Source: Octopus vulgaris (lineage: Eukaryota). Taken from it: DNA of 64,000 bases. The number at the start of each line of letters is the position of its first letter. The stretch's first letter is position 1. Positions 1 to 64,000 of this stretch are shown piece by piece. The position numbers and the translations under genes are program-made. The notes under the pieces were generated by a model. That model saw only the letters and a list, made by a program, of their open reading frames with translations, was not told the DNA's origin and did no database searches. Location of the stretch: contig OX597842.1 in assembly GCA_951406725.2 (NCBI GenBank), forward strand, positions 3,038,001 to 3,102,000, read 5' to 3'.

Positions 1-88
1 TATGTGTTTGTGCGCGCATATATATATATATATATATATGTAGATGTGTGTGTGTGTACATGAAAACGTAAACACACACATCTAAGGA

Positions 89-134
<46 letters not shown>

Positions 135-165
135 TACGTAAGCATATATATATGTATGTATGCAA

Positions 166-227
<62 letters not shown>

Positions 228-978
228 ATATGTTATGTATGCATACACACAGTCATGAATAGAAATGCATCCAAATTTAGATTCTGAATGATATATATAT
301 CAACATGCACACACACACACAGTCACATATGTATGTACACACACACATACATACATATATATATATATACATATATATATATACATATATATATATAGAC
401 ATACATGCATACATATATATTATATATATAAATATATATAGCCATACATGCATACATACATACATACATACATATATATATATATATACACACGTATATA
501 TATATATAACTATATGCATAGTAAACAAGGATGCGTGTTACCCCTTTTCACCCATTTCTGCACAAATCCCGCCTCGCCCACCACCACTAGCACCACCGCT
601 ATTCCTTACCCTCACCGCAAACCCACCCAGCCGCCCCTATCCACCACCTCATCCCGTACCCTTCATCAAAAGAAACATTATTTAGCAAAACTACATAAAT
701 AAACAAATAAATAAATCAGCCACGGTTGGTGTTGTTGTTTATGCGAATGCTGGATGGAACTGGTGGGCATCGGCAGGTTCTGCTGAGTCAGAACCCAACC
801 AAAGATGGCCGCAACAATTTGATTCCTCAGCAATCAATGATGGCTTGTGTGTGCGGTGTGTGTGTATGTCTGTGTGTATATATGTGTGTATATGTGTGTG
901 TGTATATATATGTATATATATATATGTATATACATATGTATGTATGTATATTTATATGTACGTATATATATTGATATG

Positions 979-1009
<31 letters not shown>

Positions 1010-1103
1010 TTATATGTATATATATGCAGATATATATATATATGTATATATATATATTGCTTGTATGTATATATACATATAGATATATGCATATATATAT
1101 GTG

Positions 1104-1138
<35 letters not shown>

Positions 1139-1556
1139 CACATATATACATATAGATATAAATATGTCTATATATTTATATATATGCATATTCATATAGA
1201 TATATATCTGTATGCATGTATATGCATATGTATATATATATATACATACATTTATACATATATATATATATATATACATACGCATATAAATACAGACACA
1301 CAAATATACGTATATATACGCATCATATATCTATGTGTGTGTGTATGTGTGTATGTTCATACGCTGTGTGGAAATCACCCCGTAAGACTGTAAAGGTCGA
1401 TATTCTATAGAAAGAATCAATACGCAGTTCCTGGTTTTTCGTGTGACTTGCTCCAATGGTTCTTCATGTAATTAGCTTTGCTTGTACTGAAGCATTATGG
1501 GTAAAACTTGTTTTTCTTTCCCCAGTTCTGTGTCTTCTGAATGTTTGATGTTTTCC

Positions 1557-1940
<384 letters not shown>

Positions 1941-2327
1941 GTCTCTGTCTCTATCTATCTAGCTATCCGTGTGTGTGTAGTTGTAGATACATATGCATAT
2001 GTCCATGAATAAATACCTACATCTATTTATAGTATATGCATATATGTAAATATTCATATATATATATGTATATAGACAGATAGATAAATAGAGATAGATA
2101 GAGAGATAGAGATAGAGAGAGAGAGAGAGAGAGAGAGGGGGATGGATACATAGATACACACACACGCTCTCACACATACATTAACATATTTTCCAAACTT
2201 TGTATGTATGTTTTTCATATTTTCTTTACCAAAGTATTTTAGTGTTCATTTTTAACCCTCTATTCAATTTTTTCTTTGCCTTCTATATAATTCATCTTAT
2301 ATATATATACATATATATATAGCTGTG

Positions 2328-2371
<44 letters not shown>

Positions 2372-2372
2372 C

Positions 2373-2441
<69 letters not shown>

Positions 2442-3152
2442 GTATGAAGCTTTCTTTCTCCATATTCTGTTTGTTCAATTGTGTTATTTTTATATTGGTT
2501 TGTGTATGTTTTTCTTGTATGCGTTATTATTTTTCTTCTGCTCAATGTAAATATTTATATACACACACGCTCATATATATATACATACATACACATACAT
2601 ATATATTTATATATATATGGGTTTCTTTATTTATACGTATGCAAATGGCTATTTTGATGCATTGATGTATATATATATATATATGTATATATATATTGCG
2701 ATGTGTGTGAGCTTGTATATAGTAGTTTTAAATAGATCTATTTTTATATGCCCGACTTACTGTGTTCAGGCCAAACTGCACTGACATATGTTTGCATGTA
2801 CATGCATACATACACACATACATACTTGCATACATGCATACATACATACACGCAGACACACACACACACACACACACTCACACATTTCAGAGAGAAATTC
2901 AGGTATTGCAAAAGATAAATAGCTTATTGCGCGTTTCTGGATGTCCACACACAGACACACACAGACACACAGACACACACACACACACACACATGCATCC
3001 CTGCATTTATGTATACCAGTGTATATGTTCATATATATATATATATATATACGATGTATATGTGTATATACGTTTATGTTTATATACAAGTGGAATATAT
3101 GAATAATGATATGATTATCCTGAGTTAAGGAGCATGTCCTTTTATTGTTATT

Positions 3153-3210
<58 letters not shown>

Positions 3211-3211
<1 letters not shown>

Positions 3212-3345
3212 GGCAGGAAACTGGCAGAATCGTTAGAGCATAGGACAATATACCTTGCAGCCTTTCTTCCAGCTCTTTACATTCTGGGTTCAAATTCTAC
3301 AGAGGTCACCTTCACCTTTCATCTTTTCAGGGTCGATAAAAAATG
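3211..3345 (+). mobile_element. SINE family B, 5' part (degenerate)
   Basis: ctggcagaatcgttag ... gggttcaaattc ... cacctttcatcttttcagggtcgataaa matches the other family B copies; follows a (TTG)n tract. Confidence 0.75.
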
Positions 3346-3387
3346 CACCATTGGAGCAGGTTGGCCAATGCAATTGATTGCAAGTTG

Positions 3388-3582
3388 ACAATGCGAGTCA
3401 GTTCTGATATCCTTCAGTCTCTTAAGAAGCATTTGGGGTGTTGGGCCAAGTGCACCACTTACTACAGAAATAACTATCGTCTTGGTCTTCTACAATCTCT
3501 TCATGTCTCTGGTTAGGGCCTGATATTTCTCAGTCCTTTTTTTCAATTTCTCTGGTATCCTGCTAGTTATATGGTATTGCAT
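3388..3582 (-). mobile_element. Decayed R4/Dong-like LINE fragment (restriction-like endonuclease region)
   Basis: Minus strand reads AIPYN*..EKYQALTRDMKRL*KTKTIVISVVSGALG, aligning by eye with EKLSKYKDL..IPIIVGALG at 50764-51003. Confidence 0.65.
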
Positions 3583-3584
3583 AG

Positions 3585-3999
3585 TGCAGGAGTGGCTGTG
3601 TGGTAAGTAGCTTGTTTACCAACCACATGGTTCCGGATTCAGTCCCACTGCGTGGCACCTTGGGCAAGTGTCTTCTGCTATAGCCTCGGGCCGACCAAAG
3701 CCTTGTGAGTGGATTTGGTAGACGGAAACTGAAAGAAGCCCGTCGTATATATGTATATATATATGTATATATATATGTATATATATGCGTGTGTGTGTTT
3801 GTGTGTCTGTGTTTGTCCCCCTAGCATTGCTTGACAACCGATGCTGGTGTGTTTATGTCCCAAAACTTAGCGGTTCGGTAAAAGAGACCGATGGAATAAG
3901 TACTGGGTTTACAAAAGAATAAGTCCCGGGGTTGATTTCCTCGACTAAAGGCGGTGCTCCAGCATGGCCGCAGTCAAATGACTGAAACAAGTAAAAGAG
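3585..3999 (+). mobile_element. tRNA-derived SINE family A, full length, internal (TA)n/(TG)n
   Basis: Box A-like tggctgtgtggtaag, box B-like gattcagtccc, 3' end gcatggccgcagtcaaatgactgaaacaagtaaaagag; more than 15 related copies or fragments in the window. Confidence 0.9.
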
Positions 4000-5199
4000 T
4001 CTATGATCTCACATTTTTGTCTCTGTAATCATATCTTGTTGCCATGCTTCCAAACAACACGTGGAGATGAGATATCTCTCGACAAAAATGTAAACAACAC
4101 GCGAAAATGCGATGTCACTATAAAAAAAAAAGCGTGAGCACATGGATTAATCATATATGCATTCCCATTTCGACTCACGCACACACTACAGTATCTTGCT
4201 TATACGTCAACAGATGTATTGTTTGTATAGTTCACACACCAACACGTACAATCTCTCACACATGAGCAAGACAAACATCGTACACAGAGTGTTTAAACAA
4301 CTTAAACGAGAGGAATACTGGTAAACAAATAAAAAATACAGCACGCTTCATTTCAAACAGAGAGAAGAAAGCAGAAAAGCAGATATGATCGGTAATAAAA
4401 CTATGAAAAGATATATAGGTGAATTTCGATCTGTGAGCGTCAGGCAATCATGATACAAAAGGAACCTTAGCACATGACAGACAGTGTTCTGTCAAAAGTT
4501 AGCACTGAACAGACAGACAGACCCATTTAATGTAACTGACCAAAGGGAAACAAAACCAAGAGAGAACAATAGCCATAGTGGGAATGAAGACTTGAGAATC
4601 AAGCTTCAAGTTCATTTGCTGGGAGTACCTCCGCTGGCAGCAATAAGATAGTTCATGAACACTATAGGTTGGTAGCGTAAGTGTAGTCTCTGGTTGTCAT
4701 ACCCGTGTAGTGTTTTGTATTACAATGTCTAACAATTTTTTTAATTTGTTTTTGTCATTGGTCAGTAAGTGTTATTTCCTATTTGCCTCTATCAAGAAAT
4801 CAAACGAAATTACTATTATTCCCTCCAAACTTTGCTTTTCTGACCTGGACATCAATGGTTTGAAACTGACCTATTTTCCATTACATTTCACACAAATTCA
4901 GTGGTGAGTTGCTGAAGCAGAAATATCATTATAACAAATATTCTGCTTATCAGTAGCTTGACCTTAATCACTTCAGCATGTCCCTTAGTAACTGACAATG
5001 TATGCATCTCTGACCATGAGCAGGAGTAGTGGTCAAGCACCATAGCCATGTTTTGAGAGAGATTCTTTGGGGTTTGAATAAATGTAACAAACGCATATTA
5101 ACCATTTTCATACATTTTAGGGTTAAGCATATAGGAAATAACTGTTGCTACCCAAGGACAAAAATCATGTTACACAGGGTTATCGGGTGGTGTAAGGGA

Positions 5200-5420
5200 G
5201 TTTCTATAGTCAATGAGAGCCAAAATCCTCCTAGTGGGTAGTTGATATCATTTCGAAAGTTACAGGTTAGGGTGAGTATTGGAGGCTGTGTGGCTGGATG
5301 TTTGTGTCTATTGTAGTACGCAATGTTTGAAGCGATGTTGTCTAATCAGGAATAACTGACCTTGACGTTGCGAGCGTTAGGGTGGTAAAGTTTATAATAC
5401 TTAGGGGTTCCATAAGTAGT
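5200..5420 (-). mobile_element. Decayed Penelope-like element fragment (RT-to-GIY-YIG linker)
   Basis: Minus strand reads KYYKL..RNVKVSYS*LDNIASNIA..TCNFRNDINYPLGGF, resembling the PLE motif KIFN..NVKVSYSC..N..CNCR...CPL.G.C and the copy at 37255-37890. Confidence 0.65.
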
Positions 5421-5506
5421 AATCATAGATTAATACTAGATCAGGGGCAACTGGAGATAAACTACAAGAAGACAGAAGCAGTATTAATATTGTGACATCA
5501 ATGTTT

Positions 5507-6045
5507 GAACGGGCACTGAAATTCCATATATCAATGATTATACGCTGCTACCGGATGTCTTGCACTGGGGGGGGGGGGCGGAGTGCGTCGAAGTAACGAG
5601 ATTTGGAAGTTCCGGCACCCACAGCAGACGATTCTCATCAGTCAGCAATATAAATGTGTCTACTTTTATGCACCATGTGTTCATATGAGAAATCCTCTCA
5701 GGGTAAATAACGTAGTATTCAACGATCTAACAATACATCCACGTCAAGCTGTTGATCTTGGCATTAATACTACTTGTCATTATTAATTATTTTTAATACG
5801 AACGGGCATTGAAATTCATTAGATGACTGGCAGATGTTGCTGTATGCAGCTACCGGACCTCTGCCACTGAGGAAACGGAGCATGATGAAATCACGAGATC
5901 TGGCAGTTCCGTTGCGCATAGCAGACGCTTCTCGTCTGCCTACGATTTAAATATATGTGCTTTTATGCACCACGCTCCTAGTATGAGAGGTCCTTTCAAG
6001 GTAAATAAAGGAGCGCTAGGTGCCCTAACAATACATCGACAATAA
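5507..6045. repeat. Old tandem duplication, period about 293 bp
   Basis: gaacgggca-tgaaattc at 5507 and 5800; shared blocks ctaccgga, agcagacg, cttttatgcacca and ctaacaatacatc. Confidence 0.8.
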
Positions 6046-6161
6046 ATTGGATATAAAGATCCCTTTTTGGTATTATTACTGCCACTGTTGCTACTGATCA
6101 TGTGTCCGGGAAGGGTGTACGTCTGTGTGTCTGTGTCTGCATATATACGTTTTAATATATA

Positions 6162-6211
<50 letters not shown>

Positions 6212-6224
6212 TACACTTATATAT

Positions 6225-6520
6225 CACGTGATCACGTGACCGACCAGGCTATCATATGTTGCTACACATCGCTGGTCACAATGCGCTTCGCATTGCTTTA
6301 GCCTTCAAATGACGCTACTCCGCTGGCTAAGCTAGTAGGCCTACAGAAGAAAGAGTGAGAGAACATTGTGACGAAAGAGTACAGCAGGGATCGCCACCAC
6401 CCCTTGCCGGTGCCTCGTGGAGCATTGGGTGTTTTCGCTTAATAAACGCCCGGTTTGGGAATCGAAACTGCGATCCTACGACCGCTAGTCCGCTGCCCTA
6501 ACCACTGGGCCATGTCGCCT
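6225..6520 (-). mobile_element. tRNA-derived SINE (family C-related head)
   Basis: Reverse complement starts ggaggcgacatggcccagtggttagggcagcg and has box B gtttcgattccc; related to 46623-46888 and 30660-30928. Confidence 0.75.
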
Positions 6521-6525
6521 CCATA

Positions 6526-6659
<134 letters not shown>

Positions 6660-6735
6660 AATATATGGTCACTATATTGATACTCTAGCACCAGTTAATC
6701 CAAAAGGTTTCAACCACGAAAAATACATATAATTA

Positions 6736-6767
<32 letters not shown>

Positions 6768-6771
<4 letters not shown>

Positions 6772-7357
6772 ATGAGCTGGCAGAACCGTTGTCCTGTTGG
6801 GAAGAAGGCTAAGTGGCATTTCGTCCGTCTTTACGTTGTGAGTTCAAATTCTGCCGAGGTAAAATTTACCTTTCATCCTTTCGAGTTCGATGAAATAGGT
6901 ACCAGTTGAGCACTGGGGTCGATTACACCGACTTCGCACCAGCACCAAAACTGCTGGCCTTGAGCAGGAATTTGAAACCAATGTGTTATAAGAAGCTTGC
7001 TTCCCAACCACATGGTTCCAGGTTCAGTCCCACTGCGTGCCACATTGTGTATCCTTTACTGTATCCCCTGGTAGACCAAAGCTATTTGAGTGGATTTGGG
7101 AGACGGAAACTGAAAGAAGCCCGTCGTATATATATGTATATATATTCATGTGTGTATGTCTTTGTCCCCCCACTATCGCTTGACAACCGATGTTGGTGTG
7201 TTAATGTCCCCGTAACTTAGCGTTTTGGCAAAAGAGAACCGATAGAATAAGTAACAGGCTTACAAAGACCAAGTCCTGGGTTCGATTTCCTAAACTAAAA
7301 TCTTGCAAGGCGGTGCTCCAGCATGGCCGCAGTCAAATGACTGAAACAAGTAAAAGA
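6768..7357 (+). mobile_element. SINE B (6768-6980) followed by 5'-truncated SINE A (6991-7357)
   Basis: Direct similarity to the other family A and B copies. Confidence 0.85.
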
Positions 7358-7957
7358 ATATAGGAATAAAAGAATGTATAAACGTATAAATGTAAATATA
7401 GAAACCATTCATGAAGCCAAAAGAATTTTCATTTCTTCCATTTTGTGATTATGACGTCACAATGTCTGTAAACGTTTTCTCTAGAATTTTCCTTTCCAAA
7501 AGTCTTCAGTCTCTTTCAACCTTTGGCGGTGATTAGAGGCTAGGGAATGTGTGCGCCAGGGGGCGCACCCAAACATCTGAGGACTAGTGTGAAGTGATAG
7601 TCATCTTCACCTTGTTTTTGATGTTTGTGGGGGATATTTTATGCACCTTTGACTTCTTAAACACCCGATGTAACATGCTGGTTGGTAGCATAACATAGTT
7701 ACAAGGTGTCCGGTAGTGTTCCTCTAGCCGGATGAATTCTTAACCAGGCCATTTCAGGACAGAAAACCTGGGGGTTCCAACCAGAAATATCTTCTCTTCT
7801 TCACTCTCCACAGATTCACACAGAATATTTTATTTTAATAAACAATTGTGTGAGTGTAAAGAGAATGGCGACGTTAAACAAGAATAAAAATGATGAACAC
7901 GAAATAAAGTTTACTCAACAAATAATCAGAGGAATGTCAAGAGAGTTTCGCTGTAAA

Positions 7958-8272
7958 CTTGGTAAGAATTTTTATAAAACATTAATCTTTTGTTATTAAA
8001 ATGTTTGATAATATTTTCTAGAGATTTATTATAATAAAGTAAAGCAGTTTCTTCGTTATTTGTTTGATAAACTTCAGAAGTGGACATACGTCTTGGGTTT
8101 AAAAGTTTGCATATAGCCGGGACTTTGGTAGGAATTTTGATAAAACATAAATCTTTTGTTATTAAAAGGTTTGATAATATTTTCTAGAGATTTCTAAAAG
8201 TAAAATAGTTTCTTCGGTATTTGTTTGGAAATCTTAAAAAATTCAACATTCGTCTTTGGTTTATAAGTCTTT
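7958..8272. repeat. Tandem duplication, period about 166 bp
   Basis: aatcttttgttattaaaa-gtttgataatattttctagagattt occurs twice with similar flanks. Confidence 0.85.
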
Positions 8273-8310
8273 ATGTATATGTAGTATGTGTATGAGTATA
8301 TGTGTGTATA

Positions 8311-8525
8311 TGTAGAGTGTCTGCCGCAAAGAATATTTGGAAAAAGATGGACGGAAGTAGTAAGAAAGATGAGAATGCAAGGAGCCGTGCTTGTACGGTC
8401 GGTCCTGGTATAAAAGGATGAAAATAATGACCAAAAGGAAATCAACCGGCGGGTTAGCTCACTAACCTGAATAAGCAGTTATATAAGTATCATTTATATA
8501 TTTTTTTCAAATCAATCGTCTTACA
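8311..8525 (+). mobile_element. Possible solo LTR
   Basis: TGTAG...TTACA ends and an internal TATAAAAGG; the TSD is imperfect (TATA/TATG). Confidence 0.3.
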
Positions 8526-8903
8526 TATGTATAAACCCATTCGCTTTAAAATTGTGTACCGAATGTGTCTGACCCCTATATGTCCCTTGTCTGTCCTTGT
8601 TTGTCCCCTCTATGTATCCTTTTATAAGTAAATAAAGAAAATCCCGTCGGTCTTTTCTCTGTGTGTGTCTGTGTATCTCTCTCTCTCTCTCTCTCTTTCT
8701 CTCACATACACACATTTGGAAGCCTTCTAAACATATATATAATGGTAAGCATACAAGAACCTATGCATATCCATGTATGTATGTTTCTGTCTGCTTGGAC
8801 TCACACATAAATGAGCGGATGTTTGCATATGTAGTGTGTGTATACGAGTGTATATATATATGCATGTGTATGTGTGTGTTGTGTGTTGTGTGTCTATCAG
8901 TCT

Positions 8904-8948
<45 letters not shown>

Positions 8949-9311
8949 TCACGCACGCACACTCCTCATCTATTCATACAATTGTACGCATTCCCTTATG
9001 GATGTTTACATGTTTATGCAAAACCCGTCCTGGCTAGGCCCTGCGCGCACGCACACAGACACACACTTGATATGGACTTCCTAGAAGCTACTTTTTCTGT
9101 GACCCCCATAATTCCGTTCCCTTAAACTGTCCACTGACTCTCTTACTCCCCGCCATATTTCTTACCCCCGCTTCCTGTCTTATCTACCCGTATATATTCA
9201 AGTTTGTACCTCGGGTACTTGAACCATTCACTCTGCCAAAATCGAAATCACATAAAGAAGGGCCCCTCACCACGTAGAGATAAACCCCTTAATTCGTTAC
9301 GTCCACCAACT

Positions 9312-9815
9312 GTTAGCACGCCGGGTAGAACGCTTAGCAACATTTCTGCGTTCAAATCCCGCTGAGGTTGACTTTTACCTTTCACCCTTTTGGGGTCGAT
9401 AAAATAAGTACCAGTTGAATACTGGAGTCAATGCAATTGATTTACACCCCCCCACCAAAAAAAAATTGCTGGCCTTGTGCAAAAATTTGAAACCAATAAA
9501 ATGAAAATTTAAGGCAGCGAGCTGGCAGAATCATTAGCATGCCAGAAGAAATGTTTAGCGGCAATATCTGCCAACGTTAATTTTGCCTTTCATCATTTTG
9601 CGGTCAATGAAATAAGTACCAATAGAAATAGGTATTTCGTCTGCCGTTACGTTCAGAATTCAAATTCTGCTGAGGTCGACTTTGCCTTTCATCCTTTTGA
9701 TGTCGATTAAATAAGTACCAGTTACGCATGGGGTCGATGTAATCGACTTAACCTCTTTGTCTGTCCTTGTTTGTCCCCTCTATGTTTAGCCCCCTGTGGG
9801 CAATAAAGAAATAAA
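9312..9815 (+). mobile_element. Cluster of SINE B copies and fragments
   Basis: Three occurrences of the tttcatcct..gtcgat..aagtacca core; ends in the tail tttgtcccctctatgtttagccccctgtgggcaataaagaaat. Confidence 0.85.
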
Positions 9816-9878
9816 TAATTGTACCTCAGTGTCACTTTGATGGCATGCGCTGCTCTCTCAATAATAATGATAATGATA

Positions 9879-9919
<41 letters not shown>

Positions 9920-10224
9920 TAATAATAATAATAATTGCTAATTGTAATACAAAGCATGTACAATAGTTTGTGTGGGAGAATGTTAAGAACAGGATGATTG
10001 ATGGGGGATCAAGTGAAAGGATAATGGATCTTCTGGTTGTCTGCAAGTCTCTGCACAAGATTTCTGAATTCCTTCAGATACAGAAGCCAAACTACAACAA
10101 CAGCAACCAAGAGCAGTAACACCGAAAATCTCCCTCTTCTCTTCAGTTCCAAAACCTTAGATCTACCACTGTCAAAATGGGCACAAAGGAAGTTAGGGTC
10201 GGTGAGGTTGTGGGGTACAGGAAC

Positions 10225-11020
10225 ATTCCTCCAAAAGTCACTGGCCTGGCAGTGTTACCGAGGAGCCTTACCCATTCAGGATAAGCTCACTAGACACGGC
10301 CATCTCGGCCCATCGGCCTGTTCAAGGACAAGGAAACCGTCTTGTGCAGGACAAGGAAACCGTCCTGTCCAAGGACAAGGAAACCGTCCTGCACGCTATT
10401 GTTCAGTGTCCGGAAGTGTCAAAAGTGTGGGCTTATGCAGAACACCTGTTGTCGGATGCAAGAAGAGTACAGCTGTCGTGGGAGTCAATTCTAAAAATTG
10501 AGCCACCGGATTTCCTTACGAAAGAAGGTAAGAATTGTTTTATCGTAAAAGAAGGTAAGAATTGTTTTCTCGTGGTTGTAGCAATCGAGAAAGAGGTGAT
10601 ATGGAAGTCGAGAATGAAAGGATTGGTGACGGGCAGTCTCATCTCTGGCCTCGGTTTGGTGAGATTTTCCACCTTTCACCCAAAAAGGAAAGTGGAGCTG
10701 GAGAGGAGATGCTTGTCAGCGAGTATGTACAAAGATAGATGGGCACGTGTAGCACGAATGCTGTGTGTGAAAGACACTGCGTGAACATGTCATAAGGCTT
10801 ACGAAAAGGTGTCGGTAGTAGAACAGCACTCGTGGGGTCGGAGCTAGAACCTGTTCTCCTGCTCTATTTTATGTTTGTTAATTTGTTTTGTAATTTGTGT
10901 GACCATCCGATTTTCCATTCGATTTCGTTGTAAATTTTTATATCTCATTTTGCGTGTCTAACCCCAAATCAGGCTGTATTGTCCCCTCTATGTTGGCCAC
11001 GTGTGGGCAATAAAGAAACA
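10225..11020 (+). mobile_element. 5'-truncated Tx1/L1-clade LINE 3' end (CCHC zinc-finger region plus 3' UTR), frameshifted
   Basis: QKSLAWQCYRGALPIQDKL..C..ETVLHAIVQCPEVSKVW (W..L..C..ET..H...C..W pattern of the L1/Tx1 ORF2 C-terminus); internal 24-bp tandem repeats; ends gtgggcaataaagaaac. Confidence 0.85.
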
Positions 11021-11816
11021 AGTGGATGTGAATGAGTTTATGCGCAAAAGATTAAACAGAAAGGACCCTTGGCCAAACTCAACGTAGTCAAGAAACAGCA
11101 ATACAGACTCTTCTGAGTTAGTAAAAGTGATGAAAAGGATAATCTAATCTTATTGTTAAATGGGACATAGTGAGATAAAGTAATTGGGTTGGTTAGAGTA
11201 TATGGCACAATAATTAAGCTAAAAAATAAGGGACTCCTTAGGGAGTCCTGAGAGGTGGAGGTACGAGACCAATCAGCTGTGATAAGGCATTAAACTAGCA
11301 GTATAAAACAGGGAGGAGATTATATAGCTGGTGGGCTAGAAAGTTAGGGTATTTATTAGTGATTAAATAATGATGACGACGACGTCGACGATGATGATGT
11401 CGATGATGATGATGAAGAGGATGATGACAGCGACGATGACGATGATCCCAGATCCGCTAAGCTCGTGACCAAGTGTTGCTGTCGTCGTTGTCATTGTTCT
11501 TGGAAACTGAAGCTTCTTCAATCAACGCATTTAGTTTCAATTTGCAGATAATCAAAACGATCGGAGATAAAGTAGCATGACAATACATAAGAAAAAATAT
11601 TGGCACACTTAAAAATATGATTAGTCATCAAGATATGATTGGATGAGGAAAAACAATTAGAATGTACATCATATATTGGAATACTCTCTTGATATATTCA
11701 CAATACAGAGTTGGATGCAAGATAAACAATTACAATTTTTTTTACAATATATTCGAGCTGTCATTGTATTATATTTTAATTAATGTATATGCGTGTGGAT
11801 TTCTGTGTGTGTGTTA

Positions 11817-11863
<47 letters not shown>

Positions 11864-12188
11864 CTTAATTACTTATTTTCAAGAACTAAAGTATAGATTT
11901 TGTGAGTTTGTGTACATATGATTGTATGTGAATAGATACAAATATATGTGTATGTATGTATGCATATATGTATGTACGTACGTACGTATGTATGTATGTA
12001 TGTATGTATGTATGTATGTATGTATGTATGTATGTATGTATGTATGTATGTATGTGTGTTTGTATAGTTATACAATGAAAGAAAGACAGATTGAGAGATA
12101 CGTCAGTGCATGCATAGATAGAGATATATCTCACACACGCACACACACACGTATGTATATATACATGTGTGTGTATGTTTGTGTGTAT

Positions 12189-12221
<33 letters not shown>

Positions 12222-12235
12222 ATTCTATCTCTCTT

Positions 12236-12325
<90 letters not shown>

Positions 12326-12550
12326 TATATGTATACACACACATACTTACACATATACATAGCAATAGGTGTGTGTGACTGTGCACGTATACATATAGAA
12401 AAAAATAAACATATATAAATATGTATATATATATATATATATATATACACATACACAAACACAAATATGGGCGAGTATATATATATGTATATACATACAC
12501 ACTTACAGAATGTGTGTATAAATGTAAGGCATGTGTGCATGCGATTATAA

Positions 12551-12589
<39 letters not shown>

Positions 12590-12824
12590 GAGAGAGGGAA
12601 AGAGAGAATGAGAGATAAGCAGAAAGACAGTTGCACACAGTCAGCAATTATAATATCTCGTAATATCTCACGCACCCCCCAACACACACACACACACATA
12701 CACGTACACACACATACACATCCTCTCCACCATACACATATACAAACACACACAGAAATACTACAATACAATAAAAGGCATTCTATAAGCAGAAAACAAC
12801 TCTATAAGACAGAGAGAGAGAGAG

Positions 12825-12857
<33 letters not shown>

Positions 12858-13149
12858 GAGAGTAAAAGGAGAGCGAGGGGAGAGAAAGAGAGAGAGTAAA
12901 AGGAGAGAGGGGAGAGAAAGGCAGAGCAGGGCAGTAAGAGCATCAACATGAAGAACAAGTGTGATGGCGGCAACAATGGCGATGACGACTACGACATTTC
13001 GCATTCTTCGATTTTCTACGTAATTCTTGACAAGAAGATCTTTCTTAATTGCTTAGATAAATTAATTAATAATGCATAATGATCAGCACCTCAATAGAGC
13101 AGTTGATCAGTTATATTGCACAATATGTGTGTGTGCGTACGTGTGTATA

Positions 13150-13204
<55 letters not shown>

Positions 13205-13210
13205 TTGCAT

Positions 13211-13248
<38 letters not shown>

Positions 13249-13340
13249 GTATGTGTATAAAAATATATATAAATATGTATGTCTATATATGTATATATAT
13301 ATATATATGTGTATGTGTATATATATATATATGCATATAT

Positions 13341-13373
<33 letters not shown>

Positions 13374-13498
13374 CGCATATGCATATATACATATACATAT
13401 ATAAAAATACATGTATATAAACATATATTTATATATACAGATACATACACATACATATATATACATATATATATACACACATATATGTATATACCTAC

Positions 13499-13529
<31 letters not shown>

Positions 13530-13599
13530 CATATTTATATATATTTACATATATATGCATATATATATACACACATATATATATACATATATATTTTTA

Positions 13600-13635
<36 letters not shown>

Positions 13636-13842
13636 GAGAGAGAAATTTTTATGTGTTTGTATTTATGTATGTATGTAGAGTTAGCAAAGAGCGTATAGTG
13701 CTGATGATGTGGCAGTTATGCAATCAGTGGTATATGCCATGGATGTTAGGGAAGTAAGAGAGACTTACATCTACTCTAATTACCATACAAACACACTCAC
13801 ACAGACACGCACATACATACACACACATACATATATGTCTCT

Positions 13843-13902
<60 letters not shown>

Positions 13903-14098
13903 CATATATATATGCATATACACATATAAACACATATATACACACATATATATATATTGTGTATACATATCTTTATATATAATCATATATATTCATATGC
14001 ATATAAATATAATATATTTGTGTATATATACGAGATATACCTATACATATATATACATACATATATACGTACATACATACATACATAGAACTATATTT

Positions 14099-14181
<83 letters not shown>

Positions 14182-14290
14182 TAGGAATTTAGACATATGT
14201 ATACAAACTTAAATACATATACATAAATATACATATAAATATATTATACACACACACACATATATATAGATACATACACACATACCTACC

Positions 14291-14326
<36 letters not shown>

Positions 14327-14652
14327 CATGCATATATCTGTATGTACGTATGAATATAATGTAGGTATGTGTTTGTATCCGCTGACAAAGGAAACGGTAA
14401 AATGTAAGTAAAAGATGGATTCTATAGAAATTCTTGAATACTGTGTAGAATAGTGAAAGCATTTTGTTGATTAAACGAACCATGCTAAATCCAAAGAAAT
14501 GTGTGCGGTTGGATGTGTATATATGTGTGTCTATGTACGTGCTTGTATATACGTACGCACACGTATATGTCTATATTATATGTAAATATATATACATATA
14601 TGCAGCAATATATATAAAGTTGGGTAGAGAGATAGATATACATACATATATA

Positions 14653-14702
<50 letters not shown>

Positions 14703-15038
14703 CATACATATATACATATATATATACATTGAAAAATAGGATAAAATATTATAAGACTTTATCGAGTAGTTAGCGTGGAAAACCTCATAAGGGAAACATT
14801 TATTAATTATTCCCTTTAAATATATTTATTAATATTAAGGGCATTATTATACATGAATGCCGCATGCTAGGAGGGACTCTTAAAGTCAAAACTACCATAA
14901 GAAACACATTTTGTACCGAACGCGAGGGAATGTGTCTTTTGAAAACAGATTCAGCTGCAGATCATATGATTTCATGCGTTTATTACACAGTTTTGACTTG
15001 TATAGTAATGCACTTTATGTGTGTGTGTGTGTGTGTGT

Positions 15039-15248
15039 GTAAATGTAATAAGTGACAATTATTCGGTAGCCAAGATAAAACTCCGAGTTTCGGATGCCAA
15101 GGTGGAAATCCACGCCGCCATCTTTTCAGTTATCCTGAACATGGCTACCGAATAATTGACACATATTACATTTACAGATAAATTCCTCTATTTACATAAT
15201 ATCGCGGTCTCTTTCTTTCTTTTGTTGACTTACCATTTTTATCAATAT
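15039..15248. mobile_element. Short fold-back PLE-type element with unpaired 3' tail
   Basis: Arms about 15039-15072 and 15141-15175; the tail 15176-15248 recurs inverted at about 42472-42539; encloses a hammerhead motif. Confidence 0.7.
15071..15137 (-). ncRNA. Type I hammerhead ribozyme-like motif (damaged core)
   Basis: CAGGAUAA-CUGAAAA-GAUG..CAUC-C-GAAA-CUC G GAG-UU-UUAUCUUG; 8-bp stem I. Confidence 0.7.
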
Positions 15249-15350
15249 ATATATATATATACATAACCATACCTGCTTGAATATATATATATATATATAT
15301 ATATACATAACCATACCTGCTTGTATATCTCGTGTTTCTTTTCTGTGTAT

Positions 15351-15386
15351 CTTTCTGTTGGAGAGCGTAGGCTCGAAACGTAAAAG
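15351..15386 (+). ncRNA. Minimal hammerhead-like motif, CUGUNGA family
   Basis: CUUU-CUGUUGG-A-GAGC GUAG GCUC-GAAA-CG-UA-AAAG. Confidence 0.55.
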
Positions 15387-15484
15387 ACTTGTTTTATTTA
15401 TATTCCTGAGCGCCATACTAATACAATTGTTTGTTTGTACTCCACCTGCCTTCGTCTTTTGTTTATTTTCATAAAGCTTCCCGT

Positions 15485-15532
<48 letters not shown>

Positions 15533-15552
15533 AGTGTGTATGTGTGTGTGTG

Positions 15553-15860
15553 TACAAAATTAAGAGGAATGACCACTAAAGTGGACACCTAATATGCTAA
15601 ACATAGACGTCAAATCTCCTTTACCACGAAGAATATATTCTGAAGAAAAATCTCAGAAAACGCCAAAATGTAAAAATGAGCAAGACTAAAGGCATTTTTC
15701 TTCAGAACACATTCTTTGTGGTAATGGCGATTTGACGTCTATGTTTAGCATATTAGGTGTCCACTTTAGTGGCCATTCCTCTTAACTTTGTATGTAACAC
15801 AATTTATAATCTTCGGAGATTTTAAATATCAATTGCTACCCTTATTATTTAATTTTATAT
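15553..15860. mobile_element. Fold-back (inverted-repeat) element with 3' tail
   Basis: Arms of about 99 bp at 15553-15651 and 15693-15792; flanked by microsatellites. Confidence 0.75.
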
Positions 15861-15998
15861 ATATGTGTATGTATGTATGTTTGTATGTATGAATGTATGT
15901 ATGTATCGGGAAAGTTTACGAAAAAAAAAAAAAGACGAAGACAGGTGGTGTACAAAACAAATAGATGTATTTGTATAGCGCTCAGGAATAGAAAAAGT

Positions 15999-16034
15999 CT
16001 TTTACGTTTCGAGCCTACGCTCTTCTACAGAAAG
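15999..16034 (-). ncRNA. Minimal hammerhead-like motif, CUGUNGA family
   Basis: CUUU-CUGUAGA-A-GAGC GUAG GCUC-GAAA-CG-UA-AAAG. Confidence 0.6.
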
Positions 16035-16583
16035 GGACACCGAAAAAACAAGGAGAGAAAAAATGCGTGTGGTTGGATAACGATCTATCATGGCCTCTGA
16101 CTGGGACAAAATGTATGTATGTATGTATGTATGTATGTATGTATGTATGTATGTATGTATGTATGTATGTATGTATGTATGTATGTATGCATGTATGTAT
16201 GTATGTATATACATACATATATACGGCTCCCTGCGACTTAAAGTTTAGAGAAAATGTAATAACTCTTCACGAGAAAACATAATAAACCTTTATTGGTACT
16301 TTGATTCTTGAAGCCGATAAGCTATCAATGATAGTACGCAAATATTGGGTCAAAAGAACCCTTTCAATGGAAAAAGTCGAAGTCACTCTTCGACGTTTTC
16401 TATCCAATATTCCAATATTTTCACGTTACCATTTATAGCTTATCTGCTTCATATTCCAGCATTCCAGTAACGCATAATGGATATATAAATGTGTGTGTGT
16501 ATAAATATACACATGTATATATGTATATATATGCATATGAATATATACATATAAATATATATGTGTGTATGTATATATATTTA

Positions 16584-16632
<49 letters not shown>

Positions 16633-16642
16633 TTTACTTTTA

Positions 16643-17031
16643 CTCTTTTACTTGTTTCAGCCATTTGACTGTGGCAATGCTGGAGCACCGCTTTTAGTCG
16701 AGCAAATCGCCCCCAGGACTTATTCTTTGTGAGCCTAGTACTTATTCTATCGTTTTCTTTTGCCGGACCACTAAATTACGGGGACGTAAACACACCAGCA
16801 TCGGTTGTCAAACGATGTTGGGGGGACAAACACAGACACACAAACATATACACACACACTCATGTATATATATATATATATATACATATATATACGACGG
16901 GCTTCTTTTAGTTTCCATCTACCAAATCCACTCACAAGACTTTGGCCGGCCCGAGGCTATAGTAGAAGACACTTGCCCAAGGTGCCACAATGTGGGACTG
17001 AACCCAGAACCATGTGGTTCGTAAGCAAGCT
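16643..17031 (-). mobile_element. SINE family A
   Basis: Reverse complement matches 3585-3999. Confidence 0.9.
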
Positions 17032-17060
17032 ATTCATATACATATATATGTATATGGATA

Positions 17061-17462
17061 GGTGCAAGCGTGGCTGTGTGGTAAGAAGCTAGCTTTGTAA
17101 ACACATGGTTTTAGGTTCAGTCTCACTGCATGGCACATTGGGCAAGTGTCTTCTACTATAGCCTCGGTCCCACAAGAGCCTTGTATGTGGATTTGGTAGA
17201 CAGAAACTGAAAGAAACTTGTGGTATATATGTGTATATCTATGCTTGTGTCTTTTTGTATCTGTGGTTGCCGCCACCACCGCTTAACAACCAATGTTGGC
17301 TTGTTTACATCCCCAAGAAATTAGCGCTTCGGGAAAAGACATCAGTAGAATAAGTGTCAGGCTTTTAAAAACTAAACATGTACTGGGATCGACACATTTG
17401 ACCAAAAAATTCTTTAAGGTGGTACCCCAGTATGGCCGAAGTTTAATGACTGAAATAAGTAA
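17061..17462 (+). mobile_element. SINE family A (older copy)
   Basis: Diverged match to 3585-3999. Confidence 0.85.
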
Positions 17463-17550
17463 AAAAAACAAAGATATGTGACCGCGTGTGTACCGTTGGC
17501 GATTTTTTTTCTCCTCCGTTTTCCCTTCTCTGGATCTTTCCTTTTCCTAT

Positions 17551-17585
17551 GTTTCTGACGAAGAGCTCCGCTCGAAACGTTAAAC
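17551..17585 (+). ncRNA. Minimal type I hammerhead ribozyme-like motif
   Basis: GUUU-CUGACGA-A-GAGC UCC GCUC-GAAA-CG-UU-AAAC; palindromic stem III region. Confidence 0.7.
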
Positions 17586-17639
17586 CCTCCTTCTTCCCTT
17601 CTTCCCTGAGCATCCAATAATACTATATTTATTCCACGT

Positions 17640-18122
17640 CCCTTCTGAGTTCCGTTACCTTCTGAGTTCCGCCGGGATCAATGTAATCGACTTAATCCCT
17701 TTGTCTGTCCTTGTTTGTCCTCTCTGTGTTTAGCCCCTTGTAGGTAGTAAAGAAATAGGTATTTCGTCTGCCGCTTCGTTCTGAGTTCAAATTCCGCCGA
17801 GGTCGACTTTGTCTTTCATCCTTTCGGGGTCGATTAAATAAGTACCAGTTACGCCCTGGGGTCGATATAATCGACTTAATCCCTTTGTCTGTCTTTGTTT
17901 GTCCCCTCTGTGTTTAGCCCCTTGTGGGTAGTAAAGAAATAGGTATTTTGTCTGCCGTTACGTTCTGAGTTCAAATTCCGTTGAGGTCGACTTTGCCTTT
18001 CATCCTTTCGGGGCCGATAAATAAGTACCAGTTACAGACTGGGGTCGATATAATCGACTTAATCCGTTTGTCTGTCCTTGTTTGTCCCCTCTGTGTTTAG
18101 CCCCTTGTGGGTAGTAAAGAAA
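17640..18122 (+). mobile_element. Head-to-tail array of 5'-truncated SINE B units, period 184 bp
   Basis: Units start aggtattt at 17757 and 17941, preceded by a partial unit. Confidence 0.9.
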
Positions 18123-18555
18123 TTGTTAGTCCTATTACTTTCTACGGGTGTCAGCATGGGTTCTATATATGCAGCTACACGGGTGCTTCATACGTAATTA
18201 TCACGTGGCGTCGGCACGGGTACATTTTATGAGGCACCTGCACGTGTGCTTTTAACATGGCACCAGCACAGGTGGTTTTTACATGATGCCGGCAATGACG
18301 CATTTTCCATGACGCCATTCTCTGTATACCAAATCCACATACAAGACTTTCTTTGACCTGAAATAATGGTAAATGACATTTTTCGAAGGTGACAATGCCA
18401 CACAGTGGAACTGAACCGGAAACCCTGTAGTTACAAAAGTGGAACCCTTAACATCAGAGCCTCATTCAATAGGACCGGAAAAGACCCTCAAAGGAAGTGA
18501 GGTACTCAATACATCAATAAAACGATATATTGATACATATACATACATACATACA

Positions 18556-18666
<111 letters not shown>

Positions 18667-18690
18667 TAATGATACATACGAGACTGGAAG

Positions 18691-18785
18691 TGTTACATTC
18701 CTGAAGAATTCATCAGAAAGTTTCTTATGAATTCTCCAGGAATGCAACAGAGCGTGATCTGTAAGAGTTATTAAATAAAACATAT
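18691..18785. ncRNA. Fold-back hairpin carrying split hammerhead-like motifs
   Basis: Inverted arms about 18691-18719 and 18721-18749. Combined reading AACUUU-CUGAUGA-AUUC..GAAU-G(C/U)AA-CAG..CUG-UA-AGAGUU. Confidence 0.5.
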
Positions 18786-18815
18786 ATACACACGTTTGTA
18801 TTCGTGTATGTATAT

Positions 18816-18877
<62 letters not shown>

Positions 18878-19462
18878 CGTGTCTATCTATCTATCTATCT
18901 ATCTATCGATCTTTGTATGTATTGATATATGTGTGCATGTTTGTGCAGTGTGCTGTGCACATGTGTGCAGGGGGCGAGGCGTAACAACCACATGCATTCC
19001 TGCATGCCGAAACATGCGGAAATGTGTTTCACCCCTATTTGCCCTTTAAATAACCAGATTTTTTTGATATTCCAAGGGAATATCAGTCATAAGGACGCAA
19101 AACCGCACCCTACCTACAAAACCACGTGCACACGTGCACACACTGCACATACACACGTGGACCTACACACATGTGAGCATATGGATATATATGCACTCAT
19201 GTTTATATATATATATATACATACACATATGCCTTTTTATCAGTCACTCTGCCTATAGACATGCATATATATATGATAAAGACTCACGTGCCTGCTTCTC
19301 CATGCACACAGACACACATGCACACACATAATCATACATGCACATACAAACGCCTGCGTATGCAAAAATGCGCGAACGTGCTTTTTCTTTGTCTAAGAAT
19401 TGCAGAATATGCTTTTATACAGAGATGACCTAAATTGCAAGCACACACATATATATACACTA

Positions 19463-19509
<47 letters not shown>

Positions 19510-19708
19510 TACACATATGTGAATAATTATATATGTATTTATAAGCATATATATATACATATATATACATATATATATATATGTATTTATATATATATAT
19601 ATATATTGATACAGATGATTAATATGCATATAACATATATAAATACTAATTTCTATATTATTATATATTTATGTATATATATACATATGTGTGTGTATTT
19701 ACACCACG

Positions 19709-19788
<80 letters not shown>

Positions 19789-19793
19789 ACATG

Positions 19794-19828
<35 letters not shown>

Positions 19829-19830
19829 GC

Positions 19831-19902
<72 letters not shown>

Positions 19903-20151
19903 ATATATATATATATATATGTGATTGTGTGTGCATGTGTGTCTACAAATATGAATGCATGCATGTCATTGACGCTAGCTATCAAAGCATATTAAGAGTA
20001 TGGTGGAATGTGTCTCCGAAGCCGTATTTCTAGGTCAACCTCACAGATCACAGCGAAACTATGCTAAGCTGCATATCTGCTGCCTTCTGCATTGCACACG
20101 CTCTGTTGCAGCTTCGAACAAACGCATGCACATGTTCATTATAAATGCACA

Positions 20152-20258
<107 letters not shown>

Positions 20259-20428
20259 GTATGCATTTTTATGTATAGGTTTGTAAATATTTCTGATTTT
20301 GTATGTATTTATACATATTTTGATACAGATGATTAATATGCATATAACATATATAAATACTAATTTCTATATTATTATATATTTATATGTATATATACAC
20401 ATATGTGTGTATTTATACATACATATAC

Positions 20429-20460
<32 letters not shown>

Positions 20461-20499
20461 ATATGCATATGTATGTACGCATATACTTATGTATATACA

Positions 20500-20581
<82 letters not shown>

Positions 20582-20613
20582 TGTATATACATACATTACA
20601 TGCATACATATAT

Positions 20614-20644
<31 letters not shown>

Positions 20645-20700
20645 CAAACACACACATTTACATACACAGAAATATCTGTGCATCTATAATCATACATATT

Positions 20701-20741
<41 letters not shown>

Positions 20742-21318
20742 GTATCATATATATACATGTGTGTGTGTGTGAGAGATATATTATGAAAAAATATCACATA
20801 TATAAAGATGCTTTCTCATTTGTTATATATGTGTAGCTATTTGTGTATATATATATATATATATATATACATGCTCATATATGTGTGTAGGGGAGTGTAT
20901 ACATATATATTCATACTCATAAACGTATATATATATATATTATGCATAAACGTAGAATGCATGTATGTGTGAATACACATGTATTTATAAAAATATATAC
21001 ATGCATCCATATATATGAGCGCACATGCGCACATGCGCACATGCATGCTATATATCTGTATGCGAGTGCGCATATATCTGTGTCTCAGCGTATTTTTGCA
21101 TTAGTCTCTTCTGCTCAATGTCTTTCAGCGTTACTATTTCTACAGATATGCAGCGACTGAAAATGCTGAATAAGCAATTTTTCGCTTTTAATATCGAGGC
21201 ACACAGGTGTGTGCATTAGCCGACGTTCAGGTGAGCATATTTATAAGACGATGCTTACAGCTGCCCATTCATGCTACGCAATACATACTAAAATGTACTT
21301 TCATTGTGTGTATATATG

Positions 21319-21355
<37 letters not shown>

Positions 21356-21430
21356 TTGTATATATATGTATATATACATATATATTTATTTATATATGTA
21401 TATATCTGTATGTATATATATGTGTATAGA

Positions 21431-21487
<57 letters not shown>

Positions 21488-21492
21488 GTATG

Positions 21493-21523
<31 letters not shown>

Positions 21524-21762
21524 GTATATATATATATATAGATTCACAGAAATATATGTATACGTAATACATACATATATATTTATATATTCATATATTC
21601 ATAAATGTATATATGTATATATATATATTCACCCAAATATACTTAATATGTATCTGTATATGTATGTGTGTGGGTGTATATATATACATATACATACATG
21701 CACATACATTTTTTATATGCAGACATATTTTATTTATGTTTACATACATGCATACCCACCCA

Positions 21763-21800
<38 letters not shown>

Positions 21801-21822
21801 TACATATACAGATAGATAGATT

Positions 21823-21870
<48 letters not shown>

Positions 21871-21897
21871 TATAGATAGATAGATAGATAGATAGAT

Positions 21898-21930
<33 letters not shown>

Positions 21931-22779
21931 CAGATAGATAGATAGATAGAAAGATAGATGGATAGATAATTAAGGAAATATATCTAAACAGGTAGATATA
22001 CATACATATCTACATACATACATACATACATACATGCATACATACACATATGCATATGTTTACATAAGTATTTATATGCAGATACATATGTACGCGTGTG
22101 TTTGTGTATATACATACGCATATGTATACATATATATTCATACACACACATGTGTGTGTGTTCATATATATATATCACAAATGCATGTGCATATATATCT
22201 ATATCTGTGTGTTTATGCATATTGATGCATGAGTGAAATTACATATATATATACACACACACATCATTAGTTAACTATTTTCCCTCACACACACACACAT
22301 GCACGCACACACACACACGTACATACACATACACACACCGAACATCATTTGCCAGGTGTGAAAAGTTAAATCTGCTTCAAGTAAAACGGAAGACAATAGT
22401 GAAAGGTGGGAATGTTATAGAAACATGTGTGCGTATATACATACATACACATAGTTTTATATATGTGTCTGTGTGTATATATGTGTGTGTGTGTGTGTGT
22501 GGAGTTTTCTTTTCTACCTTTTGTCTTCATATATCTCTTTCTTTCTCTTCTCTTCCCTGTTGTTTTTCTTTCTTTCTTGTTCCATAATTTTCTCCTTTGT
22601 TTCCCTCCCCCCCACCTTCCTCCTCAGAATCTTCTTGTTTTACCTTCTCTTCATCCCTCCTCCTCCTCCTCCTCCTCCTCTTCCTCTTCCTCTCCGTTCT
22701 TGCTCTCTTCTTTTTTTGTCTTTTTGTATTCCATAAATCCTCATTCACAACAGCGACAATTACAAGCTCAACAAATGCT

Positions 22780-22848
22780 ACCACCACCACTACCACCACC
22801 CATGCTATACTTCTACTACTACTACGAGTACCACCACCACCCATGCTA

Positions 22849-22888
<40 letters not shown>

Positions 22889-23156
22889 GCCACCACCCAT
22901 GCTATACTACAACGACTACTAGCAACACTAGCACTACTACCATCACAACCACCACCACAACCACCATCATTATCATAATTATTACTACCACCATCACCGC
23001 TACCACAACAACGATAACTACTACTACTACTACTACTACTACGACTAGAAGTAGTAGTAGTAGTAGTAGTAGTAATCATTCCTTTTTGTCAGTTTTCCTT
23101 CTTTTCCATTTTCCAGTTCCTCCATCTTATCTTCCTTCTCTACATGCTGCTGCTAT

Positions 23157-23210
<54 letters not shown>

Positions 23211-23447
23211 CACTACGGTAGAAGCGCGTGGCTTAGTGGTGAGAGTGTTGGACTCATGATCGTAAGGTTATGGTTTCGATTCCAAGACCGGGCGACACGT
23301 TTGCGTTCTTGTGCAAAGCCCTTGATTTCCCGTTGCTTCCGTCCACTCAATTAGCAAAAACGAGTTAATCCTGCGAGGGACTGGCGTCCCATCCAGGTGG
23401 GAAACCGGCCCTTATGGGTCTGTATGACTCGAGAAAGTAATTAGATA

Positions 23448-23518
<71 letters not shown>

Positions 23519-23520
23519 AT
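22780..23520. repeat. Compound (CTA)n/(CCA)n trinucleotide region with an embedded SINE C (about 23220-23440)
   Basis: Simple repeats visible; SINE head gaagcgcgtggcttagtggt ... gtttcgattcc. Confidence 0.85.
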
Positions 23521-23749
23521 CTTTAAATGCTCCATCACTATCTTTGCTACAATTAGTACTTTCTAGTTAATTTCGTTATTAAAGGAAGATATGTGGTTCC
23601 AAATCCCTATTTTGGTCTTTTCCCAAGGAACGGAAGAAGTCTTCTTGGAACTGAAGACCTAATATTGGGCTTTACAGCAGAATAGATCGTTATGAAGGTC
23701 CGCCATAGCCGATTGGTGTGGTAAGGGTACCGTTTAAAGGACGTGATGA

Positions 23750-24300
23750 GGTGCAGGCATGGCTGTGTGGTAAGAAGTTTGCTTCCCAAACACATGGTTC
23801 TAGGTTCAGTCCCACTGCGTGCCAAACTTAGGCAAATAGCTTCTCCTTAGACACGGGACGACCAAAACATTGAAAGCGGATTTGGTAGCTGGAAACAGAA
23901 AGAAGCTTGTGTGTGTGTGTGTGTGTGTGTGCATGTATTTGTCGTCCAACTATCACTTGAAAACTAGTGTTGGTTTATTTACATCTCCATAACTTAGTAA
24001 AAGAGACTGATAGAATAGGTGTCAGATATACAGGTAGTGGGGACAATTTGCTTAGTTAAACCCTTCTTTTATGTGTGTGTGTGTGTGTGTGTTTCTATCA
24101 TTGTTTGTATCCCACACTGCTTGACACTGTTGTTGGTTTGTTTACATCCCTCTAACTTAGCAGTTAAGCAAAACCAAGAGAATAAGTGCCAGGCCTAAAT
24201 GAAAAATGCACTGGGGCCTATTCATTTCATTAAAAGTTCTTCAAGGAAGTGCCCTAGCATGGCCACAGCCTAATGACTGAAGCAAGTAAATGATAGAAGA
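23750..24300 (+). mobile_element. Degenerate SINE A with duplicated 3' half
   Basis: ggctgtgtggtaagaagtttgcttcccaa head; two 3'-half-like blocks. Confidence 0.75.
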
Positions 24301-24457
24301 AAGGAAAACAAAGAAATTTATATCAGTCCGCGTGTCGGTATTAATAAGATTCACACGCATACAGCGGATGCATTGATACATTCTTACGCAAGCAAGTACG
24401 GAAGCTAATACTCAAATTTTATGTCTTGCAAAACGTTCTGCAGCGTATCAAAGTATT

Positions 24458-25485
24458 GATGATGGTGGCTGAAGCGGTGGAGGTAGTGGTGGTGGTGGTG
24501 GTGGCGGCTGAGTTGTGATGGTTGTGTGGTGTGGTGGTGGTGGTGGTTGTAGTGGTGGTGATGGTGGTAGTAGTAGTGGTGGTGATGGAGATGGTGGAGG
24601 TGGCGGAGGTAGTGGTGGTAGTGATGGTGGTGGCTGAGGTATGATGGTGGAGGTGGTGGAGGTGATAGTAATGGTGGTGGCAGTGACGATAGTGGTAGTG
24701 GTGGCAGTGGTGGTGATGGTGGTGGTAGTGGTGGTGGTGGTGATGGTGGTGGTAGTGGTGGCGAGGATTAATTAAAACCACAAGCGCAGCCAGTCTACCA
24801 CTACTAATCAAAATCACGCCCACCCACCCTACCCCCACACATACCCATACACAGGACCCCAGCAACAATTGACCTGCGCATCATCATCATCAATATCACC
24901 ATAATCATTGTGAATGCTACCAACGCCATCATCATCATCATCATCATCACAAACACAGTGATTACCACAATTGCAATGATCACCACCACCACCACCACCA
25001 CCACAACTGTTACCACGCCCATCACTGCCATCATCATCATCATCATCATCACTACCTTATTACAAATATTACTATCTCTGCCACCACCATCATCTCTACC
25101 ATGACTACCACCACCAACACCATCATCCCTACCACCATCACCATCACCAACAATAGCAACAACATTACCTCCACTATCCCTACCATGACCACCACCATCA
25201 CCGCTGCCACCACCATCACCGCTGCCACCACCACCACCACCACCACCACTACTACTACTACTACCAAGTACTACCAACACCAACACCAACACCAACACCA
25301 TCAACACCATCAACACCACCAACACCACCACCAACACCACCACCAACCATCAACAGCACCACCAACACCAACATCATCAGCACCACCATCATCATCACCA
25401 TCATCACCACCACCTCCACCGCCACCACGACTATCACTGTAACTACAACTTCAACCACCACCACCACCACCACCACCACTACCAA
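24458..25485. repeat. Low-complexity (GGT)n then (CCA/CAT)n region
   Basis: Visible trinucleotide repeats with a strand switch around 24760-24880. Confidence 0.9.
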
Positions 25486-25899
25486 GTACCAAGCTATAAA
25501 ACTTTTAATTAGATCTAGGTTTATTAAGGTTCGCCATAACGGCACACGGGGACAATAAATTGCAGTCAGTTAATTAAGCGAACATGGCAACGGTCATTAA
25601 GGGACGCTAGTGACCACCTCATCGGTCATTTCAGGCCTTTGTGAATGTAAACCCATTACTGATGTGGCGGTAGTGGTGACGGCGGCGGTGGTGGTGGCGG
25701 TGATCGATCCAGGTTCGGCCCTGAACATGCGAAACTTTTGATCGAAGCCGTTCCATCTTTGATTACCATGCATTGTATACTGTCTTCGTGAACTATGATC
25801 AAAGGCGTTTCAACTGTGACCATCCCATCTTATATTCAGACATAATGCATCTAGGACTACACTGTCTTATGTATAGTATAGTACTTAGTATTAGTGGCT

Positions 25900-26515
25900 A
25901 GGAGGCGCGTGGCTTAGTGGTTAGGGTGTCAGCACCATGATCGTAAGATTGTGGTTTCGATTCCTGGACGGGGCAACGCGTTGTGTTCTTGAGCAAAACA
26001 CTTCATTTTACGTTGCTCCAGTCCACTCAGCTGGCAAAGATGAGTAATGCTACGATGGACTGGCATCTTGTCCAGCTGGGGAACACATACGCCATTGAAA
26101 CCGGGAAACCGGGCCCGTGAGCCTGGATAGGCTTTAAAAGGGCGCATATATTTATTTTATTAGTGGCTATTGTAAAGTATTAGAAGTATTGTGAAGGAAC
26201 GTGGCTTAGTGGTTAAGGCATTCGGCTCATGATTGTAAGGTCGTGAGTTCGGTTCCCGGCGACGCGTTGTGTCCTTAAGCAATTTATTTCACGCTGCTCC
26301 AGTCCACTCAGCTGGCTAAAATTTAGTTGTACCTGTATTTCAAAGGGCCGGCCTTGTCATACTCTGTGTCACGCTGAATATCCCTGAGAACTACGTTAAG
26401 GGTATACGTGTCTGTGGAATACTCAGCCACTTGCTCATTAATTTCTTTCACGAGCAATCTATTCCGTTGATCGGATCAGCTGGGATCCTCGTCATCGTAA
26501 CCGACGGAGTGCCCC
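25900..26515 (+). mobile_element. Two tRNA-derived SINE C copies with different 3' tails (25900-26147, 26193-26515)
   Basis: Shared head tggcttagtggttagg..gttcgattcc and core gttgctccagtccactcagctggc. Confidence 0.85.
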
Positions 26516-26818
26516 TATATTAGTGGCTATAGTTACTGTTGTTTAGCCCCAGGTTAGACCTCATCCAGCAGATCAGTGATCAAAAATGTTCCAGCTGTGA
26601 CCATCCCATCTTTTATTCAGGCATAGTGTATCAAGGAATATTTTATCTGAAGTATAGTATAGTATTTACTATTAGTGACTATAGCTGTTGTTGGCTCCCT
26701 TACCACATTAAGTTTGTTGTATGTTGCTATCCTCACCATTCATGATAGCGTGAAATTTCTACGGCACCTCTTATAAACTGACAAGGCGAGCCAGCTTAAC
26801 CCTGAGCAACCGGGTAAG

Positions 26819-26867
26819 AACCTCTGATGAGCATTAATAAAATTGCGAAATCAATGGTGATCTGGTT
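26819..26867 (+). ncRNA. Type I hammerhead ribozyme, canonical core
   Basis: AACCU-CUGAUGA-GCA..UGC-GAAA-UCA AUGG UGA-UC-UGGUU; predicted AUC cleavage after 26862. Confidence 0.8.
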
Positions 26868-27049
26868 GTGCCCCAGATATTGAAGAAAGTTTGTCTTCCT
26901 CGTCAATCATAAGATAAGTGCTTTATCGTGTCTATGAGTTGTTTTGACTCTTATTTCTAGCAATACTGGAACTAACTTGTACCCTTATTCACTTTAGTGA
27001 CGATTATAGTTCTGTCTTTCGGTTGTAAATTGCAAATAAGACACCTTTA

Positions 27050-27102
<53 letters not shown>

Positions 27103-27173
27103 TATATATACATATATACATATATATACATATATATATACATACATATATATATATATATACATATATATAT

Positions 27174-27204
<31 letters not shown>

Positions 27205-27293
27205 CATATATATATATATATATATTTCATATGTATATATATATATCATATATATATATATTTCATATGTATATATATATATATCATATATAT

Positions 27294-27324
<31 letters not shown>

Positions 27325-27352
27325 CATATGTATATATATATATCATATATAT

Positions 27353-27415
<63 letters not shown>

Positions 27416-27673
27416 TAGGTAGTTAGGGTAAATCCCAGCTGTTTCCTCTTGAAGCAGGTCTACTTATTCTATTATTTCAATCCAATATGTAGTCTCAGTT
27501 GCTGCTGCATGTTAGCTTAAAATAAGTATAAAAATTTAGAATTTTGAAAATATCATTGGCAGAGTTTTTGTATAAAAAAATAGGAGAGAAGAAATGTTTT
27601 AGTACAGAAGAGATAATACCCAAAAATATTTCCAATAGCCTGTTTCTTCTTTTATATATATATATATATATAT

Positions 27674-27731
<58 letters not shown>

Positions 27732-27874
27732 CACATATATATATATACATACGTATATGTATACATATATATACACATATGTATATATATACATATATAT
27801 ATATATATACATATATATACATAAATATACATATATACATAAATATACATATATACACACACATATATATATAT

Positions 27875-27915
<41 letters not shown>

Positions 27916-27980
27916 TATATGTATCTATCTATATATATGTATGTATCATATTTATATATATATATTTTTTTTTTTATTTT

Positions 27981-28161
27981 ATAGAAGGAGCTTCTACAGG
28001 ACTAGAACTGTTTCATTCAAAAGAAATCATCAGAAAGCTCATTTCTTTTGAATGAAACAGTTCTAGTCCTGTAGAAGCTCCTTCTATATAATAAATTAAT
28101 TTACTCTGCTATGTATTGAGTACCTTATTTACTGTGGTTAACCCCGACTCAATCCGGGACC

Positions 28162-28165
<4 letters not shown>
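27981..28165. mobile_element. Short fold-back PLE-type element in (TA)n
   Basis: Arms about 27981-28027 and 28041-28087, then an unpaired tail and (TA)n. Confidence 0.75.
27988..28040 (-). ncRNA. Type I hammerhead ribozyme, canonical core
   Basis: GAGCUUU-CUGAUGA-U UUC UUUU GAA U-GAAA-CAG UUCUAGUC CUG-UA-GAAGCUC; 7-bp stem I, GUA triplet. Confidence 0.85.
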
Positions 28166-28214
<49 letters not shown>

Positions 28215-28393
28215 GAAGTCGACATGATTGACTGCTAGCTCCAAAAGCTCTTCTATTCCCTCTCTGTTTATTTCATCGTTGAAGAGCGTCGGCTCAAAAC
28301 ATGAAAGACTTTGTCACCTTTCCGAGCGTCAAACTAATACACCTGCTCGTTATTTATACACCTGTCTTCGTCTTTTGTTTTTCTGTAAAATTC

Positions 28394-28463
<70 letters not shown>

Positions 28464-28469
28464 CTATAC

Positions 28470-28553
<84 letters not shown>

Positions 28554-28843
28554 CTTCCCAGTAAGGAATCTATATAAATTCTCTACTGGGAATGACCAAC
28601 TTTAAGAGAATTTTACATTGCTTATAAACTCTATATCTGGATGGATTCATATTAAACTCTGTTGGACTTTTGAATTTTACTCAAAGGATATTGGAAGAAT
28701 ATACATATATACCATTATGCCTATAAAACGGATTTACGAATCCAATACCCATACATATCTTACATCTATTTTCTTTTCCTCCACCTCACTCTCTATTTGT
28801 ATCACATCGAAACTAACTATAACTTAATTTTTCCTCTCACACC

Positions 28844-28895
28844 GTCTCCGATGAAGAGATATTATTAATTGATATCCTAGAAACAGCTGTAAGAC
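28844..28895 (+). ncRNA. Hammerhead-like motif, U4C core
   Basis: GUCU-CCGAUGA-..GAUAU..AUAUC..-GAAA-CAGCUG-UA-AGAC; second copy at 63381. Confidence 0.7.
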
Positions 28896-29316
28896 CTATC
28901 TATAACTGCTCTAATATCTATACAGCCTTGGTTTTTTTATCTCATTACGCAAAAAATTATATATATATATATATATATATATTGATTTAGGCATGTGAAA
29001 CCGTTCATCCAGACAAGTTTCATTTTTGTTTTCTCTCCATATTCTGTAGAATAGCATGGGCTCGAAACGACGAAGACTTTTCTATTCTGTTTGAGCGTCA
29101 GAATAATAGACTTATTTTATCGACCTTAAAACGAGGAAACGCAAAGTCGACCTTGAGGGAATTTGAACTCAAAACCTGAAATGTCGCAATGCATTTTGCC
29201 CGGTGTGCTAACGATTCTGCCAGCTCACCGCTTTAAAATTCCATGAATATTGATACGTATAGACAGACATATTCCCAATTAAATAAACACACACAGAGAA
29301 CAGACACTCACCAGTA

Positions 29317-29365
<49 letters not shown>

Positions 29366-30407
29366 CATGCATTCATAAACACACAGAAATACACATATAT
29401 TGACGTAAAAATGCACACGCACACTTACAAATATATATTCACGAACGATATAAACAGGGATATACATTGAAAGAAATACACATACACACTCACAGAAGAA
29501 GTACACACATACATACACACACACACACATACACACACATACACACACACATACACACACACATACACACACACACACACACACACAAATACACACACAT
29601 GATCATATAGATTTGAAATTCTAAATTTTTTTGGTACCAAAGGTATCCCTAATAGTTTGTAGCGCAGATACGAAACCGAACCGCTAGGGTGTCTGTCACA
29701 CATCACGATCAAGCCACAGTAGTTTCACATGCTTGGTTTATTCACCAACCAATAAGTGCCAATAGATAACGTGATTCAATCTCCTAGAATTTTGTTGTGC
29801 CTTCTAGAAAAGCAGTTTTAACGGTAATTTCAGAATGGTGAGGTAGTCGTGCGTTGTCTCTATTCTCACCACATCCAGCTGATTAAAGGAAATGGCTGCT
29901 AGTAGACAGGAATTTTCGCTTCAACAAATATAGCACAATTATTTTGCAGCTGTGATGGATCAGCCATAGATTGGTATATCAGTAAGCGTGTTGTTGAACT
30001 CCAAGGACTATATCTCTCTTCTCTTTCAGTATGCAATTATTTCTGTAAGTATTTGTAAAAGACTAAATCAGTTAAACCTCCGTCTGCAATCATAAAATCT
30101 ACTGTTAATTATTCGCGGGTGTTGTCGGTTATTTTTTCAAGCGACCCGTGGAACACATTTTTATTCACCAACTCAATCAATCGCCCCCACAGACCAGACA
30201 ACAACAACAACAACGCTACAAATCACAAGTTCCAATGTAGGACCAAGAACATAAAACTATGGAGTAGAATATAAACCGACATTAACACCGTTTCGAAAAT
30301 AAATATGGCTTCACCGACCAGCCTTGATGTTTTTACGTATATGCAACAACCATTTCCTTGTTGATTGCATAGTGAACCTCGTCTGAGAGAAATATAGTTA
30401 CGGTGTG

Positions 30408-30442
<35 letters not shown>

Positions 30443-31210
30443 CGTACGTACACACATCCTCATATATAGATTCGTGTATATACGGATGTATATCAGGATG
30501 TGTGTATGTATACATATAAAATTAATTATGCCATATTTATATAAATATATATATTATTTATTTACTAATGCACATTCATTAAAAGATAATTATATACATT
30601 ATAAACAAAAATATGTGTATATGTGTATGTATACACATACAGAAGATATATGTATATGTTTCACGTGATCGACCAAATTAAAGGATGTTGTTATACATCG
30701 GTGGTCATAACGTTTTAGCTTTCGAATGATTCCTCCTCGCGGGCCAGTGTTCCCCTTGATTGGAAAGATGGTCCATCGTAGGGACGTCCATTTACAGCTG
30801 AGTGGACTGGAGCAACGTGAAATGAAGTGTTTTGCTAGAGGTCACAAAGCGTTGTTCGGTCCAAAAACCGATCCCATGATCTAGCATTTGAAAACACATC
30901 ACACTAACCACTAGGCCACGCGCCTCTACACAAACACACACATGTACAATAAAACCTTCATAAACCCTTATATAAGTATATCCCTTATCAGAATTAGAAT
31001 CCGCATGATGAGCAGTTATGCGATATTAATTCATTGTCCCCGTAAGCAGCGGTTCGGCAAAAGAGACCGAAAAAACAGGTACTAGGCTTCAAAAATAAGC
31101 CCTAAAGGTCGACTTGCTCGACTAAAATCCCTTCAATGTGGTGCCTTAGCATAGCCGCAGTCAAATGAGTGAAATAGATAAAAGATAAACGAGATTAGAT
31201 AGATAGATAG

Positions 31211-31330
<120 letters not shown>

Positions 31331-31540
31331 GGATATTTACAATTGAAAAATAGGATAAAATCTTTATAAGAATTTATCATGTAGTTAGTGTGAAAAACCT
31401 CATAAGGGAAAAATTTATTAATTAAATACCGATCGATGCGGTTGGCCGTAACATGGAACATATCTCAGAGCCACCACGGTATCCTTCCGGATAATAAACC
31501 CTCCAGACTTACAATATATATATATATATATATATATATA

Positions 31541-31940
31541 GGCGCAGGAGTAGCTGTGTGGTAAGTAGCTTGTTTACCAACCACATGGTTCCGGGTTCAG
31601 TCCCAGTGCGTGGCACCTTGGGCAAGTGTCTTCTACTATAGCCTCGGGCCAACCAAAGCCTTGTGAGTGGATTTGGTAGACCGAAACTGAAAGAAGCCCG
31701 TCGTATATATGTATATATATATATATATATGCGTGTGTGTGTTTGTGTGTCTGTGTTTGTCCTTCTAGCATTGCTTGACAACCGATGCTGGTATGTTTAT
31801 GTCCTCCTTACTTAGCGGTTCAGCAAAAGAGTTCGATAGAATAAGTACTGGGCTTACAAAAGAATAAGTACCGGGGTCGAGTTGCTCGATTAAAGGCAGT
31901 GCTCCAGCATGGCCGCAGTCAATTGACTGAAAGAAATAAA
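31541..31940 (+). mobile_element. SINE family A, full length
   Basis: Close match to 3585-3999; preceded by (TA)n. Confidence 0.92.
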
Positions 31941-32261
31941 AAAAAAAGAAAAAAAGAATATATATATATACATATATATAATATGAAACAAAAGCTTGAA
32001 CAAGTAGTCGCAAGGTAGCAAACAATTTAATTTATAACATACCTCATTCGAGATTGTTTCTTTTTGTTTCTTGCTCTCCACCCCGCCATCTTTTCTCTGT
32101 TTTCGTTTTTCTACTGAAGAACTCTAGTGTCTTAAATATCAAGGACCCTTTCCCTTTCTTTTCAGGCTTTCTTTTCAGGCTTACTTATAACACCTATGTG
32201 AAAACTAGTGTTTTTCTTGTTTTTCCCCATTCATTATATGTGTGTGCATATATATATATAC

Positions 32262-32350
<89 letters not shown>

Positions 32351-32363
32351 CACACACACGCAC

Positions 32364-32429
<66 letters not shown>

Positions 32430-32524
32430 AAGTATTATTATTGTCATAAATAATATTAATAAGGCAATAATAAGGTGGTGGCTAGCAAGTTCACGCCATT
32501 ACAGTCAGAATATAAGGTAAATTT

Positions 32525-32630
32525 AGATTCAGTAGAGTATATAATATCGCTTGCTAAAATCAGAGTTTCTGGTGGTTTTGGAGCCTTGGCTCTGATTTTA
32601 GCAAGTGATATTCTATACCCTACTGAATCT
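32525..32630. repeat. Short inverted repeat (about 41-bp arms)
   Basis: agattcagtagagtatataatatcgcttgctaaaatcagag pairs with ctctgattttagcaagtgatattctataccctactgaatct. Confidence 0.75.
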
Positions 32631-32683
32631 CTCTCTCTGTCTCTCTCTCTCTCTGTCTCTCTCTCTCTCTGTCTCTCTCTCTC

Positions 32684-32726
<43 letters not shown>

Positions 32727-33133
32727 AAAGTAAAGAATGAAAAAACTACAGAAGGCTTAAATGTTAAAAAATATATATATTTGCGTCAATATGTCTGAAG
32801 AATATTAGAAAATTAAAAAAAATTTTTTTCTCTTATAATGACATAATTTAAAAGAAAGACCGGTTTCGCGTGTAGCTTTTCAAATTTCTTGTGACGTTAT
32901 GTTTATGTTGAATAGAGTTATCGTTATGTTTAAGTTCAGGAGAGTTCTAAATAAGGGAAGGTAGTGAGTGATTTCTTCCGGTGTAAGGGAGATAATCACT
33001 TAAAAAATGTTTCCTTTCCCTTGGTGTGAATTTCTCTGTATCAGTATGTTCGGATGGTTGAGTCTGGGCTTGTACTTTTCAATGAAGAATGTTTCCTTGT
33101 TTAGTCTAATTTGCAAGAAGGATATGCACAATA

Positions 33134-33958
33134 GTGTCAGAACAAAATACCAGGAACTTTAGACTGCAAGAACTCAAAAACACCCTAATTGACAGACATT
33201 ACCCAGCTCAACTCATAGAGGATGGGATCAGACGTGCAACAGAAATCAACATAGAAACTTTAAGAAAAGTTCAACACAACAACACACCTTCCCCGAAAAT
33301 ACTACTTTACATATCTACATACAACCCCAGAAACAAAGAAGCCTTCACCATCATCACCCAGAATTTACCAATACTTCATAAAGACCCCAAATTAAAGGAA
33401 ATTCTAAACATACACCAAATCATTAAAAGCTACAAACAGCCTAAATCACTTAAAAAGATTCTCACAAAGGCAAAATTGTCTTCTGAAATTACGGATGCAA
33501 AAGTAAAAAAATGTGGTAGATCGAACTGTGCAACATGTCCTAACCTGCTAGAAGGATCAGAATTCCTCTTTAAAGAGGGACAGAAATTCAAGATCAAATC
33601 TAACTTTACTTGTGCCTCTGAAAACATAATTTATGTCATAAAATGCTCGGGCTGCCACCAAGACTACGTGGGTTCCACGGGACTATCACTCAGACGTAGA
33701 TGCACACTGCATCGACAACAGATTGCATTCCCAGAATATAGAATGATACCTTTTAGTGAGCACATTGAGAAATGCGCAAAGCAACTACTACCACAATTTT
33801 TAATCTTTCCATTGTACCAATGTGCTTTCGGATCATCAACACAAATTAGACTAAACAAGGAAACATTCTTCATTGAAAAGTACAAGCCCAGACTCAACCA
33901 TCCGAACATACTGATACAGAGAAATTCACACCAAGGGAAAGGAAAAAATTTTAAGTGA
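33134..33958 (+). CDS. PLE polyprotein C-terminus: RT thumb, Zn-finger linker and GIY-YIG endonuclease (partial, 5'-truncated)
   Basis: LIDRHYP, STYNP, CGRSNCATC, FTCASENIIYVIKCSGCHQDYVG, R...H, RLNKETFFI..YKPRLN. Confidence 0.9.
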   Translation: MSEQNTRNFRLQELKNTLIDRHYPAQLIEDGIRRATEINIETLRKVQHNNTPSPKILLYISTYNPRNKEAFTIITQNLPILHKDPKLKEILNIHQIIKSYKQPKSLKKILTKAKLSSEITDAKVKKCGRSNCATCPNLLEGSEFLFKEGQKFKIKSNFTCASENIIYVIKCSGCHQDYVGSTGLSLRRRCTLHRQQIAFPEYRMIPFSEHIEKCAKQLLPQFLIFPLYQCAFGSSTQIRLNKETFFIEKYKPRLNHPNILIQRNSHQGKGKNFK

Positions 33959-34063
33959 TTATCTCCCTTACACCGGAAGAAATCACTCACTACCTTCCCT
34001 TATTTAGAACTCTCCTGAACTTAAACATAACGATAACTCTATTCAACATAAACATAACGTCAC

Positions 34064-34102
34064 AAGAAATTTGAAAAGCTACACGCGAAACCGGTCTTTC
34101 TT
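34064..34102 (+). ncRNA. Minimal hammerhead-like motif with U3-A8 core in the pLTR (mirror copy 32852-32890, minus)
   Basis: AAGAAA-U-UUGAAAA-GC UACAC GC-GAAA-CCGG-UC-UUUCUU. Confidence 0.65.
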
Positions 34103-34272
34103 TTAAATTATGTCATTATAAGAGAAAAAAATTTTTTTTTAAATTTTCTAATATTCTTCAGACATATTGACGCAAATATATGTTTTTTAACATTTAAGCC
34201 TTCTGTAGTTTTTTCACTCTTTACTTTTTTCTATATATTCACCCACGTGCTTTCTCAAACCAACTTTCTTAT

Positions 34273-34337
<65 letters not shown>

Positions 34338-35329
34338 TATAACCAGCCGAAGCAGCAAAGATAATCTTGAACTCGACTGACGAATGAAAACTCCGGATGA
34401 CCCGTCCTTGTTTTATCCTTATCCCTTTTTGTATCATCTAACTATCTGGATGTCATGTTGTCGTCTGTTACGTTCTTGTCCCATTTTTTGGAGAGAGAGA
34501 GAGAGAGATGAGAGAGAGAACAGTTATAAGAAATATCAGATCATCCATCTAGTTACTAATTGTTAATTGCTATGGAATTATTTTATTAAATAACCTCTTC
34601 GCTAATACAGTCTAGTTTTGAATAATTATATTGACAAAGTAAATTACTTTCCATCTGCCCACGTTTTGATACAAAACACTTGGTGATAAAGATCAATTTG
34701 TTCCTCTCAGGAGGCTCAAATGTTAGTGTTAAAGGACTCCAAATATTGCAGATAGTGAAGCTATAGTAAGCCGGAATTAAAACACATGCAGACTGAAGAG
34801 AAAGTGATACATGGGTGACATTTTAGAAGTGAAAATGAAGATGAAGGAAAAAACAGGAAGAATAGACGTAAGCAAAGCAAGGTAAAGGACGAATACTTAA
34901 GTTTTTCGTCCTTTACCTTGCATGAGTCAATATATGTGCGAATAGTTTTGTGTGTTTAATCATGTCGAAGTGTCAAGAATAGGATGTAGGGTTTTGAACC
35001 TTAGTTTTTAGTCACGACTGCGAAACGTTTATATCTACGCATCGATCATATTCTCATAACGATGCTACACAATATTATACATTGTGCTGAGGAATGAAGG
35101 CCCTAGCTTAGTGGTTAGGGCATTTGGTTCACGCTCGTAAGGTCGTGAGTTCGATTCTTGGCGGCACGTCGTGCCCTTGAGCTAGACACTTTTTTCCATG
35201 TTGTCCCCGTTCACTCAGATGGCCAAAATGAGTGGCACTTGAAATTCAAAGGGTCAGTCTTGTCACATTTTGAATCACACTGAATCTCCCCCTGAGAACT
35301 ACGTTAAGGGTATGCGTGTCTATGCGATC

Positions 35330-35860
35330 AGGTTTCGTTTTCTGGAAGTGAAAGACGGAAGAATAGCAATAAGAAGATAAATTAAAGAAAAAAGAAACTG
35401 TATTCCGAGCAGCAAAGAGTGGATGCTGGTCATTGTGCAACAAGAATACCTGGCATTGGTTAATAGAAAGCGAGATCTTCTGCAACAAGACAACGCAAGA
35501 CTTCATACTGCTCGAACGACCCAGAATAAAATCGAGGAACTTGAGGAAATCGAACTGATATCCCACCCAATAGATAGCCTGGACCTAGCTCCTTCAGGTT
35601 ATTGTTTGTTCTGACCCCTAGCTCACTTCTCCCACTCACGGTGCTTCATGGACCAACAGGAGGCGGAAGCTTCAGTGAAGGAGGTTTTCGCCTCGAAGGA
35701 CAAGAACTGGATTCCGCGTGAGACCCAAGATCTGACCGAAAGGTGGCTTCAGACGGTGCAACACGATGGCCTCTGCTTTGAAATTCTGGACTGCTTTTCT
35801 GGCAACTTGACAAATAAAGTAAATAAATTACCAAAATATTGCAAAACTTTTGACCCAATA
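35330..35860 (+). mobile_element. Decayed mariner transposase 3' fragment with right end
   Basis: LVNRKRDLLQQDNARLHTAR..HPIDSLDLAPSGYCLF (HDNARPH and HPPYSPDLAPSDY equivalents), ERWLQTVQHDG; ends caaaacttttgacccaata. Confidence 0.88.
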
Positions 35861-35865
35861 CAACT

Positions 35866-36527
35866 GGCTTTCCATCGGTTACGACGACGAGTGTTCCAGT
35901 CGATCCAATCAACGGAACAGCCAGGTTATAAGATTAATGTGCAAGTGGCTGAGCACTCCACAGATACATGTACCCTTAACGTAGTTCTCAAGTAAATTTA
36001 ACAAGACACAGAATGTGACAAGGCTGGCCCGTTTGAATTACAGGTACAATTTGTTTTTGCCAGGTAAGTGGACTGGAGCAATGTGAAACAAAGTGTCTTG
36101 CTCAAGAACACGACATACCGGCAGAAATCGAAGCTATGATGTTATCATCGTGAGCCGAATACCTTGGCCACTAAGCCACTGAGCCATGTACCTTCCCTAA
36201 AAACTGACACTCAGGCAATTACGACGACGAGGGTTCAAGTTGATCCAAGCCGGATCCAAGTTGAACAGCCGGATCGTGAAATTCTATGTGCCGGAGCATA
36301 GATGCGCTTACCCTTAACGTAGTCCTCAGGGGAAGATTCAGTGTGATTCAGAATGTGACAAAGGCTGGCCCTTTGAATTACAGGTGGCACTCATTTTGGC
36401 CGGCTGAGTGGACTGGGACAACATGGAATAAAGTGTCTTGCTCAAGGGCACGACGTGCCGCCAAGAATCGAACTCACGACCTTACGATCGGGAACCAAAT
36501 ACCCTAACCACTAAGCTAGCGCCTTCA
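35866..36527 (-). mobile_element. Two SINE C copies
   Basis: Reverse complements of the 26193-26515 type. Confidence 0.85.
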
Positions 36528-36937
36528 TTCCTCAACACAATGTATAATATTGTGTAGCATTATTATGAGAATGTGATCGATGCATCGATAAGATTGGCGC
36601 AGTTTATCTATTTACGTCAACTTAATATGTACGAATGTCTATAGATTGATATCTGTAAAATAAATAGAATTATTAGACTAGAAGTTAATTAAGAGATATA
36701 TGGCTAATTAGTATATAGATAAATTATATTGAGGATAAATGCGTAGACGTTTAAGAGTCTCAAAAAAAAAGGGGGGAAAAATAGCGAAGAGGGAGGTTGA
36801 AAACAATTAAATAAAATAACGAATTAAACCGTTGAGAAGATATAATTATAAAGACAATTATATTGACTGAAAAAAAAAGACGATAAATTAATAGATCTTT
36901 AAATCTCTTCAATTTCTCTGTCTGTCTCTCTCTCTCT

Positions 36938-37010
<73 letters not shown>

Positions 37011-37254
37011 GTGTGTGCGTGTGCTTGTGTGGTAAGAAGTTTACATCCCAGGCATATAGTTCCGAGAACAGTCCCGCTGCGTGGCACCATGGGCAAGTGT
37101 TTTCTTCTAGAGCCTCGGGACTTGTGAATGGATTTGGTGAAACAGAAACTGAAAGAAGCCCTTCGTATATACATACATACATGTGTGTATGAGTTTCTGT
37201 GTGAGTGTGTGACGGTATTCTACAACTCCCCCATCTCCTCTGTTACTTAGTTTT

Positions 37255-37890
37255 ATGGTTGCTCCCTTGTCCCTTAATGTTAGGACAAACGTAGGTAGAA
37301 AAGCCTTGCATTTAGTCGATACCCACTTCCTTAGGACCCGTAGATACTCAAAAATCTTTTGACAACAAACGATTAAAATTACTTTCTCTCGTTCCTAATG
37401 TTCAGTCGTATATCAATAAACAACAGACGACTGAAACCTGCACTGAATGCACATGTAGAGGTAGATCTAATTGTCCTCAAGGACAGTAGTGCGATATATA
37501 TTCTGTTGTTTATGAGACACGGCATTCAGCAAAAACAAGGATGGTCGTACAAATATCAAACGTTATAGTGGAGCCGTGGAAGGGAATTTTAAATCTGGAT
37601 ATAGCAACCATCTTTCAAACTTTAGGTACCGTGATAAGGGACATTCAACAACCCTTTCGGCTTTAATCTGGAAACTTAAAAGACGAAGGGACCAATTTCG
37701 ATACCAAATGGAAACTCCCATCCAAATCCTGCTTCTATATCAACGGGTCTAATAAATGTTCAGTGTGTTCTCTTGAAAAACTACATCCCTTAAAGAACTT
37801 GAGAGTCTCCAACGATTACGTAAATTCCAGGAACGAATTTTTTCTTATGCCCGTATTTCAAGAAATACATCTTGTCAGAATTTAACAGTA
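37255..37890 (+). mobile_element. Decayed Penelope-like element (GIY-YIG region), different family from 33134
   Basis: With stops and frameshifts: LSLNVRTNVGRK..THF..KIF..TIKITFS, CTCRGRSNCP, RYSGAVEGNFKSGYSNHLSNFR..STTLSALIWKLK, NGSNKCSVCSLEK, NSRNE. Confidence 0.8.
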
Positions 37891-38138
37891 GGCCACCGGA
37901 CACTTCGTAAAAACCATTGTCTGCTTGACATCAAATTAGTGTAACGATGCTTATCTCCTTTGTGTTTTCTTCTTGTCTTCTTTGCTAGCGTCTCTTGTTT
38001 AAACGATATCGGCTCTAAAAACAACTGACAAATAGTCTTCTTAGCTTGATAAATGGCGGAATAAGTGATTGTTTCAACCAGGAAACACGAGGTAACTTTT
38101 TAAACAAGATTTGTGCTCTCTATATATTATAACATTAT

Positions 38139-38175
<37 letters not shown>

Positions 38176-38177
38176 CG

Positions 38178-38212
<35 letters not shown>

Positions 38213-38523
38213 GCGTGGTAGTTGTAAACGAAGGTTAGCATCATGCAAGCGGTGTTTTTCGTTTCCAATATTCTGTGAAAATACATCTGAAGACAGGTGA
38301 GGGTCAGCGACAGGAAGGACATCCGCCCGCACAAAATTTCCTTCCACGAATTCCTCTTCGTTCATGCGACTATGGGAAAACGGACGTTAAAAATGATAAA
38401 AGAACGATATGTGTGAATGTATACATATACATATTTTTTAACATGTGGAACCATTAATCCCAACACATTTCCTTTTTCCCCCTCTCTCTCCCTCCCTCTC
38501 TTCACATTTTCCCCTCTCATCCC

Positions 38524-38557
38524 TTTCTGTTGACGAGCGTTGGCTCGAAACGTCAAA
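38524..38557 (+). ncRNA. Minimal hammerhead-like motif, CUGUNGA family
   Basis: UUU-CUGUUGA-C-GAGC GUUG GCUC-GAAA-CG-UC-AAA. Confidence 0.55.
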
Positions 38558-39097
38558 CACTTTCCCATTTTTCCTGAGCGTCAAACTAATATATTTGCTT
38601 GTTGTCCCCTCACCTGTCTCTATGTTTTCTTTTATACATTTGAACCATACAGAGAGCGAGAGAAGGGGAGCGAAACCAAGAAAGCAAAACAAAAAAGGAA
38701 AGTATTTTTCATAAAATATCTAATGAATAAATATTTTATGAAGAAACACAATGCTCAAGAGGAGCGGATGATCCTGAAAGCCTGAAGAGTTTCGAGAAGA
38801 AACCACGGCTGAACTTCCCACCAGCGACAGATCTGAGATGGACTCAGTTGGACGGAGACTTTAACATCATCCTGGCTAACATTCTGAAGGATGATAAGAA
38901 CGATGAGGCAAGTGCTATGCCAGGTGTGCCAAGATATATTTGTTGTGTAAGAAAGCAAAAGCAACAAGCAAGAAGCTAAATTGAATGTAGGTGAGGGTCG
39001 GCGACAGGAAGAACATTGTCCTCAACGAATTGCTCCTGATACATGTTAGTAAAGAAAAGCGGGCGTTAAAAATGAGAAGAAAAAAAACGATGTATGA

Positions 39098-39149
<52 letters not shown>

Positions 39150-39655
39150 TACATTTAAACACATGAGGAATCCACTCATGGGATTCAATACGCTAGAAAG
39201 AACAGCTAGGTTCTATAACCACAAAAGTTAGGGATAAATTTCAACAGGAACGAAATGAAAAAATAAAAACATTTTACCATCTAGTTTTCTGGACCAATTG
39301 GCTTCTGATTTTAGTTTAGCAAGTAAATGAATAACATATATAATCGCCAGGTGAAATCATCTTCAGCAGGAACACCTAGGGTTGAACGTATAAACATGAG
39401 GCAATCAAACTACCTACCTCTTGTTTATACATCCTAACTCTTTCAAAATCCACTGTGCAGCCGCAGCCCTTCGCCAGCAAAAAAAAAAAAAATGCCAACT
39501 TTTAAAAACCCCTTGTTGGGAAACGTTCTAGAAGGATCTAAATTGACCTTTCACGTGATGTATGGCGTCTGATTGGACAAGAACTCAGCTGCACACATGG
39601 CCAAGCTGTTATTATGTCGATCCTTGAAATCCGCAATATGGCAAACTGGAGTTCG

Positions 39656-40245
39656 AACGTTTTCTTGTAGAGAATACGCTCATCTGTGTTGTTTATGAGG
39701 ATCAAGAATCTTTGTAATTTAGCGAATATTAGATTAATTAACACTAAATTCATGGCCCACGAAAATGAAGCTTCTAGCGTCACATATTTTCGTGGTTACC
39801 TTTGCTTTTTCTATGCAGAATACACTCGTATGCATTGTTTTGCACCTTCATATTGGAAGGAATGGTAGCTTGATTGACACCAAACACGTGGCCCACAACA
39901 GTGGGGCTTCATATGTTTTCTTAATCGTCTCAACAACTTCCTGTAGAGAACATACACATCTGCTTCGCTTGAGAGGATCAGGTGTCTTGATATTGCAACG
40001 AAGGCTAAATTCATCGACATCAAACTCGTGACCCACAGCAATGAAGCTTCTCCTGTTACATATTTCCTTGAAAAACCCTGCCCTTTTCTTTAGAAAACAC
40101 ACCCAACTGTGTCGTTTGTTGCCATCAAGCATCTTCGTATAAGAATCAATAATATAGTTATTGATATCGAGTACGGAGCCCACAGCAAGGAAGCTTTCAC
40201 CGTCACGTATTTTCTTTGTTGGGATCAGGCGTCTGCGTAGTTTCC
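39656..40245 (-). pseudogene. Decayed tandem array of 4-5 CENP-B N-terminal/psq-type HTH repeats
   Basis: DNA repeat with cccac anchors near 39756, 39892, 40032 and 40179. Units read like KRSRCVCSLQEVVETIKK / KKIRDGESFLAVG / AVGHEFDVDEFSLRCNIK / VVGHVFGVNQATI, with stops and frameshifts. Confidence 0.65.
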
Positions 40246-40474
40246 CTGTTCACCGTTCGAGTTTTGATGTGTGCAAGTACGCAGGGCCGTTTTAAGGCAC
40301 GGGAATACTGGAAAATTGCCCAGGTACCTCACGGGCACTAGGGACCCGATTCTGATCTCTTTCTATTGTGATGTGCTGTCAATAAATAACTACTATAGTA
40401 GTGCATTGATTTTCCCGGGAGACTGTAGAGTTGCCAGAACCAGCCTACGAGTACATAACCTATATCCTTTTCTT

Positions 40475-40686
40475 CCTTTTTATTTGTTTCACTCATTGGA
40501 CTGCGGCCATGCTGGAGCACAGCTTTGAAGGACTTTTGGCCAAATTTATCGACCCCAGGGCTTGAAGTTTATTAAGCTTGGTATTTATTGCATCGTTCTT
40601 TTGCCCAACCGCTAGATTACGGGGACGTAAACACATCAATACCGGTTGTGAAGCAATTGTGGGGGCCAAACACACACACACAAACG

Positions 40687-40727
<41 letters not shown>

Positions 40728-41056
40728 AGACATGGCTGTGCGGTAAGTAGCTTACTTACCAACAACATGGCTCCGGGTACAGTTCCACTGCCTGGCATCT
40801 ACTATAGCCTTGGGCTATAGACGGAAATTGAAAGAAACCCGTCGTATATGTGTGTGTAAGTTTTCCCTCCCACCATCGCTTGGCAACCGATGTTGGTGTG
40901 TTTACGTCCCCGTATTTAGCAGTTCGGCAATAGAGTCCGATAGAATAAGTACTAGGCTTACAAAGAATAAGTCCTGGAGTCGATTTGCTCGACTATATGC
41001 AGTGCTCCAGCATCGCCAAAGACAAAATGACTGAAACAAATGAAAGAATAAAAGAA
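40475..41056. mobile_element. SINE A 3' half (minus, 40475-40680) and internally deleted SINE A (plus, 40724-41056)
   Basis: Matches to family A. Confidence 0.85.
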
Positions 41057-41104
41057 TATATATATATACACACACACACACACATATATATATGTATATA
41101 TATA

Positions 41105-41600
41105 TCTCTTATTATAAAAGGCAGATTTTATCTGCCTCCCTTTGGGAGTTATACAAATCTACAATATAGGATTTCTTCAATTACAATTTACCTGGCATTT
41201 TTGAGAGTACAATGCATCGCGTCATGCCAGGTCCAGTTTTTAAAATTTAAACTCCAATTAAGCAAAATTTACAGAAAACTCACATTCTGGTGTGTGTGTC
41301 AAATGCTTTTCTTAGTCTGGTTTACACCACACGCAAACGCACACACACAGTGGGCAACGAATAAAATGAAACTAATTCACTTACTGTAGTGAGTGATTCT
41401 TTCACTCTGCCTCCCACTTCCTATTTTCACACATACACACGCAAATATATAAATAAAATTGTAAGCTAACGTGCGTGTGTGTGAGTGTGTGTGTGTGTGT
41501 GTGTGTGCGCGTGTGTGTGTGTGTGACGGTGCGTGTGTGTGTGTGTGTGTGCGTGTGCGTGAGTGTGTGACAGGAAAGTTTTTTTAGACGAATATAACAC
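41105..41600 (+). mobile_element. Probable non-autonomous Helitron-like fragment (5' part)
   Basis: Starts A|TCTCTTATTATAAAAG, similar to the 5' end at 42540; no 3' hairpin or CTAG found. Confidence 0.45.
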
Positions 41601-42111
41601 CTATATCCAAGTAGCAGAAAGATAAGACAGTAAGGTGTGATTTGAGGGAGATTTGGCTGCTATTTCTACCATGTCTAGCTGCCATGTAGGGGTCTCCCTC
41701 ATAGGCTCATACATACATATATACATAGATAAGACAGTAAGGTGTGATTTGGGGGAAATTTTGCTGCTATTTCTACCAGGTCTAGCTAACATGAAGAGGT
41801 CCCCCTCAATTCTTTTATTCTTCTGCTTTTTCCAGCCATTGCTCTGTGGCCATGCTGGGGCAATGCCTTGAAGAATTGTAGTTTAATGAATCAACTCCAG
41901 TTTTATTTTTGTAAGCATTGTACTTATTCTATCTGTTTCCTTTGTCAAACCACTAGGTGACAGGGATGTAAACAAACCAACATTCGTTGTCAAGCAGTGG
42001 TGGAGGACAATCACAAGCACAGACACGCACACACACACACATACATGCATACACATATACACACATACATACATACATACATACATATATGTATGTGTGT
42101 ATATATATATT

Positions 42112-42432
42112 GCAGCCTGGAAGGTGTTTCTAAGCCATTTAAGAAACACACAAAAACCGTTACATTCACTTCAACATTTAAATTTAATTTGCCAAAATAT
42201 TTTCCTCGCTTTGAGACCGCGACCTGTTCACTGACAAAAATATCGTGCTAACAGGTCGCGGTCTCAAAGCGACGAAAATATTTTGACAAATTTAATTTAA
42301 ATGTTGAAGTGAATCTAACGGTTTTTGTGTGTTTCTTAAATGGCTTATAAACACCTTCAACGCTGCAACTGTTTTCGTTCCAGCACACGATCTCAGATCA
42401 AGTCACTTGCTATGCAAGTACATCTCTGTAAC
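42112..42432. mobile_element. Fold-back PLE-type element in (TA)n with 3' tail
   Basis: Arms of about 117 bp at 42112-42228 and 42250-42366, then a tail and (TA)n. Confidence 0.8.
42189..42237 (-). ncRNA. Hammerhead-like motif with G3-C8 core
   Basis: UUGUCA-GUGAACA-G-GUCGC GGUCUCAAA GCGAG-GAAA-AUAU-UU-UGGCAA; the other arm has the perfect partners GCGAC and UGACAA. Confidence 0.7.
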
Positions 42433-42436
42433 TATA

Positions 42437-42476
<40 letters not shown>

Positions 42477-42539
42477 TGGTAAAAACAGTAAGATAACAAA
42501 AGAAAGAAAGAGACCTCAATATTATGTAAATAGAGGAAA

Positions 42540-42934
42540 TCTTTATATATAAAAGTGAGGTTGTGTGTCTGTCTCCTACGATTTAGATTCCTAACTACTC
42601 CCACATTTTGCGGTGCAGTTTAACCAAAACCGGGTATCTTATAGTCGTGATTCATATCGAGACCGTCTGGGTATTAGCGCGCGTTTACGATGAGTCTACG
42701 ATTTAAAAAAAAAATTACCATAAATTTTTCCCATTTTTAATCCATTTTTGACATATATAAGGGAAGTAACTCTCTAAAATTTATTATTAAATCTCAGAAC
42801 GTAAAAAGCTACAGTAACACCCCTCCCCCTTTGTGGTTAGCCATATTGAGATGGCTATTATACTTTACATCTCTAAAAATGCTTATATAATTATTTCCCT
42901 TACAAACCCGGGCAACGCCGGGCGATACTGCTAG
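42540..42934 (+). mobile_element. Complete non-autonomous Helitron
   Basis: 5' TC (tctttatatataaaag), 3' hairpin CCCGG-gcaacg-CCGGG, terminal CTAG, inserted between A and T. Confidence 0.9.
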
Positions 42935-43050
42935 TATATATATAAATGCAAATAATCAGAAAACGGAGAAAGTCTCAGACTAACAAACATATCGATTTGA
43001 CCACATTTATAGCTTATTTTTAATACAATGCATGATATAATAAATAGGTG

Positions 43051-43135
<85 letters not shown>

Positions 43136-44459
43136 GAAACAAAATCGCAATAGAGGACAATAAAAACATTCGGACAGACAGATAGACGATACAAAGACGG
43201 ACAAGGGAAACAACAATTAGAAGGACAAGCAAAAAAGAAAAAAGAAAAAAAAAACGGGTCATTCGTGGCCTTCTTTTCTCGGTCAAGTCCCAGAAGTCAC
43301 GACCGTTTATATGTATAGACACACACAACGAACTTTCAATTTCTGCCGACCAAATCCTCTCATAGGTCTTTTGTCTGCCTGAGGCTATAGCAGAAGTCAC
43401 TCGCTCTTGGTGTCACACAGTGGGACTGAACCTGGAACCATGTGGTTAGGATGCAAGCTTCTTACTAAATATCCACGCCTGTGCATCTAAGTTTTCCACG
43501 CTGTTTCCATCTATTGAATTCCAAAGTTCCAAATTCACTCATAAAATCATTAATCGGCCCAGTGTCATCCATAATCGAAACCCCTTGCCCAAAGTGCCGT
43601 TCGATGCGACCGAACTCGAAACCACACGATCGCAAAGCAAGCCGGTTTCTAACCGTTCCCCCTACACGATGCTTGCAAGACTACAGACTGTTATTTAACG
43701 AAGATTTGGCCACTGTTTCTACCCCGTTCAACGGTCACGTAAATGTTTTACCGCCTCCTCCTGGACATCAGAAGGCACAGCTTCTAAACCTACAAAACCG
43801 TTTGAGCGGAAAAGCCGTATGGTCGATCGATACATCATAAACTTCGCTCATTAAATGTATCGATTGAATTTGTGACGACAATGGCCAGCGATGTGTGAAG
43901 CGATGGTAAATATGTAGATTAGATTGTCTTGCACAATTTAGAATGTTCCCTTTTGGATTCTAAATGGAAATCGTCTCACAATCGATCGACCTCCCCTTTC
44001 TCCTCTTCCTCCTCTTCCTCCTCTTGTTGTTGTTGTTGTTGTTGTTGTTCTTCTTCTTCTTCTTCTTCTTCTTCTTCTTCTTCTTCTTCTTCTTGTTCTT
44101 CTTCTTCCTCCTCCTCCTCTCGTCCCCCTCACCCTTTCGTTCTTGTTCTTGTTCTTCTTCTTCCTCCTCCCCCTCTTCTTGTTCTTCTTCCCCCTGCCCT
44201 CCTCCTCCTCCTCCTCCCCTCTTCTTGTTCTTCTTCTCCTCCCCTCCTCCTCACCTCTTCTTCTTGTTCTTGTTCTTGTTCTCCTCCTCCACCTCCTCCC
44301 GTCCTCCTCCTCCTCCCATGATATTCTCCGTCTCACCGTTTCTCTGTAGCTTTCCTCATACGTTATTCTGCTTTTCTTTCTTTCTTCCTTCTTTCCTTTT
44401 TTCTTTTTATTCGCCTCCCCCAACACCATGCTCTCTCTCTGTGTATATTTCTTCATCTT

Positions 44460-44987
44460 TTATTCCTTTACTTGTTCCAGTCATTAGACTGCGGCCATGC
44501 TACGGCACCGCTTTGAAAAATGTTTCAGTCGAATGAATCGACCCGAGTGCTTTTTTTTTCTTTTTCAAGCATGCTATTGATTTTATCAATATCTTTTGCC
44601 AAACCTCTAGGTTACCGGGACGTAAACATACCAACACCGGTTGTCAAATGGTGGTGGGGTGGGGGAGACAAGCACAAAGAAACACACTCTTCCCAGCCAC
44701 ATGGTTCCGAGTTGTGCGCCACTGCGTGGCACCTTGGGCAAGTGTCTTCTACTATGGCCTTGGCCTGACCAAAGCCTTGTGAGTGGATTTGGTAGATGGA
44801 AACTGAAAGAAGCATGTTTTGTGTATGTGTGTGTGTGTGTCCACCACCACTTGAAAACCGGTATTGGTGTGTTTACGTCCCCGTAACTTAGCGGTTCGGC
44901 AAAAGAGTCCAATAGAATAAGTACCTGGGGTCGAGTCATTCGACTTAACCCCTTTAATGTGGTGCCCCAGTCCAATGACTGAAACAA

Positions 44988-44989
<2 letters not shown>
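44460..44989. mobile_element. SINE A 3' half (minus) joined to a 5'-truncated SINE A (plus)
   Basis: Matches to family A. Confidence 0.85.
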
Positions 44990-45065
<76 letters not shown>

Positions 45066-45081
<16 letters not shown>

Positions 45082-46012
45082 GAAAAATACAAACTGTGAC
45101 AAGAACGTAAAACATTTAGGAGACGATACAAAAAACACGGACGGGACATTCGAAGCCTTCAATCTTCAGTCAAGAACCGGATAATCCTAGCAATTTCGGC
45201 TGATTAATCTTGAGATCACTCCGATCCGGCCAGCCCTAAGGAAAAACTAAGCTACGAGCATTAGATTCCTTGGAAAAAGGATTGAATGTATACGAAACAG
45301 GGACAGAAAAACAGACGATGCCACACGAATATAAAATACAAAAAATAATAATGGTAAAAACAGGACAAAAACAACGGGTGTCTTACGACTAATAAACAGT
45401 ACAACAAGTTTAGCTGGCGTATTTGGAAAAAATGCCTTTATCGGCGGACGAAGACAACGATGTTCTCACGCCGGTGGTCGGAGGCCAAAAGGCTTATTTG
45501 ACCAGCGGTCACGTGAGAGAAGAGAGAGAAAAGAAAGGGGGCAAAGGAAACAAAGAGAGAGAGAAAGAGGGACGAAGGCAACAAAGGGGGGAGATGAGAG
45601 AGAAAGAAGGAATTAAAGAGAGGAGAAGAAAGCGTGCGTGCCAAGGATTGGCTTGTGAGTGCAAAGTGAGAAAGACAGAGAAATGTGAGAGAGTGGGGGA
45701 AGAGTAGACCAAAGAATCAGGGCAAGAAAAGGGAAAAGGAGGAGAGAGAAAAGGAGAGAGAGAGAGAAGGGGACAGATCAAAGTAGAGTGCAAAGTGTGA
45801 AAGGCAGAGAAATGTAGGAGAGAGAGACAGTGTTATAGAGTCGTACCAAATTTACAGGAATATGTACTTACATAAGGCCAACGAGGGTACGTACGGACGC
45901 CGCTATATATATTATATGTAGAAAAATACAAACTGGGACAAGAACGTGAAACATTTAGAAGACGATACAAAAAACACGAACGGGACATTCGAAGTCTTCA
46001 ATCTTCAGTCAA
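45066..46012 (-). mobile_element. Non-coding element bounded by direct repeats of about 108 bp, next to (TA)n (PLE- or retrozyme-like)
   Basis: 45066-45173 matches 45905-46012; relatives at about 34335-34490 (+) and 43135-43300 (-); carries a structured RNA motif. Confidence 0.65.
45163..45235 (-). ncRNA. Candidate hammerhead with non-standard strand order
   Basis: GGCUG GCCGGAU cgg AGUGA-UC-UCAAGA uuaau CAGCC-GAAA-UUGCU aggauu AUCCGGU UCUUGA-CUGAAGA. Confidence 0.5.
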
Positions 46013-46278
46013 TACACAACGGGCTTCTTTAATACACACACAACGGGCTTCTTTCAATTTCTATCTATCAAATCCACTCAAAAGGCTTTTAGTCGGCTCC
46101 ACGCAGTGGGACTGAACCCAGAGACATGTGGTTGGGAAGCAAGCTTTTTACCGCACAACCACATCTGCGCTTCTTTATGTGCGTATGTATGTGTGTGTGT
46201 ATGTGCGAGTGTGTATTCTTTTATATGTTTCAGTCCAAAAGCTGTAGCCATGCTATAAAACACACATACACACACACG

Positions 46279-46368
<90 letters not shown>

Positions 46369-46404
46369 CACTTTATTTAAAAGCAGCAGAAATATAATAA
46401 AAGG

Positions 46405-46440
46405 TATTACTCAGGGTTTCACGTTCCAGTTCGTCGGACA
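46405..46440 (-). ncRNA. Minimal hammerhead-like motif, U4C core
   Basis: UGU-CCGACGA-AC UGGAAC GU-GAAA-CCC U GAG-UA-AUA. Confidence 0.55.
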
Positions 46441-46467
46441 ATTTGGTTAAAATGTACTTACTCCGGT

Positions 46468-46507
<40 letters not shown>

Positions 46508-46549
46508 TCAAAATGTGACCGCGTGTGTACCGTTGGCATGCACACACAC

Positions 46550-46622
<73 letters not shown>

Positions 46623-46623
<1 letters not shown>

Positions 46624-46886
46624 GGAGGCGCAATGGCCCAGTGGTTAGGGCAGCGGTTTCGAATCCCAGACCGGGCGTTGTGTGTATTTATTGAGCGAAA
46701 ACACCTAAAGCTCCACGAGGTGGCGACCCCTGTTGTACTCTTTCGCCCCAACTTTCTCTCACTCTCTCTTCCTGTTTCTTGAGTAACGCTGCAATGGACT
46801 GGTGTCCTGTCCAGCTGGGGAGAACGCATATGCCATAGAAACCGGGAAACCGGGCTCATGAGCCTGGCTAGGCTTGAAAAGGATGC

Positions 46887-46888
<2 letters not shown>
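46623..46888 (+). mobile_element. tRNA-derived SINE C-related copy
   Basis: ggaggcgcaatggcccagtggttagg head; tail gaaaccgggaaaccggg shared with 25900-26147. Confidence 0.8.
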
Positions 46889-46924
<36 letters not shown>

Positions 46925-47551
46925 GATATAGATATCAGCGCGCATACACAAACATATAAACAACGGTTTTCTGATTAAGCTGATATTCCTGACGATATGG
47001 TTAAAAGCTCTTTATAAATTAACTTATGCATCACAATTATGTAATAATACATTTGGCTGAGTGTATTATAATAAAACGGCTGTCGTGCAGAGTTAAATAT
47101 GAAATATATTTAAAACTTATGCTTTTCTGCTTTATGCTGAACACAAATATAGACACACATCAACCAGAAGGGGGCTATTCATATTTACGTTCGCGAAAAG
47201 AATATATTATCACGTATTAGGGAAACGTACGTAGCTAAAAAATAGAATATTAAAAATACCTTTCTTGAACTATGTATCCGGTTGTATTTATATGTGGTTG
47301 AGTATATTTCCTTCGCTTTTGAAATACAATTTATGCTGCAGCATGACCGCAGTCCAATGTCTGAAATAGGAAAATAATAAATGATAGCTGTTAACACAAT
47401 AAAATTACACTGCATCTAGCAGTGTCTATTTGTGTTTTTAATGTCTAGCTTCATGATTCAGGAATTCGCACACATACACGCACTCGGTCACACGCATACA
47501 CACACATATATATATATGTATGAATGTATGTATGTATATATACAAATGTAC

Positions 47552-47584
<33 letters not shown>

Positions 47585-47591
47585 GATAGAT

Positions 47592-47622
<31 letters not shown>

Positions 47623-47780
47623 GATAGATAGATATATAGATAGATAAATAGATAGATAGATAGATAGATAGATAGATGTGTGTGTGAATGTATACATGCA
47701 TCGATATGTTTATATATATATATGCACCCATATACAGGTATATATATATATATAATACATATATATATATATATATATGC

Positions 47781-47813
<33 letters not shown>

Positions 47814-48327
47814 TGTATATGTTGTTAAGTGCATAATCTTATATATACATAATTCTACGTCTATATATACATACACACACATACATCCACAATAAACAAT
47901 ACACTTATTATACACACGTGTGTGTGCGTGTGTATATACATACGTACATACATATATATACACATACATACATATATATATGCATATATATGCATATATA
48001 TATACATACATATGCATATATATATGCATATATATGCATATATATATATATATACTTACATATGCGTTTGTATATATATATATGTGTATGTGTGTGTGTG
48101 TGTGTATATATAATGAACACACAGACACATAGGCAGATATACGTTGTGTGTGTGAGTCTTGTTTGGGATTATGTAAATAGAAAAGTCACTAAATTCACTA
48201 AACTGTTGACGTAGACTACAAAAGAACAGACATGAAAGAGAAATATCGCAGTTGTTGGTCTCTTTTATGTCTTTATGTCTGCACCAATACCAACATACTA
48301 AATATATGTACATAAATGTTATATACA

Positions 48328-48389
<62 letters not shown>

Positions 48390-48414
48390 CATATACATAT
48401 ACCCATATATATAT

Positions 48415-48447
<33 letters not shown>

Positions 48448-48457
48448 TATATAAAGC

Positions 48458-48511
<54 letters not shown>

Positions 48512-48644
48512 ATATATAATATATATATGTATGTATATTTATTAAGTTATATATACTTTTGATAGAGGTTCATATACATTTAGATATATGTTTTTTACAG
48601 GCATATATAACTAACCATCTATATACATATTTATGTTTATATTA

Positions 48645-48704
<60 letters not shown>

Positions 48705-49019
48705 ATAGAGAGAGAGAGAGAGAGAGAGAGAAAGGGTGGGAGAGATCTATATATTCATGACGACATCTCTCTCTCTCTATGTATATGTATATATATATAT
48801 GATAGATAAATATGAATATACATCTATATATATATATCTGAGAGAGGGGGGGTTATATATGTAGGTATGTAGATAGATATGTGTGTGTATCTGTGTGTAT
48901 ATATATATATATACATATACGTACGCACACTGATACACACACATATATATATGCGTGTATATATATATATATATATACACACATGTGTATGTATATATAT
49001 ATATATATGTGTGTATACA

Positions 49020-49066
<47 letters not shown>

Positions 49067-49489
49067 GTATATATATATACATAGGTGTGTCGGTATATAT
49101 ATACACCTCTGTCGCTCAATATAGATTTATGTATGTACGTACGTATATATGCAGTACATATGCATATATGTATGTATATGCATATATGCAATGTATGTAT
49201 ATCTGATAAATATTTCGTTGTTACAAGGAAAATTCTTTATCTTTTATCGAAATCAGCGATTATCGATGAATAACCGTGAAAAGAATCAGACATTAGAGAG
49301 ATGAAGTATTAGCTTACGATGTGGACAAGTGCGTATACGTACATCTAAAAGGAACTGGACATTTGAAAATATAATAAAGCCCTGTACATGTATTCTCGTT
49401 TATCGCTAATTCATTCATCGCTGCTCTGGGATAGCACACTACGCTCAATTATTAACCATGTTACGTTTAAGTTTATCACAGTTTCATCT

Positions 49490-50070
49490 GTATGATACAT
49501 CGATAAGAAAGCACTTTTTTCTTGGTGATCTCTGACAACTATATCCGGCCTATTAGCCTTAATTTCTCTATCTGTGTGTATTGGCATACCCCAGAGCATG
49601 TTTGCTTTCTCCCTCTCTGTAACCTTCTCTTGGGGTGTGCCTATACCATCTTCTTTTCTGTTGTTATTCCATAGTGTTGGCATAGCGTATATAGGTCCTA
49701 ATTTTGTCGTGTCTGTGAATATATTTCTTCTTAGCCAGGACTGTGCAGCCAGAGACAATATGATTTATTATTTCTTCTCTCTCGTCTTATATTCTACAGT
49801 TACTTGTATTACTTTTCATTACATGTTTTTGGTGATTTCTGGTGGGGAGGCATTGATCTTGTCCTTCAGTCTCTGCTTTGAGACCTGAGCTTCTCAACCA
49901 TTGTTGGGATTTTGCTTTGTCTATTTTTTTTCTGCTTAGCTTAGCCCAGTATTTGCCATGAAGGAGCTTTTCTTGCCATCGTTTTAACATGACCCGTTGC
50001 CGTTCCAGTTTTAGTTTGCATTTCAGTTGTTTGACAGCTTTTGTTGTTTCCCCTTTTTCCTCATAGTTGT
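49490..50070 (-). mobile_element. R4/Dong-like LINE fragment (post-RT to endonuclease region), decayed
   Basis: RWQEKLLHGKY..SQQWLRSSGLKAETEG..QDQCLPTRN; MLWGMPIHTDREIKANRPDIVVRD. Confidence 0.85.
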
Positions 50071-50072
50071 TA

Positions 50073-50324
50073 GGAGCACCGCCTTTAGTCGAGCAAATCA
50101 CCCCCAGGAGACCTAGTACTTATTCTATCGGACTCTTTTGCTGAACCGCTAAGTTACGGGGGCATGAACACACACCAGATTCGGTTGTCAAGCGATGTTG
50201 GGGACAAACACAGACACACAAACATGTACACATACATACATACATACATACATACATACATACATACATACATACATACATACATACATACATACATGCA
50301 TACATACATACGTACATACGTACG

Positions 50325-50368
<44 letters not shown>

Positions 50369-50530
50369 GACGGGCTTCTTTCAGTTTCCGTCTACCAAAT
50401 CCACTCACAAGGCTTTGGTCGGCCTGAGGCTATAGTAGAAGAGACTTGCCCAAGGTGCCACGCTGTGGGACTGAACCCGGAACCATGTGGTTCGTAAGCT
50501 AGCTACTTACCACACAGCCACTCCTACGCC
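50073..50530 (-). mobile_element. SINE family A
   Basis: Reverse complement of family A with internal (TA)n(TATG)n. Confidence 0.9.
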
Positions 50531-50532
50531 TG

Positions 50533-50618
<86 letters not shown>

Positions 50619-50674
50619 AAGAAGAAGAAGAAGAAGAAGAAGAAGAAGAAGAAGAAGAAGAAGAAGAAGAAGAA

Positions 50675-51097
50675 ATTAAGGCCAACAGACCAGATATAGT
50701 TGTCAGAGATCATGAAGAAAAAAATGCTTTCTAATTGATGTATCAATACCGGCAGATGACAACGTGTCTCTAAAAGAAATGGAGAAACTCTCAAAATACA
50801 AAGACCTGGAAATAGAGGTAACTAGAATGTGGAATCTGAAAACAGAAACAATTCCTATCATAGTCGGTGCATTAGGCATGATAAAAAAATATTCAGACAA
50901 ATACATAACAAAAACACCAGGACTTACAAACACATATAACATACAGAAAATTGCACTACTAGGCACTGCACACATCCTACGCAGAACACTTTCCATACAA
51001 TAACCATCAGAGCATCACAACAAATCACAGCACATACCCAAGGCACACAGAGCTGCGCTCGGTAGTGAAGTGGAAGCACGCTATAAAAATAAAACTA

Positions 51098-51100
<3 letters not shown>
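50675..51100 (+). mobile_element. 5'-truncated R4/Dong-like LINE 3' end (restriction-like endonuclease plus 3' UTR) in (AAT)n
   Basis: KANRPDIVVRD..FLIDVSIP.D.NVSLKEMEKLSKYKDL..IPIIVGALG..IQKIALLGTAHILRRTL; the 3' UTR runs directly into (AAT)n. Confidence 0.92.
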
Positions 51101-51153
<53 letters not shown>

Positions 51154-51162
51154 CAACAACAG

Positions 51163-51357
51163 CACAAGGCCAGTAATTTTGGAGGAGGGAGTAAGTCGAT
51201 TACATGACCCCAGTACTCAACTGGTTGTTATTTTAATGACCCTGAAAGGATGAAAGGCAAAGTCAACCTTCGGTGGTATTTGAACTCAGAACGTAAAGAC
51301 AGAGAAAATTCCACTAAGCATTTTACCCCGTGTGCTAACGATTCCGCCAGCTCGCCA
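51163..51357 (-). mobile_element. SINE family B
   Basis: Reverse complement of the family B head and core. Confidence 0.85.
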
Positions 51358-51629
51358 CGTTTCTTACAGAATTAATATTATTAATACTAATTTCACCAAA
51401 AACTACCAACAGTACTGCTGAGAACTTTATTCCACTCCCATTTTGCCAAATTTTTTAAAAGTAAAATGAAAGAAGTATAACATGAAATGCCAGCGACAGT
51501 TTTTGCAAGTCTTTTATAGAATTCTTTCCTACACAATACTTCGATGCCATTAAAAATGGTAGAAAGAGAAAAGAAGAAGAAAAAAAATGTTTCATGACAT
51601 AAGTAAGTGTTTCTGCTGCATAATGGAAT

Positions 51630-52143
51630 TTGGAAGAAGAAGAATTGGAAGGGGAAGAAGAAGAAATGGAAGAAGAAGAATTGGAAGGAGAAGAAGAAGA
51701 AGAAGAAGAAGAAGAAGAAGAAGAAGAAGAAGAAGAAGAAGAAGAAGAAGAAGAAGAAGAAGAAGAAGAAGAAGAAAAAAAAGAAGAAGAAGAAGAAGGA
51801 GAAGAAGAAGAAAGGGAAGAAGAAGAAGAAGAAGAAGAAGAAAAAGAAGCGGAGAAAAAGAAGCAGAGAAAAAGAGGTGGAGGAGGAAGAGGCGAAAGGA
51901 GGAGGAGGAGGAAGTGAAAGAAGAGAAGATGGAGGCGAAGCGAAGAAGAATGAAGAGGAAGGGGAAGAGGAAATAGAAGGAGAGGAAGAGGAGCAGGGGA
52001 GGAGTAGAGGAGGAGGTGAGAGGGGGAAGGAGTAGATAAAAGGAATTGGAAGAAGAACATGCTGCTGCTGCTGATGATGGTGTTGATGGAGGAGGAGGAC
52101 GATAAGGATGATGATGATTGCGATGATGATATTGATGTTGATT

Positions 52144-52177
<34 letters not shown>

Positions 52178-52450
52178 GGAGGAGGAGGAGGAGGAGGAGG
52201 AGGAGGATTAGGAAGAGGGAGGAGCAAAACGGAACAGAGAAGAAGAAGGAGAAGAAGAAGAAGAAGAAGAAGAAGAACAACAACAACAACAACAACACCA
52301 CCAGCAGCAACAACAACAACTGCAAGAATTCAAAAGTCAAAGCACAACAAGTTAGAAAACCACGATTATGTCTTGAGCTTTGTGTTTTAGTGGGAAAAAT
52401 GTTGTAGGAAAGATTCACAACAACAACAACAACAACAACGATAAAAGCAA
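51630..52450. repeat. Compound (GAA)n/(GGA)n/(GAT)n/(CAA)n region
   Basis: Visible simple repeats. Confidence 0.95.
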
Positions 52451-52608
52451 CAACAAAAATACAAAAATTGCCAAATATATATATAAAAAAAAGAGATATT
52501 GAATTAAATTAACCATTTCTTAAGACATCAAATTCTATAGCTTTTTTATTATCCGTCAATGTTATATATTTACTGTTATATCTATCTTTATAACCTCTCT
52601 CTCTCTTT

Positions 52609-52699
<91 letters not shown>

Positions 52700-52729
52700 G
52701 TCTCCCAATTTGCATCTATCTATCCATCC

Positions 52730-52805
<76 letters not shown>

Positions 52806-53065
52806 GTGTGTGTGTATATATATATATATATATGCACATAATATATATATATATCTAATGTATATGTGTATGTATATATATATGTGTGCGTGCGTGTGTG
52901 TGCGTTGTTGAATGTCTTTATTTTTTATATTTTATTGCTTGTTAGAATTTATTATCAAATAAATCATTATTATTGTAGGTACACACACACACACATATAC
53001 CCAGACATATACTGAAAACGTTGGGTGTGTGTGTGTGTGTACAGACAGACAGAGAGAAGAGTGCA

Positions 53066-53093
53066 AGATAGATAGATAGATAGATAGACAGAC

Positions 53094-53148
<55 letters not shown>

Positions 53149-53153
53149 CAGAC

Positions 53154-53212
<59 letters not shown>

Positions 53213-53217
53213 CAGAC

Positions 53218-53280
<63 letters not shown>

Positions 53281-53285
53281 CAGAC

Positions 53286-53328
<43 letters not shown>

Positions 53329-53335
53329 CAGACAG

Positions 53336-53367
<32 letters not shown>

Positions 53368-53372
53368 CAGAC

Positions 53373-53416
<44 letters not shown>
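53066..53416. repeat. (GATA)n/(GACA)n microsatellite
   Basis: Visible tetranucleotide array. Confidence 0.97.
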
Positions 53417-53427
53417 GTAATTCACAC

Positions 53428-53514
<87 letters not shown>

Positions 53515-54060
53515 AAACAATATATGTTGTTATGTGTCTATACATACATACGTATATATATATATATATATAATATTTCTATATCTTTAGCGTTCCAACT
53601 ACACATACACACGCATATAATCTCTCTTAAATCTTGGAATCTTACTTCTTAATCAAAATAATTCTTCCACGTATGTGTCTTGGCAGAGATGCTTTCACAC
53701 AAGATGGCGATGATGTTGTTCTTGTTGTCTATCTATGTTTATTTTCGCGCTTCTTTTATGTAGCTGTTATCGGTGTTTTTATTATTTTTGTTTATAAATT
53801 AAAAAAATTTTTTCGTTGTTTGTTCGTTCGTCGTATTATATCAAATTTTTATGCTTTTTTTTCAATATTTTTTTATATTATTTTTTATATTTTTATTCTC
53901 GTCTTCCGGGTGGGGGGTGGATGAGGAGTTGGGGTTGCGCGGTAATATTTTTAACGAGCATTTAATGAATCTGAAGAACGAAAGAAAACAGGATGAATAA
54001 AAAAATTATACGAAACACTGTTAGGAGCAATGAATTCGGTTATATATATATGTATATATA

Positions 54061-54151
<91 letters not shown>

Positions 54152-54308
54152 ATGTATGTATGTATGTATATATATATTATATATATCTACTTTCCTTTAA
54201 CTTTATATTTCTTTCATTTACACCGTTCATCTTTATATTATAAGATTTTGGCATTCATATATAATATACATATGTGTGTGTATATATGAATATGAATATA
54301 TATGTATG

Positions 54309-54375
<67 letters not shown>

Positions 54376-54445
54376 GGGGTGTATAAAATTGTCACTAAAT
54401 GTACTAAATAGAGAAGCAACTCCGAAAAAGACCCGAGTCGAGCGG

Positions 54446-54497
54446 TCCTCCTCATGAGGTTACGAAATTAGTCGAAACTGACCGTTCAATATAAGGA
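54446..54497 (+). ncRNA. Degenerate hammerhead-like motif (related to 26819)
   Basis: UCCUC-CUCAUGA-GGUUA..UAGUC-GAAA-CUGA CCGU UCAA-UA..AGGA; downstream ctcttatttctagcaat is shared with the 26.9 kb copy. Confidence 0.45.
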
Positions 54498-55111
54498 ATT
54501 CTCGACCGGTGCTTTCGAGGCGGCCCCTGTCAGTACACATGTATACAATTCAGTGCTTTAACTACATTATTAGAGCTTTTTAGCTCTTATTTCTAGCAAT
54601 GCCGATGTTGAAACACCCCAATCATACTTAGTGAGAATTATAGATTTCCTTTTTGGTAAAACATTGCACACTGCTGTCTATATTAGATTGTCGTATAATA
54701 TATATATATATATCCTTTTACTTGTTTCAGTCATCTGACTGCGGCCATGCTGGAGCACCGCCTTTAGTCGAACAATTCGCCCCCAGGACTTATTCTTTGT
54801 AAGCCTAGTACTCATTCTATCGAAGCGATTAAGTTATGGCGACGTAAGCACATCAACATCGGTTGTCAAGCGATGCTGAGGGTGGGGGGGGGGACAAACG
54901 CAGACATACAAATATATAAGTATATATATATTGTATATAAATAAAAGGGGCAGGCAACAGGTTGCTTAGCCACATACCGAAAAAATTAGAAATAGCAGTC
55001 AGAGACTGTTTATTTCTATTTTCTACAAATGAGACTCCACATACGACATATCCCTGTAATTCACATATGCAAAACAGAAGGAAGAAATAACGAAAACAAA
55101 GTCTAATGGTC

Positions 55112-55180
55112 ATTTACGAACGCGTTTCCAGATTAGAAATATAATAAAATATATATTTCATGTCTTTCATCAGCGTAAAC
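55112..55180 (-). ncRNA. Type I hammerhead ribozyme, canonical core
   Basis: GUUUACG-CUGAUGA-A AGA..GAAAUAUA..UAUAUUUC..UCU G-GAAA-CGCG-UU-CGUAAAU. Confidence 0.85.
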
Positions 55181-55854
55181 CTCCACTAAAATAGATTTTA
55201 TTTATATACAATATATATATACTGAACTTTATAGAAGTTCCTACCGTTAATAGTTATATTTACATGCCGAAATCTACCAGTAAATAATTTTTGGTCTTTT
55301 AAAAACCATTAAAGATATTATTTACTCTTATTATATTACTATATATATATATATATATATATAGCTGGAGCAACGTGAAATAATGTGTCCTGCTCAAGAA
55401 CACAACACGCAGCCCGGTCCGGGAATCGAACTCACAACCTCAAGATCGTAAGCTCGACGCTCCAACTACTGAGCTATATATGCGTATATATGCGTATATA
55501 TATATATATATATATATATCCACACACATAAACTCATATGTACTCTTATGTGCTGATGTAGACGTCTCCATTAGTGTGTGTATATACATTTGTACACAAG
55601 CAAGAATCATATATGAGAGACGGCGACATAGTTCGCTACGAACATGAAATCCGTCAAATGAGACATCTCACAGAGATTGTCTACAGAATTGGTTTAAAGA
55701 TTTGATGAGTATCAAAGACCACAACCTCGTAGTTGTCTTTTAATAACGTTCTTTAATGCACGAAGCAGTGAATGTTTGTGTGTATATATGTGTGCATGTG
55801 TGCATGTATTTATGTATATGTATATGTGTATGCATGCATTTATGTATGTTTATA

Positions 55855-55900
<46 letters not shown>

Positions 55901-56221
55901 CAAAGATGTAAGGAAAGGTAGTGAAGATGGGGAAATAATAGACGTATATGTTGGGGTATATATGTGTATGTGTATGTATGAGTGTGTATATATGTACGTA
56001 TATATGTATGTATGTATAAGCGTGGATGTGTATGCATGTATGTATGTGTGTGTCTGTGTGTGTATATAAGTGTATATATGTGTGAGTGAACGCATAGAAG
56101 TGTAGTGCCAGAAATTGGCAGGCTTAAAGTCTTCAGTTGTATGACTTCCAAAGAATTCTCCAAGTGCCTGTTATGTATTATTTATATAGTTTTTGTTTTG
56201 TTCTTTGTTATGTGTGTGTGC

Positions 56222-56262
<41 letters not shown>

Positions 56263-56372
56263 TGTGTTTAGACATGTGTGTGTTGGAAGAAAGAGAGAAA
56301 GAAACAGTGAAGTAAAGAGAGACTGCATATATTTTCTTCTGTTCCTTTGGGATTAACTAATTAATTAATAAA

Positions 56373-56466
<94 letters not shown>

Positions 56467-56469
56467 TGT

Positions 56470-56878
56470 TTAAAATTTTGACACAAGGGCAGCCATTTTG
56501 GAGAAGAGGGTATAACTTGAATACATCGACCCCAGTGGTTCACAGGTACTTAATTTATCGAGCCCCGAAAGGATGAAATGCAAAGTAGACCCAGGCAGAA
56601 TTTGAATTCAGGACGTCAAGACGGACGAAACACCTATTTCTTTACTACCCACAACGGGCTAAACACAGAGAGTACAAACAAGGACAGACAAACGGATTAA
56701 GTTGATTACATCGACCCCAGTGCGTAACTGGTGCTCATTTAATCGACCCCGAAAGGATGAAAGGCAAAGTCGACCTCGGCGGAATTTGAACGCAGCACGT
56801 AGCGGCAGACGAAATACCGCTAAGCATTTCGCCCGGCGTGCTAACGCTTCTGCCAGCTCACCATCAAAATAACAATAA

Positions 56879-56922
<44 letters not shown>

Positions 56923-57157
56923 ATAATAATAATAATAATAATATATAAGGTGAGCTGGCAGAATCGTTAGCACGCCAAGCAAAATGCTTAACGCCATTTT
57001 GTCCATCTTCGTGTTCTGAGTTTAAATTCTGCCGAGATCGACTTTGCCTTTCATCCTTTCGGGGTCGATAAATTAAGTACCAGTGAAACACTAGGCCAAT
57101 GTAATCGACTAGTTCCCTCCCCCAGAATTTCAGTTCTTGTGCTTCCAGTAGAAAGGA
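56470..57157. mobile_element. SINE B dimer (minus, 56470-56862) and SINE B (plus, 56947-57157), head to head
   Basis: Matches to family B, separated by (TAG)n(TAA)n. Confidence 0.88.
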
Positions 57158-57169
57158 TTATCATTATCA

Positions 57170-57537
57170 TTACCTCCGCCTTAGCTAAGGTGAAAGTATT
57201 ATTATCAATTGTATTTGTTTGTCTGTGGACATGATATTTCAAGAACTGATGGATGGATTTGGATGAAACTTTCAGGGATGTTTGGCCTCAAGACTGGCAT
57301 GTGCTGATTAGATTTTGGGATCAATCCGGTACCGGACAAGGATTATGGATTATTCTTCTGTTTCCGATTTTACGTAATTTTTTAGAGCAGTCATGTTCAT
57401 TTTTAGCATTCTTGTTTGTGAGAGCAGTCAAGTTTATTTCAGATATTCTCATTTTAAAAATCATCTCTGGCTAATCGTTGAGAAGACGTTGGGGTTGCCT
57501 TGGCGGAGGTTTGCACTGTCTGAGTGCTCTCATTAAT

Positions 57538-57538
<1 letters not shown>
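57170..57538 (+). mobile_element. Non-autonomous Helentron/DINE-type element
   Basis: Subterminal inverted repeats ACCTCCGCC (57172) and GGCGGAGGT (57502), 3' hairpin GCACT-gtctg-AGTGC, T-rich boundaries. Confidence 0.7.
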
Positions 57539-57629
<91 letters not shown>

Positions 57630-57641
57630 GAAGAAGAAGAA

Positions 57642-59130
57642 GAAGAGCAAAAGTGGGAGGGTGTCAAGGTAGAAGATATAAGATCTGCTCTCAGGAGGTC
57701 AAGCAAATGGAAGTCTCCAGGAAAGGATAAAATTCCTAACTTCTGGCTGAATGCCTTCCCAGAGAGCCATGAACTGCTAACAGAACTGTACAATGATGTT
57801 TTGCAACACCCTAGTAGGATGCCTCCTTGGCTAGTTAATGGGTTAACATTCCTGCTTCCAAAAAGTGAAGAAACAAACGAACCAAAAAACTATAGACCCA
57901 TAACCTGCTTAACAACTATGTACAAAACACTAACATCTGTCCTAACGGAATATAGCTATAGTTTTTTAACAGACAGCAACATATTCCCTAATGAACAGAA
58001 AGGATGTAAACGTGGATCCTACGGCTGTAAAGACCAACTACTCAGCAATAAGATGATCTTAGAAGATTGTCAAAAACGACACAAAAACTTATCAATAGCC
58101 TGGATAGACTATAAAAAGGCTTTTGATAGCCTACCACATAGCTGGATTAGGAAATGCCTGGAAATGTATAAGATAGCACCTACTCTGCGAAACTTCTTGA
58201 CTGTAAGTATGAGATCATGGAGAACCACACTAACTCTGAACAGTGACAATGAATCCCTAAATGCTGGTGATGTAAAAATTTCGTGTGGCATTTTCCAGGG
58301 TGACTCACTGTCACCACTCCTCTTTTGTTTATCCTTAATACCTCTCTCAAAGCTGCTCAATGACGCGCAGTACGGGTATAAAATGTTTGATAAAAATATA
58401 AATCATCTCATTTACATGGATGATTTAAAGCTTTTTGCAAAAAATGACGAACAACTCAAGGGCTTACTAGCGATAGTCAAACAATTCAGTGACGACATCA
58501 GAATGCAATTCGGCCTCGATAAATGTGCAAAAGCTACCTTCATCAAAGGAAAAATGACTGAAACATCTAACGTTAACCTTGACCAGCAGAATGTCATAAA
58601 AGAACTAGACCCAGCGGAGAGCTACAAGTACCTAGGGGTAATTGAAGGGAACGGAATAAGGCACTCAGAGATGAAGGAAAGGATCAGGAGAGAATGCTAT
58701 CGAAGAGTGAGAGCAATACTCAAGACAGAGCTGAATGCAAGAAACAGGATCGAAGCGATCAATGCATTAGCCATACCAGTCGTGACTTACAGTTTCAATA
58801 TTGTTAACTGGTCAATTACTGAAATATGTCAGCTCGACAGAAAAATAAGGAAACTGTTGACAATGCATAGAATGCACCACCCTAAGGCAGATACAGAACG
58901 ACTCTATCTGCCAAGAAAAGAGGGAGGCCGTGGTCTTATCAATGAAGATTGCTACAATTGGCCTAGACACCTACCTGAAAAAACCCTGAGGACTGGATGT
59001 TAAAACTTGTCTCAAAACATGAAAACAAGAAAGCATCATACTCAGTAACAAAACAGGCAAAGGAATATCTAAGTGAATTCCGAATACAACCAATTTCGGA
59101 ATTAGAGATAGATATACAAGGTAACCAAAT
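57642..59130 (+). mobile_element. R4/Dong-like LINE reverse transcriptase fragment (ORF 57801-59003; frame open from about 57642, frameshift near 58940)
   Basis: WKSPGKD, NYRPITCL, EQKGC, WIDYKKAFDS, GIFQGDSLSPLLF, YMDDLKL, FGLDKC, YKYLG, RLYLPRKEGGRGL; preceded by (AAT)n(AAG)n. Confidence 0.95.
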
Positions 59131-59259
59131 GAAGGCCAGATTTTCAATCCAGAGATCATCCTGATTCCAAAAAGGTATAATATGTCTATGTAGAACAACT
59201 GTAGACTGAAATTCAGGGGCTCAGACGGACAGACAGAATTTTGCTTTTATTATTATAGA
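59131..59259 (-). mobile_element. Helitron-like 5' end fragment
   Basis: Reverse complement starts TCTATAATAATAAAAG..tctgtctgtccgtc. Confidence 0.5.
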
Positions 59260-59286
59260 AGAAATCATTATTATTATCATTGAGTA

Positions 59287-59604
59287 GGGTGGAGTGAAAA
59301 TAAAAGAAATTGTAAAAACTGAAAATGCCTGAGAACTAAAATGTTGCTATATTTAATTACTTAAAAAATGCTAAATTTTCGCTGAGATCAATCAAGAGCA
59401 TTTACTCCCTCAAGCCCCCTAAACTCCAAAAATGGGAGATTTTTGTAAATTTTTTTACAATAGCGGAGTTTTAGGAGTTTGGAGGAGTAAATGTCCTTGA
59501 CTGATCTATGCAAAAATTTGGCATTTTTCTAGTAATTAAATATAGCAACATTTTAGTTCTCAGGCATTTTCAGTTTAAAAATTTTTTTTATTTTCACTCC
59601 ACCC
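59287..59604. mobile_element. MITE with long TIRs and TA flanks
   Basis: TA|GGGTGGAGTGAAAATAAAA ... TTTTATTTTCACTCCACCC|TA; the arms pair over about 140 bp. Confidence 0.88.
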
Positions 59605-60445
59605 TATTAGTGAGGTCTACTTGTCTTTCATTCCTGTACCAGTCGCGTACTGGGGTCGATGTAATCGATGTACCCTCGATTGCTAGCATTGAAACAAAAT
59701 TTGAAAGCATTGTTATTGTTGTTGTTATTATTATTGTTGTTATTGTTACTGTCACAAATCGAAACGTGAGTAGGAGTGAAAATTATCAGGACAAACTACA
59801 AAAATGTGATAGGTTTGGTGGTGGCGGCGGTGACGGTGGTGATGACGGTGTTGGATGTGGAATGGGGGGGGGGGGGGCACATCGAAGAAACGAGAAAGAA
59901 AAAAATGAACTCATATGAAAAAAAAATAACGTCAACAACATTCCCCCCACACACGCAACAAAAAACAACAAAACGGTGTTAACAAAAACAATACTCTCAC
60001 GACGACGATGATGATGATAATGATGATGGTGATGATAATAATAACGATGCCAATATTAAAAAGAGAAAAAAAAAACGTAAGAAACTTCGTCGTTACCAGT
60101 TGCTGCTGTGTGACGCCATTTTGTCCAGTGTTCTTGTCTGCTTTGACGCCATCTTACAATGGCGTCAAACTAGTTGCTTATCGGGAATAAATCATGTCTT
60201 GAGACTTTTGTTATTTGGAGTTTTTGTTATTCATGTTATTGGCTTCTTCTTCCAATTCTTCTTCTTCTTCTTCTTCTTCTTCTTCTTCTTCTTCTTCTTC
60301 TTCTTCTTCTTCTTCTTCTTCTTCTTCAAATTCTTCCTCATCTTCTTCTTCTTCTTCTTCTTCTTCTTCTTCTTCTTCTTCTTCTTCTTCTTCTTCTTCT
60401 TCTTCTTCCAATTCTTCCTCATCTTCTTCTTCTTCTTCTTCTTCT

Positions 60446-60523
<78 letters not shown>

Positions 60524-61009
60524 AACCTATCTCTTTCTTTCGTTCGTTCTTTCTTTCTCCCTGTCATTATTCCCCCGTCCTCCCTCTCTCTCTCTCTCCC
60601 ATTCTCTTTCTGTCACACACTAACCTAATATATTTATTATTGCTCTCTCGCTTTCTTTCCTTCTCTCTCTTTCTTTCTTTCTTTCTCTCTCTCTCTCTCC
60701 ACACAAATATATATGTTTATATATTATGGTGAACACATGCACGTATATATAAATACATACGCATATACATATATATTTGTATATATACACATACATACAT
60801 ACACACTTTACACAAACACACACACAAGTACATACATATATATTCATATATACATATATACATACATACATTCACACAGCGCAAATACACACGCACATAC
60901 ATACATACGCACAAACATATATATATACATTTGCATATATTTATATATATTCGCACAGAAGGCAAACATACATATGTACAAACGTATATACATATCTAAA
61001 TATATATTT

Positions 61010-61043
<34 letters not shown>

Positions 61044-61900
61044 GCATTACATAACGCAAACACACACTGATGTATATATGTATGTGTATACACATATTGC
61101 TGAATTTTTGTACACATACATACACACGTACGCGCGCGTGCTTGCGTACCTGCGTGCGTGTGTGTATGTGACTCTGCGTACGTGTGTGTGTTTATGTGTG
61201 TGTGTGTGTGCCAGTGTGTGTATTTACGTGAGAGGAAGGATGAGGACGCAGTACACCTGAACGCTGAAGCAGCTGGGTATGCAATCACAAGGTCCTGGTT
61301 TCAATCTCACAAGGTAACATCATCGTGGCAAATCCCATTTTTCTTAGTCTCGAGTCGACGCAATCCTTGTGTGGAAAATTTTGGGGACGGAAACTGTAGA
61401 GAAGCCGTTCAGGTAAACTGTATTTTTTACCTTTCCTTTTCTTCTTTTACTTGCCTCAGTCACCAGACTGCGGCCATGCTGGGGCACAGTCTCGAGGAAT
61501 TTCAGGGGAATTTATCGACCCCAGTAGCTATTTCTATTTTTAATTCTGGCACGTATTTTATCGGTCTCTTTGGCCGAATTACTGGGTTACGGGATGTAAA
61601 CCTACCAACACCAGTTGTCGAGCAGTGGTGGGTAACAAAGACCTAACACACACACAATATATATATATTATATATACATATATACACATGAAGAGTTGGC
61701 CAAACGACACCTGACAGTAAATCAAAACCATTTAATTCCAACTGAATGCATTTAATAAAAACATCTAAATATGAAACATCATGGAAATTGTTCAAACTGA
61801 AGTCCTTCTCGTGAGCGACACATTTTCCCCTTCGAGTCAATACTGAATAACAGATAGTATCTATGGAATGTTGATTTAGTCTCGGGTGACTTCTGCCCAA

Positions 61901-62016
<116 letters not shown>

Positions 62017-62288
62017 AAGAATGATATAATTAATATATAAATATATGCATATATACATACATATATGTACATACCTACATATATATGTATATATACATGC
62101 ATATGTGGGTACAGGACACCAAAAAAACGTAGACAGAATGAGAAACGGGAACATAAAAAAGAACAAAAATATAGAAAACGAACTTTCCACAACCGAAAGA
62201 GCTACAAATAGTTTCATGCTATTATGATACTTGAACAGGCATTTTTATAAAATATGCCATGTATCTTAAAACAATCTTTCAGGCTCTC

Positions 62289-62344
<56 letters not shown>

Positions 62345-62345
62345 G

Positions 62346-62379
<34 letters not shown>

Positions 62380-63268
62380 AACATTTTATCATTAATTAAA
62401 ATCTTAGGGTAGCAAGAATATTCATAGAAAAATTCTTAGTTACCAGTGGTCTAGTGAAAAAGGAAAAAATTAGTCAATAGACTATATATTATTCAAAGAA
62501 GAATACGGTGTACGTTCAAACACAAAAGAGATACCTGAAGAATAGGATATCTGACTAGCTAGAAAGAGCAGTTAAAACTCCAAGCCACCAATTGTTGTAA
62601 TTCCGAAAGTGAATGGAAAATAAAAACTTTTTAAAACTATATATATATATATCAAACAAAGAGAGATTAATAAGGGATTAGTAGTCTCAGGCGAAATAAT
62701 TCTTAAGCTCTCTGTAGATAAAAATATACCAGGCTACGGAAGTCTTCCTGTTCGGTATTGTAGTTCATGTAATCTAAAATCAAGGTTCGGCAGTTACAAA
62801 AGGAGGAAATCCATGGTTCGGCTACCAAGATTGTATGATTTTACAGAATGATACAGAAAAAATAATGATACAGTCAGAAATAATAGGTTATATACTTTTA
62901 TATATTTATTATAGGCTTACAGCTGTTTCAGACACACATTTGAGAATGATCATGCTGAAATCGAACGATCGATCCATCAAGTGAAAATATAGGGAACCAC
63001 TACTCTGAAGCCATTTTCTTTAGAGAGCAACAAACCAATTCTTGTATTTGTTTCAGTAATGTTAACTGCAGCCATGCTGGAGCACCGCCTTTAGTCGAAT
63101 AAATCGACCCCAGAACATATTCTTTGTAAGCCCAGTACTTATTCTATCAGTCCCTTTATATGTAAGTTACAGAGACGTAAACACACCAGAATCGGTTATC
63201 AAGCGATGGTGGGGAGAGGACAAATACAGACACACAAACAAACATACATACATACATACATACATACA

Positions 63269-63304
<36 letters not shown>

Positions 63305-63380
63305 TAAGAGATAATGGTGTCATTGAGACCCAAAGGTGTCAGGTATTGCTGAATAAGTGATTTAACTTTCCTCTCACACC

Positions 63381-63432
63381 GTCTCCGATGAAGGGATATT
63401 ATTAATAAATATCCTAGAAACAGCTGTAAGAC
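63381..63432 (+). ncRNA. Hammerhead-like motif, U4C core
   Basis: GUCU-CCGAUGA-AG GGAUAUU..AAUAUCC UA-GAAA-CAGCUG-UA-AGAC; flanks match 28830-28960. Confidence 0.72.
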
Positions 63433-63519
63433 CTTCTATCTGTAAATGCTCTAATATCTACATAGCCTTGGGTTTTTTTAATCTTATTACGCAAAAAATT
63501 TCCTATATATATATATACA

Positions 63520-64000
63520 CGGAACGGGCTTCTTTCAGTTTCCGTCTCTCACAAGCCTTTGGGCGGCCCGAGGCTCAAGTAGAAGACACTTGCCCAAGTG
63601 CTACGCGGTGAGGCTGAACCTGGAACGATGTGGTTGATAAGCTAGCTACTTACCACACAGCCACAATTGCCAAAGAAACGAAAAGAGGAAGGAATTTGAT
63701 CTCGGTTGGCATTTTTAGAGAACCAAGTCATCTACTTTTAGTCAACAAATCTTTAATCATAAACGCAGGTGTGGTTGTCCCGTAAAGTTTGCTTCCTAAC
63801 CAAATGGTTCCGGGTTCAGTCCTACTGCGTCGCACCTTGGGCAAGTATCTTCTCATGTAGCATCCGGCTGGCCGAAGTCTTGCGAGTAGATTTGGTGGAC
63901 GGAAACTAAAAAATGCCCGTCGAATATCTGTGTGTGTCTCCGTCTACGTAACTTAGCAGTTCGGCAAAAGAGACAGTTAGAATTAGTACCAGGCTTTACG
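63520..64000. mobile_element. SINE A fragments (minus 63520-63665; plus 63765-64000, cut by the window end)
   Basis: Matches to family A. Confidence 0.8.

Follow-up and report, generated by a model that had tools for sequence, protein, structure and literature searches.

A truncated Penelope-like repeat copy in Octopus vulgaris and the rewired, predicted self-cutting hammerhead of its full-length relatives

The stretch of DNA analysed here (the window) comprises 64,000 nucleotides of the Octopus vulgaris contig OX597842.1. The sequence at 34335-34490 is a dead, decayed, 5'-truncated copy of a non-coding Penelope-like repeat; its parts, its relatives and its neighbours are collected in Table 1. 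The letters GAGT, CCAGCC, GAAG, CAGC, ACTCGA and CTGACGA, picked out in an initial annotation of this DNA, lie where that annotation placed them, directly behind (TA)30. Aligned to a full-length relative, the copy starts at +2 on a scale on which 0 is the first base after the NUC of the predicted cleavage site, in agreement with the proposed start within about 2 nt of that site, and everything upstream of +2 is gone. The copy cannot be active, because it has neither an NUH nor a partner for stem II or stem III and folds no better than shuffled sequence (z = +0.32); with GAAG in place of GAAA, its hammerhead core is also incomplete. Its match to 45206-45132 (minus strand) runs over 75 nt at 73% (E = 1e-7), and a weaker one covers 43294-43132; the latter lies in the third relative that had been proposed, which proved to be real. 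Dead as it is, the 34335 copy fairly represents a rewired hammerhead that is both real and widespread.

Table 1. Features in and around the truncated copy (window coordinates; offsets are counted from the predicted cut).
Feature	Position	Strand	Remarks
Classical minimal type I hammerhead-like motif, CTGACGA...CGAAACGTT	17555..17585	+	in another repeat
Different Penelope-like element, inverted 5' copy	32717..33113	-
Different Penelope-like element, 3' part	33110..34274	+
Decayed classical minimal hammerhead	near 34072..34098		within the 33110-34274 element
(TA)30 tract	34275..34334	.	target site; abuts the 5' junction
Truncated subfamily-A copy	34335..34490	+	spans +2 to about +157; the element's final ~15 nt are gone
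GAGU	34335..34338	+	what remains of the stem I 3' strand (UCGAGU)
4-nt linker	34339..34342	+	from stem I to the stem II 3' strand; type-SGC-like
Stem II 3' strand CCAGCC	34343..34348	+	partner GGCUGG upstream in full copies, lost here
GAAA block and stem III strand	34349..34356	+	decayed to GAAG (34349-52) and CAGC (34353-56)
3-nt bulge and GA, taken to be a kink-turn motif, and helix Q 3' strand	34357..34369	+	one G>U decay
Stem I 5' strand ACUCGA, then CUGACGA core	34371..34383	+	34371-76 and 34377-83
3' strands of closing helix T and outer helix	34384..34399	+	partners upstream, missing here; one change each
tRNA-like start, presumably of a SINE	35095..35175	+	assigned by resemblance
Subfamily-C copy	43132..43308	-	5' end at +17; U4 and G8 of the core have decayed
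Subfamily-B insertion, ~1.1 units	45080..46012	-	partial copy from +40, then one full ~840-nt unit; edges approximate
Complete rewired hammerhead, subfamily B	45150..45290	-	predicted cut just 5' of 45213

A pattern combining the G block, the kink-turn and CUGANGA matched the window once, at the complete subfamily-B copy, compared with 0.00 matches in 100 shuffles; it skips the 34335 copy, which reads GAAG. An Rfam scan of the whole window gave just microsatellite noise among the 150 of 473 matches listed, and microsatellites likewise swamped the output of repeat finders. The different Penelope-like element next to the copy has the (TA)30 tract in common with it and carries a 37-nt tail on its direct copy only. 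This element encodes a C-terminal endonuclease-like domain, which we take to be of the GIY-YIG type, in an open reading frame for which Pfam returned no family and which is 24% identical to the frame at locus L091 described below.

Genome searches with the three window copies yielded three related subfamilies, A, B and C. For subfamily A, to which the 34335 copy belongs, 45 matches were obtained from 40 scored of 649 candidates, with 77-91% identity apart from the copy itself; for B and C, 40 were scored of 3433 and of 2000 candidates, respectively. Exact patterns set genome-wide lower bounds of at least 728 matches for A and at least 2722 for A, B and C together, each with a control count of 0. 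The family thus runs to thousands of non-coding units of ~750-850 nt, arranged as tandems, partial tandems and inverted pairs; they end at (TA)n and often carry a tail of 30-40 nt. With 5' truncation, partial tandems, inverted 5' copies, a 30-40 bp tail and a microsatellite target, the units show what Craig et al. 2021 (PMC8557442) list as insertion features of Penelope-like elements, in non-autonomous form. No reverse transcriptase (RT) open reading frame was attached to A, B or C in the loci examined, and a query with the protein of a Penelope-like element (PLE) with a C-terminal endonuclease found unrelated neighbours only, such a query being liable to miss distant RTs.

Several further observations concern these loci. 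Locus L091 (minus strand, 2262-4850; G000:C19) contains an open frame of 862 aa, presumably Neptune-like, in which RT and C-terminal endonuclease motifs are accompanied by a CxxC linker; two subfamily-A copies lie ~1-2 kb downstream of it. The units at L013, L038 and L075 carry a CACGTGAC motif that is kept in all three subfamilies, and the A/B/C tail ends in a splice-donor-like GT(A)AG(T) followed by a pyrimidine-rich tract; these might be an internal promoter and a 5' intron. Several pattern-matched copies have short deletions inside the ribozyme between repeated short words (e.g., GGC..GCC), which look as if the RT had skipped the folded part.

The full copies supply the strands that the truncated copy lacks. 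Seventy-five of the 76 found were aligned (44 A, among them L044, which lies within a B locus, 12 B and 19 C); L066 was excluded because of a 4-nt insertion. The first half of the fold runs from the stem II 5' strand through helix Q, GA, stem III, UH and stem I to a 4-nt linker, and the second half from the stem II 3' strand through GAAA, stem III, a 3-nt bulge with GA, Q and stem I to CUGANGA. The 5' strand of stem II therefore lies upstream and not behind CUGANGA, and the kink-turn helix Q links stem III to stems I and II. Over the 75 copies the helices are paired in 91.4% of 1781 cells, against 83.0% for shuffles and 14-40% for slid registers. Two-sided changes occur at six of six pairs in stem II, two of seven in Q, three of five in stem III and three of six in stem I. 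The compensatory evolution claimed for stem I, where the copy at 45213 (UCAAGA/UCUUGA) and subfamily A (UCGAGU/ACUCGA) differ on both sides at two pairs, is accordingly borne out and extends to the other three helices. Pair-type measures failed to beat shuffles (81/500 and 252/500), and for this reason, and because there are few lineages among the rows, A/B/C covariation alone amounts to moderate evidence.

Each position of the hammerhead core (CUGANGA, GAAA and NUH) is kept in 70-75 of the 75 copies except N7, which is free, as had been supposed (G in 37, A in 19, C in 15 and U in 4); this conservation is partly by construction, because an exact core pattern was used to select 20 of the rows. 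Stems I, II and III abut the core and covary, as they do in a hammerhead. Stem III in particular is present and covaries, but with pairing other than that predicted: GCUG, the expected partner of CAGC before UH, occurs in none of the 75 copies, which instead have GCAG/CUGC, GCAA/UUGC, GCGA/UUGC, ACCG/CGGU or ACCA/UGGU. GAAG and CAGC turn out to be single-copy decay and not features of the subfamily, being found in two copies and in one copy, respectively, the latter keeping GCAG upstream. The commonest cleavage triplet is AUC, with A at 16.2 in 48 of 75 copies (alignment A1, column 28-30); according to PMC1636495, AUC was essentially absent from the natural hammerheads known in 2006.

Helix T, which starts directly after A9, and a hairpin H directly before the stem II strand together span the break between A9 and G10.1. 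Candidate pairings for helix T are AAGAAA/UUUCUU (A), GAAGG/CCUUC (B), AAGAARGC/GCUUUCUU (C) and AGGGG/CCCCU (a further family, E); this helix rests on the changes between lineages, because within A/B/C it is only slightly better paired (0.71-0.90) than slid registers (0.44-0.75). Hammerheads are reported to tolerate one extra nucleotide at A9/G10.1. The predicted kink-turn is a 3-nt bulge followed by tandem G.A/A.G pairs between two helices; its four positions are kept in 70, 73, 72 and 73 of the 75 copies and also in Naiad ends. Nested minimum-free-energy folds do not yield the proposed structure (z = -2.0, +0.4 and +1.2), and Rfam hammerhead models gave no match at E ≤ 10 in two full copies and the 34335 region. 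Readings as an HDV-like or a hairpin ribozyme, judged by their consensus structures, were dropped, the required P3/L3 and loop A strands being absent.

The initial annotation had proposed a permuted hammerhead. The core does run in S-G-C order, but this is no simple permutation, the CUGANGA block being split from its stem II strand; nor, given that order, is it the circularly permuted, pseudoknot-free three-way junction of type I, II or III. Block order, a short linker between stems I and II and a brace helix are those of type SGC, and would fit an ordinary type-SGC hammerhead that takes its stem II from the strand right behind CUGANGA. In family E, moreover, 4-6 pairs, G-U included, could form with the G-rich run behind CUGAUGA. 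Such a structure is very improbable and, for A/B/C, largely refuted: the strand behind CUGANGA is paired in 18.2% of cells, below shuffles, so that block C is not intact, whereas the upstream partner pairs in 86% and accounts for the six two-sided changes of stem II, and the family E run has a Watson-Crick partner, CCCCU, upstream. We give as little credence to a working ribozyme of the classical minimal type I formed by CUGANGA and a downstream CGAAU...GUC. The 10-nt spacing is that of the minimal hammerheads of PLEs and A, B and C all retain the motif, but A15.1 is a U, no stem I follows the downstream GUC, CGAAUG is partnered upstream by CAUUCG, and families E and Naiad lack the motif.

The rewired fold recurs outside A/B/C. 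A pattern made of core and kink-turn only, with the A/B/C stem III sequences excluded, gave 2043 genome matches against 69 for the reversed control. At 22 of 30 out-of-sample loci the upstream sequence supplies stems I, II and III in the same wiring (p ≤ 0.01 against shuffled upstream DNA), one of these (L158) being chance pairing in a truncated copy; the eight that fail are truncated or decayed. Loci L153-L181 (family E) and L167 represent further repeat families with this wiring and different helix sequences. The same comparison found the helices in 18 of 37 pattern matches in the octopus genome itself, in none of seven in viral contigs (one spacing) and in none of 94 distinct sequences among the matches listed for metagenome contigs (at least 120 loci, one spacing).

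The genome also holds copies matching the printed 3' end of octopus Naiad consensus sequences. As given in the supplement of PMC8557442, the 3' ends of Naiad_Obim and Naiad_Ovul have the same wiring with other helix sequences (GACAC/GUGUC, CGGAU/AUCCG, AUGG/CCAU and CUGCCC/GGGCAG) and a GUA triplet. That paper describes Naiads as lacking canonical hammerheads, marking eight as 'half core' and Naiad_Ovul as 'HHR_half_core'. Like A/B/C, Naiad PLEs show (TA)n targets, partial tandems, inverted 5'-truncated copies and a 30-40 bp tail (Craig et al. 2021, PMC8557442); unlike them, the A/B/C units are non-coding and have no sequence in common with the printed Naiad_Obim and Naiad_Ovul ends. As to membership of the Naiad clade, A/B/C have the wiring and target in common with it, and no open reading frame with GIY-YIG and RT was attached in the loci examined.

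Among described hammerheads the closest in layout is type SGC (HRIMA-1 and variants; PMC10085705), which has the S-G-C order, the short linker, the brace between the far ends of stems I and II and the core in common with A/B/C. In A/B/C, by contrast, block C is divided, with the 5' strand of stem II and the brace strand placed upstream; the RNA ends leave through an extra helix at A9/G10.1, and the brace connects to stem III by a kink-turn motif. Eckert et al. 2023 (PMC10085705) count six permutations, taking CUGANGA to lie within 1-2 nt of its stems; type SGC was validated in vitro, with cleavage by RNAs having the same linker and brace helix; and SGC RNAs came from metatranscriptomes only, genomes of known organisms giving none but one weak GCS case. 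The break at A9/G10.1 in A/B/C violates the block rule as stated there.

Two other systems are linked to PLEs. Non-LTR retrozymes (Cervera and de la Pena 2020, PMC7229834; bioRxiv 10.64898/2026.07.22.740005) are likewise non-coding tandems with one hammerhead each and a link to PLEs, but theirs are type I hammerheads in tandem units of 170-400 nt, whereas A/B/C have a rewired hammerhead in units of 750-850 nt and exist mostly as short dispersed copies, so that they do not classify as non-LTR retrozymes. The minimal type I hammerhead of PLE pseudo-LTRs (Cervera and de la Pena 2014, PMC4209133) similarly sits near the 3' end of a PLE-type element; it has C-G-S order, a weak stem III and dimeric action, in contrast to the full stem III and predicted monomeric cage of A/B/C. 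A literature search found no description of the present wiring; Weinberg et al. 2015, which PMC13725137 cites for hammerheads with additional helices, may bear on its novelty.

The positions at which copies start offer a footprint of the RNA that was copied. For subfamily B at (TA)4, all 28 loci in a hand tally over -14 to +16 start between 0 and +14 and none between -14 and -1 (first 100 of 393 matches listed; P = 2e-8 if starts were uniform). Seven A loci at (TA)n start in +2 to +14. An A sample unselected on upstream sequence gave, by hand tally of the first 100 of 728 matches listed, 20 ends in -1 to +15 and nine in -35 to -2 (P = 9e-5). When 30 copies of this sample were scored by script, nine ends (eight independent) fell in 0 to +15 and three in -97 to -1, while 18 copies read past -97. 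On the downstream side, an anchored A/B/C sample had 57 ends in 0 to +16 versus 20 in +17 to +44 (P = 1e-10; first 100 of 2722 matches listed, with 21 read-through rows and two partner arms set aside); a script run on 30 such copies agreed, with 19 versus 6, two of the 19 being scored by the aligner at -3, where (TA)n runs into position 0. Because the first letter of the pattern excludes intact read-through copies, the downstream-anchored sample was used for the shape of the distribution and not for the truncated fraction. Counts on the reverse strand were 12, 53 and 61 for -44 to -14, -14 to +16 and +16 to +46; unnormalised and obtained with anchors of unequal breadth, these alone indicate a step rather than a peak.

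Copy starts thus crowd into 0 to +16 past the predicted cut, with an approximately tenfold drop upstream, a distribution that reverse transcription of a cut RNA would be expected to leave, and the pile-up just after the predicted site is the reason for thinking that the RNA likely cuts itself; at the level of the family, the start test suggests cleavage at that site. The initial annotation had named random truncation points, and full-length members without a stem III partner, as findings that would speak against it; the family has clustered starts and a partnered stem III. Its proposal that the 34335 copy is an inserted 3' cleavage product gains from the family-wide pile-up and is weak for this copy taken singly, starts being spread over 0 to +16. 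One copy's start proves little, since most starts fall 5-15 nt short of the cut; the mode is not at 0 but at +9, where an AT microhomology exists. Inverted junctions at or near the cut that use stem I complementarity or the TCGA palindrome were seen at L144, L015/L016/L025, L320/L321, L002 and L023; at L144 and L015/L016/L025 the snap-back falls on position 0, and several inverted junctions begin there by way of stem I complementarity. The underlying list of 5' ends is biased by the query and was used for junction types only.

The same starts could arise with no cut at all, if the fold is real and an RT stalls while unwinding its 3' strands and joins (TA)n by AT microhomology. The modes at +9 and +5/6 (AT and TA), the many copies that read through and the high TA-junction count in +16 to +46 as well are all consistent with stalling. 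We consider it unlikely, because the last paired 3' strand ends at +10 whereas the boundary is at -1/0, because equal AT microhomologies at -3 and -12 in B went unused (0 of 28), and because some copies start at exactly 0 with 1 nt shared and family A has non-TA junctions. Less probable still is that the fold is a non-catalytic relic or a structure bound by RT or another protein, the RNA 5' end near 0 being a transcription start or a protein cut. Kink-turns bind proteins, which would suit such a role, and the split core is without tested precedent in the literature searched; the minimal hammerheads of PLEs, moreover, cleave poorly in vitro, as reported in PMC4209133. On the other hand, lineages A, B, C, E and Naiad agree at every catalytic position, N7 alone being free, and a start site exactly on the NUH cleavage position would have to be coincidence.

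The reading we favour, and hold to be probable, is that the full relatives of the dead 34335 copy form a hammerhead with a split core and a permutation that is not circular, for which self-cutting is predicted, and that the copy itself likely arose by reverse transcription of the 3' cut product. In this scheme, which is drawn from sequence comparison, the kink-turn would bend Q back alongside stems III and II and so brace stems I and II, and the RNA would cut itself directly after NUC. A borrowed Penelope-type RT/endonuclease, acting in trans, would prime from a nick in (TA)n that lies 150-170 nt downstream of the cut; our best guess at the donor is Naiad, because wiring and target are in common. 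On cut linear RNA the RT would run off the 5' end and make short cDNA only, which may be trimmed and joined by AT microhomology, or snap back on stem I, to give short copies such as 34335. On re-ligated circles or uncut tandem RNA it would read through, producing long and tandem copies; the 18 of 30 family-A copies that read past -97 call for such putative circular or uncut templates.

A wider interpretation, to which we give somewhat better than even chances, is that this would be a seventh natural hammerhead topology beyond the six permutations, active in an animal germline and constituting the missing ribozyme of Naiads, with the genome recording both linear and circular templates. The RNA would form a self-bracing cage, with stems I-III closed by the kink-turn and the ends of the RNA leaving via the extra helix at A9/G10.1. 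The ribozyme would serve the non-coding passengers of Naiads as well, short copies representing the linear cut product and tandems the re-ligated circle.

If the RNA cleaves, the rule behind the enumeration of hammerhead permutations would be broken, and a non-circular permutation would exist in thousands of copies in animal genomes; cleavage would also explain the apparent lack of a ribozyme in Naiads. The copy-start footprint would be rare in vivo evidence for templating by a PLE-type RT on ribozyme-cut RNA, and through it the role of hammerheads in Penelope-like elements becomes directly testable.
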